A stretch of 59,290 nt of DNA, from IMG/VR virus record IMGVR_UViG_3300029721_000003; one strand, written 5' to 3'. Source of the DNA: a virus. The notes beneath the pieces are model-generated. The model worked only from the letters and a program-made list of their open reading frames with translations. It made no database searches and was not told the DNA's origin. Numbering within the stretch: the stretch's first letter is position 1; each line of letters starts with the position of its first letter. Positions 1 through 59,290 of the stretch are shown one piece after another. Made by a program: the position numbers and the translations under genes.

Positions 1-99
1 AAATAGCAGGGGATGAGAGAATCGAACTGCATTGACTACTTCCTTATTCCGCTCTATTACTGGGCTTCTGGCTTTGCGCCTTGATTACTTTGATTACTT
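1..99. repeat. Terminal direct repeat, left copy (assembly overlap of a circular or terminally redundant genome)
   Basis: Bases 1-99 are identical to 59192-59290 by direct reading; unique length 59,191 bp. Confidence 0.95.
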
Positions 100-107
100 T
101 GTAATCA
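7..107 (-). other. Candidate attP: tRNA 3'-end-like core plus integrase arm-type repeats
   Basis: Minus strand of 7-26 reads TTCGATTCTCTCATCCCCTG (T-loop, 3' T-stem, 3' acceptor strand) with no matching 5' half. TGATTAC direct repeats at 82-88 and 91-97, inverted GTAATCA at 101-107. Lies directly downstream of the integrase gene. Confidence 0.5.
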
Positions 108-112
108 AAATC

Positions 113-1360
113 CTAATAATTAATAGCATTATTAACTTGCTCAATCTTAGTTCTATCAGTCTTATTACTGTAAATGTAATATTTTCTTGTTGTCTCAATG
201 CTTGTATGCCCCATCATTTCTGCTATAACAGTGTCACTCACGCAATTATCATACAACGCAACACTGTATGCCCGGCGGACTTTGTGCGTGGAACGATAAT
301 TAATATCCAGCGCCTTACATATCTTATGCAACTTTCTGTTAAATGCTTGTTCCTTTATGCGCTCTCCCTTTTCTTCAAACATATAAGTTCCAAAAGGATT
401 TAATCTGCGAATTGCCTTAACAGTATTTACAGCTTTATCTGGAATAATTATATCCCTTAATCCTGCGTCAGATTTAGGATAGTCGCTTACTATTTTAGCC
501 CATTTCCCATTTTCATCTCTGACCTTAATTTCTGTTCTTTGTATAGAAATATAATGTTTAATGGTTCCATCTTTCAGTACAGTGTTGTGAATATCAGAAA
601 ACTTAAGTGATGATAACTCGCCAGCTCTCATTCCACACTCAAACATAAGTAATAATCCCAGGCTCCTTATATCATATCGTTGCCATAGATATTCTGTAAT
701 TCTTGGAATTTCATCCTCAAAATACACCTGTTCCTCTTTCTTTTTCATATTTTTAGCAAAAGCTCTGCGTGATAAATCCAAGTCTCCCATAAATTGTGTG
801 ATGCTTAGATTGGTATACCCCTTTTTCTTGGCATATTTAAAAATGCCATTAATAAGGATTCGCATATCAGAATATGCCTTATGTGTAAGTTTGCATTCGG
901 CAATAACGGTCTTAATAAAGCATTCTAAGTCATCTTCTGTAATGTACTTGATTTTCTTATCTGCCATGTGATATGCTTCATTGGTGAAAAATCTGGCAAA
1001 GTTATCATTATACTTATCATATGATTGCTTCTTGATTTCGTGATATTCAAGTTTTTGATTTGCCCATTCCTTGAATACAGTCTTAACTAAAGGTTCATTA
1101 GCAAGTTTCTTGTAGTGTTCCACAATTCCATCTTCAAGAGACTCTTGCGTTGAACGCTTTAGCAGCTTTCTGCCGCTTGATGTGCTTTCGTCTGGCAAGT
1201 ATGTATACCACTTCTTGTCCTTTCCTTGCCAGATTTCATTATTGTGTGCTTTTAAATATTTTTTCCTTTCGTTCATTTCAATTTGTTTTTGAACATCGTC
1301 ACGAGAGATGATACCATTCTCCAGTACATAATTCAACAACTCTTTGTCTGTTAATTCCAA
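113..1360 (-). CDS. int: Tyrosine integrase (site-specific recombinase)
   Basis: 415 aa; C-terminal catalytic pattern ...STHKVRRAY...MMGHTSIETTRKYY (H-x-x-R, GH, Y); next to the att-like repeats. Confidence 0.9.
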   Translation of the reverse strand: MELTDKELLNYVLENGIISRDDVQKQIEMNERKKYLKAHNNEIWQGKDKKWYTYLPDESTSSGRKLLKRSTQESLEDGIVEHYKKLANEPLVKTVFKEWANQKLEYHEIKKQSYDKYNDNFARFFTNEAYHMADKKIKYITEDDLECFIKTVIAECKLTHKAYSDMRILINGIFKYAKKKGYTNLSITQFMGDLDLSRRAFAKNMKKKEEQVYFEDEIPRITEYLWQRYDIRSLGLLLMFECGMRAGELSSLKFSDIHNTVLKDGTIKHYISIQRTEIKVRDENGKWAKIVSDYPKSDAGLRDIIIPDKAVNTVKAIRRLNPFGTYMFEEKGERIKEQAFNRKLHKICKALDINYRSTHKVRRAYSVALYDNCVSDTVIAEMMGHTSIETTRKYYIYSNKTDRTKIEQVNNAINY

Positions 1361-1563
1361 TCACAGCACACCCTTTCAATTTTATTTTTAATGTTCCTTA
1401 TTCTCCTTTCAAGAGTTCTTTGCGATACGCATAATCGTGCAACTATCTCTTTTTGTGTAAAATTCCGAGAAAGAAGTTTGAATATTCTCTCTTCTTCCTC
1501 GGTAAAATTGGCATTTTCCAATATCTTTTCAAGTTCCGGCTTAGTAAGTTCTGAAAACTTCAT
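1351..1563 (-). CDS. Small HTH protein (sigma-70 region-4 / LuxR-like), possible excision or transcription regulator
   Basis: 70 aa; ...FTQKEIVARLCVSQRTLERRIRNIKNKI helix-turn-helix pattern; overlaps the int start. Confidence 0.5.
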   Translation of the reverse strand: MKFSELTKPELEKILENANFTEEEERIFKLLSRNFTQKEIVARLCVSQRTLERRIRNIKNKIERVCCDWN

Positions 1564-1575
1564 AAGCCATACTCC

Positions 1576-1848
1576 TTAATATTTAATTTTTATTTTTGTC
1601 TCTTCTTCTAACTGTTCAATAAGTTCTTTCGGATCTATAAGCCCTGCGTTGAAATCTTCGTTGAATTTATCAATCTCATCAATAAGCCGTTCTAGTCGCT
1701 TATTTCCAAATCCAAATTTATCATGTAGGACCCATAACAGAATCGTTAAGGCATTACCAAACATTTCTTTATTTTCTTTATTCTTCTGCCTGTTTAATTG
1801 AACTCTCATCATTTGTTCCTGAAATCTTCGTTGTTCCGACTTGCTCAT
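1576..1848 (-). CDS. Hypothetical protein (true start probably internal)
   Basis: 90-aa ORF overlapping the upstream gene by 70 nt in another frame. Confidence 0.4.
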   Translation of the reverse strand: MSKSEQRRFQEQMMRVQLNRQKNKENKEMFGNALTILLWVLHDKFGFGNKRLERLIDEIDKFNEDFNAGLIDPKELIEQLEEETKIKIKY

Positions 1849-2452
1849 TTTTTATTCTCGCTTCCTTGCTTTTCTTAGCATACTCCAAAGACTTATTGTA
1901 GTGCTTTTTACATAACTTTGAGTGATTATAAACCGGTTCGCCGCAAAACCAGCATTTACCATTCATTACCCATTCACGTTTAGCATCGAGTTTTGAGCCT
2001 TTCTTGGCGTCTCTTATACGTTTCTTGATTTTAAGTTTGTTACGGCACTTAGAACACGTTTTATATCCCTCATCTGTCTTAACTTTACCGCAATAAACGC
2101 ATAATCCGTTATCACTTCTTCTCTGATACTTGCTTTTTTGCTCAATTCTATCTTTTTCCTTGAATTTTTCGGGATTGGCATTGTATCTTGACATTCTCTG
2201 GGTATAGCGTTTTGCTGAACATTCAATGCACATTTTTTCATCACCAAAAAGACTGTTTTTACGGCATGTAGGGCATATTCTATTTTCTTTATACCAACTA
2301 ATAAGTTCTCGCCTATCTTTGTTTGTTCTGTCGCGGCATTTGCTACATTTAACCCCGGCAATATCAAGTGGCTTTCCACAATTTACACATAATCCAGCTT
2401 CTTTTCGTCTGTAATACATTCTCATTTGCGGACTAATTGGCGTTGTTTCCAC
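1778..2452 (-). CDS. Multi-zinc-ribbon protein (four CxxC...CxxC modules)
   Basis: CVNCGK..CSKCR, CPTCRK..CIECS, CVYCGK..CSKCR, CWFCGE..LCKKH repeats. Confidence 0.6.
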   Translation of the reverse strand: METTPISPQMRMYYRRKEAGLCVNCGKPLDIAGVKCSKCRDRTNKDRRELISWYKENRICPTCRKNSLFGDEKMCIECSAKRYTQRMSRYNANPEKFKEKDRIEQKSKYQRRSDNGLCVYCGKVKTDEGYKTCSKCRNKLKIKKRIRDAKKGSKLDAKREWVMNGKCWFCGEPVYNHSKLCKKHYNKSLEYAKKSKEARIKNEQVGTTKISGTNDESSIKQAEE

Positions 2453-2458
2453 TAAAAA

Positions 2459-3121
2459 TCAACCTCTCATTCTGTCAATTCTATCTTGTACTTCTTGAGG
2501 TGCTTCAATATATTCTTCTGCGTTTGTATTTTGACCGATAAGGGCATTTTCTTTAATTTGTAGTGTATTTATATCTCTTTGGAATTTTTGCTCGATTTGA
2601 GCCTTATACGAATTTGCATTCGTCTTTTCGATAAGTGATTTGATATTGTCCGGCATACGATTTATTTCATTCGCACGCTTAACAACTGTTTCGTAAGTTC
2701 TTAGAAAATTTGATTGTATTACTGTTTCAATCGTCTGATAATCTGATGTCGCCCAGTTTTTAAGGTTATCTGGCATACCAACCGCCTGCCTGACAAGTGG
2801 CGGTAGCTTATTAAATTCTTCAACCGCCCCATAAGTACCATTCCGTAACGCTTTACTGACTAATCCCCAAGCTGCCATTCCGTCAAGTTCCTGTGGCTGC
2901 GATATAGTCTGTATCTTACTCATTATCTGCCCTACATCTGGTGCAAAACCGCTAGTATTAGTTGCAATACAAGCTCTTAATGCCTGTAAAACTAATTCTT
3001 CTGGATATTCAGCAAGCATTATATACCAAGCGTTAAGAGTAATCTTCTTATCTGGTGGATTGTAGTTAGGATAATAAGCCTGTATCGTCATTAGAAGTTT
3101 TCCAACCTGTTCTCCTGTCAT
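2459..3121 (-). CDS. Helicase-loader-like protein (G39P-type N-terminal domain)
   Basis: MTGEQVGKLLMTIQAYYPNYNPP...LNAWYIMLAEYPEE pattern; ATGA overlap with the replisome organizer stop; position right after the organizer. Confidence 0.5.
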   Translation of the reverse strand: MTGEQVGKLLMTIQAYYPNYNPPDKKITLNAWYIMLAEYPEELVLQALRACIATNTSGFAPDVGQIMSKIQTISQPQELDGMAAWGLVSKALRNGTYGAVEEFNKLPPLVRQAVGMPDNLKNWATSDYQTIETVIQSNFLRTYETVVKRANEINRMPDNIKSLIEKTNANSYKAQIEQKFQRDINTLQIKENALIGQNTNAEEYIEAPQEVQDRIDRMRG

Positions 3122-3879
3122 TTCATCACCTCCATCCATTCATCAAATACATTTTTCTTACCTTGCTGTTTATTAGAATTATCTTCTTTCAGTTCAAACA
3201 GCCCTTGCCAACAATGGTCTACTGATTGATTAAGAATTTTAACAGCTAAGTCATTATCTCCACCAGACAGCTTTTCAAGGGTATTCATAGCCCTATGTAA
3301 TGCCTTGTCAGTGCATATAGGTTTTTTAATTTTCTTACGCATTGTCACATATTCGTTAAATGCTTCATCAAGTAATTCATCATCTGGATAATAACTTTTC
3401 TTTTTGGATATTACGTTAGTAATATCTTTTTCTGTATTCTTATCTTCTTTAATTTCTTCTGTCCTTTCATTCTTACTTTCTTTTAATATAGAGTTTGTTA
3501 ATAGAATGTTATCTGTTTGTTGATTGTTTGTTAAGTTGCTTGTTATTTGTTTGTTATCTTGCTTGTTATCCGTTTGATACAAATTGTAGTTAACCACAGT
3601 AAATATCGTGAATTTGTTTGTTGCTTTGCTTGTTATTTCGCCTGTTAATTGTAAGTGTTTTAGCGAGGTACGAATTTCCATTACAGACAAATTAGTTTCT
3701 TTTGATAATTCAGATATTGAAGAGGGGAAAGACCCTCTTTCAATTATCTTACCTTTGTAATTTCCGTCTTTCCAATAGGCACTTATCAACATATACATAA
3801 AAAGTCTGAATGTATTAATATCGCTCCACCATTCCCACTTTAAAATCTTTCTGTCAATTTTAATAAAGTTACCTGCCAT
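3118..3879 (-). CDS. Phage replisome organizer / replication initiator (winged-helix N-terminal domain)
   Basis: MAGNFIKIDRKILKWEWWSDINTFRLFMYML...SISELSKETNLSVMEIRTSLKHL; GAGG RBS before the ATG at 3879; internal iteron-like repeats. Confidence 0.7.
   Translation of the reverse strand: MAGNFIKIDRKILKWEWWSDINTFRLFMYMLISAYWKDGNYKGKIIERGSFPSSISELSKETNLSVMEIRTSLKHLQLTGEITSKATNKFTIFTVVNYNLYQTDNKQDNKQITSNLTNNQQTDNILLTNSILKESKNERTEEIKEDKNTEKDITNVISKKKSYYPDDELLDEAFNEYVTMRKKIKKPICTDKALHRAMNTLEKLSGGDNDLAVKILNQSVDHCWQGLFELKEDNSNKQQGKKNVFDEWMEVMK
3500..3640. repeat. Iteron-like direct repeats inside the organizer gene (candidate origin)
   Basis: TTGCTTGTTAT at 3536-3546, 3559-3569 and 3626-3636, plus TTTGTTTGTTA variants. 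Confidence 0.5.
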
Positions 3880-3940
3880 AATTACCTCTTCAAGTTCTGT
3901 CACATTGTTACTTCACTAAATCGTTGATATTAACTCTGAA

Positions 3941-4099
3941 TCAGTCAAATTCCTTGCCTTTGCTCTTGATGTAAGCCGTTGTATCAAAGAACATCAAGTT
4001 GCCACTATTGTCCGTTGCCATACTTACACCATTTCTTGTAAGACTGCCTTTGAGTAGGTCAAGTAAAATCTGTATTTCCTGCTTTGTTTCGTCTTTCAT
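3941..4099 (-). CDS. Small hypothetical protein (52 aa)
   Basis: Hand-translated MKDETKQEIQILLDLLKGSLTRNGVSMATDNSGNLMFFDTTAYIKSKGKEFD; AAGGAGA RBS upstream. Confidence 0.5.
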   Translation of the reverse strand: MKDETKQEIQILLDLLKGSLTRNGVSMATDNSGNLMFFDTTAYIKSKGKEFD

Positions 4100-4211
4100 A
4101 CTGTATCTCCTTGCTTGATATTCAAATTTTTAAACATAGCACACATAACATCTGCCAAAAGGAAACCTCGGTTTTATGTCGCGACAACCTATTCCTTTCT
4201 TTGATTTTTAG

Positions 4212-4472
4212 TTAGTTATCTTCTTTTCTCTTAAAATCTTCACAAGACACTGTTTTACTGCAAGCATAAAAATCTGCCCCAAACGGATTTCTTGTTCTCA
4301 AATAGCCAAACTCACAAATGCTACAAAAGTGACTTCCCTCATTGCTTTTACAATCGTTAGGCTGTTCTTTTGTTATTTCATCAACTTTCATCTGCAATCT
4401 TTCATTTTCATTGGAAAGAGTTTCTATTCGGTCCATAAGCCAAGAATAATCTTTACTGCTCAAAATTCTCAT
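4212..4472 (-). CDS. Hypothetical Cys-rich protein
   Basis: 86-aa ORF abutting its neighbour. Confidence 0.5.
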   Translation of the reverse strand: MRILSSKDYSWLMDRIETLSNENERLQMKVDEITKEQPNDCKSNEGSHFCSICEFGYLRTRNPFGADFYACSKTVSCEDFKRKEDN

Positions 4473-5077
4473 TCTGAATCACCCACTTTCAATAAATCCA
4501 TGAACTTCTCGTACTGTTTCTGTGACACCTTATTATGCTCTTTTTCTGGCTTTAAGCGGATTATAAGGTGTTTTTCTGCGATAGATGATAATTCCCTCGC
4601 TAACACCTTTTTTCCTTGATGTATGCCCTGCATATAGCTTTTAGGTGCTTTTCTCTCGCCTATAGAGCCACTAGCACGATTTTCTCCTTGACCGCCTAAA
4701 CTGACATTTCTAAGCTGATAACCTTTATCAGCATATAGCTTAATGTAATACTTCTCTTTCTCGTCAAGCTGACTTTCGGGAAAATTCAGAAATTCAACTC
4801 GCCAACCATAAGGATTTTTCTCTTTGTCGTACAGCTTGTGTTTGCGTAAACTAAGGTCTATATGCTGTTCGTAGCCTACAAGGTGGCTTGCCAATCTGCT
4901 AAGCGTATGTACTGCCTGTCCGATATACGCATACTTAAATCCGTTTTCATCTTCTCGGAGTAGGAAGTAAATCCCACTCCTGTCATTCAGCTTTGGATTC
5001 AGCTTCAATAGTCGCTTTTTGTTTTCCTGTTCAATTGCCTTGGCTCTTGCTATGTTCTGGTAATTCAATGTTTCCAC
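4469..5077 (-). CDS. GIY-YIG nuclease (free-standing homing-endonuclease-like)
   Basis: GIYFLLRE...YAYIGQA...R..H...EKEKYYIKLY...LRN pattern. Confidence 0.7.
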   Translation of the reverse strand: METLNYQNIARAKAIEQENKKRLLKLNPKLNDRSGIYFLLREDENGFKYAYIGQAVHTLSRLASHLVGYEQHIDLSLRKHKLYDKEKNPYGWRVEFLNFPESQLDEKEKYYIKLYADKGYQLRNVSLGGQGENRASGSIGERKAPKSYMQGIHQGKKVLARELSSIAEKHLIIRLKPEKEHNKVSQKQYEKFMDLLKVGDSE

Positions 5078-5342
5078 CCGCCTTTACTATCTCGATTGCC
5101 TTACCATAAGCAATCAACTGACCTAATTCTTTCGGTTTATCTTTTATGATGTCATCAAGGATTCTGTTTACAGGAACTTGACTTTTTAATTCTTCCAACT
5201 GTTCCACAACCTTGTCTACATCATAAGCGGTCGGGTATTTATCCAGTAATAGCAATACTGCATTTGTATTTACTAAAGTTCCATTACTTAAAGTAACCGA
5301 TTCTAAATCTTTCTTTAGTGCATCTGCGTCAATTAATCTCAT
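5031..5342 (-). CDS. Hypothetical phage protein
   Basis: 103-aa ORF beginning MRLIDADALKKDLE. Confidence 0.5.
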   Translation of the reverse strand: MRLIDADALKKDLESVTLSNGTLVNTNAVLLLLDKYPTAYDVDKVVEQLEELKSQVPVNRILDDIIKDKPKELGQLIAYGKAIEIVKAGGNIELPEHSKSQGN

Positions 5343-5656
5343 TCTTCATCGCTCCAATCTAATTTTTGACCGCAATCCCAGCAAAACACTGTATTCTGCC
5401 GTTCGTTCATGTATTTTTCTAAACGTGCATTTCCACAAGTAGGGCATACATAAGCATATACTTTTTTTAATACACCTCTGTACGAATCGGTTTTTCTCGG
5501 CTTCTTTGGTATCCGCTTTTCAAGTGCCTGTATTGCCATTTCGTTAGCCTTGTAATCATCTTCTGTAAACTTGCAATCGTTGTTCTTGTCCGTAATCTGC
5601 ATATATAATCGCATATTTTTCAGTTTTTCTATTGCTTCATTCTCTTTCATACTCAC
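5339..5656 (-). CDS. Zinc-ribbon protein
   Basis: CPTCGN...CWDCGQKL. Confidence 0.5.
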   Translation of the reverse strand: MSMKENEAIEKLKNMRLYMQITDKNNDCKFTEDDYKANEMAIQALEKRIPKKPRKTDSYRGVLKKVYAYVCPTCGNARLEKYMNERQNTVFCWDCGQKLDWSDEE

Positions 5657-5662
5657 ACCTCT

Positions 5663-6094
5663 TTAATTAAATGGTAATCCCTCGTCTGCTACGCCATCTG
5701 GAATTGACATAAAGCTGTCTGAACTAGCATTACCGCCCATAATTCCGTTGTTATTATTGTTCTGCTGATTGGCACGACTTTCGCAAAATTCGTGTCTTTC
5801 AACAACGCAATCATTAGTGTAGACTTTCTGTCCGTCTTTGTTAGTGTAGTTGCCTGTTTGCCATCTACCCTCAACGATAATCTTAGTTCCCTGATGTAAA
5901 TACTTCTCTGCAAACTCCCCATTCTTGCCAAATGCGATACAGTTAATAAAGTCTGCTGCCTGTTCGCCCTCTTTCTTAAAAGCTCTGTCAACAGCTAATG
6001 TATACCTTGCTACTGCCATACTTCCGTTTGCTGTCTGTGAATATCTAATCTCCGGGTCTCTAGTCAGTCTCCCACATAAAATTATACGATTCAT
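5663..6094 (-). CDS. ssb: Single-stranded DNA-binding protein
   Basis: MNRIILCGRLTRDPEIRY... OB-fold N-terminus, Gly/Asn-rich linker, acidic tail ...DEGLPFN. Confidence 0.9.
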   Translation of the reverse strand: MNRIILCGRLTRDPEIRYSQTANGSMAVARYTLAVDRAFKKEGEQAADFINCIAFGKNGEFAEKYLHQGTKIIVEGRWQTGNYTNKDGQKVYTNDCVVERHEFCESRANQQNNNNNGIMGGNASSDSFMSIPDGVADEGLPFN

Positions 6095-6520
6095 CTAATT
6101 TTCCTCACTTTCTAATAACTCTTTATTGTCAAAAATGTTGCCGATAACTTCAATTTCAAAACTCTTAAAACTCCATAAATCCCACTTGGCACCGATTGAA
6201 AATATATCTGATTTTACGCAAATCCAAGAGAACTGATAATAGTTATTCTGCCAAAAGGCTTTATAACAATTACCATGTTTATCTTTTACAATATCATTCT
6301 CCCAAATCAGCTTTCCGCTCTTGTCTTTTAAGCCTGTACATCGGCAGATTGTAGATGAATCAACTCTTGGAGCATTATCTGCTGTTAAGCAAGTTCCTGT
6401 AGAATAGTTAATTTCAGTAATTATTCTGTACATCTTATCCCTTTTATCGTACACTAAATAGCCTTGCACCCATTCTCCATTATCGGTTCGTTTTGCCTTT
6501 GATAAGTATTTATCTTCCAT
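6095..6520 (-). CDS. YopX-family protein
   Basis: W.QGYL...VDSSTICRCTGLKDKSGKLIWENDIV pattern. Confidence 0.7.
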   Translation of the reverse strand: MEDKYLSKAKRTDNGEWVQGYLVYDKRDKMYRIITEINYSTGTCLTADNAPRVDSSTICRCTGLKDKSGKLIWENDIVKDKHGNCYKAFWQNNYYQFSWICVKSDIFSIGAKWDLWSFKSFEIEVIGNIFDNKELLESEEN

Positions 6521-6529
6521 AATTATCTC

Positions 6530-6907
6530 CTATTCTGTTTTTGATTGAAGCCATTCCATACAACTAGTTTCTCCCTCGTATTCTTTGCCGAATGTGTTCT
6601 TAAAAGTTATAAGAAACTCTGCTAACTCTTCATCCGACATATTCCTTATTCTGTTGGCATTGGTCTCGGACTTGCTTTCTCTTATAAACTTGCATATCAA
6701 AGGATAATCTTTATTCATAATTGATAAATGCTCTTCACTACCACCTTTTTTGTAGATAATTACTGTATCTTTATCTTTTTTTGCTCTTAAGATTTCATAT
6801 GGATTTTTAGATGTTGGCAAAATCATATATCCCTGTTTTTCAAGCCAGCTTTCAAAATCTTTTAATTTGTTCATGTGTAATAATGCTCTAATTGCCATTT
6901 TCTTCAC
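6530..6907 (-). CDS. Hypothetical protein
   Basis: 125-aa ORF in the operon. Confidence 0.5.
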   Translation of the reverse strand: MKKMAIRALLHMNKLKDFESWLEKQGYMILPTSKNPYEILRAKKDKDTVIIYKKGGSEEHLSIMNKDYPLICKFIRESKSETNANRIRNMSDEELAEFLITFKNTFGKEYEGETSCMEWLQSKTE

Positions 6908-7250
6908 CTCTCAATTCTTTCAGTTTTGCTTCGGCTTCGGATTTTGTGAGAAATACTATGTCGTTAAAACCTCCAAGCCACGTATCTTCGTTCGACCAGA
7001 TGTAAAACATTCCGTCGTACGAATACTCAATTCCAGAAATAACATCCTCTTTAATAGCCCTCCCGGAAATATGCCATACTTTATCTCCAATCTTACAAGG
7101 CAACTTGATAAGTCTGCCCTGCTCCTCTAAGTCCTCGTAATCTTTGAGCTTTCGATATACTGCGTCTATTTCTTCACAGTCTGGCTCGCAAGCCCTTTCC
7201 CATAATTCATCATCAATCCATGATGGATTGCTTTCTGTTAATCTCTCCAT
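6888..7250 (-). CDS. Hypothetical protein
   Basis: 120-aa ORF in the operon. Confidence 0.5.
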   Translation of the reverse strand: MERLTESNPSWIDDELWERACEPDCEEIDAVYRKLKDYEDLEEQGRLIKLPCKIGDKVWHISGRAIKEDVISGIEYSYDGMFYIWSNEDTWLGGFNDIVFLTKSEAEAKLKELRGEENGN

Positions 7251-7267
7251 TACTGCTCCTTTCTCCC

Positions 7268-7420
7268 TTAATTATCTTCTTTCTCTTTCTTCTTGACTTT
7301 TACAAGACGGTCAGCAATAGCTTCTTTAATAATCAAAGTATTGTATCTTTCAAGGCTGATTGTTATTGTTTTATCCTCGTACTCTCTTGTATTTCCTAAA
7401 ATATCTCTGTATTTAGCCAT
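7268..7420 (-). CDS. Small hypothetical protein (50 aa)
   Basis: Hand-translated MAKYRDILGNTREYEDKTITISLERYNTLIIKEAIADRLVKVKKKEKEDN; GGAG RBS. Confidence 0.45.
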   Translation of the reverse strand: MAKYRDILGNTREYEDKTITISLERYNTLIIKEAIADRLVKVKKKEKEDN

Positions 7421-7455
7421 ATAATCTCCTTTCTAAAAAGGGCACTCATTAGGAT

Positions 7456-8169
7456 TTAATCCCAACCCTTATAAAGACTTTCAGATACTTCAATCTCTTT
7501 GCTATCTAACTCATTTAAAGCTCTAATCAACTTTAATTTTGTTTCTCTGCAAGGAAAATATCCGTACTTTGCATATCTCAACATTCTCTCAAATGTACTC
7601 ATTGGAAATGGAATTTTATCATCAATGACAAGCCTTTTGAGATGTAAATGTTCAAAAAACTTATCATCATATATAACCCTGTATTCAATATGAGTTTCAA
7701 CCTTGCTATCATTTTCAAATGGCTTTTCTTCTACTTCTGCCCCTGTTTCATCTTCAACCTCTGCTTTGTAGTAAGCAAATTTAGTGATTGAAAAATCAAA
7801 TTGACTTATAATCTGCTCTGCTGTTCCATAGATTTTACTGATTAACTCAATCCTTATTCCTGCTTTCTTGTGAACATAAGCCTTTACATTATCGTTTTCA
7901 TACAAAAACCTATATTCGGCTTCATCTTCCGAGACAGTATCTTCCATTGTTCCATCAGTATATCCAGCTGTCATGCTATCAAAGTAATCAATCGCTTCCT
8001 GTCTATCTCTCTCGTTTTGAAAGAATATATCAAGGTCTTTCACTTTTTCATTGTTGAAAATGTTCTTAAAACACCCGCCACAGATAAAACCTTTATGTCC
8101 TTCCATAAATTTATCAAGCCAATTTAAAATCCAGTAATTATCTCTGTTTTCTTTAATCAAAACGGACAT
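7456..8169 (-). CDS. Pol-beta-superfamily nucleotidyltransferase
   Basis: FICGGCFKNIFNNEKVKDLDIFF fits hG[GS]-x(9-13)-Dh[DE]h. Confidence 0.55.
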   Translation of the reverse strand: MSVLIKENRDNYWILNWLDKFMEGHKGFICGGCFKNIFNNEKVKDLDIFFQNERDRQEAIDYFDSMTAGYTDGTMEDTVSEDEAEYRFLYENDNVKAYVHKKAGIRIELISKIYGTAEQIISQFDFSITKFAYYKAEVEDETGAEVEEKPFENDSKVETHIEYRVIYDDKFFEHLHLKRLVIDDKIPFPMSTFERMLRYAKYGYFPCRETKLKLIRALNELDSKEIEVSESLYKGWD

Positions 8170-8887
8170 TCATCTCCTTTCCTTAAAACCCATTCTTTGT
8201 CTGCTTCCGCAACGTCCACATTCGCCCCTTTTACAGCATTTTTCATCTTCTCAATGAAACTGTCCTTATCAGCATTTTCACTTGATAGATGGCACATAAT
8301 GACGTTCTGCAAACTGTCTGAATAATTTGCTTTGACAAAATCACAAGCCGTGTCAATGCTTAAATGACCTCTGAAAACGTGATTAGCTTTGCCTGTGTTA
8401 TCCCTGTCGATTAAATCCTTGTCATAGTTCACACCTAAGAGAATGTGGTTTATGTCTTTGAATTTCCATTTGACTAATTCGCAATCCGTTATGTAAAGCA
8501 TTCTTCCCATTTCCTTGTGCGTAATCAGAAAGCCGTATATCGGACAAGGTTCGCCATTTGCGTCTGTATGTGTCCAGCTTCCATCTATCGTCGTTAAATC
8601 AAAAGGCTTTACTGTAAATCTGCCCATATTCATTGATTTACAGCTATTGCCTAAATATGGGGCAAGTATCGGTATTCCCATAGCTTCAAAATCTTTTAAC
8701 GACTTGCTATGGTCTAGAGGTGGGTGTGACTTATAATCACACCCGTAATCCCCCTTATGTTCCAGTTCAAGCCTTTCTTGATTTCTTTAATCGGTATTCC
8801 GCAATCAAGGATAAGTGTTTCTCCGTTGTTGGAAGTTAGCAGATAGCAATTTCCAGCTGACGATGAGCCTAAACATTTTAATTTCAT
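8157..8887 (-). pseudogene. Metallo-beta-lactamase-fold hydrolase, frame broken inside the HxHxDH motif
   Basis: ATG at 8887 with an AAGGAAG RBS gives MKLKCLGSSSAGNCYLLTSNNGETLILDCG...GVIISHTHL then TAG (8714-8716). DHSKSLKDFEAMGIPILAPYL... continues 2 nt out of frame into the 174-aa ORF. Confidence 0.75.
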
Positions 8888-8899
8888 AAAATTACTTCC

Positions 8900-10191
<1,292 letters not shown>

Positions 10192-10334
10192 ACCTCAATT
10201 TCATCATCCTGTGGAAATTGAAAAGTTTCCATATTGATGTATTTTTTAAGGATGTCTTTGAACTCTTTCGGTTTTAATGATTCTTCCATATGCTCGCATG
10301 TGCCGCTTGCAAGAGATTTTATAATTTCAATTCT

Positions 10335-10529
10335 CTAATATTGTTCTCTTAGCATTTCCATAGCCTTAATTACCTTTTCTTCGGTGGAATATTCTGCAAG
10401 TCTTCTGTAGTTTGTTTCGCCACAATCACAAGCTATATGGTAAATATCAAGATATTGGTCTTTGTAAAGCCATATCGCATAACGCTCATAAGGAACATCT
10501 ATTGTCCCATCCTGTGAAATTACTCTCAT
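10335..10529 (-). CDS. Hypothetical protein
   Basis: 64-aa ORF overlapping the upstream stop. Confidence 0.5.
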   Translation of the reverse strand: MRVISQDGTIDVPYERYAIWLYKDQYLDIYHIACDCGETNYRRLAEYSTEEKVIKAMEMLREQY

Positions 10530-10915
10530 TTGAAAAACTCCTTTCTGACATCAACTATCTTGCACTTTAATTTGTAACCCCGATCATCAATCGGTGGTCT
10601 TTTACTCGGACAGCAGATAAACTCTCTACAAATCCTAGGTCTAACAGAATAAATCTCGCACTTTTCTTTTGACTTATCATCATTAAGAAACGGACAAGTC
10701 ATATCTATTATCGGTGTGGCCATCGGATAATTGCGCCTGCGTTCCTTAATATGATGCTTCTTGATGTACTTGCGGATTGTTGCAATCTCATCTTCTGTCA
10801 TAGGAAGCAAGTTACTGCAACAATTACCGCATTGAGTACATTCTCCGTTGCAAGTCAAGTCATACACACCGTTGTTCATGTCTGTTATTATCTGTTCTAA
10901 ACTTGTTGATCTCAT
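10526..10915 (-). CDS. YkgJ-type cysteine-cluster (CxxCxxCC) protein
   Basis: CTQCGNCCS motif plus further Cys residues. Confidence 0.6.
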   Translation of the reverse strand: MRSTSLEQIITDMNNGVYDLTCNGECTQCGNCCSNLLPMTEDEIATIRKYIKKHHIKERRRNYPMATPIIDMTCPFLNDDKSKEKCEIYSVRPRICREFICCPSKRPPIDDRGYKLKCKIVDVRKEFFK

Positions 10916-10919
10916 AGGC

Positions 10920-11801
10920 TTACTCCTGCATAAATGGTGGTAATATGCTATCTTCTGTCTGTTCTTCGGTTACTTCCGTGGCTGTGCCCTCGATAATGTC
11001 GCTTTCTTCAAAATCAACGCTGTTTGCGTTCTGCTCAATATCGTACGCAACATCCTGTTCAAGCATTTCATCGTGGCTGATTTCCTCGTAATCCTCATTT
11101 TCATTACCACTATGAGAATTATTGATGTATTTAAGAAGCCTATTCTTAACAGTTTTCATAGCCATCTGGTCGGCAAATTTCTGATGTGTACCATTCCCAT
11201 TCTCTTTGTACCCATATCCCTGCTTCCAAGCCTGCTTAATCTGTGCAATGGTCATAACTTCTGATATTTTCTCTCCGTCATCCATAACAGCTACCGCATA
11301 AGCACCAACAATCTTATCATTGTCGATATTCTCAAAGCTCTGTTCGTGGCAATCAATAATTGTCTTTGCGTCCTCTTTGTGATACTTGAACACATCTCCC
11401 TTGTAAATGACCGCTGCGTTAATGTCTTTAAGCCCGAATCTCCTTGCTATACAAGTGTTTCCATATACTGATTTCTGACACTGTAGCTTACCGCCATAAG
11501 CAACCGGGTAGCACTGTTTCTTCTGCATTGAAAGTCCATTCGTAACCATTTCAACAAGTGCATTTTCGATACTTGCCCTTGTGCAACTCTGCAATACAGG
11601 CTTTTTGTTCATATCTACTGTGTCCTGCAAAATCAGCATTGCCGACATAAATTCGTTTGTATAGTTGTAATCTTTAGGGAATGTTAAACCGAATTTCTCT
11701 TTCTGCTTAATTTTAACAACCATTCCCTCTGTAAAATCCTTTGCTACAAGCTCTCTGCTTTCGGCTTCTTTTGTTTCCACAACTGCTGTATTCTCTGCCA
11801 T
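10920..11801 (-). CDS. recT: RecT-family single-strand annealing protein
   Basis: 293 aa; ...QKKQCYPVAYGGKLQCQKSVYG...VGAYAVAVMDDGE...IAQIKQAWKQ pattern; acidic C-terminus. Confidence 0.7.
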   Translation of the reverse strand: MAENTAVVETKEAESRELVAKDFTEGMVVKIKQKEKFGLTFPKDYNYTNEFMSAMLILQDTVDMNKKPVLQSCTRASIENALVEMVTNGLSMQKKQCYPVAYGGKLQCQKSVYGNTCIARRFGLKDINAAVIYKGDVFKYHKEDAKTIIDCHEQSFENIDNDKIVGAYAVAVMDDGEKISEVMTIAQIKQAWKQGYGYKENGNGTHQKFADQMAMKTVKNRLLKYINNSHSGNENEDYEEISHDEMLEQDVAYDIEQNANSVDFEESDIIEGTATEVTEEQTEDSILPPFMQE

Positions 11802-11803
11802 AA

Positions 11804-12121
11804 TTATTCCTCACTTTCTTCGATTATCTTTAATTCCTTTTCTTCTCTTTCAAGCCATTCTTTTGCCTGCGTAATCCTTGATTCTACCCGCTTCTTAAAT
11901 TTCTCCTTGGCATACTCAAAGTTGGGCTCTGTAAGGAATAAATGACCAAATCCCAATATCTGCCCTTCTTCATCTTTTCTTACTGTGCTTAAGCAGGTTG
12001 GGAAAACTCTATCAACGGACCTGTATGTCTTTGGTTTCTCTTCTGCTTCACAAACCTGTACTGTAATTCCTGTTTTTCCGGATTTTCCACCTGTATTCAA
12101 TTTGTAAAAATAAAGTTTCAT
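11804..12121 (-). CDS. Hypothetical protein
   Basis: ATG at 12121 (MKLYFYK...), 2 nt after the upstream stop. Confidence 0.5.
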   Translation of the reverse strand: MKLYFYKLNTGGKSGKTGITVQVCEAEEKPKTYRSVDRVFPTCLSTVRKDEEGQILGFGHLFLTEPNFEYAKEKFKKRVESRITQAKEWLEREEKELKIIEESEE

Positions 12122-12122
12122 A

Positions 12123-14048
12123 TTATCCCTCCACAATCTCTAATTTCTCACTATCATTAACAATCAGCATAATCAACTGACTAGCCACCATTTCAGCAAC
12201 TTTCTTCTGATTGTCCGTACTAAGGCTTTCAGAATTATCTAAAATAATAGGTACTGATATACCACTAATCTTCTGAATAGAGTTGCAAATGTCAACTCTG
12301 CCTAAAATCCTGTTACCCTTGTTAGACATAGTTGTTAAAATGCTCTTTCTGTCAACAGTAGGTATGCAACAGCTCTTGTAATTGCCGTTCTTGGCATATT
12401 CAAACAACTGCCACTTAACTAACCCAAAATGGCTGTTTACCGCTTCCGTCAAGGCTTCGTTCTTCGTTTTGTCTAATTCATCAAGTAAATCAAGAATTTT
12501 CTCGGCATTAGCCTTATTCTGTTCAGAATCAATCCTTGCCTGCTTTAATTCTTCAAGTCGCTGTTCGTCTGCTGCCGTATCAGACTTTGCAATCCGGCTT
12601 TCGCATTCTGCTAACTGCTGCCTTAAAGCTGTTTCCTGTGCCTTTAATTCTGCCTTAATCGCCGAAATATCATTAGCTTTGTGCATAGCTTCTTCTTTTT
12701 CTACTATCTTCTGTTCAAGTTCTTTGTATTCCTCTGAACTTGTAACATCAATCTCCTGTGGTAACTCTGCTAACTGCTTCTCAAGTTCTGTAATAGCCGT
12801 ATTCAGCATTGCAAGGCTTTCTTTATGCTGTGGCAACTCTGCTTCGAGGTCTGCAAGCGTTTTCCTCTCCTTGCTCAATCTGTCTGCGTAAAGGTTTCCG
12901 TTATCGGTGATAGCCTTTAGCGTGTCAGCCTTGTGCTTCTTGAAGTCGGCTCTTAACTGCTCTTTTTTATCCTCACTGTATTCATTACCACAGTAAGGGC
13001 AGATAAGGCTATTCTCATCAAACTGACGGTTATTCTCCTCCATCCACTTCTTACGTTCCGCATTGAGATATCCGGTTATACTCTCAATAGTCTGCTTCGA
13101 CAATTCAATGTAGCGTTCTGTCTCACTGATAGTCTTTTCTGTCTGCCTAACAAGAAACTGCTTATCAGAAATCTTGTCCTCAATCTCTCTCCTAGCCTTA
13201 ACATTGTCCTCATTAGCCTTGCGTGACATATCACTAAGCTCAAATTTAAGATTGAGAATATCCGAACTAGCCTTGTCATATTCAGCTATCAGCTTGTCAT
13301 TGTCGGTCTGCTTTGCCACACAATCAGCAATCTGTTCTTTAAGGCTGTTTTTCTGTAATTCAAGGTCAGATACATCAATAGCCTGTTTAAGCTGTATATC
13401 TCTTTCCTTTTCCTTAATCTGTCCATCAAGAATAGGTAAATCCTTTGCAATTTTGGTCTTTGTAGCCTTATTCATAGCGGATAATTCCTCTGTTGTATAC
13501 TTCTCTAATAAAGGAACTAACTCGGCTAATTCAGCTTCCTGCGAAGCAATATCAAGGTCTGTAACATCTCCTACAAGATCGAATAGGTATTCTCTCATTT
13601 CTGCCGGCTTCTGATTAAGAAATGCGTTCACATTACTGCACATCTTAAATACGTTCATATCAACATCAAGATATGTGTTGAAATCCTTTAATGTCTTAGG
13701 TACATCATTGATAAAGTACTTGTTATCGTCCTTATAACTGCTGCCATCTTTGCTGTAAGTACGCTTCTGTACTTTCTTCATAGTTACTTCTTTTCCGTCA
13801 ACATCAAGTATAAGCTCAACACTTGTATCCATATCATCAACTGATACTCCGTTAATTTCTCTTCTGACAACCGGATTATCCTTTAATTCATAGTCACAGT
13901 TAAATAAGCACCACAGATAAGCTGTTGCAATAGTTGACTTACCTTTGCCATTCTTAGCCGTAATCTTTGTAATGGCATAAAAATCAAAATCTGCGTGTGC
14001 ATAGCACATAAAGTTTTCAAGTACTACCCTTTTTAAAGTTGCTCTCAT
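12123..14048 (-). CDS. Rad50/SbcC-like AAA ATPase with long coiled coil
   Basis: Walker A AKNGKGKST, about 350 aa of coiled coil with a CPYCGNEY zinc-hook-like motif, C-terminal ...ILDNSESL; RBS GGAAAGGA. Confidence 0.7.
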   Translation of the reverse strand: MRATLKRVVLENFMCYAHADFDFYAITKITAKNGKGKSTIATAYLWCLFNCDYELKDNPVVRREINGVSVDDMDTSVELILDVDGKEVTMKKVQKRTYSKDGSSYKDDNKYFINDVPKTLKDFNTYLDVDMNVFKMCSNVNAFLNQKPAEMREYLFDLVGDVTDLDIASQEAELAELVPLLEKYTTEELSAMNKATKTKIAKDLPILDGQIKEKERDIQLKQAIDVSDLELQKNSLKEQIADCVAKQTDNDKLIAEYDKASSDILNLKFELSDMSRKANEDNVKARREIEDKISDKQFLVRQTEKTISETERYIELSKQTIESITGYLNAERKKWMEENNRQFDENSLICPYCGNEYSEDKKEQLRADFKKHKADTLKAITDNGNLYADRLSKERKTLADLEAELPQHKESLAMLNTAITELEKQLAELPQEIDVTSSEEYKELEQKIVEKEEAMHKANDISAIKAELKAQETALRQQLAECESRIAKSDTAADEQRLEELKQARIDSEQNKANAEKILDLLDELDKTKNEALTEAVNSHFGLVKWQLFEYAKNGNYKSCCIPTVDRKSILTTMSNKGNRILGRVDICNSIQKISGISVPIILDNSESLSTDNQKKVAEMVASQLIMLIVNDSEKLEIVEG

Positions 14049-14252
14049 AAACAATATCCTTTCCTTATTTATATATTCATAACAAATACACCATCTTCAA
14101 CTTGGAAGTTATCAATCTCCCTATCCGCATAGGCTGAATACTTAGCTTCCTCAAACGAACCATTAAATACTGTTCCGTATTGCGGTGTCTATATCTGGCA
14201 TACCACATCTTCATCAATAGCCATACTTGCTAAATCTCTAACTGTAATATCA

Positions 14253-14909
14253 CTATGCATTGGCTTCACCCTCCTCTGCGTAATCAATTCTGCTTACTGA
14301 TACTTCATAAGCAACCCTTGTTTCAATCTCATTGTCACTTATCTTCTTAGCGTACTCTCTGCTCTGGAATCTTCCCTGGATCTGAATGTGTTCTCCAACT
14401 TCAAGCCCACCTGCAAATCTCGCATTTCTTCCCCATGCTATACATGGTATGTAATCTGATTTGCCATATGGTCTGTTTACTGCTACTAAGATATCCGCAA
14501 TCTCTCTGCCCTTTGGAGTACATCTGTATATAGGTGGTTTGCAGATATGGGCGTCAAGTATAACTGTATTAATATTTTCCTCGAATGGTAGTTCTGTTGC
14601 GTCCTGTGCCAGTATTTCAAGTTCTCTTGCAAATACAGATAAAATCAGCTTGCTCTTCACATCATCAATATGCCTGTTGAAGCTCCTTATCTGCCCTGAA
14701 ACTGTGACAACCTGTCCTACTTTGATTTCTCTGATATCAACAAGTCTGTCTGATATCATTACCGGTAATGTATCTTTGTTACCACTTGTTCTTGAACACT
14801 TGAGCATGAATACATAAAACCCCTCGCCAAGTACTTCATGTGAATATTCTGGCTCTCTCTCAACTACTCCTGCTAATGTGATATTGTTGTTATTAATTGC
14901 ATTTTCCAT
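14253..14909 (-). CDS. Tandem OB-fold SSB-like protein
   Basis: Two SSB-like halves (ITLAGVVEREPEYSHE... and NTVILDAHICKPPIYRCTPKGREIADILVAV...). Confidence 0.5.
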   Translation of the reverse strand: MENAINNNNITLAGVVEREPEYSHEVLGEGFYVFMLKCSRTSGNKDTLPVMISDRLVDIREIKVGQVVTVSGQIRSFNRHIDDVKSKLILSVFARELEILAQDATELPFEENINTVILDAHICKPPIYRCTPKGREIADILVAVNRPYGKSDYIPCIAWGRNARFAGGLEVGEHIQIQGRFQSREYAKKISDNEIETRVAYEVSVSRIDYAEEGEANA

Positions 14910-14921
14910 TTCTTTCTCTCC

Positions 14922-15074
14922 TTACTTTAATATGTAACTTCCTATCGGTACTTTATCCATTCTTTCAATCAGATGGATTTTGCAGCTGAAAGTATAGAAC
15001 TTTCTAAAATCCTTTTCTCTCATGGCTCTCTGCCTGCTTCTATTCAACTTAATGATTCTTTTTATGCTACTCAT
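14922..15074 (-). CDS. Small basic hypothetical protein (50 aa)
   Basis: Hand-translated MSSIKRIIKLNRSRQRAMREKDFRKFYTFSCKIHLIERMDKVPIGSYILK. Confidence 0.4.
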   Translation of the reverse strand: MSSIKRIIKLNRSRQRAMREKDFRKFYTFSCKIHLIERMDKVPIGSYILK

Positions 15075-15366
15075 TGGCACTCTCCTCTCTGGTTCTGTAA
15101 TACATTGTTGTAAGAAATCCTTTTGTTGTTAAGCAATCGTAATTCTTCCATACCTCAAGGCTATGATTTGCTGTCTTAACAGCATTTCTTACTGCACTTC
15201 CAATAGAATCCTTACTTTTGCCGTATTTCTCGGCAACTTTCTTAATCTCGCCATCTATTGCTAATGCAGAATCAAGATTGCTCATAATATCAACGATATA
15301 TGCATAACCTTTTCTGTTAGAAAGAATACCTAAGTTGAATAATTCTTCTCTTATTCTTTTCTCCAT
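15067..15366 (-). CDS. Spo0A C-terminal (DNA-binding) domain-like protein
   Basis: MEKRIREELFNLGILSNRKGYAYIVDIM...KKVAEKYGKSKDSIGSAVRNAVKTA matches the Spo0A_C pattern; AGGAG RBS. Confidence 0.6.
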   Translation of the reverse strand: MEKRIREELFNLGILSNRKGYAYIVDIMSNLDSALAIDGEIKKVAEKYGKSKDSIGSAVRNAVKTANHSLEVWKNYDCLTTKGFLTTMYYRTREESANE

Positions 15367-15377
15367 AAACAAACTCC

Positions 15378-15899
15378 TTATCTGTAACAAAAGTACATGT
15401 TCTGCACTTTCTTATAAACGCCGCTACCTTGCTTAAATTCAGCTTGATACAACACATTGCTAGGTATGTCATATCCGCTTATTAATAATTCTTCTGCTAT
15501 TCTCCAACACCTTTCTGTTGGTTCTTTATAGAATCCGCTGTTTTTAAGTTCTGTACATTGATATTGCCCTGACTGATAGATAACTTCTTCAATGCTGTTG
15601 GGGAAATACTCACTTTGTACTCGGTTCAAAACAACGGCTCCTGCAAGATATAGCATTTCATCATCGTTGCATGTCGCTCCGCATTCGCCCATCAGTAAAT
15701 GTGCCATAAGCGACAGCTCATATTCATCAACACTTATCTCTCCAGTTTCAACCTTATAAACAACATGTGAGTTGTAGCATTCACTTAACACTGCGCTCTG
15801 CTGATTAATCTCAGCCTGCGGTTGTACCGGTCTTAGAATCAACGCTATAAGGCTAATTCCTACCAGTGTCGCGGATATGTTAATTATCTTTTCTTTCAT
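15378..15899 (-). CDS. SleB/CwlJ-type cell-wall hydrolase with N-terminal membrane anchor
   Basis: LMGECGATCNDDEMLYLAGAVVLNRVQSEYFPNSIEEVIYQSGQYQC. Confidence 0.65.
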   Translation of the reverse strand: MKEKIINISATLVGISLIALILRPVQPQAEINQQSAVLSECYNSHVVYKVETGEISVDEYELSLMAHLLMGECGATCNDDEMLYLAGAVVLNRVQSEYFPNSIEEVIYQSGQYQCTELKNSGFYKEPTERCWRIAEELLISGYDIPSNVLYQAEFKQGSGVYKKVQNMYFCYR

Positions 15900-15907
15900 A
15901 TCTTCTC

Positions 15908-16615
15908 CTACATGTTTGTATCATGTACCACTTCGGCAAGTGCTATTGGCAACAAATATGTGTCGATGAATTCATGTACATCAGCCAAGTATTTTCTTTT
16001 GATACTCTTGTATGTCGCCACGCACCCGAATTCGCGTTTTAACTGCTTGTATATATCAGAATATACTGAACCGCGAATACCACCGTCTTTGTACGCATTG
16101 CTGTCCTTTCCACCAAGTACTTCAATTCCTTTCTTTCTAACATATTTCTGCACTTCTTCAATCTCACAGCCGTAAAGCGGAGTTTCTTCTTCGATACTGG
16201 TTATCTTATCTTCAACCTTATCAACTCTCTCTATGAGTTCTGTGTTGCCCTGCGCTAATAATCTAATCTGTTCAGATGTTGTCAAAGGCTTACTGTAACT
16301 TCCTGTCTTTCTGATTGATGGAAGAACTTCTGATGTAACCCATTCTGTAAATCTTTCTGCACTTTCTTTACGGCTCTGAAAGATTGTCTTGTAAAGATTA
16401 CTTTCGTCAATAAAAATCATCTTCTGTTTGCCACCATTTGTAAGGGTATCGGTAGTAACTATGCCCTTTTGTCTTAATCTGCTTTTACAATCAGAAACAT
16501 TTTTGATTTCTAGCACTCTGCATATATCAGCCAAGCAAAACATAGGCTCATCATTTACTACTGCTGTTCGGACTTCTCCAAACTCTTCATTATTGAAAAT
16601 TTGTAAATCGTTCAT
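15908..16615 (-). CDS. Antirepressor (Bro-N domain plus C-terminal domain)
   Basis: MNDLQIFNNEEFGEVRTAVVNDEPMFCLADICRVLEI... Confidence 0.75.
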   Translation of the reverse strand: MNDLQIFNNEEFGEVRTAVVNDEPMFCLADICRVLEIKNVSDCKSRLRQKGIVTTDTLTNGGKQKMIFIDESNLYKTIFQSRKESAERFTEWVTSEVLPSIRKTGSYSKPLTTSEQIRLLAQGNTELIERVDKVEDKITSIEEETPLYGCEIEEVQKYVRKKGIEVLGGKDSNAYKDGGIRGSVYSDIYKQLKREFGCVATYKSIKRKYLADVHEFIDTYLLPIALAEVVHDTNM

Positions 16616-16617
16616 GT

Positions 16618-16764
16618 TTACTCCTTTCTGCCGTCGCCACATTTCTTATCACTTTTTTCTGCCATATTCTCAACTTTTCCAAGAATATAACCCTTGTCGA
16701 AATCCGACATCTTAGGAATTGCTTCTTTTAGTTTCTCAACTACTTCCTTTTCCTTTTCACTCAT
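16618..16764 (-). CDS. Small hypothetical protein (48 aa), first gene of the leftward operon
   Basis: Hand-translated MSEKEKEVVEKLKEAIPKMSDFDKGYILGKVENMAEKSDKKCGDGRKE; AGGAAG RBS. Confidence 0.45.
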   Translation of the reverse strand: MSEKEKEVVEKLKEAIPKMSDFDKGYILGKVENMAEKSDKKCGDGRKE

Positions 16765-16817
16765 TTAATTCACTTCCTTTCTGTGATATAATTCCTTAAA
16801 AACTAAGGAGAATTATT

Positions 16818-17177
16818 ATGCGATACGAACCTACACATCCCAATATGGATGACTTATTCCCACAATCCACAATACCCAAAATGCCTACATATGAAAAAGG
16901 CAAATCTCCATATGAACTTATGGAAAGTCAATCCGCCTATCTTGAAAAGACAAGCAAAGAACTTCACGATATGGCTCAATCCGCTAAATCCCAAGCTGAT
17001 TCAGCTAAGGAAATTGCTAAAAGTTCCAAAACACAAGCTGATGTTGCGTTAAAAACATCAAGTAAAGCTGATGTTAAAGGCTGGATTTCTGTGATTGTTT
17101 CTATCATCTGTGCTTTAATGGAATTTGCTGTACATCATTCAGAAATAATTGATTTTGTCAAAACTTTGGTAAAATAA
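16818..17177 (+). CDS. C-terminally membrane-anchored protein of the immunity region
   Basis: 119 aa; AAGGAG RBS, TGnTATAAT extended -10 at about 16784-16792; C-terminal WISVIVSIICALMEFAV. Confidence 0.6.
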   Translation: MRYEPTHPNMDDLFPQSTIPKMPTYEKGKSPYELMESQSAYLEKTSKELHDMAQSAKSQADSAKEIAKSSKTQADVALKTSSKADVKGWISVIVSIICALMEFAVHHSEIIDFVKTLVK

Positions 17178-17253
17178 AATGGCAAAAAATCTGAAACAGC
17201 AAAACAAATATTGATAGCACTAATGCAACATCTGAAACAGACGGTTTCTTCAT
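17158..17253 (-). CDS. 31-aa hydrophobic peptide (type-I-toxin-like or small membrane protein)
   Basis: MKKPSVSDVALVLSIFVLLFQIFCHFILPKF; AAAGGAG RBS 8 nt upstream; own promoter at 17288-17316. Confidence 0.5.
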   Translation of the reverse strand: MKKPSVSDVALVLSIFVLLFQIFCHFILPKF

Positions 17254-17287
17254 TTTTTCATCTCCTTTCTGTTCATCTGATGTACAC

Positions 17288-17316
17288 ATACTAGCACATC
17301 TAATATACAGTGTCAA
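17288..17316 (-). promoter_or_regulatory. Sigma-70-type leftward promoter
   Basis: Minus strand TTGACA-17 nt-TAGTAT; back-to-back with the repressor promoter. Confidence 0.55.
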
Positions 17317-17325
17317 CACTTTTTG

Positions 17326-17354
17326 TTGACTTAATGTACATTTTATATTATTAT
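17326..17354 (+). promoter_or_regulatory. Sigma-70-type promoter of the repressor gene
   Basis: TTGACT-17 nt-TATTAT, then AAGGAGG RBS and ATG at 17381; TGTACA palindromes nearby. Confidence 0.55.
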
Positions 17355-17380
17355 ACTTTTTAAGAAAGGAGGAGCTACTT

Positions 17381-17743
17381 ATGAATGAGAGAATTAAAAG
17401 AATCAGAAATAGCCTAAACATAAGTCAAACTGATTTTGCTCAAAAACTATCTATATCCCGTTCTGCTGTTTGCAAAATGGAAAGCGGAGAAAATTATCCG
17501 TCAGAACAGACAATAAAGCTGATGTGTGGTGAATTTTCTGTTAATGAAGAATGGCTGCGAACTGGCAAGGGAGAAATGTTTATAGAGAAATCCAAAGATG
17601 AACAGATTGCTGAAATGTTAGCTGATATTCAGACAGGCGGTGAAGATACTTTTAAGCACAGGCTTGTATCTGCATTGTCTAAGCTGAATAAAGAAGATTG
17701 GGAAAGCTTGGAAAAACTGATTGACTTGATAAATAAGGAGTGA
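17381..17743 (+). CDS. XRE-family HTH repressor (CI-like)
   Basis: MNERIKRIRNSLNISQTDFAQKLSISRSAVCKMESGENYPSEQTI... Confidence 0.85.
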   Translation: MNERIKRIRNSLNISQTDFAQKLSISRSAVCKMESGENYPSEQTIKLMCGEFSVNEEWLRTGKGEMFIEKSKDEQIAEMLADIQTGGEDTFKHRLVSALSKLNKEDWESLEKLIDLINKE

Positions 17744-17836
17744 TAATATAGTAATCAGGGAAAAGCCTAAAATAAGCTTAAAGGGAAGTGCTCTCAAAAT
17801 ATGTTTCTCGACAATTCATATTTGACGCTCAACTCT

Positions 17837-17872
17837 AAAAAGACCGAGGAATTTACCTTCGGTCTTTTTCTT
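17837..17872. terminator. Bidirectional rho-independent terminator
   Basis: AAAAAGACCGAGG-loop-CCTTCGGTCTTTTTCTTTT. Confidence 0.7.
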
Positions 17873-17980
17873 TTACTTTAAAAGTGCTTTAATGTAGCTG
17901 TATATTGTTTTTAGCCAATGATTATTATTGCAATTATTGATTAATTCGATAATCTTTTGTCTGTATTCCTCATTCTCCAT
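17873..17980 (-). CDS. Small hypothetical protein (35 aa)
   Basis: MENEEYRQKIIELINNCNNNHWLKTIYSYIKALLK; AAGGGGGA RBS. Confidence 0.4.
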   Translation of the reverse strand: MENEEYRQKIIELINNCNNNHWLKTIYSYIKALLK

Positions 17981-18282
17981 ATATCCCCCTTATTGCACGA
18001 TATAACACTGGTAGCGATGGTGTTATTATAGAACATCTGTTCTTGCATGTCAACCTATCCCCAGTAGATTAACAGTTTTCAGCGGTGACACTGCCAACGC
18101 CAATCAAACAGTGCCACCTAGCCGAAACTTGAAGATTCTGCCCGAACTCTCTCGGACAATTATTATTATAAATACTGATAATGTAAAAATCAACTTAAAG
18201 ATATCGCAAGTTTCGACAACATTCGACAAATTATGCATATTGTGATATGATTAGTAAAATTAAATTTAAGGGGGATTTGCCT

Positions 18283-18804
18283 ATGAAAAAGAGAATTGTA
18301 AGTATTATGCTTGTTATGTGCTTATTAAGCCTTGTAGCGTGTCAGAACGGTGCTTCTGATAATAACGTTAAAAGTGCCAGTGAAGTCCAGACGGAACAAG
18401 AAACATTATTGTCAAGAGACAAGAGTGTATACCCTGATGATATAACTGTTGAAATGCTCAAGCGTACACTTAATAAGTATATTGATAAAGAATTCAAGTT
18501 GACAGGCAATATTGTAGCAGAATTAAAATATGATGGGGAGGTCGAAGATAAAGACGGAAATACGCATACCGGTGAAGAATCTAGTGAATATATTGCTTGC
18601 TATTATTTAGCTGTTGATGGCAATAATGATGATACTGTTGTTTTGACATATTATAGAGACGATTTTGATTATAATTTGCTTGTTGGTGATAATGTGACAA
18701 TGTACGGAACGCTTCTTGAGGGTGGTATGGAATTTAAGAAAACAAACGGAACTATAACGACCATTCCTGCTGTTATGGCTGTTATGATAGATTTGAATAA
18801 TTAA
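18283..18804 (+). CDS. Lipoprotein (prophage moron, possible surface or exclusion function)
   Basis: MKKRIVSIMLVMCLLSLVACQ signal peptide with lipobox; AAGGGGGA RBS. Confidence 0.7.
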   Translation: MKKRIVSIMLVMCLLSLVACQNGASDNNVKSASEVQTEQETLLSRDKSVYPDDITVEMLKRTLNKYIDKEFKLTGNIVAELKYDGEVEDKDGNTHTGEESSEYIACYYLAVDGNNDDTVVLTYYRDDFDYNLLVGDNVTMYGTLLEGGMEFKKTNGTITTIPAVMAVMIDLNN

Positions 18805-18809
18805 AATAT

Positions 18810-18839
18810 TACCGGGAGCATTGCACTCCCGGTATTTTT
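18810..18839. terminator. Terminator between convergent lipoprotein and endolysin genes
   Basis: TACCGGGAG-loop-CTCCCGGTA followed by TTTTT. Confidence 0.7.
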
Positions 18840-18846
18840 ATTAAGG

Positions 18847-20127
18847 TTAGACTAATTCACAATCGGCTATATTGACTGCAGCAAACAGTTCTCCGTCATG
18901 CACAAGTACAACTCTGTCGCCACTTCTTTCTGATACTGTATACTCATCAAACCAAGCTTTGATAGGTGTACCGTCATAATCAGTATCGCCAACAAATCTC
19001 ACTGTGCTACCCTTTTCAATATCTTCACTGAATGGGATATCTGTAGGCGCATCATCAGAACTTGCACCGCCGACAAATTCAAGGTTAGCAATATTGACAG
19101 CAGCTGTGATTGTTGTACCGATACCTATAACAATTCTGTCCCCGCTCTCTTCAATCACATCATATTCATCATAATATGTCGCGAATCTCACGCCGTCATA
19201 ATCAATGTTATCAAGCACTCTGACTTTCTTGCCGTCACCACGACTTATTGTATCTGTGTTGATATCATTGTCACTGTCATAAATGCACTTGACAAGGTTG
19301 ATGTTATTCTCGTCAATAGCAGCAGTAGTTACGCCGTCAACACCGATAACAACTCTTCTGCCACTGGCTGATAAGACACTGTACTCATCATAGTAAGTGC
19401 TGAATGGCTCGCCATTATCGTACTGAATAGCGTTAATAACCTTAACTGTATCGCCCTTATGGTATTTAGTGTCTGGTACTGGCTCATAGTCTGGCACTGT
19501 GATTTCTTCAACGACATGGTCTGTGCAATAATCAGTGTAACAATAGTTCTGGTCTACTGTCTGTCCGTTAATCTGTGTGTCTCTAAGATAATTAACACTT
19601 CCACCAAACTGCCACATATCATAATCAGCAGCAATTCTAGGTTCTGCATCTGAATACTTTGCTACCCAAACGGCATAACCAGCTTCTTTTACTCTTGAAA
19701 TGTCTACATAATTGTTAATGCAGTTCTCGTATGAGTATAAGCCGACATTCTTATATCCTGCATTTCTCATTTCATCAAGAAACGCCATAATAATGTCTGT
19801 AAGGTCGTCGCCAGTAACCATGCCTGCTTCAACATCATAAAACACTGGATAACAAAATGATTTGCCTGCTAAAAGCTGTGCAAAATATCGGGCTTCATTT
19901 ACAGCTTCATCATTGCTTAATGCGTTACCGAAGAAATAGGCTCCTTTGTGGATTCCTGCACTTTCCAACTTGTTATAGCTGTTCTCAAATTCTCTATCTT
20001 CGTATAAGCCATCATCGGCACCGCCTGCCTTGATAATGGCAAAATCTACACCCTCATTATCCTTTGCGCCTTTGAAATCAAAGTCTCCCTGCCATCTTGA
20101 TGTGTCAATTCCGAATAACTTACTCAT
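18847..20127 (-). CDS. Endolysin: GH25 muramidase plus three tandem SH3-like wall-binding repeats
   Basis: FGIDTSRWQGDFDFKGAKDNEGVDFAIIKAGG... N-terminus; three ~65-aa repeats (KGDTVKV..., GKKVRVL..., KGSTVRF...) each ending ...AAVNIA.LE.V. Confidence 0.85.
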   Translation of the reverse strand: MSKLFGIDTSRWQGDFDFKGAKDNEGVDFAIIKAGGADDGLYEDREFENSYNKLESAGIHKGAYFFGNALSNDEAVNEARYFAQLLAGKSFCYPVFYDVEAGMVTGDDLTDIIMAFLDEMRNAGYKNVGLYSYENCINNYVDISRVKEAGYAVWVAKYSDAEPRIAADYDMWQFGGSVNYLRDTQINGQTVDQNYCYTDYCTDHVVEEITVPDYEPVPDTKYHKGDTVKVINAIQYDNGEPFSTYYDEYSVLSASGRRVVIGVDGVTTAAIDENNINLVKCIYDSDNDINTDTISRGDGKKVRVLDNIDYDGVRFATYYDEYDVIEESGDRIVIGIGTTITAAVNIANLEFVGGASSDDAPTDIPFSEDIEKGSTVRFVGDTDYDGTPIKAWFDEYTVSERSGDRVVLVHDGELFAAVNIADCELV

Positions 20128-20357
20128 AAATTACCTCCTAAATTTAAAAAATGTGTATCAAAAAAGCACCCCAGTGTTTCCACTAAGGTGCTACCAACCT
20201 TGCGAATCGCTTCTTGTAGTTCGTCATGTTCGATAAGGAAATACCTTACATCTTCTTTTGTAATTTTTGTCAATACCTTATGTCTTATTTTCATTCTACA
20301 ACTAAACAGTGATAATATTAAATACGACGGTGCAATTACTAAGGCAGTATCTGAAAC

Positions 20358-20951
20358 TTAACTAAATATAAGTGAGCCTGTAATATAATCACCCTTTTGG
20401 AATTCGCTTGTAGCCCATGCTCCTTTATTACCATCTTTTGTATAATATCGAGCAAAAGCATAATGCTGGCTTGCAGAGTTATATAACAATGTTGTTCCAT
20501 AGCCTATCAACTTTGCTCGAACTACACCTGTGGCATCATAAGGAATATAATTGCTTTCCAATATTTTATTAAAGTTAGTAATACCCATATTTTCAAGAAC
20601 TGTTTCTATGTCATAATATCCTGTAAAATTATTCTGTGTAGAATCTTGTGTTTCAATTTTGGAGGCATAGTATAAAATCCCTGTTTTGGTAGATTTATTA
20701 TAATAGCAATAATTATAGCCATAACCTTCAAGAGTACCATCTACACTTGCAATATTTTTGCAAAAAGAGTTTTTAACGTCAATATTACTGTTTAGTTGTG
20801 TAACTTCATCACGAAGATTACTAATCATGTCGTTGTTATTCTTAATGCCTGCGTCCATTACATTTAAGTTTGCCGCACTAAGCGGAGTACTTTTGCTTGG
20901 CGATTGTTGCCAATTTACACGGCTGTACGAAAGAAATCCAGTTAAGCTCAT
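20358..20951 (-). CDS. Tail fibre / receptor-binding-associated protein
   Basis: N-terminus ...VNWQQSPSKSTPLSAANLNVMDAGIKNN typical of phage fibre proteins; position after the large tail protein. Confidence 0.5.
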   Translation of the reverse strand: MSLTGFLSYSRVNWQQSPSKSTPLSAANLNVMDAGIKNNNDMISNLRDEVTQLNSNIDVKNSFCKNIASVDGTLEGYGYNYCYYNKSTKTGILYYASKIETQDSTQNNFTGYYDIETVLENMGITNFNKILESNYIPYDATGVVRAKLIGYGTTLLYNSASQHYAFARYYTKDGNKGAWATSEFQKGDYITGSLIFS

Positions 20952-21005
20952 AATTTACCTCCTAAAAAATAAGAGTGTAGGCTTAAACCCACACTCTCTG
21001 ATGAT

Positions 21006-21263
21006 TTACTCTGTTATTGTATCTGTTGTATCTGAACCGACTGTCTGCTGTTCATTCTTTAACAGCTTATTGACTTCAAGCTTGAAATTCTCATAATCAG
21101 TATCACATTGTGTCTGATTTGCAAGGTATAATTCTTTGTTAGTAATTGTCTGACTAATTGTCAATGAACCTGTTTCTGGTACAGCCGCATACATTGTCAT
21201 GGCTGATTGACCGTTAATCACAGATGTTCCACTTAAATTTGTTGTTTTCGTTATACTTAACAT
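21006..21263 (-). CDS. Hypothetical tail-region protein
   Basis: 85-aa ORF. Confidence 0.45.
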   Translation of the reverse strand: MLSITKTTNLSGTSVINGQSAMTMYAAVPETGSLTISQTITNKELYLANQTQCDTDYENFKLEVNKLLKNEQQTVGSDTTDTITE

Positions 21264-21279
21264 ATTCTTGCCTCTCTTT

Positions 21280-24200
21280 CTAATTGCTCCATGTATTTGA
21301 ACTCCAGTCCCATGAAGCTACTACTGTGTCATCTACATATATTCTTAATACACTTCCATCCCAATCAAATGTAACAGGGTTGTTTGTATACATTGCCGGA
21401 TAGCATCGTCTTGCTAATGACGGATGATATATAGATATATTGTTACAATCTGTGTCAAATCTTACCGTAGCTTCTGAATCTACATATAGAACCCCCTTTC
21501 TGATATCTACGCCAAAATCTGTAATAGCATTTATTACCACATTATCATCTCCAATAATGCTAACACCGTGTGCATCAATGTTGTTATGTGTTTTAACATT
21601 TGGATTGTACATTTCTATACTATATGGTGATTCCTTCAAATAAGCATCTCCATAAGATAATTTAATCGCACTATATGTTGATGTATCAGTCTCTATATCA
21701 ATAGAACCTCCTGCTATTTTCGCATTGCTCGATATCAGGTTATCACATCTTATAGTTCCATCTGCTGAAATAGTTGTATTAGTAGATGTAAGCGTGAACA
21801 GATTACCATTGATATTAACAGACTTATTACCACTAATATTAATTGTTCCACTTGCATTAAGTGTTATATCATCTGCAATAGCTTCAATGGCAGATTTAAG
21901 TTCCCCGCTTGTCGGGTCTTTCTTGATGTAAAGGTCAAGGCTTGCTGTTGTAGCATAGCTTTTAAGACTGTCGGTTGTGGCATAACTTTCAAGGCTCTTC
22001 TTTGTAGCGTAATTATTAGACACTTCTAACTTAATACTATTGCTCTCTGCACTAATTGCCTGTGTAATAGCATTATTAACTTGTACAGTGGTGCTATAGT
22101 TGTCTCTTATATCAATCTGTGTCTTACTTAATTCAGAGCTGATTGTATTAAGATTCACCTTTAACGCGGCATTTTGATTAAGAAGATAAGCGATTTCGGT
22201 TGAAGATATTTCTTTCCAACCGTGCGTTCCGTCTATTTTTTTAATCCAACGCCACGCTCTGTTCTGTGCTTCCCAATACGCTATAATGCCTACATAATTA
22301 TCATATTCTGCTTCTGTGTATTCCCATGTGCTATCACTAGGGTATCTATCATCGCTTGGATATATAGGTACACTCCACTCATTAGCTGGATAATTATCCT
22401 TAGTCGGCTCGTATGTCACCTGATATACCTTGAAATCATCGTTGAGTTGCTTGTAAACATCTCCTATTTGCACACCGAAGCTATCAAGCGTACTTGTAAC
22501 TGTATTGAATTTGCTTTCGATAGACTCTCCATTGCGAATATCAGTCCACCACAACTTTTGGTCAATAAAATCTTTAGATTGCTTAATAGCCGAACCCCAT
22601 AATGTAGAATTGCCGCCAACGGTTGTCTGAATACTCTTAAATACGCTATCAAGGGTTTGCTGTTCACTATCAACATATATCTTCGTTGAATTAAGCGTGT
22701 GTGAACCATCATTGTTGATAACATTGAACAGCGATTCTATATTTAACTTGCTTGCGGCAATATCAGCATTATCCTTAACCATATCATCACGGATAACTTG
22801 TCGTTGAATACCTTTGTCTGTTAATCCAATAGCGTCAAACATCAAATTGCCTGATTTATCCCAGATATACATGTTGTAATCTGAATTAGCGTCTTTACCT
22901 ATCTGAACCCTAACCCTATTGCTGTCAGATATTTGAATTGTATTGTCTTTCCACTGTGACTTGCCATCTTCGCTGTGAACAAGTACATTAGTAGTATTAA
23001 TGTCAAGTGCTGTGATTTTGCTTGCGTCAAGACTATCAATCATTGCTGACTTAATCTGCGCTTCTCCCAAAACAGCAATAACAGAATTAGAGAAATCCGT
23101 TGTTATTGTTGTTCCTGTTGCTGAACCGAATATTAATGTCTTGATATCAGCTACACTTGCGTCAAGTATGCCAACTTTCTCATAGTCTACTTTAAGATTT
23201 GCAATATCCGCATTAACAGCCTTAAGGCTTTCCACATTAGCATTAATGATATCTGCATATGTTGCATCTAGTTTATTTGTTTTAAGGTTGTCAATATCAG
23301 CATTAACAGCCTTTAAGGTTTCAATGCTTGCGTATCTGATATCAGCTTCATCAACAGATAGCTTATTGATAAGTGCTTTATTTACAAGTATCAAGTCGGC
23401 GTAGTACCGCTCCATCTGCTTAGTAATAGGACCAGAGGCAACGCTTGTATTCTCTGTGTCAGATTGACCTATAGATGTAACGGTATCCATAAGTCCGCCG
23501 TCACATTCGTGCGTAATCTGCATTATAGGCACTTTGTAATCAGCACCGCCCTTATTGACAGTTATAATGTCTCCGACTTCCAATCGGTAATCACCGACAA
23601 ACTTAACTGTAAGCGGTCTGAACTGAAAGTCGCCTATCTTCTTATAGATTTCATCAAGAATTGTCTGTGTCATAAACGGATTGGCAAAACTAAGCCCTGT
23701 CGCTCCGTCACCAGAAGTAATCTGACTTTGTTCTGTAGAACCGCTTTTGGTATTGTTGCAAGTCAGCTTCTGTATGATAAAATCCTTGCTTGTTGTAAAT
23801 GTAACGCCCTGCTGATAATACTTATGTCCATCAAGTACATAACCGCTATCCTTATACCACCTTAATTCAAGGTTTCCATCAGAATTAATTACCGCGTTAC
23901 AACCTTGTAGCATAGCCATATAACCGATAATTTCTCTGTAGGTATATCCTTGTGGTTTGTCGCTGATAGTATGTGCTGTGACTATATTTGTCGCTAAAGA
24001 TATACCTAACTTGCCGCATATCTCATTAAGAATAGCTTTATCTGTGTTAGGAAATGTCATGTCAGAGAAGTAAGGCATGTCAGCCTTATACATTCTGTCG
24101 TATGCTTCATAGTTTGTATACTCTCCATCACTTGTCTGTTTAGTAACTGTAAATATTCCCAACTTAATATAGTTAATTTCTGTGCCAACCTTAACACCCT

Positions 24201-24435
24201 CGAATATGGCAATCTCCTTATTTTCGAGGCTTATTGCTGGCATATAAATAGAAAAGGTAACACCGCTACTGCAAGTGTTACCTATCGTAATTTCGTTATT
24301 GGGATTTATCATGTTTTGAAACTTGAAATTGTTAAGTGTATCGGTATGTTCTTCTCCATCAACAACATACTTAGAATAGTATCTTGCACTATTTCCCTTA
24401 ACAATTTCCGTCATAGCTGTGTCTAATATCTTCAT
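21280..24435 (-). CDS. Large tail tip / tail-associated (Tal-like) structural protein with fibre-like C-terminus
   Basis: 1051 aa; position in the tail module; central coiled repeats (NADI.NLK...). Confidence 0.7.
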   Translation of the reverse strand: MKILDTAMTEIVKGNSARYYSKYVVDGEEHTDTLNNFKFQNMINPNNEITIGNTCSSGVTFSIYMPAISLENKEIAIFEGVKVGTEINYIKLGIFTVTKQTSDGEYTNYEAYDRMYKADMPYFSDMTFPNTDKAILNEICGKLGISLATNIVTAHTISDKPQGYTYREIIGYMAMLQGCNAVINSDGNLELRWYKDSGYVLDGHKYYQQGVTFTTSKDFIIQKLTCNNTKSGSTEQSQITSGDGATGLSFANPFMTQTILDEIYKKIGDFQFRPLTVKFVGDYRLEVGDIITVNKGGADYKVPIMQITHECDGGLMDTVTSIGQSDTENTSVASGPITKQMERYYADLILVNKALINKLSVDEADIRYASIETLKAVNADIDNLKTNKLDATYADIINANVESLKAVNADIANLKVDYEKVGILDASVADIKTLIFGSATGTTITTDFSNSVIAVLGEAQIKSAMIDSLDASKITALDINTTNVLVHSEDGKSQWKDNTIQISDSNRVRVQIGKDANSDYNMYIWDKSGNLMFDAIGLTDKGIQRQVIRDDMVKDNADIAASKLNIESLFNVINNDGSHTLNSTKIYVDSEQQTLDSVFKSIQTTVGGNSTLWGSAIKQSKDFIDQKLWWTDIRNGESIESKFNTVTSTLDSFGVQIGDVYKQLNDDFKVYQVTYEPTKDNYPANEWSVPIYPSDDRYPSDSTWEYTEAEYDNYVGIIAYWEAQNRAWRWIKKIDGTHGWKEISSTEIAYLLNQNAALKVNLNTISSELSKTQIDIRDNYSTTVQVNNAITQAISAESNSIKLEVSNNYATKKSLESYATTDSLKSYATTASLDLYIKKDPTSGELKSAIEAIADDITLNASGTINISGNKSVNINGNLFTLTSTNTTISADGTIRCDNLISSNAKIAGGSIDIETDTSTYSAIKLSYGDAYLKESPYSIEMYNPNVKTHNNIDAHGVSIIGDDNVVINAITDFGVDIRKGVLYVDSEATVRFDTDCNNISIYHPSLARRCYPAMYTNNPVTFDWDGSVLRIYVDDTVVASWDWSSNTWSN

Positions 24436-24458
24436 TCTACACCGCCTTTATTGATTAA

Positions 24459-24842
24459 TTAATGGCTTATCATAAATTCAATTGAGTATAATTTAGCTGG
24501 TGTAATTTCTTCACATTTATCGAATGCGTCCATAGGAAGCATTGTCGTGTCAGGCACTTCAATCTCTTGCTCATTGATTTCTTGCAATTCTTCCTGTAAC
24601 TTCTTTAAGTTCTCTGATGTAATCTGATACTGATTATCGTTGATAACTGGATTACCACTGTCGTCCTTATCTGCATACTTAACCTTGGTATCTTCTATAG
24701 TCTGTAATGTTGCTTTGTACAGTTCTTCCAATGCCTTAATATTGCACATAACAGCCATAGCAATTCTGCCTGTAGTCTTGTCATGCGATATATTACTTAA
24801 ACTTTGAAATCTGTCTATTAACTCACTTGTTTTAAGTTTCAT
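24459..24842 (-). CDS. Hypothetical tail-module protein
   Basis: 127-aa ORF. Confidence 0.45.
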   Translation of the reverse strand: MKLKTSELIDRFQSLSNISHDKTTGRIAMAVMCNIKALEELYKATLQTIEDTKVKYADKDDSGNPVINDNQYQITSENLKKLQEELQEINEQEIEVPDTTMLPMDAFDKCEEITPAKLYSIEFMISH

Positions 24843-24855
24843 GTGGAACTCTCCT

Positions 24856-25227
24856 TTATTTTTGAATTAAACTTAATTTTGCTCCGACTATTAGTCCGTC
24901 CTCATTCTTCGCCCTTGTGAGATACGGATATGTCACATCTCCTGTGTATATTGTCATTTCTTTTTGCGTACCACCTAAGAATAAGACTTGTGCTGTTGGA
25001 TAAGGGTTATCTATGTCACTTACCACATTATCAAGCAACAGTGCCTGCTCACCTGTTAGCGGCGGTAATTGAAGCTCTACTTTGTCTTTGATATCCACGA
25101 TTGTACCTACCATTTCGCCGTAGTCATTTCTTCCTGTATTTTTAGACCATATCTTATTTCTACTGTATGTGTAGCCGTTATATGCCACTGGGAATCTAAC
25201 CCCCTCAATCACAACTGCGTCAATCAA
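24856..25227 (-). CDS. Small tail-module protein (possible distal tail component)
   Basis: 123-aa ORF directly upstream of the tail tip genes. Confidence 0.4.
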   Translation of the reverse strand: MIDAVVIEGVRFPVAYNGYTYSRNKIWSKNTGRNDYGEMVGTIVDIKDKVELQLPPLTGEQALLLDNVVSDIDNPYPTAQVLFLGGTQKEMTIYTGDVTYPYLTRAKNEDGLIVGAKLSLIQK

Positions 25228-25250
25228 TCAAACCACCCCTTTCAAGGCAT

Positions 25251-25285
25251 TAAAAAAGGAATGCACCATTTCTGATACATTCCTT
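25251..25285 (-). terminator. Rho-independent terminator closing the inserted island
   Basis: Minus strand AAGGAATG-14 nt-CATTCCTT followed by TTTTTT. Confidence 0.65.
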
Positions 25286-25357
25286 AGTGTGGTTACAAAT
25301 TTCTTGCAACCATTATATTTATTTCTGTTTGAGCCATTCTAATATTCTCAAGAAAAT

Positions 25358-26119
25358 CTATGCAACTTCATTGAATAATTGCAGTATAAATTCTCTTCCA
25401 AGCTGTGTTATTCTCCTGTGATAAATAACCTTACCATTGTCGAGGATTTCTTGCTTAATTTCTTCATATCCCATACTGCTGTATGGTGAGTAAAGAACCC
25501 AAGTTCCATTGACACTGTATTGAATTTTTTTATCAGCAAGTAACTTGTTAAGTTGAATGGCAGATTTCAGATTCAGTTCCTTAGCAATCTCTGTCATTGT
25601 ATATGTCTTATTGACATGTGTTAAGATAGCATTCTTTCTTTCTGCTTCAACTCTTGCTTGTCTTTCCTGTTTTAACTTTGTTAATAATTCTATTCCAAAG
25701 TCTGGATTATTCAGTATTTCATCAATAACATTATCAGTAGCATATATTCCATTCTTGCGAATTGACGGAATAATCTCATCAGCCACTAATGCTTGAAATT
25801 TCTCTGCTGTTTCATTTTTGGCTTTCATTGCTAGTCTGTAGAAGATGTTTTCTGGGATAAAATCGTCTTTCCCCAGCTTGTTGGGGAAACCAATATCCTC
25901 TAAATATCTGTTGATTGTTTCCCAACGAATAGATATATATTCCACTCCGTTTTTCTTTTGGGTTTGAGTAAACCCAAGTCCTCTAGCAACATTTTCCAAT
26001 CTTAAGTACGCAACGCCATTCTGCTCATAGCAGTCTACGCCGCAAATATTCTTAGTGTTCATAGGTACTTTAATCTCATTGTGAGAACTATCTTTTGTAG
26101 TTGGATAATTATAACTCAT
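25358..26119 (-). CDS. Antirepressor (Bro-N/ORF6N-like N-terminus, KilA-C-like C-terminus), copy 2
   Basis: ...VAYLRLENVARGLGFTQTQKKNGVEYISIRW... and ...TMTEIAKELNLKSAIQLNKLLADKKIQY. Confidence 0.7.
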   Translation of the reverse strand: MSYNYPTTKDSSHNEIKVPMNTKNICGVDCYEQNGVAYLRLENVARGLGFTQTQKKNGVEYISIRWETINRYLEDIGFPNKLGKDDFIPENIFYRLAMKAKNETAEKFQALVADEIIPSIRKNGIYATDNVIDEILNNPDFGIELLTKLKQERQARVEAERKNAILTHVNKTYTMTEIAKELNLKSAIQLNKLLADKKIQYSVNGTWVLYSPYSSMGYEEIKQEILDNGKVIYHRRITQLGREFILQLFNEVA

Positions 26120-26213
26120 TATTTTACCTCCTACAAAAATTTATCATTTGCTCTAAACAGAATCTATTGCGTAGTGGGAGTATATGCCCACAATGCCTCA
26201 CGCAATATTTTGA

Positions 26214-26459
26214 TTACACAGTAGGAACATAAGTATCGTCAATAACACCTATTGCTAATTTCATGCCTGCAGCAGCGTAAAAACTATTGTTTTCTACCAC
26301 ACAACTGCTAAACATTTCTTCCAATTCAGAATAAACCTTTTCACTCACAATATCTTTAAGTTTGCTCATAAATGGTTCAAAAAATTCTATATACTTATCT
26401 CCCTGCTCTTTTGTACTCATAATCTGATTTGCACATATAATATCTAAAAATTTATCCAT
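26214..26459 (-). CDS. Hypothetical protein (81 aa)
   Basis: ATG at 26459 (MDKFLDII...) with a GGAGGAAAAC RBS. Confidence 0.5.
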   Translation of the reverse strand: MDKFLDIICANQIMSTKEQGDKYIEFFEPFMSKLKDIVSEKVYSELEEMFSSCVVENNSFYAAAGMKLAIGVIDDTYVPTV

Positions 26460-26574
26460 AGTTTTCCTCCAAAAAATCTTGAATTTTCCGAAAGAAACTG
26501 ATATGATAGATTTATCAATTCCTTTCGGATTGGTGTTTTTAAAGTGTTGTGTTCGTTGGTAGCGGTGCAACACT

Positions 26575-26748
26575 TTATTTTTTTTGCCCTTTTACTTTTT
26601 CAATGCCTTTTTTAATCAAATCAAGTATTGTATATCCGCTTTTATCAGAAAAATTCATTATTTCTTCCTTTTCCTCTTTGGTGACACGAATATATATTCT
26701 TTCATTTTTAGGATTGTCGAGTTTAGGTCTACCTTTTTTATTGGACAT
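26575..26748 (-). CDS. Ribbon-helix-helix (CopG/MobC-like) protein, copy 1
   Basis: MSNKKGRPKLDNPKNERIYIRVTKEEKEEI...; paralogue of 55647-55820; promoter TTGACT-17-TATATT upstream. Confidence 0.6.
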   Translation of the reverse strand: MSNKKGRPKLDNPKNERIYIRVTKEEKEEIMNFSDKSGYTILDLIKKGIEKVKGQKK

Positions 26749-26863
26749 ATACTCACCTCTTTTCTGTCCGCACATTTAATATAAACCGTACGCACAAAAA
26801 AGTCAAGCACTTTTTCAATAAAAAATGGAACGCACCAAAAAGATACGCTCCTTAATATTTCTA

Positions 26864-26892
26864 TTGCATTAATTCAATTAGTGTTATATAAT
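26864..26892 (+). promoter_or_regulatory. Near-consensus sigma-70 promoter on the plus strand
   Basis: TTGCAT-17 nt-TATAAT. Confidence 0.55.
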
Positions 26893-26898
26893 ATCTGT

Positions 26899-26962
26899 AC
26901 CGCTTGTTTAAGTGGTATTGTGACTTTTGGCTGTCAGTTGTCGGACTGACAGCCTTTTGTTT
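26899..26962 (+). ncRNA. Candidate ~64-nt small RNA, antisense to the minus-strand operon
   Basis: Begins about 7 nt after the -10. First hairpin CCGCTT-GTTT-AAGTGG, second hairpin GGCTGTCAG-8 nt-CTGACAGCC followed by TTTTGTTT. No ORF. Confidence 0.45.
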
Positions 26963-27308
26963 ACCAAAAAATCAGCCCACATCTGTTACACACAAACCTA
27001 TGTTGTGAATAAGTTCTGCCCTGTTGCTTAATCTTCTCTTTCTTATTAACCAGTGTAAGCGGTCTTAAAGGATTCAGATTAACAGTATATCTTGTCTTAG
27101 TTTTCTGTGGTACAGTTGTTGTAATCTGCGTGTGAGAACAATCCCAACTGCTACATCTTGGACAATATACTTCAACTAAGCCGTTTTCTGTCGCTCTGTA
27201 CACTCCTTTAAAGTAAGGATTTAGTGGGTGTTGAATTTGTGGCTGTTGTTTCTTCTTTATTCCTATTGCTTCTAACATTTCGTTTAGTTCTTTTTTACTG
27301 ACATACAT
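26961..27308 (-). CDS. Zinc-ribbon protein
   Basis: CPRCSSWDCSH ... CNRCG. Confidence 0.5.
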   Translation of the reverse strand: MYVSKKELNEMLEAIGIKKKQQPQIQHPLNPYFKGVYRATENGLVEVYCPRCSSWDCSHTQITTTVPQKTKTRYTVNLNPLRPLTLVNKKEKIKQQGRTYSQHRFVCNRCGLIFW

Positions 27309-27315
27309 ATTCCCT

Positions 27316-27948
27316 CTACTGTAATTCTAATGTTAATTTCATAAGTTTTTTATTGTCTCCCAGTGGCGTTACTTCTAAATCAACATTGCTTTTATCTTCT
27401 AGTATATATATCCTTGCAACTGTAATATTTGTATCTGTCTGTAATTCTCTTGCAATATTATTGTATTCGTCAATATCAAAACTAACTAACGGATAATCAA
27501 GTTCTTTGCCGTTCTGAAAGCATGTAACATTATAATTATATGCAAAAGCTGTGTTATCTTCTGAATTGTTTGCAAAGTCAAAATAAACAACAAGAACTTC
27601 TCTGTCATTGCTATCTGTAATTACATCATGCTTAAGATATTTAAGCGTTGTATTATCATATGTAACTGTATCTGTGTTCTGTTCTGTTGTAGCAACTTGT
27701 TTAGTGACATTTATGCCGTCTGCATTGTTATTATTTCCATTTCTGTCAATTACTACTATTAACATTAATATCGAAAATATAATTGCAAAATAAGAACCTA
27801 AATGCCTTTGTGATCTATTCCCTTTGCTTTTAATCAAATCCACAATAGCTAATATAAGTGCTACTGGAATTGTAAAAGTAAAAAGTGCCATAACCGCTGC
27901 CACTATGCTAAGTTTACTATCTTTCTTTTTCTGTTTCTTATCTACCAT
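27316..27948 (-). CDS. Membrane-anchored protein with extracellular beta-rich domain (moron)
   Basis: Two N-terminal TM segments, then a DUF4352-like-looking domain; own RBS. Confidence 0.5.
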   Translation of the reverse strand: MVDKKQKKKDSKLSIVAAVMALFTFTIPVALILAIVDLIKSKGNRSQRHLGSYFAIIFSILMLIVVIDRNGNNNNADGINVTKQVATTEQNTDTVTYDNTTLKYLKHDVITDSNDREVLVVYFDFANNSEDNTAFAYNYNVTCFQNGKELDYPLVSFDIDEYNNIARELQTDTNITVARIYILEDKSNVDLEVTPLGDNKKLMKLTLELQ

Positions 27949-28008
27949 ATTGTGTTACCCCTTTGCTTTTTATATATATCAAAAGAATAGCACAATACTT
28001 TTATCTTA

Positions 28009-31000
28009 TCAATATGGAAAGGCTGCTTGACCTGTCATATTTGTATAGCTGTTAGCTTTATCTTGCACCATTGTAAACAGCTTATCTGCGTCACCTTGTA
28101 ATGTTATGTTTACATTGTTGTTAGCTTCTGACATAGCTGCTACAACCGCATTGTAAACGGCTGGATAAACTGCGTTGGCAATACCTGTTGTGATTTCCTG
28201 CTGATTGGCTACTGCTGTTCTTCCGTCCATAGTACCAACCATTTCGGGTCCAACTTCGTTTGCGACAAACAATTGTCCTTTGCCTGGGAATCCGCCGTTT
28301 GCATACCAATCAATACTGACTTTTGGCACTCTAGGCGGTGCAAGACTAAATTCTCCGTCAATCTTAAAGTGTGGTGTATCAATGTGTGGAAATTCAAGTC
28401 CTAAATCATTCCACCACTGCTTAAAGCTGTTCCAAGCGTTCTGTATCTTAGTTTTAAAATCTTCGATAGCCACAGAAATGCGTTGAAGTGCTGGTTTGCT
28501 ATCCCACCAATCTACAACATCATCCCACTTCCCTTGAATGCCTTTTTTAATTCCGTCAGCCAAGCTTTCCCATTTTTCCTTAGTAAACCACGGTTTCACA
28601 TCATTGCTCCACCAAGAAACAATTGCAAGGCTGTTCCACCAACCAACGATTGAATCCCATTTTTCTTGTATTCCTAATTTCATTCCGTCAACAGCGTCAA
28701 CCCATGTATCTTTTTCAAACCACGGTGCAACATTATTATTCCACCAGCTAACAATAGCTGTATTGCCCCACCAATCTGAAAAACTGTTCCATTTTTCGCT
28801 TAAAGATGTTTTTATGTTGTCTCCCAGTTCTCCCCATTTCTCCTTAGTAAACCATGGTGCAACACTTGTAGTCCACCAATTTGCTATATCATCTTTATGT
28901 CCAAATGTGATAGTTTCTATCACTCCGTCAATAAAGCTAGGTAAATCTTCAAATGGTGCTTTTATAAGATATGCTATTTGGTCAAACATTGACATATCTA
29001 TTTTCTCGCCTGTTAATTTTTCATTGAGCCAATTACCTAAATTAAATCCAGCAATAGCAGCTACTATTCCACCTACTATTCCAGCACCTATAGTTAAACC
29101 TATTTCTGTTGCTGTTCCTGCTCCTATAATAGTGCCTATATCTGTTGTAAGTAATCCACCTATTCCTGATATTATGCTGCCTGTTCCAAATGATTTTAAA
29201 GCACCTTTAATACTTGTTCCTATTACTGTAACAAGTTTCTTTTTCAAAACACTTCCTAAGCCTGTAAATTTCAATGCTACTATAGCCGTTATTAAAGTCG
29301 TTTCAATTGGTGCTGCCGTAAATGAACCACTCCATAATTCGATAACTGCTTTAATGGCTTGCCATAACACATTACCAAGGCTTGAAAATATTTCAACCCA
29401 ATTAAGTCCAGCTAAATACTCTCCTATATTATGTCCAATTGTATACCAAGGAACATCATCTATAGCCTTTGCAAACCAATTAAAAATTCCTGCCACAAGG
29501 TTAGATGTATCTTGTCCTGCTGCATAGAAATCCCCGATTGCAAAATCTTTGAATATCTTCCTAACAGGTTCAAGTGCTTTCTCTATCTTATCAGCCCAAG
29601 CAACCGCCGAATTTTCCATATTTGCAAATGCTTTATTCCATGCCGTTTCATAATCAGCCGCCGCCTTAGTAATATCGTCTGTCAAATCAATAGTGCTACC
29701 GCCACCACCGCTTGAACCCTTGCTTGAGCTTGTATCGTCCTGCAATTTATTTATTTCATCAAATCCCATAAGGGATAATGTAGCTTTCTTAGCTGAATCG
29801 GCTACATCTTGGTAGCCGTCTGAAATATCTTCTAAGCCGTCTGATGTGTCTTTATAGCCACTTTGTCCGAAACTTTCAAAATCAATCTTAACGCCCATTA
29901 AAGAAGCAAGGCTGACTAATAATCTTTTGATTGCAATAGCTACCCCGTTTACTATCGGCATAACCTTTGAAAGAATTGGGATGAATAGCTGTCCTGCTAC
30001 CATTCCTACCTCTTTCATATTGTTACTGAACTGGCGTAACATATTTGATGGGCTGTTGATAGTGTTTGCTAAATCGCCCCAAGATACTTTACTTTGGTCT
30101 AATATTGCTAACACTCTTAACTGCTGTTTTTCCATCTGTGTCATTTCTGATACAGACTTGGAAATGCCTAAGTTATAAGCGTATGTCGCTAATGTAGCGT
30201 TAGTAATATCAATACCATACTTATACAGTGCTCTTGATTGACCGATTAAGCCACTTTGTAAGTTCTGTGCTACTGTTGAATAGTCCACATTAAAAAGTGA
30301 GCTTATATCGCCTGCAAGCATTGTCATTGACTTTGTTATTGCCGTTGTTGCTTCGCCTGTCTGTCCTAATGAGTTAGTGACAGAAGCTAACTGTGAAGCG
30401 TACTGCGTTATCTCTTGTATGTTAAGTCCTAAGTTCTTTGCTCCACTTTCTTCAAGTAAACCGCCTTGAACATTAACTTTTAAGCCAGATAACTTTCCAA
30501 GAGTATCATTTACTCTGCTTTTAAAACTTTCTGCGTATGCTGTTGCATTATCATATCCGTACTTTTCATAATCCTTATCCCATTCTGAACCAATCTTACC
30601 AAATGCTACCGCTTGATAGTTGAACGCTTCAATGTAATCTGTTGTTGACTTGATGGCTTCTATAAGTTTCTTGCTACCACGAATTACCATAAAATAGGTG
30701 GCATAAAATCTACCTATTGCACTCGCAAGACTGCCAAAGCCTTTTTTAGCTTTAGATGTACTTGAATAGGTGTTATTGAAAGACCTTATTAAACCACTGC
30801 TTGCAGTTCCAGCTTTGCCGCCTTGGCTAGCAAGATTAGCCAAGGCGTTAGTCATTTGAATGACATTTTGACTTACTGTTGGTGCTCTTGATAGCGTTGT
30901 CATTAAGCCATTTAAAGCATTGCCTAGCTTTGGAATGTTTACAACGGCGTTTTCTATACTCTTACTGCCTAGCTTACCAAGTGACTTTGCAAATTCTGTG

Positions 31001-31335
31001 ACCTGTGTTGCATTTTGAGGAATAGCTGATATGCTTGCAACTGCCTTTGTGACAGCTTGAAGTGATGTAGCTGTGTTAGTTAGGGCAACTGAATCAACAG
31101 AACCTATCTTTGTGATATTCTTAGCAAGCCTTGTAAAATCTGCTGTTCCTACGTTCATATTCTGCATAGCAGAACCTAACTGACTAACACCGCTCGCAAG
31201 GCTGTTTAGTGATGAGCCATTTGCAGTCGCAAGTGATGTTGACAGCCTTGTAAGATGTTCTATTAGTGTATCAACAGAATCAATAGCTTTCTTGGCAGTA
31301 CCGGTAATTTTGACTTCTAAACTGTCTAATTCCAC
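28009..31335 (-). CDS. Tail tape measure protein
   Basis: 1108 aa; Ala/Gly/Ser-rich helical sequence, internal W-x-x-x-W repeats, hydrophobic segment; follows the chaperone pair. Confidence 0.9.
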   Translation of the reverse strand: MELDSLEVKITGTAKKAIDSVDTLIEHLTRLSTSLATANGSSLNSLASGVSQLGSAMQNMNVGTADFTRLAKNITKIGSVDSVALTNTATSLQAVTKAVASISAIPQNATQVTEFAKSLGKLGSKSIENAVVNIPKLGNALNGLMTTLSRAPTVSQNVIQMTNALANLASQGGKAGTASSGLIRSFNNTYSSTSKAKKGFGSLASAIGRFYATYFMVIRGSKKLIEAIKSTTDYIEAFNYQAVAFGKIGSEWDKDYEKYGYDNATAYAESFKSRVNDTLGKLSGLKVNVQGGLLEESGAKNLGLNIQEITQYASQLASVTNSLGQTGEATTAITKSMTMLAGDISSLFNVDYSTVAQNLQSGLIGQSRALYKYGIDITNATLATYAYNLGISKSVSEMTQMEKQQLRVLAILDQSKVSWGDLANTINSPSNMLRQFSNNMKEVGMVAGQLFIPILSKVMPIVNGVAIAIKRLLVSLASLMGVKIDFESFGQSGYKDTSDGLEDISDGYQDVADSAKKATLSLMGFDEINKLQDDTSSSKGSSGGGGSTIDLTDDITKAAADYETAWNKAFANMENSAVAWADKIEKALEPVRKIFKDFAIGDFYAAGQDTSNLVAGIFNWFAKAIDDVPWYTIGHNIGEYLAGLNWVEIFSSLGNVLWQAIKAVIELWSGSFTAAPIETTLITAIVALKFTGLGSVLKKKLVTVIGTSIKGALKSFGTGSIISGIGGLLTTDIGTIIGAGTATEIGLTIGAGIVGGIVAAIAGFNLGNWLNEKLTGEKIDMSMFDQIAYLIKAPFEDLPSFIDGVIETITFGHKDDIANWWTTSVAPWFTKEKWGELGDNIKTSLSEKWNSFSDWWGNTAIVSWWNNNVAPWFEKDTWVDAVDGMKLGIQEKWDSIVGWWNSLAIVSWWSNDVKPWFTKEKWESLADGIKKGIQGKWDDVVDWWDSKPALQRISVAIEDFKTKIQNAWNSFKQWWNDLGLEFPHIDTPHFKIDGEFSLAPPRVPKVSIDWYANGGFPGKGQLFVANEVGPEMVGTMDGRTAVANQQEITTGIANAVYPAVYNAVVAAMSEANNNVNITLQGDADKLFTMVQDKANSYTNMTGQAAFPY

Positions 31336-31349
31336 GCTTTAACCCCCTT

Positions 31350-31735
31350 TTATAGGATTGTTGGCGGTAGTCCTCTCTTTTCAGCTCGTGCCGCCCATTT
31401 CTGTTCATTGAGTAACATTCGCTGTAACTCTTTATCGTAGGTATCTTCTTCGCTTTCTTCCGTTTTTTCTGATAAAATAGCCTGCTTCGGATATTCAATG
31501 TGTGTATCTTTACTAAATGCCGCACCAATGCCGCAAGAAATAGCCGGTATTGCATAGGCAAGAAACCAGTTATACATTTCTGAATCGCGATTTTGCCTAT
31601 CAATCTTTTTGCCTTTTGCATATAGTAATAATTTTGTAGGTGTCATTTTTAGAAAGTCTGAATAACTAACGCCTAGTGAACTGGCTAAGACAAAGTATTC
31701 TTCCCATATTATTTTGTGGAAGTCTGCTTTTTCTT
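31350..31735 (-). CDS. Tail assembly chaperone -1 frame extension (gpT-like part)
   Basis: This frame is open from within the 3' end of 31709-32197 (...GPQEKADFHKIIWEEYFVLASSLGVSYSDFLKMTPTK...). GAAAAAG slippery-like run at 31727-31735. Confidence 0.45.
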
Positions 31736-32197
31736 GTGGTCCTGTGGAACTACTGTCGGCTTCTTCTGCTCCTGTGCCGCTTCTTCCACATTGTTCGCCA
31801 TTTCCTCTAACATCGTTGTTATCCCCGACAGCTCGAAAAAACCATCATCTTCCATCGCTTTCTTGATTTCTTCAAACAATGTTCTATATCCGTAACTCTT
31901 ATCTGTCTTTCTTTTCTCTGTAATATATGCCCTAGTGAGTTCCTTTGCTTCATTCATAGTTACTGGGTTATTGTCAATACAGCCTGCATAAATGGCTAAA
32001 ATGCAAATCTCTGGCACATCTGCTGTCATATTTGCCAAGCCGTCAAAAGAAGCCTGTGCAATACTTTTATCTGTCTGTGCAAGTAAGTAAGAACCGTTAA
32101 CAACAGAAAACATTTTCTGTACTATCTCTTTGCACTCTGCTGCGCCAAAAGAGAACTCAACTTTGTATTCTTTTCCGTTTACATTAATATTCATCAT
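31709..32197 (-). CDS. Tail assembly chaperone (gpG-like)
   Basis: MMNINVNGKEYKVEFSFGAA...; position between the major tail and tape measure genes. Confidence 0.6.
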   Translation of the reverse strand: MMNINVNGKEYKVEFSFGAAECKEIVQKMFSVVNGSYLLAQTDKSIAQASFDGLANMTADVPEICILAIYAGCIDNNPVTMNEAKELTRAYITEKRKTDKSYGYRTLFEEIKKAMEDDGFFELSGITTMLEEMANNVEEAAQEQKKPTVVPQDHKKKQTSTK

Positions 32198-32369
32198 AAT
32201 TTTTACCCTTTCCCACCCTATCATTTATATAGGGAAAGGTGCGGATTTTACACCGCACCTACCTTTTAAATTAATTATTCTGTTACATCATCAAGATATG
32301 ATGTATAGTCGGCTGTTTTGGCGTTTGTGTCACCAATCGACACAGCCTTTGATTTAGTCGATTGGCTTA

Positions 32370-32852
32370 TCATTCCCCCACCTTTGTTACCGTGAATGTG
32401 CCACCAGCACCTTCGACAACTTGAAGCTTGTCTGTGCATTCTATAGGTGAAGTGTTAGGAACTGCTGTTACTGTCATTTCAAGTACCGAATCAGTACCAG
32501 AAACATCGTTAGGTGTTGCTGTTACCTGTCCGACAAATGCGTACTTAGCAACCGCACCTAATCCGTCAGAGCCATATAACTGAATAATATCTAACTGCTT
32601 GCCCTCTGCCTTGATTAAGTCCTGTAAATAAGCCTTTTCAAGATTTCCTGTGTAAGTCTTAGCGTCAGATGTTTTGATACCCATTAAGAATGTCTGTGAA
32701 TCATCTTCAAATGTTGTGCTTTCAACTGTGTTAGGTGCTGATACTGGTGCTGAAATTGACTTAGCCGCAACCATTAACTTATATGAGCCTGCAAAACCAT
32801 CTTCACTATGCTCCTTGTAGATGACCCTAGCTTTATAACTTGTACTTGCCAT
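32370..32852 (-). CDS. Major tail protein
   Basis: 160 aa, position and composition; strong RBS. Confidence 0.65.
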   Translation of the reverse strand: MASTSYKARVIYKEHSEDGFAGSYKLMVAAKSISAPVSAPNTVESTTFEDDSQTFLMGIKTSDAKTYTGNLEKAYLQDLIKAEGKQLDIIQLYGSDGLGAVAKYAFVGQVTATPNDVSGTDSVLEMTVTAVPNTSPIECTDKLQVVEGAGGTFTVTKVGE

Positions 32853-32907
32853 TGCTTTGTCTACCTCCTAAAAATTTGCAAAAAAATAAGAGCATTTCTG
32901 CTCTTTG

Positions 32908-33324
32908 TTACAATAATCTATCATTTGCCGCTATCATTCTTCTGAATCTAGCGGTACTCTTATGTACTTTGTTACTGATTGAGAACTCTGGCATTGCATT
33001 GCCTTGAAATCTCATTGTCTTAAATGTATCTGTAATTACTGCCATAACCTTACGACAGTCAGACTTGCTTGTGTTAGTGGTAACGTCTACTTGAAATGTT
33101 GCTAACAATGCGTTAATTGTCTGTCCGTCAAGCGTTTGTCCTTGTTCAACTGCTGGCAGTAAATGAATGTATACTGTCGGGAATACTGCTTGACCGCTGT
33201 TTTCCCCCTCATTTGTTATGACTATCTTTGGATATTTCTTTTTAAGCTGTGTTAGGGTTGTAGACTTGACAAGCGCTGTGACTGTATTCTCGAGGTCTAT
33301 CGCCCAATCGTTTGCATTTGCCAT
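32908..33324 (-). CDS. Tail completion / terminator-type protein
   Basis: Position upstream of the major tail gene. Confidence 0.45.
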   Translation of the reverse strand: MANANDWAIDLENTVTALVKSTTLTQLKKKYPKIVITNEGENSGQAVFPTVYIHLLPAVEQGQTLDGQTINALLATFQVDVTTNTSKSDCRKVMAVITDTFKTMRFQGNAMPEFSISNKVHKSTARFRRMIAANDRLL

Positions 33325-33860
33325 TAACTAAACACCTCTCTTGCTATCTGCTTATACTGATTAATAATCTCCATTGTGGCGTTGTACATAGGCATTGTAG
33401 CTTTAACGCCATGAGTAGGTTTCCAACTTCCACTTTGTTCATCCCAAAACCACCATGTGTCGTTCCAAGCATTAACCTGTCCCGGGTATGTGCCAACTCC
33501 TAGTCCTAATTCATCAGCTTTAGGATTGGCAATAGCGTTATAATGAATACCAGCGCCAAATTCAATTGCTAATAGCGTGTAAAATGGCTCTCTATCTTCT
33601 ACTTCAACAGTTTTACCGGTAGCAATCAGAATAGCTTGGTAGCCATCTTGAATAGGCTTTCTGTCAACTCTCAATGTTACTGTCCTACCTAATGGACTTT
33701 CATTAACACTCATAATTGCTGCTTTGTCGCCTAATTCTGCTAGTCGTTCAACAAGTAATTCACATTTATACTGCAAACTCTGCTTGTACTGTTGTAGCTG
33801 TCTGATAGCTTCATTTACGGACTTTTCAGACAAGGATATATTAATTGTATGTCTTGCCAT
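33324..33860 (-). CDS. Head-tail joining protein (gp10-like position)
   Basis: Position only. Confidence 0.4.
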   Translation of the reverse strand: MARHTINISLSEKSVNEAIRQLQQYKQSLQYKCELLVERLAELGDKAAIMSVNESPLGRTVTLRVDRKPIQDGYQAILIATGKTVEVEDREPFYTLLAIEFGAGIHYNAIANPKADELGLGVGTYPGQVNAWNDTWWFWDEQSGSWKPTHGVKATMPMYNATMEIINQYKQIAREVFS

Positions 33861-33867
33861 AATGCAC

Positions 33868-34326
33868 CTACTTTACAACTGCTTTAAGCATATACTTAGT
33901 TGAATATAATGCTGGCTTAATGCCTACAATCGTGAAGTCTGCTGACGTTTCATCAACAAGTCCGTCAGATGTGTATGTAGGCTTGCTATCAAGCCAGATA
34001 AGGTCGCCTTTTTGAATAGGCAACACATTCCTATCTGTCAGCAAAATAGCGTCAAAATCAGCGGTATCAAAGCCGTATTCCTTGCTTTGTGCTTCTCCAC
34101 CGCTGAAAGCTATGTTTGCTTTGAAATCGACTGGTTCTGAAAAACCTGTTTTTTCTTCAAGGACTTTAGGTATCTTGTTCCCATCATCATCAAGATAAGG
34201 AATGAAGTTACCCTCTGTGTCGGTATATCCCTCATATAGGATGTTGCCCTCATCATCTCTTTCATAGATAGTTACCGTCTGTCCTTGAAGCGAATACTTC
34301 ATAGCCTGCTTATTAATGTCAAGCAT
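33868..34326 (-). CDS. Head closure / head-tail joining protein
   Basis: Position only. Confidence 0.4.
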   Translation of the reverse strand: MLDINKQAMKYSLQGQTVTIYERDDEGNILYEGYTDTEGNFIPYLDDDGNKIPKVLEEKTGFSEPVDFKANIAFSGGEAQSKEYGFDTADFDAILLTDRNVLPIQKGDLIWLDSKPTYTSDGLVDETSADFTIVGIKPALYSTKYMLKAVVK

Positions 34327-34327
34327 A

Positions 34328-34654
34328 TTACTTCACATCCTTGCCAAATCGCTTCCATAGTTCAGACAGCTTCTCCCAACCGTACATTGCTACAAAAGCA
34401 ACAACAAATCCTGCCATAATCGCCGCAAGAATCATGTACCACAGTATTGTCATCTGAATATACTGCATATAAGCAACAAATGCCGCTACAGTAATACCGA
34501 TTGACAGGACAAATACCACAATATCTGTAGGTACCTTATTGAATACCCCAATACCCTTGATTACCTGTGTAATTACAGATACCATAAAGGCTAATGCCCC
34601 GATGATTGCTAACACGATTGTCATATTTGCGATTAATGCCTGCATAATTTCCAT
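34328..34654 (-). CDS. Holin-like multi-TM protein
   Basis: MEIMQALIANMTIVLAIIGALAFMVSVITQVIKGIG...; 3-4 TM segments and a charged C-terminus; GGAGG RBS. Confidence 0.6.
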   Translation of the reverse strand: MEIMQALIANMTIVLAIIGALAFMVSVITQVIKGIGVFNKVPTDIVVFVLSIGITVAAFVAYMQYIQMTILWYMILAAIMAGFVVAFVAMYGWEKLSELWKRFGKDVK

Positions 34655-34658
34655 TCTG

Positions 34659-35000
34659 CTATACCTCCTTATCTTCATTAAGTCGTGCTTCCAATCCGTC
34701 TATTCGGTGGTGCGCCGACTTTACACTTTCCTCAACCTTAATAATCCTGTTATCATGAGAATTAAGCTCTTTTCTCATTTCTATAACTTCATTTTTTATC
34801 TCTGTTGTGTTGCCTGATATTGTGTCAAGTTTCATATTTATGCGTGTATTTTCCTTTACACGCTCCGTAAGTTCTGCATTGTCAGACTTTTTGTTGTTCT
34901 TAAGATTAAATCCCAACGTAAACAGTCCGAAAAAGACGGAAAAAGCAACTGAAATAATGCTTATAATTACTGCTATTGGCATTGATATACCGCCTTTCAT
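34659..35000 (-). CDS. Membrane-anchored coiled-coil protein (XhlA-like lysis accessory?)
   Basis: N-terminal TM PIAVIISIISVAFSVFFGLFTLGF, then coiled coil; start uncertain (35000 or 34982). Confidence 0.4.
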   Translation of the reverse strand: MKGGISMPIAVIISIISVAFSVFFGLFTLGFNLKNNKKSDNAELTERVKENTRINMKLDTISGNTTEIKNEVIEMRKELNSHDNRIIKVEESVKSAHHRIDGLEARLNEDKEV

Positions 35001-35072
35001 AATTAATAATGGCACACCGCCCACCACCCTTAATGTGTGCCGCCTGCTACCGTATTGGTAACGCACAATCTT

Positions 35073-35450
35073 CTATAAAACCTTAGCAAAAGGAAATACC
35101 CCAACAAATAAGCTATCTCTATCTCTCCAAGTTCTGTTGACACCGCCCTCATTCATACTCGCCATGTAGTTCTCACCAGCTTGTGAATGGTCATACACAG
35201 CCAGATTAACAATAACACTCTCAAATTTCTTCAAGTCCTCGGTTATCATTTCATCTGTGTAGCTGTCGGGGTAATTTCTTCTTGCCTTTACATCTTCTGT
35301 AGCCTGTTTAATAAGTTGTTCGATTATTGGATTATCTTCTTTGCTATCGAACACGACCACATCAGATGTTGTTTCATCATCATTTGTGACTGTCTCAATA
35401 TGAAATTGTCCGAGTCTGATTTTAACTTGCTCTAATGTGGTGTATTCCAT
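35073..35450 (-). CDS. Head-tail connector (gp6-like adaptor)
   Basis: Position after the capsid gene; MEYTTLEQVKIRLG... pattern. Confidence 0.5.
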   Translation of the reverse strand: MEYTTLEQVKIRLGQFHIETVTNDDETTSDVVVFDSKEDNPIIEQLIKQATEDVKARRNYPDSYTDEMITEDLKKFESVIVNLAVYDHSQAGENYMASMNEGGVNRTWRDRDSLFVGVFPFAKVL

Positions 35451-35461
35451 AATTTCAACTC

Positions 35462-35740
35462 CTATAACCCTAATTTCTCAATTAACAGTTCTTTAAGTTC
35501 TGCTCCTGTAAGCTCCATTGCGTTCTCAATACCTTGTTCTAAGGCAAGCGTCTGCAAGTCCGCTGTTGGCATACGTTTAATAGCTGTCTTTGTGTAATCG
35601 CTTGTCGGTTGAGTAGGGAACTTGTCCTGCTCTTCCTCATACTTAAGCTCATCTCCATAAACAGCTTCCTGTCTTACATTATCTGCTGTTACTTCTTCGC
35701 TCTGCTTTGCGGCGTTGATTTTATGTCGTCTTAATAACAT
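35462..35740 (-). CDS. Small head-module protein with C-terminal HeH/Rho-N-like motif
   Basis: ...DLQTLALEQGIENAMELTGAELKELLIEKLGL. Confidence 0.45.
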   Translation of the reverse strand: MLLRRHKINAAKQSEEVTADNVRQEAVYGDELKYEEEQDKFPTQPTSDYTKTAIKRMPTADLQTLALEQGIENAMELTGAELKELLIEKLGL

Positions 35741-35751
35741 ATAAACACCTC

Positions 35752-36623
35752 TTACTTTCCGAACTTAGCAAGAACAACCTTTGAATCATTGCTTAAGACT
35801 GCTGTATAGTGTTCATCACCAGAGATAACAGTTGTCTTTGCAAGAATATCTCTGTCTGATTCAATCTCAACGCTTCTCTTCATATAGATTGTAAGTGCGT
35901 TCTCTTCCTCTGATACGCCATCTGCACCTGTGTCCTCGTTAGGGTCTTCTGCTGATACGATAACAATAGGACAAGCGTAGAACTCTGTTGCAACAGCCTT
36001 TAACTTGCTACCTACCTTAATTTCCTTACCCTTTGGCTTAAGCGTATGTGCAAGTGCTGTGTCAAGGTGAACATTCGTTGTATCCTCGTTTGTTGTATCA
36101 GCCACAACATTGATTGTTCCTGTTGAATCATCAAGCTCATACTTAACTAACTTAACTTTCTTTGACTTAACAACCTGCGCTCCTGCAATAGAACCGATAG
36201 TTCCATTCATAATTACATTAAGTGGGTACTTGTCATTGCTCTTGAAATCATCGTCATTAAGTAATGTGGCTTCCTGTGCCGGATTGATGAACAATATCTT
36301 TGTAAGTGATGAATCTGATTCATCATCAAATTTGCTATTAGCTGCTACAACTGCTGAATAGCTGATAGGTGCTGCTGTTCCATCGTAATCAATAGGTGCT
36401 GTGCAAAGTGCGTCATAGCTGTCATTATCAACCTTTGCAGCGATTGACATAGCAATCTGATTGATAGCTGTACCAAGCGGGTCGCCATAACCAGATAATA
36501 CTGATTCGTCTGTAAGTTCTACTGCCTTACCTGCTTTCTTAACCTTTGCTTCTGTTGTAGATGTTGTAAGTACTGTTGTACCCATAGCAACACCTTCTGC
36601 TACATCTTCTGCGTCACCAATAT
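35752..36623 (-). CDS. Major capsid protein, exon 2
   Basis: ...IGDAEDVAEGVAMGTTVL... to the stop at 35752. The track ORF start (GTG at 36636) is an artefact of the intron. Confidence 0.8.
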
Positions 36624-37890
36624 CATTGACATTCACATAGGTTCGCTAATTCCTATGCCGTTCTCTAACGAACTGCTATACATTACTGCATAGATTAGAC
36701 TATATCTTCAACTTTTGGTAATAAAAAAAGATGTGCTTTTGCACATCTTAAAGTTGCTCTCCATTTCCACACGCTTGTGTGTACTCCCTTTCGGGATAGT
36801 CGTTGAACCTTACATATTTAACAAGAAATTATCTAACTGCCTTTTAGCTTTATCGTTCCTTATCCACCAATAAGGAATTCTTAATAATGGAATGTTATGT
36901 TCTCTGCAATATTCATTTTTTATTTCATCGTGCTTCTTGGTCATTTCGTAGCTAAATATTGACCTGCTAGAAAAATGCTGAATACCGTCAAATTCCACAA
37001 GCCTAATTTCTCCATTTTGAAAAACAGCAAAATCAAACGGTAGTGGTAATGTATCTTTGCAATCAATAAATTTATATTGTTGAGAATACTTTAATCCATT
37101 TTCTTTTAGATATTCGCTAATGAACAACTCTCCTTTAGAAATCATACATTTAGGACACCTTTCTTCTCTTAAAAGGTCTTTAGGAATCACTTCCCATTCA
37201 TATCCGCATATATGTTTTACTTTTATAGGTGTCCTGTTATTGACATATTCTCCCATAATTGTATATTTCCCGGGATATTTTGTTTCAATTTCATCAATAA
37301 ATTTACTTGTATCTTTCATTCCGTGACATATAGGACAACCGCTTCCTTGTAACAAGTTTCCAGCATTCACTTTGTATCTATGATTGCACTTAAGATTTAT
37401 CACATCAATTTTGCTATTAACTCCATTGTAGTCTCCCACAACTTTAATCCAATCAATTCCTTTACCTCTCAAATCCTTTTCGTATCTTTCTTTAGTTTTA
37501 GTTTTTGAAATTGATATTGATTTTCCCTTACACTTTCCGCAACCTTGATGTGCTAAAAGCTTGATAGGTGCTTTCATTTCAGAATGCCCGCATTTTTTGT
37601 ATTTGACAAGTATCTTTTCTTTATTGTTTTTATACTTCCCTAACACTTCCAATGTGTTGCCATATATATCGTTTATTTCTTTTTTAAATTGTTCATCAGT
37701 TTTTCTTTTCATTTTCGTTCCTCCGTATTTGCATTATATCATATATTGCACAACATATCAATACTTTGGAACTATATGTTAAATATGTCTTGGTTGCTGA
37801 TTGTCCTAAAGTTGTGACATTTCTTTAGGAGTTTCCAGCAGTTAAAAGAGTTTTCGATAACTGTTACCAGTTAAAGGCGCATATATGTTT
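36624..37890 (-). mobile_element. Group I intron with internal homing-endonuclease ORF
   Basis: Core elements on the minus strand: P AACTGCTGGAAAC (37843-37831), Q CAATCAGCAAC (37803-37793), R GGTTCAACGACTATC (36809-36795), S GAAGATATAGTCTAATC (36709-36693). P/Q and R/S are complementary. GNRA-capped hairpins are present. Confidence 0.8.
36810..37712 (-). CDS. Intron-encoded homing endonuclease: three zinc-ribbon modules plus Vsr/DUF559-like PD-(D/E)xK domain
   Basis: KCGH..CGKCKG, KCNH..CPICHG, ICGY..CPKC repeats; C-terminal SKGELFISEYL...LPFDFAVFQNGEIRLVEFDGIQHF; GGAGG RBS. Confidence 0.65.
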   Translation of the reverse strand: MKRKTDEQFKKEINDIYGNTLEVLGKYKNNKEKILVKYKKCGHSEMKAPIKLLAHQGCGKCKGKSISISKTKTKERYEKDLRGKGIDWIKVVGDYNGVNSKIDVINLKCNHRYKVNAGNLLQGSGCPICHGMKDTSKFIDEIETKYPGKYTIMGEYVNNRTPIKVKHICGYEWEVIPKDLLREERCPKCMISKGELFISEYLKENGLKYSQQYKFIDCKDTLPLPFDFAVFQNGEIRLVEFDGIQHFSSRSIFSYEMTKKHDEIKNEYCREHNIPLLRIPYWWIRNDKAKRQLDNFLLNM

Positions 37891-38050
37891 ACGCATACTT
37901 TGGCACAACGATTGTGCTTCCCGGTCTGCCTACAAGTGTTGTATCAACTCTTGCGATAGGTGAGAACTTAATCTTCTTTGGTAACTTAGCTGATACCATA
38001 TCAGCCATTACCTGTGGGTCTACTAAATTTGCTAACTTAGTCTGTGGCAT
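37891..38050 (-). CDS. Major capsid protein, exon 1
   Basis: GGAGG RBS, ATG at 38050; MPQTKLANLVDPQVMADMVSAKLPKKIKFSPIARVDTTLVGRPGSTIVVPKYA, then TAA if unspliced. Confidence 0.8.
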
Positions 38051-38070
38051 AGTTTATTTACCTCCATTTT

Positions 38071-38649
38071 CTACTCTGTGAACTTCTTATAAAGTTCTGG
38101 ATTCTTATTTTTGAACTCCACTCTTTCGTGGTAATTCATCTTGTTAAACTGTTCCTGTGTTATCGTGCTTTCTTCTCCACCGCCTGCATTAATAGCCGGT
38201 CTTGATTTAAGCCACTCTGCCTTAGCTTCTTTAACCTGTCTTTGCACTTCATTGGCAATTACAGTTGCTATAAGGCTATGGTCTGCATCTGCAACCGCCT
38301 CAATCAAAGAATCAATATCCTTTCCATCGCCTATAACTTTCTGATAAGCATTGACAGCTTTCATATGATTAAGTTCTTTGCTCATGTTCTCGAACTTTTC
38401 AGCCTGCAACTTTTCAGCTTCTGCCTTTGCTTCCGCTTCCTGTTCTTCTGCTGTCTGCTTCGAGCGAAGTTCTTTCTTGTACTTAGCTGCTTCTGAACTG
38501 GCTTTATCGGAAGCATTCTTATACTTCTCTTTTTCAGCTCTTTCACTAGCAAGCTGCGCCATAAGTTCTTCTACGCTAGGTGTCTGCTCTTCGTTCTGTG
38601 GCTCATTGTTAGTTGTTGGTTCTGTTGTTGTGTTAATTACATCTGCCAT
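38071..38649 (-). CDS. Scaffolding protein
   Basis: MADVINTTTEPT..., acidic coiled coil (AEKEKYKNASDKASSEAAKYKKELRSKQTAEEQEAEAKAEAEKLQ); between portal and capsid. Confidence 0.7.
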   Translation of the reverse strand: MADVINTTTEPTTNNEPQNEEQTPSVEELMAQLASERAEKEKYKNASDKASSEAAKYKKELRSKQTAEEQEAEAKAEAEKLQAEKFENMSKELNHMKAVNAYQKVIGDGKDIDSLIEAVADADHSLIATVIANEVQRQVKEAKAEWLKSRPAINAGGGEESTITQEQFNKMNYHERVEFKNKNPELYKKFTE

Positions 38650-38775
38650 AATTTCTTTACCTCTGCTTTCTGCGTTTTTTGTTGTTCTCTCAACTTCTTG
38701 CGATATTTGTATTGCCCTTTCTCTAGGACATATAAAAAGCCACAAGGCATTTCTACCCTGTGGCTCAATATCAAT

Positions 38776-40368
38776 TTATTTATCAGTTCTGCTCTTATCT
38801 ATAACTGGACTATTTTCTGTCTGGTCTGATAAGTCTTGCATTGTGCGGTCTTTGTTAGGCGATTGTTCGCCATCTCCGCCCTCTGCTTGGTTCTGTGTGT
38901 CTTTGTTAATTATGCTGTCTTGATATGCCTTAACCATTTCTCCGCTTCTTGCTACAACATCGTTAGGGTCATCAAAAAATGGAATTGCATCAACTGTATC
39001 TTTAAGACTAAATCCGTGGCTTATCAATGTCGCCATAGCGTTAACCTTAGTTGACATTTCATAAGTTTTTTGTCGCTTAATGTTAGGCTTTACATCTCTT
39101 GCCCTTAATTTAAGTAATGGATTACTGCTATTAACATTGTTTGACAGCTTAATAGCCGCAAGAACAACTTTTATCTCTTCCATTTTGCAGCCATCTGTAA
39201 TCAGTTGTTGCTTTGCCGCCGCTGTTTCTGCTTGTGACCAGCCTGTTGCGTCCGACATTGCAACTCCTGTACTTCCACCGCTATTATCATTTCGTTGTGG
39301 CACATTGCATTTCTGCAAGATTATCTGTCGCCTTGATTGGATATTATTAAGCATACCTGTGTAATCGTAATTGATTGCAAGTGGCTCAACTATTGGAGTT
39401 TTGCCATCTGCTGATGTGTAGGTCTGCATCCATTCTCCAGATTTTGGCTTTCTTACTTTTTCAGTAATGCGTTGCGTTCCATCTTTATCAACTGTTGTTT
39501 CCTGTTCAACCGGGAAATCAACATCATTTGTATGCCATACTGCCTGTGTATTCTGTTCGACATCATTCGTGAAATCTGAAATGAGTAGGTTTAAGTTATC
39601 CATTTCAGATATTTGCCGTTCAAAACATCCCATTCTATCAAATGACCTTGTATATTCAATAATAGGGATTTTATGTAATGGGTTCTCTTCCCCACTTCTC
39701 TCTAAAAATCCCCATTTTGTTTTTCCTTTTTCTGGTCCGTTAGTGATTTTTATTCCGTCGGTAATTTCATAGCGAATATCTTTTGTAAAACAGGTGTAAT
39801 ATCTTGTACCGCTATGTTTGTCTTTGATATAAGTACCTGCAAGAATAACCCTCTTATCGCTATAAGCTGTTGACCTTACAACAAATGTTGTTCTTGGATC
39901 TAATACATCATATGTGAAATAGCTTTCCCCATCCTCATATTCTGTATTCACATCAATAAGGACATATCCAACACCGCCGATTTCAACATATCTTGCAAGT
40001 TCCTGTTGCTTCTGCCTTGCATTCTGTGATTCGTAGCAACTGTTTAATTCTGCTATAGCTTCTGTGAGGTTAGAATCCTCATTGTCGCCGTTTTGAACTA
40101 GCGTTATAGGATTTCCCCACTTAAATCCTAAATTAAACTCTGTGACCTCGTTAGCCACATTATCACAGCATTCACAATCAATGTCTGGTCTGTAAGTCTT
40201 TGGGTTCTTCCTAACTATTGGCTGTATTCCTGCGTCATAATCAAGAAGAAACTGTATTCTGTTGGAATTAATATCATGTTCCAAAATTGCTTCACGCAAA
40301 ATTGGTATTATATTGTCAGGTGTTATTTCTTTTGCGCCTGTATAAATAGCAATTCTTCCTGTCTGCAT
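38776..40368 (-). CDS. Portal protein
   Basis: 530 aa; position after the terminase; SPP1-type portal-like sequence. Confidence 0.8.
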   Translation of the reverse strand: MQTGRIAIYTGAKEITPDNIIPILREAILEHDINSNRIQFLLDYDAGIQPIVRKNPKTYRPDIDCECCDNVANEVTEFNLGFKWGNPITLVQNGDNEDSNLTEAIAELNSCYESQNARQKQQELARYVEIGGVGYVLIDVNTEYEDGESYFTYDVLDPRTTFVVRSTAYSDKRVILAGTYIKDKHSGTRYYTCFTKDIRYEITDGIKITNGPEKGKTKWGFLERSGEENPLHKIPIIEYTRSFDRMGCFERQISEMDNLNLLISDFTNDVEQNTQAVWHTNDVDFPVEQETTVDKDGTQRITEKVRKPKSGEWMQTYTSADGKTPIVEPLAINYDYTGMLNNIQSRRQIILQKCNVPQRNDNSGGSTGVAMSDATGWSQAETAAAKQQLITDGCKMEEIKVVLAAIKLSNNVNSSNPLLKLRARDVKPNIKRQKTYEMSTKVNAMATLISHGFSLKDTVDAIPFFDDPNDVVARSGEMVKAYQDSIINKDTQNQAEGGDGEQSPNKDRTMQDLSDQTENSPVIDKSRTDK

Positions 40369-40379
40369 TGTCTATACCT

Positions 40380-40589
40380 CTAATAAAATGTCATACCGCT
40401 TGAACTTCTGTTGTCCGGTATTTCTTTAATTTGAAAATTATCATCATCGTTAGGCACATACCATATCCATTTGTGGCAATGCTTGCACGCTAATTTATGT
40501 GTTCTTGTGTCTTTGCTGTCTGCCTTAGTCAAAAACTTATGGCAGTTTGGACACATAATTGATTTATCTTTATTCATATAAAAATTCAT
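40380..40589 (-). CDS. Zinc-ribbon protein
   Basis: CPNCHK...CKHCHK. Confidence 0.5.
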   Translation of the reverse strand: MNFYMNKDKSIMCPNCHKFLTKADSKDTRTHKLACKHCHKWIWYVPNDDDNFQIKEIPDNRSSSGMTFY

Positions 40590-40721
40590 ATTTCCACCTC
40601 ATTGCATAACAAAAAACACCGCTACAATTAAGTAACGGTGCCTCTGATAAGGAATATATTTATGAAAAACAGCTCTGTAATTTCTTACAGATACAGTATA
40701 TCATTAGCGCAATATGACATT

Positions 40722-41153
40722 CTATGACATCTTTAAATATGTGTTGCCATATTTTTCTTCAAATGCCTTAAGAGCTTTTCCATGAAGTCTAATAATTTGT
40801 CTCCATGAATATTTCATTTCTGTAGCGATAACCTCGAAAGTTTTCTTTTCAATATATCTTGAAAACAGAATATTATAATAATCTTCATTCTCTATGCTGT
40901 CTATTTGCCCTATAATCAAGTTTTTCTTTTCAATATATTCATCTATCATATTATCAAGATTGCGCTCCATTTCGTCAATTTTGGCGTATGTAGAGCCTAT
41001 TTTATCTGGGTCAGATGATGATATTACCTTTTCTTCGTTTCCAATCGCCGATATGCTGCAAGAAAGTTCTCTAAGCTGTGTTATTTCTGTTAGCTTATTG
41101 TTTATCATTCTGTTAAGTCTGCTTATTTGATTCAAATAGTCCTTAGTTGTCAT
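40722..41153 (-). CDS. Sigma-70 region-4-like regulator (DUF1492/ArpU-type)
   Basis: ...YYNILFSRYIEKKTFEVIATEMKYSWRQIIRLHGKALKAF; hairpin plus T-run terminator at about 40610-40642. Confidence 0.55.
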   Translation of the reverse strand: MTTKDYLNQISRLNRMINNKLTEITQLRELSCSISAIGNEEKVISSSDPDKIGSTYAKIDEMERNLDNMIDEYIEKKNLIIGQIDSIENEDYYNILFSRYIEKKTFEVIATEMKYSWRQIIRLHGKALKAFEEKYGNTYLKMS

Positions 41154-41166
41154 ATAAACCCTCCTC

Positions 41167-42933
41167 TTATATCGGACTTGACATTATTACTGTTTGTGTT
41201 GCCTTTTTATCTATTACTATTGCAAGCTGTGTTATCGAATCGCTTGCATCATCGTGTGGATTTTTACCCTCTGATGTATACATTGTAAATTCATCCATAG
41301 CATCTTGATACATCTGTGTTCTTATGTAAGTTGGTCTATCATCTATTGCAAGATACTGCCTACTCATAAGGAAAATAAAAGTTTCTTTTACTCTGTCAGA
41401 ATATCCTTTGATTTTTTCCTCTTTAGGCAGTTTGGTATTTGCGTAATATGGAATAATTCTGCAAAAATATACATTCTGCTTTTTCATTTCAGCTTTTATA
41501 CTGTCCGTTATTAGCTTCCCACCAGCATTTTGTTCAATGTGCAATTCTGTTATGTAATGTTTCTTGATAGCTGCTACAACCAACGGAACTGTAACCGCCT
41601 GTGTACCTTTTTTATATACCCAATCAATAATATATTTTTGCTTTCCACCAAAATCAGCACATACCGGCATTGATAAATTATCAGCTCCGCCAAAAGCCGG
41701 GTCGCACAATGCTATTATTTTTCGTTCTTTATTTTCCAGCTCATCGTTAAAGTCTCCATTGAAAAATCTCAATTCGTTGTCCGGGAATAGCAATCCCTCA
41801 CGAACATAAGGCTTTTGCATAAACTTAGCCATCCATTCAGCTTTATCAAGTTTTTCCCTCATATCTCTGTAATAAGCTGTTGAAAAGCCATTTATTTCAT
41901 AGTCAAAGTTGCTCTCATCATTTTCATTAAGTGCCGGTATTCTTCTAAACCTGTATTGTGGGTCATTTTCGTATTGCTTTCTCATTCGTTCCAATGGGTC
42001 AAGGACATTCCATAATGTACCTACCATCAATTCTCTTGCACCATCGTTTTTTCGGTCAACCATCTTGTTTAGATACTCTTGATAGGTATTTTCCATTCGC
42101 ATAGGTGATAATGAATGTTCTCTATCTCTTACCAAATCATCCACATACAAATATCCATCTTTCGATACATCAACCGCACCGGTCCAAGTGCCATCAATAC
42201 CACGACAAGTAACTGTCGCAAATCTGTCTGGATTTCCAAGGGTTATTGTAAATTCATCAGCACTTTTATCTGTTACAAGTGGTTTATTTGCGTATTCTGG
42301 ATTCCAAAAATAAAACAATTCAGAAAATGTATACTCTTCTGTAGTAAATAAGTTCATAAGTTCTTTGTAAAAGCCTTTTGCGAGTATTCCAGAGTGACCG
42401 CCCATAGCTGAATGGCTATTAGGTCTGCGTAACGATACCCACGCAAGAAAGAATATACAAATTGTGGACTTTCCAACTCTTGACGGCATTGATAATCCAT
42501 AAAATTTAATTATTCTGTTTTCAAGGTCTTGCAAATCATTGACAACTATTTTAAGGGTGTGTCGCCTTGGAAAATAAAACCTTTTGCTGTAATGTCTTTT
42601 CCGTTCCATATAAAACATAAAGCTCTCAAAATCATAACAACTTTCAGTTTTAAGAGTTTTATACCATTTGTCAATTAAAGGATATTCTTCATCGTTGTCT
42701 TGAGCATATTTTTCTAAGTCCCATATTCCAACGCCGCTATGCTCCACGCAAAACTGTTCTATAATCTCTTTACAGCGTTTTGTTAGTTGTAATCCATACT
42801 GAATATCCTTTTCAGTTTTAATTGCCACTTCTGACGCTTCTATGTATGCGTCCATAACGCTTTCATCTATTCCATTTTTCTCTATGTAATTTTCATATCC
42901 ATTGATTGTAGAAATAAGGCTCTGACTAGCCAT
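41167..42933 (-). CDS. terL: Terminase large subunit
   Basis: Walker A ...MPSRVGKST..., nuclease-half motifs; GGAGGTG RBS before the ATG at 42933. Confidence 0.85.
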   Translation of the reverse strand: MASQSLISTINGYENYIEKNGIDESVMDAYIEASEVAIKTEKDIQYGLQLTKRCKEIIEQFCVEHSGVGIWDLEKYAQDNDEEYPLIDKWYKTLKTESCYDFESFMFYMERKRHYSKRFYFPRRHTLKIVVNDLQDLENRIIKFYGLSMPSRVGKSTICIFFLAWVSLRRPNSHSAMGGHSGILAKGFYKELMNLFTTEEYTFSELFYFWNPEYANKPLVTDKSADEFTITLGNPDRFATVTCRGIDGTWTGAVDVSKDGYLYVDDLVRDREHSLSPMRMENTYQEYLNKMVDRKNDGARELMVGTLWNVLDPLERMRKQYENDPQYRFRRIPALNENDESNFDYEINGFSTAYYRDMREKLDKAEWMAKFMQKPYVREGLLFPDNELRFFNGDFNDELENKERKIIALCDPAFGGADNLSMPVCADFGGKQKYIIDWVYKKGTQAVTVPLVVAAIKKHYITELHIEQNAGGKLITDSIKAEMKKQNVYFCRIIPYYANTKLPKEEKIKGYSDRVKETFIFLMSRQYLAIDDRPTYIRTQMYQDAMDEFTMYTSEGKNPHDDASDSITQLAIVIDKKATQTVIMSSPI

Positions 42934-43033
42934 AAGAAAAGCACCTCCACTTTTCAGCAAAGGTGCTTATAGACCTCTGCCTATAATTGTTTTAGGGTAG
43001 CGACTACAATCAATCTGTAGCCGGTAATATCGC

Positions 43034-43315
43034 TTAATCAATATCTGCAATGCTTTCTACAAAGCAGTTGTAGTAGATATATCTCTTGCTGTTAAAATCA
43101 AACTTAACATATTCACCATCGTTTGTATCAATATCAATTTTGCCTTTATATGTTGCAAGTTCTTTACCATCTGCCGTGTATACAGTAATTGTTCTCTGCA
43201 TGTCGCCATTTACATCACTTTTCATATCTGTTACCATTCTGTCCCATGATGCACATCCGGTCATTCCTAAACACAATGTCAATCCTAATACAATTGCTAT
43301 AATTTTCTTCTTCAT
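43034..43315 (-). CDS. Small lipoprotein
   Basis: MKKKIIAIVLGLTLCLGMTGC lipobox. Confidence 0.65.
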   Translation of the reverse strand: MKKKIIAIVLGLTLCLGMTGCASWDRMVTDMKSDVNGDMQRTITVYTADGKELATYKGKIDIDTNDGEYVKFDFNSKRYIYYNCFVESIADID

Positions 43316-43344
43316 AAAAATTCCTTTCCGCTGATAATCAGCAA

Positions 43345-43533
43345 TTATTGTTCTAATTCATCCGCACGCCTTGTCATTTCAATCTGTGTTCCGTTTTCAT
43401 CCCTTGCACCGACAGTTACATATCTGTTACTTCTACTCGTCATATCCCCAATCCGTATTTCCGTTTTATCATCATCAAACTTGTAACACTCACGCATTTT
43501 TTCAATGCAGTTATTCATCTCTGATATTTTCAT
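43345..43533 (-). CDS. Hypothetical protein
   Basis: 62-aa ORF. Confidence 0.4.
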   Translation of the reverse strand: MKISEMNNCIEKMRECYKFDDDKTEIRIGDMTSRSNRYVTVGARDENGTQIEMTRRADELEQ

Positions 43534-43732
43534 TGCTTATAAATCTCCTTGTTTCCTCAGTTATTTTAGAGCATATAGCGAAATTCGTTTCAATATGGCT
43601 TTGTGGCAGTCTGCCAAACTTTTTCAAAGCATATTTTTCTACAGCTTCTTTGGAAATATCTATTCCAAAATTTCTCAATGCTTCTTTAGATGGCGGTTGA
43701 TACTCTGATAAAGGATTGTCAATGTTGCTCAT
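43511..43732 (-). CDS. Hypothetical protein
   Basis: 73-aa ORF, ATGA overlap with the upstream ORF. Confidence 0.45.
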   Translation of the reverse strand: MSNIDNPLSEYQPPSKEALRNFGIDISKEAVEKYALKKFGRLPQSHIETNFAICSKITEETRRFISNENIRDE

Positions 43733-43908
43733 TCCTCACAGGTCTCCATCTTTGTCAATAATTCCCTTATCTGTTTCTTTAATCTCTTCTCTGTTGCATT
43801 GAAATCCGCAAGTCTTACAAAGTCTTCGTTTTCCTTAGCTTCTTCAAACGCTGAACAGAGTCCATTGTTTTTGTATCTATATACCGGTATCGCATATATA
43901 TCACTCAT
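43729..43908 (-). CDS. Hypothetical protein (59 aa)
   Basis: Hand-translated MSDIYAIPVYRYKNNGLCSAFEEAKENEDF...; ATGA overlaps at both ends. Confidence 0.45.
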   Translation of the reverse strand: MSDIYAIPVYRYKNNGLCSAFEEAKENEDFVRLADFNATEKRLKKQIRELLTKMETCEE

Positions 43909-44140
43909 TCCTCATAAACCTCTCAAAATCTTTTCTACAATTAGGGCATAATTCATATGTTCTTTCTAAAAATTCATATCTGCGAACATTCTTGATTTCA
44001 AGACACATATCATTATCTTCAAAAGTGGGAACTATATCTCCGCAACATCCAACTTGCTTAAATCTAACTTCTTTCCAACTCTTAGGCATCATCTCTTTTC
44101 CGCACCTATCGCAAGTGCGCCATTCTTTTTGATGTTTCAT
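43901..44140 (-). CDS. Zinc-ribbon protein
   Basis: MKHQKEWRTCDRCGKEM...CPNCRKDF. Confidence 0.5.
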   Translation of the reverse strand: MKHQKEWRTCDRCGKEMMPKSWKEVRFKQVGCCGDIVPTFEDNDMCLEIKNVRRYEFLERTYELCPNCRKDFERFMRNE

Positions 44141-44154
44141 TCTTCCACCGCCTT

Positions 44155-44502
44155 TTAAACCAACCCTAGCATACACAAAATATCAAGTCCTGATATTCTC
44201 TCCGCACCCTCTCTTGTGTGCATAAGAATTTCTTTAAGTCTTTCATTTTCTGCATTGCTGTATTTATCTTTATCATACGCTTCTGAAAAACAATAATATT
44301 TGCAATATCCATAGCCTGCACCAAGCATATTTCCGTGAACGCTCTTCCCGACAATATCGTAATATTTTGGCACTTTTAAAATATCGTTTTTTTCATCTAG
44401 GGTACATTCCTTTTGCTCTGCTTTTAGCTTTGATTGGAGATATTTCAGAAAACTTCGTATATCCTGTTCCGATTTTGAAATATATAAAATTGTTTCTTTC
44501 AT
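44155..44502 (-). CDS. Hypothetical protein
   Basis: 115-aa ORF. Confidence 0.45.
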   Translation of the reverse strand: MKETILYISKSEQDIRSFLKYLQSKLKAEQKECTLDEKNDILKVPKYYDIVGKSVHGNMLGAGYGYCKYYCFSEAYDKDKYSNAENERLKEILMHTREGAERISGLDILCMLGLV

Positions 44503-44517
44503 TCTTCCACCAACTTT

Positions 44518-44787
44518 CTAAGCACCATACATAAACATATTTCCGAAACGGGAATCATTTAGTGCTTTTTCTAATTCGTCTTTGTACCTAAATGGACTCA
44601 AAGGGCTTTTTATTTCTTCCCTCAATATAGGTGACATATTGTCCATCAAAATGCCTTGTGTAGCACTTGCAAGATTTTGTGGTGGCAAATCCGCTAAAGC
44701 GCATAGCTCCATTCTTTTATGGTCGCATTTTTCAGATTTAGGGCAACTTTTACATTTTTCTGCTAATTTGCTCAAAGATTCCACCAT
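44518..44787 (-). CDS. Hypothetical protein
   Basis: 89-aa ORF. Confidence 0.45.
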   Translation of the reverse strand: MVESLSKLAEKCKSCPKSEKCDHKRMELCALADLPPQNLASATQGILMDNMSPILREEIKSPLSPFRYKDELEKALNDSRFGNMFMYGA

Positions 44788-44789
44788 TA

Positions 44790-44987
44790 CTACACCAACT
44801 TTCTACCGCAGATAGGGCAATAATTGATTTCAAACTCTCCCTCTCCATATTCTTCACCGCTGTTGTCATAGCAAAGTTTATAACAATAGCCATAATTAGT
44901 TGATTCTATATATGCTCTGCCATATGTATAGCCATTTTCAATCTTCTTCTTTTTACCATTGCAAAACTTACACATATCACACCTCAA
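44790..44987 (-). CDS. Zinc-ribbon protein
   Basis: CDMCKFCNGK...CPICGRK. Confidence 0.5.
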   Translation of the reverse strand: MRCDMCKFCNGKKKKIENGYTYGRAYIESTNYGYCYKLCYDNSGEEYGEGEFEINYCPICGRKLV

Positions 44988-45223
44988 ATCTTCGTAAATA
45001 TATCCAAATCATAGTTATCTCTGATATAGTCAACAACTTCCTGTAATTTGCTCTTTACAAATTCATCTTGTACAATATCTGGGTGACAATGCATTGTGCA
45101 ACTGTCTTTCTTGCCCTGTGTCTTATATTTGCGATAATCAAATGTCATTGTAAAAAGTGGTATTTCTGTCAGATTCTTTGTCTTGCGTCTTATCCAACGA
45201 TTAACAATTCTCTCAATCATCAT
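44984..45223 (-). CDS. Hypothetical protein
   Basis: MMIERIVNRWIRRK...; GGGGGAAGA RBS. Confidence 0.45.
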   Translation of the reverse strand: MMIERIVNRWIRRKTKNLTEIPLFTMTFDYRKYKTQGKKDSCTMHCHPDIVQDEFVKSKLQEVVDYIRDNYDLDIFTKI

Positions 45224-45413
45224 TCTTCCCCCATAAATTATCTGGTAATTCCTCGCCGCCATAAATCTTGTTAGCGTATTTCTTAAATGTCGGTACGCTA
45301 CAACCTGCTACTTTCGCCGCTTTTACCTGTGAAACCTGCCCTGATATATATAGGTTTATTGCTTCGTAGAACTTCTCTTTGTTTAGTGGGTGTACGCCCA
45401 TAGCCATAATCAA
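45213..45413 (-). CDS. Small HTH protein
   Basis: ...ISGQVSQVKAAKVAGCSVPTFKKYANKI. Confidence 0.5.
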   Translation of the reverse strand: MIMAMGVHPLNKEKFYEAINLYISGQVSQVKAAKVAGCSVPTFKKYANKIYGGEELPDNLWGKNDD

Positions 45414-45587
45414 TCACTCCTTGTCTTTAATGTGTTAATGCTAATGTTATTGTTGTAAGTGTTTCGCCTACTGCAAAAATTATCATTCCATCCACACCAG
45501 CTATATCATTCATTATGCACAATAATATTGAATTTATTAAAAACGAAATAATTTGAATTTTGTTTTTATCTCTCATAAACATTACTC

Positions 45588-46679
45588 CTACCATTCTTTG
45601 CTTTCACACCAGCTACCCTTGCAAGCGTGATTCATAATGTTAATTAAAACCTTTTCAGAAGAAAAGTGAACTAAGCTGTAATCACATTGTGCTGAAAACT
45701 TTGTATTGAAATATTCATCAACCAACATCTTGTAGTCTGTATTATCGTCCATATCACTTATAGCCGCATAATAGGTATCTGTATATCCGTCACGCTCTAT
45801 GTCGGTTTCTTTTGTTAAATTATCTACTACTCTTGATAAAACCTTATCTGTTAATGGGTAGTGATATTCTCCAGTACATTCTCCGTGTTTGTCTAAAAAG
45901 TATTTAAAGAATGCTTCTGTATTTTCTTTGAGCGTTTCATCGTTAGTCCAATCATAAGCTATCTTGCCAGCTCTGCTTATCATTCTTTCTTCGGCAACTT
46001 CCCAATCACTTTGAGAGTATTCGCTTATCGGCTTAAACTCTTTCGCTTTTTTATCTTTGGGTAAAAAAGAATTACATTGTTCTCTGTTAAGAGAATTACA
46101 CTCTGTATTTAATGTTCCGTAATTAGTGTTATGGTAATCATTGTTAGTAATCCCTGTTAAAAGAGTTACACCTTGTGGCATTCCCGAGTTACACTTTGTG
46201 TTATTCCCTTGGGAATTACATTTTGTGTCATTCCCGTTTTTCTCATTTTGTAATTTCTGTCCTTCATCTTCTGCTATAACCTCTTGCCTGATATTTTCTT
46301 CCCATTTTTTAACTTCTGCGTTGATAACATCATAATTAGGTCGTATATGTATAGTTGGCATTGAATTGAATTTGTATTTTGCTGTAATTACAAACTTTTT
46401 TTCTACCAACGATTTAATCGCTTTGTCATACTGCCTTTCAGTAATCCTTATCTCTTCCCACCAGTCTTTTCTTTGCTTTGCAATCCAATATTTGCCATTT
46501 TTGTATATCTTGACTTTGCTTTTATTATCTTTAGTTGGTGCAAACCAATATAAAATTCTTGATAACAGCGTACCCTCTATCAAATCACCTGTTATGTCAA
46601 TGTATTTATGGAATGTGTGGTTACACCTTGCTGATGATAGAAAATTAACTTTTGTTTGGATTTCATTTTCTGATAGCAT
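45588..46679 (-). CDS. Second replication-initiator-like protein (winged-helix N-terminus) with internal iterons
   Basis: ...GDLIEGTLLSRILYWFAPTKDNKSKVKIYKNGKYWIAKQRKDWWEEIRITERQYDKAIKSLVEKKFV...; repeats in the mid-gene linker. Confidence 0.5.
   Translation of the reverse strand: MLSENEIQTKVNFLSSARCNHTFHKYIDITGDLIEGTLLSRILYWFAPTKDNKSKVKIYKNGKYWIAKQRKDWWEEIRITERQYDKAIKSLVEKKFVITAKYKFNSMPTIHIRPNYDVINAEVKKWEENIRQEVIAEDEGQKLQNEKNGNDTKCNSQGNNTKCNSGMPQGVTLLTGITNNDYHNTNYGTLNTECNSLNREQCNSFLPKDKKAKEFKPISEYSQSDWEVAEERMISRAGKIAYDWTNDETLKENTEAFFKYFLDKHGECTGEYHYPLTDKVLSRVVDNLTKETDIERDGYTDTYYAAISDMDDNTDYKMLVDEYFNTKFSAQCDYSLVHFSSEKVLINIMNHACKGSWCESKEW
46069..46235. repeat. Five iteron-like ~23-bp direct repeats (candidate second origin)
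   Basis: GAGTTACACCTTGTGGCATTCCC (46163), GAGTTACACTTTGTGTTATTCCC (46186), GGAATTACATTTTGTGTCATTCCC (46212), plus weaker copies at 46069 and 46091. Confidence 0.65.
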
Positions 46680-46777
46680 ATTTATTACCTGCCTTTCTGA
46701 TAACTGCCTTATTAACAAAACAACAAACAGGCACTAAGGCTTGTGCTTTTCGGTCTGCATCACCTAGTTTGTTGTAA

Positions 46778-46916
46778 TCGGATAGACAGGACTCGAACCT
46801 GCATAACTGGTTTCTGAAAATACATTGTTGCTGATTACAGACGACTCCTGCCTATCACTTGGCAATGTTATTACCAGTTATCTTCTTTGATTGCTTACCT
46901 ATTTGCATACTATCCG
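46778..46916 (-). ncRNA. tRNA-like RNA A (acceptor, D- and T-arms present; anticodon arm replaced by a ~95-nt extended arm)
   Basis: 5' CGGATAG pairs with 3' CTATCCG; D-loop AAATAGGTAA; T-arm GCAGG-TTCGAGT-CCTGT; long helix ATAACTGG/CCAGTTAT then ACATTG/CAATGT. Confidence 0.45.
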
Positions 46917-47061
46917 TTGTACAGTTTCTTGTGTTGGAAAGTATTTATGGCACTTCATTACGCTATCTGCCATCCTGTTCGCAAATCAACCAACACAAGC
47001 ATTTTAATTATTCAGCAGGGAATACTGCAACGCCTGCTTATTCGGGAATGACCCGACCACT

Positions 47062-47172
47062 TGCTATGGTGAGGATTTGCACCTCCACATGACACTTAAG
47101 ACGAGTTATCTAAGTTGCAGATTTCAACTCATAAATCTACTGCAATACTGGCTACCTATTTCAGCACATAGC
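47062..47172 (-). ncRNA. tRNA-like RNA B (same D-loop as A, 10-bp anticodon-like arm with 8-nt loop, long variable arm)
   Basis: GCTATGT/CCATAGC acceptor (6 bp); D-loop AAATAGGTAGC; arm TTGCA-GTA-GATTT-ATGAGTTG-AAATC-TGCAA; T-arm GGAGG-TGCAAAT-CCTCA. Confidence 0.4.
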
Positions 47173-47249
47173 AACTTACTCACACCTCTTGACCTAGGAT
47201 AAGTCCGCAAACAGCATTACGCACGCAGACCTAAGAAGTGCTTTCAAAA

Positions 47250-47332
47250 CGCCGACATCGTGAATCGAACACGAACAACATTTCTGCTGGATAGCTTAGC
47301 AAGCTACTGGAATGCTTTTATCCCATATCGGC
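47250..47332 (-). tRNA. Class-II tRNA-Ser(GCU)-like gene with non-canonical D-arm
   Basis: GCCGATA/TGTCGGC acceptor; anticodon arm GTAGC-TTGCTAA-GCTAT; variable arm CAGCA-GAAA-TGTTG; T-arm TCGTG-TTCGATT-CACGA; D region is a 6-bp hairpin lacking GG; no encoded CCA. Confidence 0.5.
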
Positions 47333-47554
47333 AAATACCGCCTGTAACGGCTATCAAGGGAAAATGCAATAATATTTTGGGGGATATTGTGGAAGAACCT
47401 TGATAAGTTGATTTTCACACCTCTGTATGAGGTAAGCCTTTCCGAGTGGTCTTTCACCACCCTTAACTGAATCTCCAAGAAAGTACATGAAAGGAGGACT
47501 ACCCTGTAAAATGCAAAACAGTTTGATGGTAGTCTACGATAAAAGTAAGACAAA

Positions 47555-47625
47555 CTACCCCAGTGGGATTCGAACCCACGCTAACGGAATCAAAGTCCGG
47601 TGCCTTACCGCTTGGCTATGAGGCA
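47555..47625 (-). tRNA. tRNA-Gln (anticodon UUG)
   Basis: TGCCTCATAGCCAAGCGGTAAGGCACCGGACTTTGATTCCGTTAGCGTGGGTTCGAATCCCACTGGGGTAG; full cloverleaf, close to canonical bacterial tRNA-Gln; no encoded CCA. Confidence 0.9.
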
Positions 47626-55284: not shown

Positions 55285-55428
55285 CTATAAGCTAGTGCAT
55301 TTCTTATACTTTGCTAACTCCTCTTCAAGCTCACGGATTTTATTCACCGCTTCATCATATGATTTAACCATTTTGTCATATTGCCATTCTGGAATCATAA
55401 TTGATTTGAAACTCATTGGTGCTGTCAT
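55285..55428 (-). CDS. Small hypothetical protein (47 aa)
   Basis: MTAPMSFKSIMIPEWQYDKMVKSYDEAVNKIRELEEELAKYKKCTSL; GGAGG RBS. Confidence 0.5.
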   Translation of the reverse strand: MTAPMSFKSIMIPEWQYDKMVKSYDEAVNKIRELEEELAKYKKCTSL

Positions 55429-55646
55429 AATATTTCCTCCTGTGAATAAAGCTGTAATACAGAGATTGTTTCATCTTTTGTATAATCGCTATCTATTTTT
55501 TATCGTGCTTTTGGTTATTTTATTTGTATTTTATTTTTTGTTACAATCTCTATATTGTCTGCTTGCAATCCCATTAGAAACATAGTAATATATTTATGTT
55601 CCCTGTGGAATTGGCAAGAGTAGTTGTTTATCGTGCTTGGTTACAA

Positions 55647-55820
55647 CTACTCTTTTTCTTTAGCTAAAAGCAGATGTATTCCTCTTCTGATAGCTTCACC
55701 TTTTGTGATATCGTGCTGTTCACAATAGATTTTCAGCTTTCTTTCTGTTTCTTCATCAAGTCTGATACTAAATCTACTTGACTTCGGATTATCAGCTTTA
55801 GGTCTGCCTGCTGGTGACAT
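55647..55820 (-). CDS. Ribbon-helix-helix (CopG/MobC-like) protein, copy 2
   Basis: MSPAGRPKADNPKSSRFSIRLDEETERKLKIY...; paralogue of 26575-26748. Confidence 0.6.
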   Translation of the reverse strand: MSPAGRPKADNPKSSRFSIRLDEETERKLKIYCEQHDITKGEAIRRGIHLLLAKEKE

Positions 55821-55970
55821 AAACATCACTTCCTTTCTTGTCACACCTTTATTATATTTATGTCACACCTTATTGTCAAGCATTATTTTAAAATATTTTT
55901 TCACTAGCCAATATTCAGTTATCAATGTGCAAAAACAGGCTATGAATATTGCTACCCATAGCCTTTAGAA

Positions 55971-56585
55971 TCATATCTTAGATACAAGAGTACTTAACTT
56001 TGTTCTAAGTAAGTTCTTCTCCTCTGCCGACATATCAGTCACCATACCTGTGATATCGCTTGCGAGTTCCTTAGTGTAGCTGTCAAGTGACTTCATCTTG
56101 TGTTCCTTATCTTCTGGTGTATTATTCTTATGCATTTCCTTAGTCTCTGTGTAGTTTCTCTTTGCCCTGTCATAGCCGCTTTCGTTCATTGGCTCTGTAT
56201 AGTACATCTTGCCATAATCCCTATCCATATCCCTCATACGCTCTACTTCTGGGTACATGTGCATATAAGGTGGCTCTTCATATCCTCTGCGGTATGTTCC
56301 TTTGCCTTTTGGGGCAAATCTGCCATTTGCATAGCGGTAGTGGTCGTAGTATCTTCTGTCTGGATAATCTTCGTACTGTTCAAGCATACGCATAATGTCT
56401 TCGTTATCTTCTGACTTTTCCATAGCTTCAACAATTCTGTAATCTTTGTCAAAACAAGCTATGTTCTTCGCTATTTCTGTAAAGTCCTTTAAATCGTCAA
56501 GGTTTTGTCCTTCAAAATTGTCAATCCCAATTCCGTCAACTTTAGCCTTGACACATTCCATAATCTGTTTAGCCCATTTATGCAT
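55971..56585 (-). CDS. Hypothetical Tyr/Arg/Asp/Met-rich protein
   Basis: 204-aa ORF; ...RRYYDHYRYANGRFAPKGKGTYRRGYEEPPYMHMYPEVERMRDMDRDYGKMYY. Confidence 0.5.
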   Translation of the reverse strand: MHKWAKQIMECVKAKVDGIGIDNFEGQNLDDLKDFTEIAKNIACFDKDYRIVEAMEKSEDNEDIMRMLEQYEDYPDRRYYDHYRYANGRFAPKGKGTYRRGYEEPPYMHMYPEVERMRDMDRDYGKMYYTEPMNESGYDRAKRNYTETKEMHKNNTPEDKEHKMKSLDSYTKELASDITGMVTDMSAEEKNLLRTKLSTLVSKI

Positions 56586-56589
56586 AATA

Positions 56590-57009
56590 TCAAGCCTCCC
56601 TTACTGCAATCAAATTACTGTTCTGTACTTCAATAGCCTGTGCTGATGTATTCTGCACCGCTACAGTACTGCAACAGCCACAAGGTACATCAACATATGC
56701 CTGTGCTGATACATTAAATAAATTTTCAACTGCGGCTGGTGTTACAATCATTCGTGTTGACTGTAAAGGCTCTCCGTCTACTGCAATGGCAAGTGAAATA
56801 GCTTCAACTGTACCGCCTGTAGGTATCTGAATGTTGCCAGAATACGATATTAAAAATCTAGCCTTGCACTGATTTGTGATACCTCTTAACTTGACAATTC
56901 CACTTCCCTGTCTGTGGACTATACATTTGCTACCGCATACTGGTGTTTCTGTAAATGCAATATCTTCTCCGGCGGCAACTGTTTGTAACGCAATTCCTGT
57001 TATTTCCAT
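56590..57009 (-). CDS. Beta-rich protein resembling BclA-C-terminal / C1q-like jelly-roll domains
   Basis: 139 aa; ...QTVAAGEDIAFTE...GSGIVKLRG...ARFLISYSGNIQIP...LAIAVDGEPLQST... pattern; tentative. Confidence 0.35.
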   Translation of the reverse strand: MEITGIALQTVAAGEDIAFTETPVCGSKCIVHRQGSGIVKLRGITNQCKARFLISYSGNIQIPTGGTVEAISLAIAVDGEPLQSTRMIVTPAAVENLFNVSAQAYVDVPCGCCSTVAVQNTSAQAIEVQNSNLIAVREA

Positions 57010-57202
57010 TATATTTACCTCTCTTTCATAAAAATAAGGGCAAACATTATAGTCTGCCCTTTGATTATAAGTAATACTGCTTAGCAGACATAATCTCCCG
57101 AGTTTTCTTTCGAGTTAAACTCGATACTTAACTCGATTAAACCGATTAAAACCAAGAATTAAACCGAGCAAATTTGATTAAGATACTTGATTATTTAATT
57201 GT

Positions 57203-57991
57203 TTAGCAGCCGCATCCTGTATTGCAACCACATCCATAAGCATAAGCATTAGGATTAGGCACAACATAGGCTGGAATAGCTGTAGGATTTACAGAGTTGA
57301 CAATCTGCTGTGTCTGCGCTGTCATTGCAGTAGTCAGAAGTGCATTCTGTCTATCCTGTGAAGCAGAAAGTTCAAGTCTCTGCACCTTATCTCTCAAATC
57401 CGCATTTTCCTTTGCGCATAAGTAATCAAGAATAGCTCTCGTTCCTGCCTGTTGGCTGTCAATAATATCTCTTGTATTATTGTTCATTGTGTTCTGTAAA
57501 GCACAAGTGTTAGTAGCCATGTTGTAGTTTACACCCTGAATGGCTTCTCTTGTCTCACAGCAGCAGTTAGCAAGCTGTGACTGTAATGCGTTTGTATTCT
57601 GCATATTAGCGACTGTATCAGCGTTAATAGCCTGCTGTATGCCGTAGCCTGTCTGCATGATATTTGTGTTAATGCCATTAAAGCCAGTAAGCATACTGTT
57701 GTTCATAGCGTAGAAGCCGTCACAAAGTCCGTTGGAAATGCCATCTAACTTGCTAATAACTGCTGAATTATCAAATCCGCGTTGAATGTCCGCCTGCGTA
57801 GCAGCTGTCGCAACATAGCCACCGCCATTGTTACCGCCAAAGCTGCCAAATCCACCATTGCCCCATCCAAAGAGTAATGCGAATACAACGATTATCCAAA
57901 GCCATCCACCATCAGCCCATCCGCCGTTATTGCCGTTGCCGTCAATGTTTGCGACTAATGGTACGCTGGCACAATTTGAGTTTGAAAACAT
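57203..57991 (-). CDS. Gly/Asn-rich membrane protein with Cys-rich C-terminus
   Basis: AGGAGG RBS before the ATG at 57991; GNGNNGGWADGGWLWIIVVFALLFGWGNGGFGSFGGNNGGG TM/Gly region; Asn/Gln/Thr-rich body with CCC; ends YGCGCNTGCGC. Confidence 0.55.
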   Translation of the reverse strand: MFSNSNCASVPLVANIDGNGNNGGWADGGWLWIIVVFALLFGWGNGGFGSFGGNNGGGYVATAATQADIQRGFDNSAVISKLDGISNGLCDGFYAMNNSMLTGFNGINTNIMQTGYGIQQAINADTVANMQNTNALQSQLANCCCETREAIQGVNYNMATNTCALQNTMNNNTRDIIDSQQAGTRAILDYLCAKENADLRDKVQRLELSASQDRQNALLTTAMTAQTQQIVNSVNPTAIPAYVVPNPNAYAYGCGCNTGCGC

Positions 57992-58061
57992 ATTGTTACC
58001 TCCTAAAAATATATTCATAAAGATGTCACCTAGGTAGTTTGCAAAGACATCTAATATGCTG

Positions 58062-58292
58062 CTAATTACCAAATCTACTTTTTATCTGATTAAATACATC
58101 ATCTGCATTTAATCCCTTTTCTTTGCATAAATTTCTAGCCATCTGCTCTATTCCTTGCATATTGCCCTGCTGTGCCATCTGCATAGTGTTTTTCATCATA
58201 GGATTGCTCATAATCTGATTATTTCCCATCATTTGCTGTATAAACTGTTGCGGACCAGCTTTCATCATCTGAAAAATGTTAATTGGGTTCAT
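58062..58292 (-). CDS. Met/Gln/Asn-rich small protein
   Basis: 76 aa, MNPINIFQMMKAGPQQFIQQMMGNNQIMSNPMMKNTMQMAQQGNMQG... Confidence 0.5.
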   Translation of the reverse strand: MNPINIFQMMKAGPQQFIQQMMGNNQIMSNPMMKNTMQMAQQGNMQGIEQMARNLCKEKGLNADDVFNQIKSRFGN

Positions 58293-58837
58293 TCTTCATC
58301 ACCGCCTTTGCTTTGTGTTCGTGAAGTTTTTCTTTGTGTTCCTAAAGATTTATCAAATCTATCTTCTAACTGTCCTATTTTCTCTGATAACTCTTCAAAC
58401 TTATTTAAGAATAGCTGTGTGCTTTCATCTGATAGGGTAAATTTAGCATTTTCTGCATCAGGCATAGAATTTACTGTCTGATTATCTTTAGGGTCTGTAT
58501 AAGGCTTATACACAATCGTTCTAATTGTTCCGTCAGCATTCCAACCCTTGACATAAATCTTCGACATATCCTGCTTCGGGAAAAATGCCATTGAGCCATC
58601 CATAGGCACTTCATTTGCATTAATATTTTCAACCGCCTGTACTATTCTTCCGTTAATGCCTGCTATCTGCTGTGGCATAGGTTGTTGATTTGCTAAGGAC
58701 ATTTGTGTCCCTGCCACTGGCTGTTGTAAGCTCTGCTGATAATTTTGCAAAAAGTTCATTCTATCCGCATATGGATTCTGCATAGACATATAATTATTAT
58801 TCATCATAGGTGTTGTCTGATAAGGATTGTTTATCAT
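58289..58837 (-). CDS. Protein with Gln/Asn-rich N-terminus and folded C-terminal domain
   Basis: 182 aa; GGAGGAGG RBS; MINNPYQTTPMMNNNYMSMQNPYADRMNFLQNYQQSLQQP... Confidence 0.55.
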   Translation of the reverse strand: MINNPYQTTPMMNNNYMSMQNPYADRMNFLQNYQQSLQQPVAGTQMSLANQQPMPQQIAGINGRIVQAVENINANEVPMDGSMAFFPKQDMSKIYVKGWNADGTIRTIVYKPYTDPKDNQTVNSMPDAENAKFTLSDESTQLFLNKFEELSEKIGQLEDRFDKSLGTQRKTSRTQSKGGDEE

Positions 58838-58955
58838 CGTCTACCTCCTCCAAGACTTCTTCAATTGCGTGGATAACAAGAGATAATGTTACTAAGTCAA
58901 GTTTCTGCAATTCTTCTTTGCTCAAGATTTTTTCTCTAACTTCATCAGAAAACAT
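58797..58955 (-). CDS. Possible small acidic protein (52 aa)
   Basis: MFSDEVREKILSKEELQKLDLVTLSLVIHAIEEVLEEVDDDKQ...; AGAGAGG RBS; overlaps the next gene by 41 nt. Confidence 0.3.
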   Translation of the reverse strand: MFSDEVREKILSKEELQKLDLVTLSLVIHAIEEVLEEVDDDKQSLSDNTYDE

Positions 58956-59044
58956 TTGCACTACCTCTCTTTCTTAACTTAATTTTGACATAAAAAAAGA
59001 CGGACTAACCGCCATATAAAAGCCAGTTATCCGCCAAAAATAAG

Positions 59045-59070
59045 CAAAAAAATAACGCCATTACGGCGTT
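59045..59070 (-). terminator. Rho-independent terminator (minus strand)
   Basis: Stem AACGCC/GGCGTT (59054-59070) followed on the minus strand by a T-run (A-run 59046-59052 on plus). Confidence 0.5.
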
Positions 59071-59083
59071 TGCTAAACTTCTA

Positions 59084-59102
59084 TGATTACTTTCTTGATT
59101 AC
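59084..59102. repeat. Second pair of TGATTAC repeats flanking the attP core
   Basis: TGATTAC at 59084-59090 and 59096-59102, the same heptamer as at 82-97. Confidence 0.4.
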
Positions 59103-59191
59103 CTCTTTATTTCCTTACAAAAAGACGATGTTCAAAAAATCTCCTTTCATTCAGTGTTTATGCGGGTTTGCAGTGTTTCTTCTCCTTGAAA

Positions 59192-59290
59192 AAATAGCAG
59201 GGGATGAGAGAATCGAACTGCATTGACTACTTCCTTATTCCGCTCTATTACTGGGCTTCTGGCTTTGCGCCTTGATTACTTTGATTACTT
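59192..59290. repeat. Terminal direct repeat, right copy
   Basis: Identical to 1-99. Confidence 0.95.

Follow-up and report, generated by a model that had tools for sequence, protein, structure and literature searches.

We analyzed a 59,290-nt stretch of viral DNA (IMG/VR record IMGVR_UViG_3300029721_000003; hereafter, the window) in which the major capsid gene, on the minus strand, is split by an insert that carries an open reading frame (ORF) of its own. The features of this locus are as follows:

37891 to 38050, minus strand: capsid exon 1 of 160 nt, comprising 53 codons and one base (the first) of the Tyr54 codon, 3' end ...GCG U
36624 to 37890, minus strand: predicted group I (subgroup IA) intron, 1,267 nt, first base A 37890 and last base G 36624
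37733 to 37761, minus strand: promoter-like site within the intron, TTGATA, a 17-nt spacer, and a TG-extended TATAAT, 11 of 12 matches
37724 to 37720, minus strand: GGAGG ribosome-binding site before the intron ORF, downstream of the promoter-like site
36810 to 37712, minus strand: intron ORF of 300 aa, putative homing endonuclease, in the P6a loop between core elements Q and R
35752 to 36623, minus strand: capsid exon 2 of 872 nt, stop codon included, 5' end AU AUU GGU GAC

Read without splicing, exon 1 is a 53-aa ORF (38050 to 37889, minus strand) that ends in TAA at the junction. The final base of the exon is T 37891, and exon 2 opens at A 36623 and ends with its stop codon at 35752. Joining the two (160 + 872 = 1,032 nt) gives a 343-aa ORF that reads ...VVPKYAYIGDAEDV...; the DNA flanking the predicted join is ...AAGTATGCGT in exon 1, followed by ATATTGGTGAC... 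in exon 2, and the peptide across it is ...VVPKYAYIGDAEDVAEGVAMGTTVL.... We found exactly this 343-aa capsid as an uninterrupted gene (P0284) in a phage with 99.8% identity in DNA, and the intronless sequence ...TATGCTT/ATATTGG... (slash at the insertion site) is the precise exon join. An earlier note on this DNA had predicted the ligated product and had proposed aligning it with intact homologues; in that alignment, thousands of intact capsid proteins of 339 to 344 aa remain colinear with the product across the predicted junction, and PKYAYIGDAED is invariant among 17 aligned homologues. From these comparisons, the product of the capsid gene is predicted to be a single 343-aa protein made by spliced exons.

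The intron RNA has a complete predicted subgroup IA core, P1 to P10, including P7.1 and P7.2. Its elements are listed below.

37877 to 37894, minus strand: P1/P10 region; P1 and P10 covary in homologues
37859 to 37872, minus strand: P2 hairpin AACUG-GUAA-CAGUU, capped by a GNRA loop; fully paired (100%), with both-side changes at 5 of 5 pairs
37850 to 37845, minus strand: P3 5' strand, CUCUUU
37840 to 37835 and 37800 to 37795, minus strand: P4 5' UGCUGG and P4 3' UCAGCA
37830 to 37804, minus strand: P5 hairpin
37794 to 37792 and 36809 to 36807, minus strand: P6 5' ACC and P6 3' GGU
37778 to 37788, minus strand: P6a 5' ACAUAUUUAAC, whose partner at 36822 to 36812 closes the ORF-holding loop; both partners have changed in 11 of 11 pairs
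36822 to 36812, minus strand: P6a 3' GUUAAAUAUGU, formed by the last ORF codons and the first base of the ORF stop codon
36801 to 36796 and 36703 to 36698, minus strand: P7 5' GACUAU and P7 3' AUAGUC
36795 to 36786 and 36781 to 36768, minus strand: P7.1 and P7.2 hairpins, both kept with compensatory changes
36762 to 36757, minus strand: P3 3' strand, GGAGAG
36709 to 36756, minus strand: P8, CAACUUU...AAAGUUG, with an inner 9-bp hairpin (36749 to 36728) followed by a U run
36693 to 36676, 36673 to 36660, and 36657 to 36636, minus strand: P9 (GUAA loop), P9.1, and P9.2
37840 to 37831, 37800 to 37792, 36801 to 36793, and 36703 to 36693, minus strand: core elements P, Q, R, and S, occurring in that order

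P1 is short, with four exon pairs and one intron pair: exon GCGU (37894 to 37891) and A 37890 pair with U 37881 and the guide GCGC (37880 to 37877), which sets U 37891 opposite G 37880 as the U.G pair of the 5' splice site. The adjoining AUAU (37884 to 37881) can form P10 with bases 1 to 4 of exon 2 (36623 to 36620). What sets subgroup IA apart is a pair of additional hairpins, P7.1 and P7.2, that lie between P7 and the P3 3' strand (Michel and Westhof); we assign the intron to this subgroup, and tentatively to an IA2-like form, from its predicted structure.

Among nine introns found at this capsid site, 90.6% of the pair cells of the hand-drawn structure were paired, compared to 34 to 43% when the partners were slid, and 52 of the 89 pairs had changed on both sides, values reached in none of 500 shuffles. 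P3, P4, and P6 were 100% paired with both-side changes, while P7 was 94% paired and nearly invariant. Because the MAFFT alignment is not structure-aware (it puts the intron of phage Tuc2009 one column out of register in P1 and misaligns parts of P5, P8, and P9.2), the counts of unpaired cells in the misaligned helices are overestimates. In all nine cases, a U precedes the intron and the intron itself ends in G, with compensatory changes in P1 and P10; in homologues, P10 takes the forms CAAUAU/AUAUUG, CUAUAU/AUAUAG, and CACUAU/AUAGUG. The minimum-free-energy fold of an ORF-less construct (-98.4 kcal/mol, z = -6.5, with none of 100 shuffles as good) gives back every non-pseudoknotted helix.

The Rfam covariance model Intron_gpI (RF00028), which the earlier note had suggested running, matched the core on the minus strand of the window as two fragments in the correct order, one covering the P7/P7.1/P7.2/P3 3' region (46.3 bits, E = 2.9e-10) and one covering P4 to P6 (21.2 bits, E = 0.0098), each below the gathering score of 50. 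The match is split in this way because the 300-aa ORF (0.9 kb) occupies the P6a loop. A 279-nt ORF-less intron at the same capsid site (L227), 81% identical to the window ribozyme, matched over model positions 1 to 253 with 112.8 bits (E = 1.7e-30). A scan of the whole window at the gathering score (50 bits) reported no intron, a result that we did not count against its presence because the same pipeline also missed the contiguous 112.8-bit match of the L227 homologue. When IMG/VR was scanned separately with the 3' splice junction as a pattern, 73 loci matched; of these, only the identical copies and Tuc2009 are real, and the others are chance matches. The earlier note's reading of a capsid gene interrupted by a group I intron proved correct to the base, and every position and sequence quoted there is present in the window. 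Its order of P, Q, R, and S, its pairing of P with Q and of R with S, and its placement of the 300-aa ORF between Q and R (37712 to 36810) also held, and its splice model (U.G pair, GCGC guide, AUAU in P10, and terminal G) is backed by the compensatory changes in homologues.

We also considered whether the insert might remain unspliced, which would make the window the site of a broken capsid gene in a decaying prophage or of a split capsid with 53-aa and 290-aa pieces made separately. Gene callers and GenBank TPA records do annotate separate capsid pieces; in public entries for this phage group, the name "major capsid protein" is given to a 53-aa product, alongside a "restriction enzyme" and a capsid fragment of 294 aa. 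Exon 2 is also preceded by a terminator-like hairpin and has a GTG in frame at 36636. However, this GTG lies within the intron and is a spurious start that places the exon 2 ORF calls too far upstream, with no ribosome-binding site noted before it. Nine lineages keep all the ribozyme helices with compensatory changes, the splice-site rules are obeyed by 9 of 9 introns, and the intron-bearing capsid allele is abundant, occurring on 91 to 141 contigs, many of which are 55 to 60 kb and so of phage-genome size. In addition, all six intron-bearing alleles with Ala just before the insertion site encode it by GCG, the synonymous codon that pairs with the guide, and all six intronless alleles examined have GCT or GCA. 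We regard an unspliced insert as very improbable given these observations. Capsid genes split in this way would be miscounted when gut phages are classified by their capsids or their proteins are clustered.

The bare fact of a gene interrupted by a nuclease ORF, and nothing further, would also fit an intein, a group II intron, or two genes with a free-standing endonuclease gene inserted between them. The Rfam scan matched Intron_gpI and gave no group II or other RNA family match in the insert, and the ORFs on either side together make up a single protein. The insert is not an intein, because the capsid frame runs into stops (the first being the TAA at the junction) and the ORF has a separate reading frame and a ribosome-binding site of its own. 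The chance that any of these three readings is correct appears negligible next to that of a group I intron.

The intron ORF consists of three zinc-ribbon repeats (DUF4379/CapR) followed by a C-terminal nuclease domain of predicted PD-(D/E)xK fold (approximately residues 186 to 300). The modelled C-terminal domain has the alpha-beta-beta-beta-alpha-beta arrangement of this fold (pLDDT 92), and its top Foldseek matches in the PDB are all PD-(D/E)xK enzymes (Bax1, AF1548, R2 endonuclease, TnsA, and Hjc), with probabilities of 0.96 to 1.0 and marginal E values of only ~3e-3. The restriction-endonuclease-like fold carries conserved acidic residues on beta-2 and beta-3 (D227 and E240/D242), and E195, D227, E240, D242, H246, D262, and K265 are invariant across homologues down to ~40% identity. 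Pfam family DUF2726 matches 23 of 30 members of the ORF family. Judged from the modelled structure, the nuclease belongs to the PD-(D/E)xK superfamily. The earlier note had named the ORF a homing endonuclease and gave no family; the intact nuclease ORF stands, with homing as a putative role, and its architecture is now refined to zinc ribbons plus a PD-(D/E)xK domain.

Sequence searches of the ORF against PDB chains (phmmer, and profile searches at E <= 10) returned only rubredoxin or Myb noise, or nothing, with no match to any solved or characterised homing endonuclease. The NCBIfam search returned nothing, and Pfam, NCBIfam, and PHROG gave no match to LAGLIDADG, GIY-YIG, or His-Cys box domains. 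The HNH label attached to the family by PHROG 559 and the RefSeq record of Tuc2009 was rejected: the window protein has no Pfam HNH match, its predicted fold is PD-(D/E)xK, and a His-Me family matches only 2 of 30 ORF homologues (best E = 0.072). An IEFDGxQH motif hints at membership in the EDxHD/Vsr-like homing endonucleases, among them I-Bth0305I (PDB 3R3P), a multidomain enzyme of a phage group I intron with a C-terminal restriction-endonuclease-like nuclease (PMC3239194). The E...D...x...H...D string of I-Bth0305I is comparable to E195, D227, E240/D242, H246, and D262 of the window ORF, but its N-terminal part has NUMOD/HTH elements rather than three zinc ribbons, and its ORF lies in P5 rather than P6a. 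Neither Vsr nor 3R3P is among the top 50 Foldseek matches, and sequence and profile searches gave no match of the window ORF to either.

The promoter-like site in the intron probably serves the ORF, which has its own ribosome-binding site; similar sites are present in the related introns L085, L086, L098, and L141, and there is none in L084, the closest relative. In the T4 td intron, which is of subgroup IA with P7.1 and P7.2, the I-TevI ORF is looped out from P6a, has its own promoter, and overlaps ribozyme structure at its 3' end. The window intron is like td in the position of its ORF in the P6a loop, in the 3' ORF end lying within ribozyme structure, and in its candidate promoter, and its 3' core has DNA similarity to many introns of T4-like phages. 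It differs in interrupting a capsid gene instead of that for thymidylate synthase and in encoding zinc ribbons and a PD-(D/E)xK nuclease instead of the GIY-YIG enzyme I-TevI.

Comparison with close relatives revealed presence and absence of the intron at one precise site: two loci, L171 and L172, that are 99.5 to 99.8% identical to the window phage lack it. Over 5,134 nt, the identity of L171 is 99.77%, and 11 of its 12 mismatches fall between -532 and +146 of the insertion site (P ~2e-9). This cluster looks like a co-conversion tract left by a recent transfer, but it could come from intron loss by recombination instead of gain. The ribozymes of L086 and L227 are identical at 276 of 277 positions, with the ORF cassette present in one and absent from the other, and the cassette is inverted in L087. 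Relatives of the endonuclease gene (42 to 81% identity) occupy the same capsid site in eight other phage lineages, including Tuc2009. As for the host, a scan of a genome collection found only three relatives (in MAGs of Lachnospiraceae and Clostridia and in Eubacterium multiforme), all of them intronless.

These data bear on whether the intron splices but is inherited only vertically, its ORF being no longer, or never having been, a homing endonuclease (a decayed gene, a maturase-like helper, or another selfish nuclease). The ORF is without a match to characterised homing endonucleases, databases name it "restriction enzyme" or "hypothetical," and the closest relative has no internal promoter, all of which would agree with such a history. 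We consider it unlikely, however, since the ORF is intact with its candidate catalytic residues invariant, is bound to one capsid site in many lineages, and is present in one and absent from another of two nearly identical ribozymes, and since the mismatches in a near-identical intronless phage cluster around the site.

The combined evidence makes us highly confident that the insert is a mobile group I intron, of subgroup IA, and that the major capsid gene it interrupts belongs to a temperate, siphovirus-like phage of gut Clostridia, although both splicing and mobility are read from sequence. As judged from the structure and the junction, the late pre-mRNA would fold into the P1-P10 ribozyme, exogenous guanosine would attack after U 37891, held in a U.G pair by the guide GCGC, and the freed exon 1 would attack after the terminal G 36624, with exon 2 positioned by P10. 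The ligated 1,032-nt mRNA would encode the 343-aa capsid. The ORF nuclease would most likely cut intronless capsid alleles near ...AAGTATGCT/TATATTGGTGA..., and repair of the break from an intron-bearing allele, during co-infection or contact with a prophage, would copy the intron together with flanking exon markers.

A homologous intron is known from Lactococcus phage Tuc2009 (AF109874), where, according to the accounts of Seegers et al. (2004) given in PMC3706429 and PMC2504315, a group I intron lies in the major head protein gene mp4 (orf37/orf38/orf39). The two capsid proteins are homologues whose exon-encoded parts share 47% and 40% identity, and both genes are interrupted at one and the same point (...PAWS/YIGDAADVAEG in Tuc2009 and ...PKYA/YIGDAEDVAEG in the window). 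The ribozymes are homologous as well, each with a U.G pair at the 5' splice site and G as its final base. The endonuclease genes, in the same P6a loop, are 51% identical in amino acids and 68% identical in DNA over the 3' half. In contrast, Tuc2009 belongs to another phage lineage with a Lactococcus rather than a gut Clostridia host, its P1 exon/guide pairing is GGAGCU/GGUUCC rather than GCGU/GCGC (a compensatory difference), and its intron has a big extra insertion between P7 and P7.2 and a short P8 with no terminator-like hairpin. The capsid intron of the window is a further example of the type already known from Tuc2009, at the same capsid codon, and it leaves the understanding of group I introns unchanged. 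What it adds is that one intron and endonuclease family holds a single capsid site across distant Firmicute phages.

The earlier note's description of such introns in late structural genes as uncommon was overstated, given Tuc2009 and the introns described from capsid, tail, and terminase genes of other phages (PMC3706429, PMC2504315). In mycobacteriophage LittleE, an intron with an endonuclease gene splits the capsid gene, and splicing was proven by RT-PCR and N-terminal sequencing, showing that introns are tolerated in highly expressed capsid genes (PMC3706429). LittleE differs from the window in its unrelated capsid, site, and intron and in having an HNH ORF on the opposite strand, and its intron type was left uncertain by the authors (PMC3706429). 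Prophages of the Bacillus cereus group have IA2 introns in tape measure, terminase, and tail tube genes, and the Tuc2009 head-protein intron is a BLASTN relative of one of these IA2 introns, TMP-IVS2 (PMC2504315). Like the window intron, these belong to group IA and interrupt late structural genes in temperate phages of Firmicutes, but with other host genes and other endonuclease content.

More tentatively, and with somewhat more doubt than belief on our part, the ORF may belong to a biochemically uncharacterised line of homing endonucleases that joins three zinc ribbons to a DUF2726-like PD-(D/E)xK domain and falls outside the six or seven named families, specialised on the invariant capsid codon pair Y/IGDA and moving the intron between capsid genes that are 40 to 50% identical, from Lactococcus phages to those of gut Clostridia. 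If this is true, the intron promoter, the terminator-like P8 hairpin, and a freely invertible ORF cassette, as in L087, would make up an autonomous gene cassette nested in a ribozyme. The nuclease might then also act in competition between co-infecting phages, as the intron endonuclease of PhiPA3 does (PMC11620839). The nuclease family might yield a rare-cutting enzyme. Human-gut metagenomes seem to have caught recent transfers (flanks that look co-converted, an intron without its ORF, and one with the ORF inverted) and offer a natural example of the homing cycle. P8 resembles an intrinsic terminator because its inner 9-bp hairpin runs into a U run; lying upstream of exon 2, this hairpin could lower read-through of capsid transcripts.

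The major capsid gene is split on the minus strand, as an earlier note had observed, with a third ORF between its two pieces.

Capsid gene pieces and exon junction.
38050..37889, minus strand: 53-aa exon-1 ORF, MPQTKL...VVPKYA then TAA, preceded by a ribosome-binding site
T 37891, minus strand: last base of capsid exon 1
A 37890 to G 36624, minus strand: intervening sequence, 1,267 nt
37712..36810, minus strand: 300-aa ORF between the two capsid pieces
A 36623, minus strand: first base of capsid exon 2
Called from GTG at 36636, minus strand: 294-aa ORF with the remainder of the major head protein (Phage_capsid_4 / PHROG 544)

When joined, the pieces give a 343-aa protein that matches thousands of uninterrupted 339-344-aa capsid proteins (best, 96% identity over 100% of the length). 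Across 17 aligned capsids, P50-K-Y-A-Y-I-G56 and A58 never vary, and both pieces are colinear without a gap, with PKYAYIG contiguous as had been proposed. The exon join occurs as such, AAGTATGCTTATATTGGTGAC, in the DNA of L001, a relative that lacks the intron. We also found the exact predicted 343-aa ligation product in the protein collection, called as a normal gene (P0284); this uninterrupted gene differs from the predicted spliced coding sequence (1,032 positions) by 6 synonymous changes in L171 and 5 in L172, two near-identical intronless phage contigs. By sequence alone the junction is ambiguous by one base, as the intron and exon 2 each begin with A; group I introns have U preceding the 5' site and G preceding the 3' site, and this settles it at the originally proposed boundaries, which are exact. 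The anticipated truncation of the capsid by naive annotation is present in public records: for identical sequences in GenBank TPA (window 36810-38050), the DAF15650.1/DAF15653.1 entries name the 53-aa exon-1 product "major capsid protein," and the intron ORF is named "restriction enzyme." The 294-aa exon-2 ORF clusters together with full-length capsids.

The intervening sequence contains the four group I core elements in the order previously described.

Group I core elements.
37840-37831, minus strand: P
37800-37792, minus strand: Q
36801-36793, minus strand: R
36703-36693, minus strand: S

We drew the structure in full (P1, P10, P2, P3, P4, P5, P6, P6a, P7, P7.1, P7.2, P8, P9, P9.1, and P9.2) and counted pairs across nine distinct capsid-site introns, aligned after excision of their ORFs. 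Standard pairs fill 90.6% of cells, compared with 34-43% when the 3' partners are slid by 1-3 columns; 52 of the 89 pairs are altered on both sides, and none of 500 shuffles attained any observed measure. Helices P2, P3, P4, P6, and P7.2 are 100% paired in the nine introns; the alignment is not structure-aware, so misalignment accounts for part of the unpaired cells counted in P1, P5, P8, and P9.2. The minimum-free-energy fold of an ORF-less window construct recovers all helices except the pseudoknotted P7 (-98.4 kcal/mol, z = -6.5). The P7.1 and P7.2 hairpins define subgroup IA, to which the window intron thereby belongs.

At the 5' splice site, exon GCGU (37894-37891) pairs with GCGC (37880-37877), placing a U.G pair at the site. 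The equivalent P1 strands are GGAGCU/GGUUCC in the Lactococcus phage Tuc2009 and GGGUGU/GCACCC in the related locus L098, changes that are compensatory. P10 is formed by the bases immediately 5' of the guide and the start of exon 2, and both sides covary across homologues.

P10 pairings in related loci.
L085, L087, Tuc2009: CAAUAU with AUAUUG
L086, L141: CUAUAU with AUAUAG
L098: CACUAU with AUAGUG

The window P10 has four pairs only (AUAU), and the terminal intron base is G in 9/9 introns. This pattern upholds the guide, P1, and P10 model of the earlier note, and we infer that group I splicing chemistry operates in vivo. The Ala codon before the site is GCG, its G pairing with the guide, in 6/6 intron-bearing alleles having Ala there, and GCT or GCA in 6/6 intronless alleles examined (third base, window 37892, compared at L001, L084-L087, L141, and L168-L172). 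The synonymous G fits guide pairing, co-conversion, or both.

A default Rfam scan of the whole window reported no intron. When 36500-38000 was rescanned with permissive filters, the Intron_gpI model gave two minus-strand matches in the correct order.

Intron_gpI matches.
37840-37746, minus strand: P4-P6 (21.2 bits, E = 0.0098)
36893-36676, minus strand: J6/7, P7, P3', P8, P7', and P9 (46.3 bits, E = 2.9e-10)

The expected Rfam match was thus obtained in order and on the right strand, but the 0.9-kb ORF divides the model, so each fragment scores below the gathering cutoff of 50. The window intron is homologous to a bona fide Rfam-scoring intron, an ORF-less 279-nt intron at the same capsid site of L227 (IMGVR_UViG_3300045988_076387, 3739-4017, minus strand), which is 81% identical to the window ribozyme portion. 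With permissive filters on 3500-4200, it matches Intron_gpI at 112.8 bits (E = 1.7e-30, model positions 1-253), yet the 13-kb L227 locus as a whole yielded no hit in the Rfam gathering pipeline. Since the same pipeline overlooked that intron, the blank default scan of the window carries no weight; default Rfam scans undercount such group I introns.

The 300-aa ORF lies within the P6a loop, and the 3' strand of the 11-bp P6a helix comprises the ORF's final codons and stop. A near-consensus promoter-like site (TTGATA, 17-nt spacer, TG-extended TATAAT) is located 21 nt 5' of the ATG, with GGAGG between the two; comparable sites occur in most homologues and are absent from the closest, L084. The P8 extension (window 36719-36749, minus strand), 3' of this ORF and 5' of capsid exon 2, has a terminator-like 9-bp hairpin and U run. 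We infer a role for the promoter-like site and another for this hairpin, which may end the endonuclease's own transcript. L085 has a U run and a hairpin of other sequence at the same position, and P8 is short in L084, L086, and Tuc2009.

The ORF's N-terminal region contains three zinc ribbons (Pfam DUF4379/CapR), followed by a C-terminal domain of ~115 residues in which E195, D227, E240, D242, H246, D262, and K265 are invariant. Confidence is high in the structure models (pLDDT 87 over the full protein, 92 over this domain), and the domain's nearest solved structures in Foldseek are all PD-(D/E)xK nucleases (Bax1, AF1548, the R2 endonuclease domain, TnsA, and Hjc; probability ~1, E only ~3e-3); Pfam DUF2726 is matched by 23/30 family members. 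As modeled, the intron enzyme is a PD-(D/E)xK fold with zinc ribbons, a modestly new recognition, and the protein presumably has endonuclease activity and a target of its own. The label "HNH endonuclease" (PHROG 559, RefSeq) is unsupported, as the ORF is without an HNH motif. The residue pattern suggests a relationship with the Vsr-like EDxHD family (I-Bth0305I, PMC3239194), which sequence and profile searches of PDB chains and Foldseek did not demonstrate. The same architecture is frequent in predicted phage and giant-virus proteins, under the names homing endonuclease, DUF2726, DUF559, and "group I intron protein."

The earlier interpretation, a group I intron with a homing-endonuclease ORF, is supported, and presence/absence polymorphism speaks for mobility of the intron. 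L171 and the window are 99.77% identical over 5,134 nt across the insertion site, and 11 of the 12 mismatches lie in the stretch from -532 to +146 around the insertion point, with four in the final 92 nt of exon 1 (binomial P ~2e-9 for 11/12 inside 678 nt). This clustering is the pattern expected from co-conversion of flanking markers in homing; intron loss through recombination would give similar clustering. Movement of the ORF is separable from that of the ribozyme: the L227 intron matches the ribozyme of the 1,237-nt L086 intron at 276/277 positions, and the two introns differ solely by the ~958-nt endonuclease cassette in P6a, so the cassette was gained or lost independently. The intron-bearing allele is found in 91-141 contigs, drawn from many samples and in many cases 55-60 kb long, an abundance that argues for a viable phage.

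In every case examined (L084, L085, L086, L087, L095, L098, L141, and Tuc2009), ORF relatives with 42-81% identity are flanked by an exon-1 ORF of 53-55 aa on one side and a capsid exon-2 ORF on the other. In L087 (Anaeromassilibacillus senegalensis GCA_001261775, LN868537.1; 2271-3673), the homologous capsid-site intron has a 55% identical endonuclease gene on the strand opposite the capsid gene, still within P6a, so the cassette fits the same loop in either orientation. More distant relatives (30-40% identity) accompany group I cores in non-capsid genes; the enzyme family has shifted among intron positions and host genes. Such relatives in L102, L103, L109, L132, L146, L157, and L163 (IMG/VR) lie just 3' of the P7/P9 core, not in P6a, and the L103 ORF is flanked by two group I cores.

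The nearest precedent is a group I intron annotated in the Tuc2009 major head protein gene: the capsid, ribozyme, and ORF are homologous to those of the window, the insertion falls at the same codon, and the ORF occupies the same loop. This intron has been cited as a known capsid intron (PMC3706429) and placed among relatives of an IA2 intron (PMC2504315). Splicing of an unrelated capsid intron is proven in mycobacteriophage LittleE (PMC3706429), and in gut jumbo phages terminase is among the essential genes that have group I introns, with metatranscriptomic support (PMC12363816). The capsid-site intron is useful for annotation, its biology as expected; modestly new are the breadth of the family across gut Clostridia phages and the transfer signatures seen in metagenomes. 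Capsid relatives were found in Lachnospiraceae MAGs, Clostridia MAGs, and Eubacterium multiforme.

The window is a temperate phage genome.

Other phage features.
113-1360: tyrosine integrase
10920-11801: RecT
18847-20127: GH25 lysin
38071-38745: probable scaffold protein
38776-40368: portal
41167-42960: terminase
46707-46774, minus strand: int-alpA RNA motif
47249-47333, minus strand: tRNA Ser-GCT
47555-47625, minus strand: tRNA Gln-TTG

The start of a 376-aa ORF without a Pfam match (45588-46718) adjoins the int-alpA motif (53.3 bits). The two phage-borne tRNAs are close to this motif, and the recognizable tyrosine integrase is distant from it.
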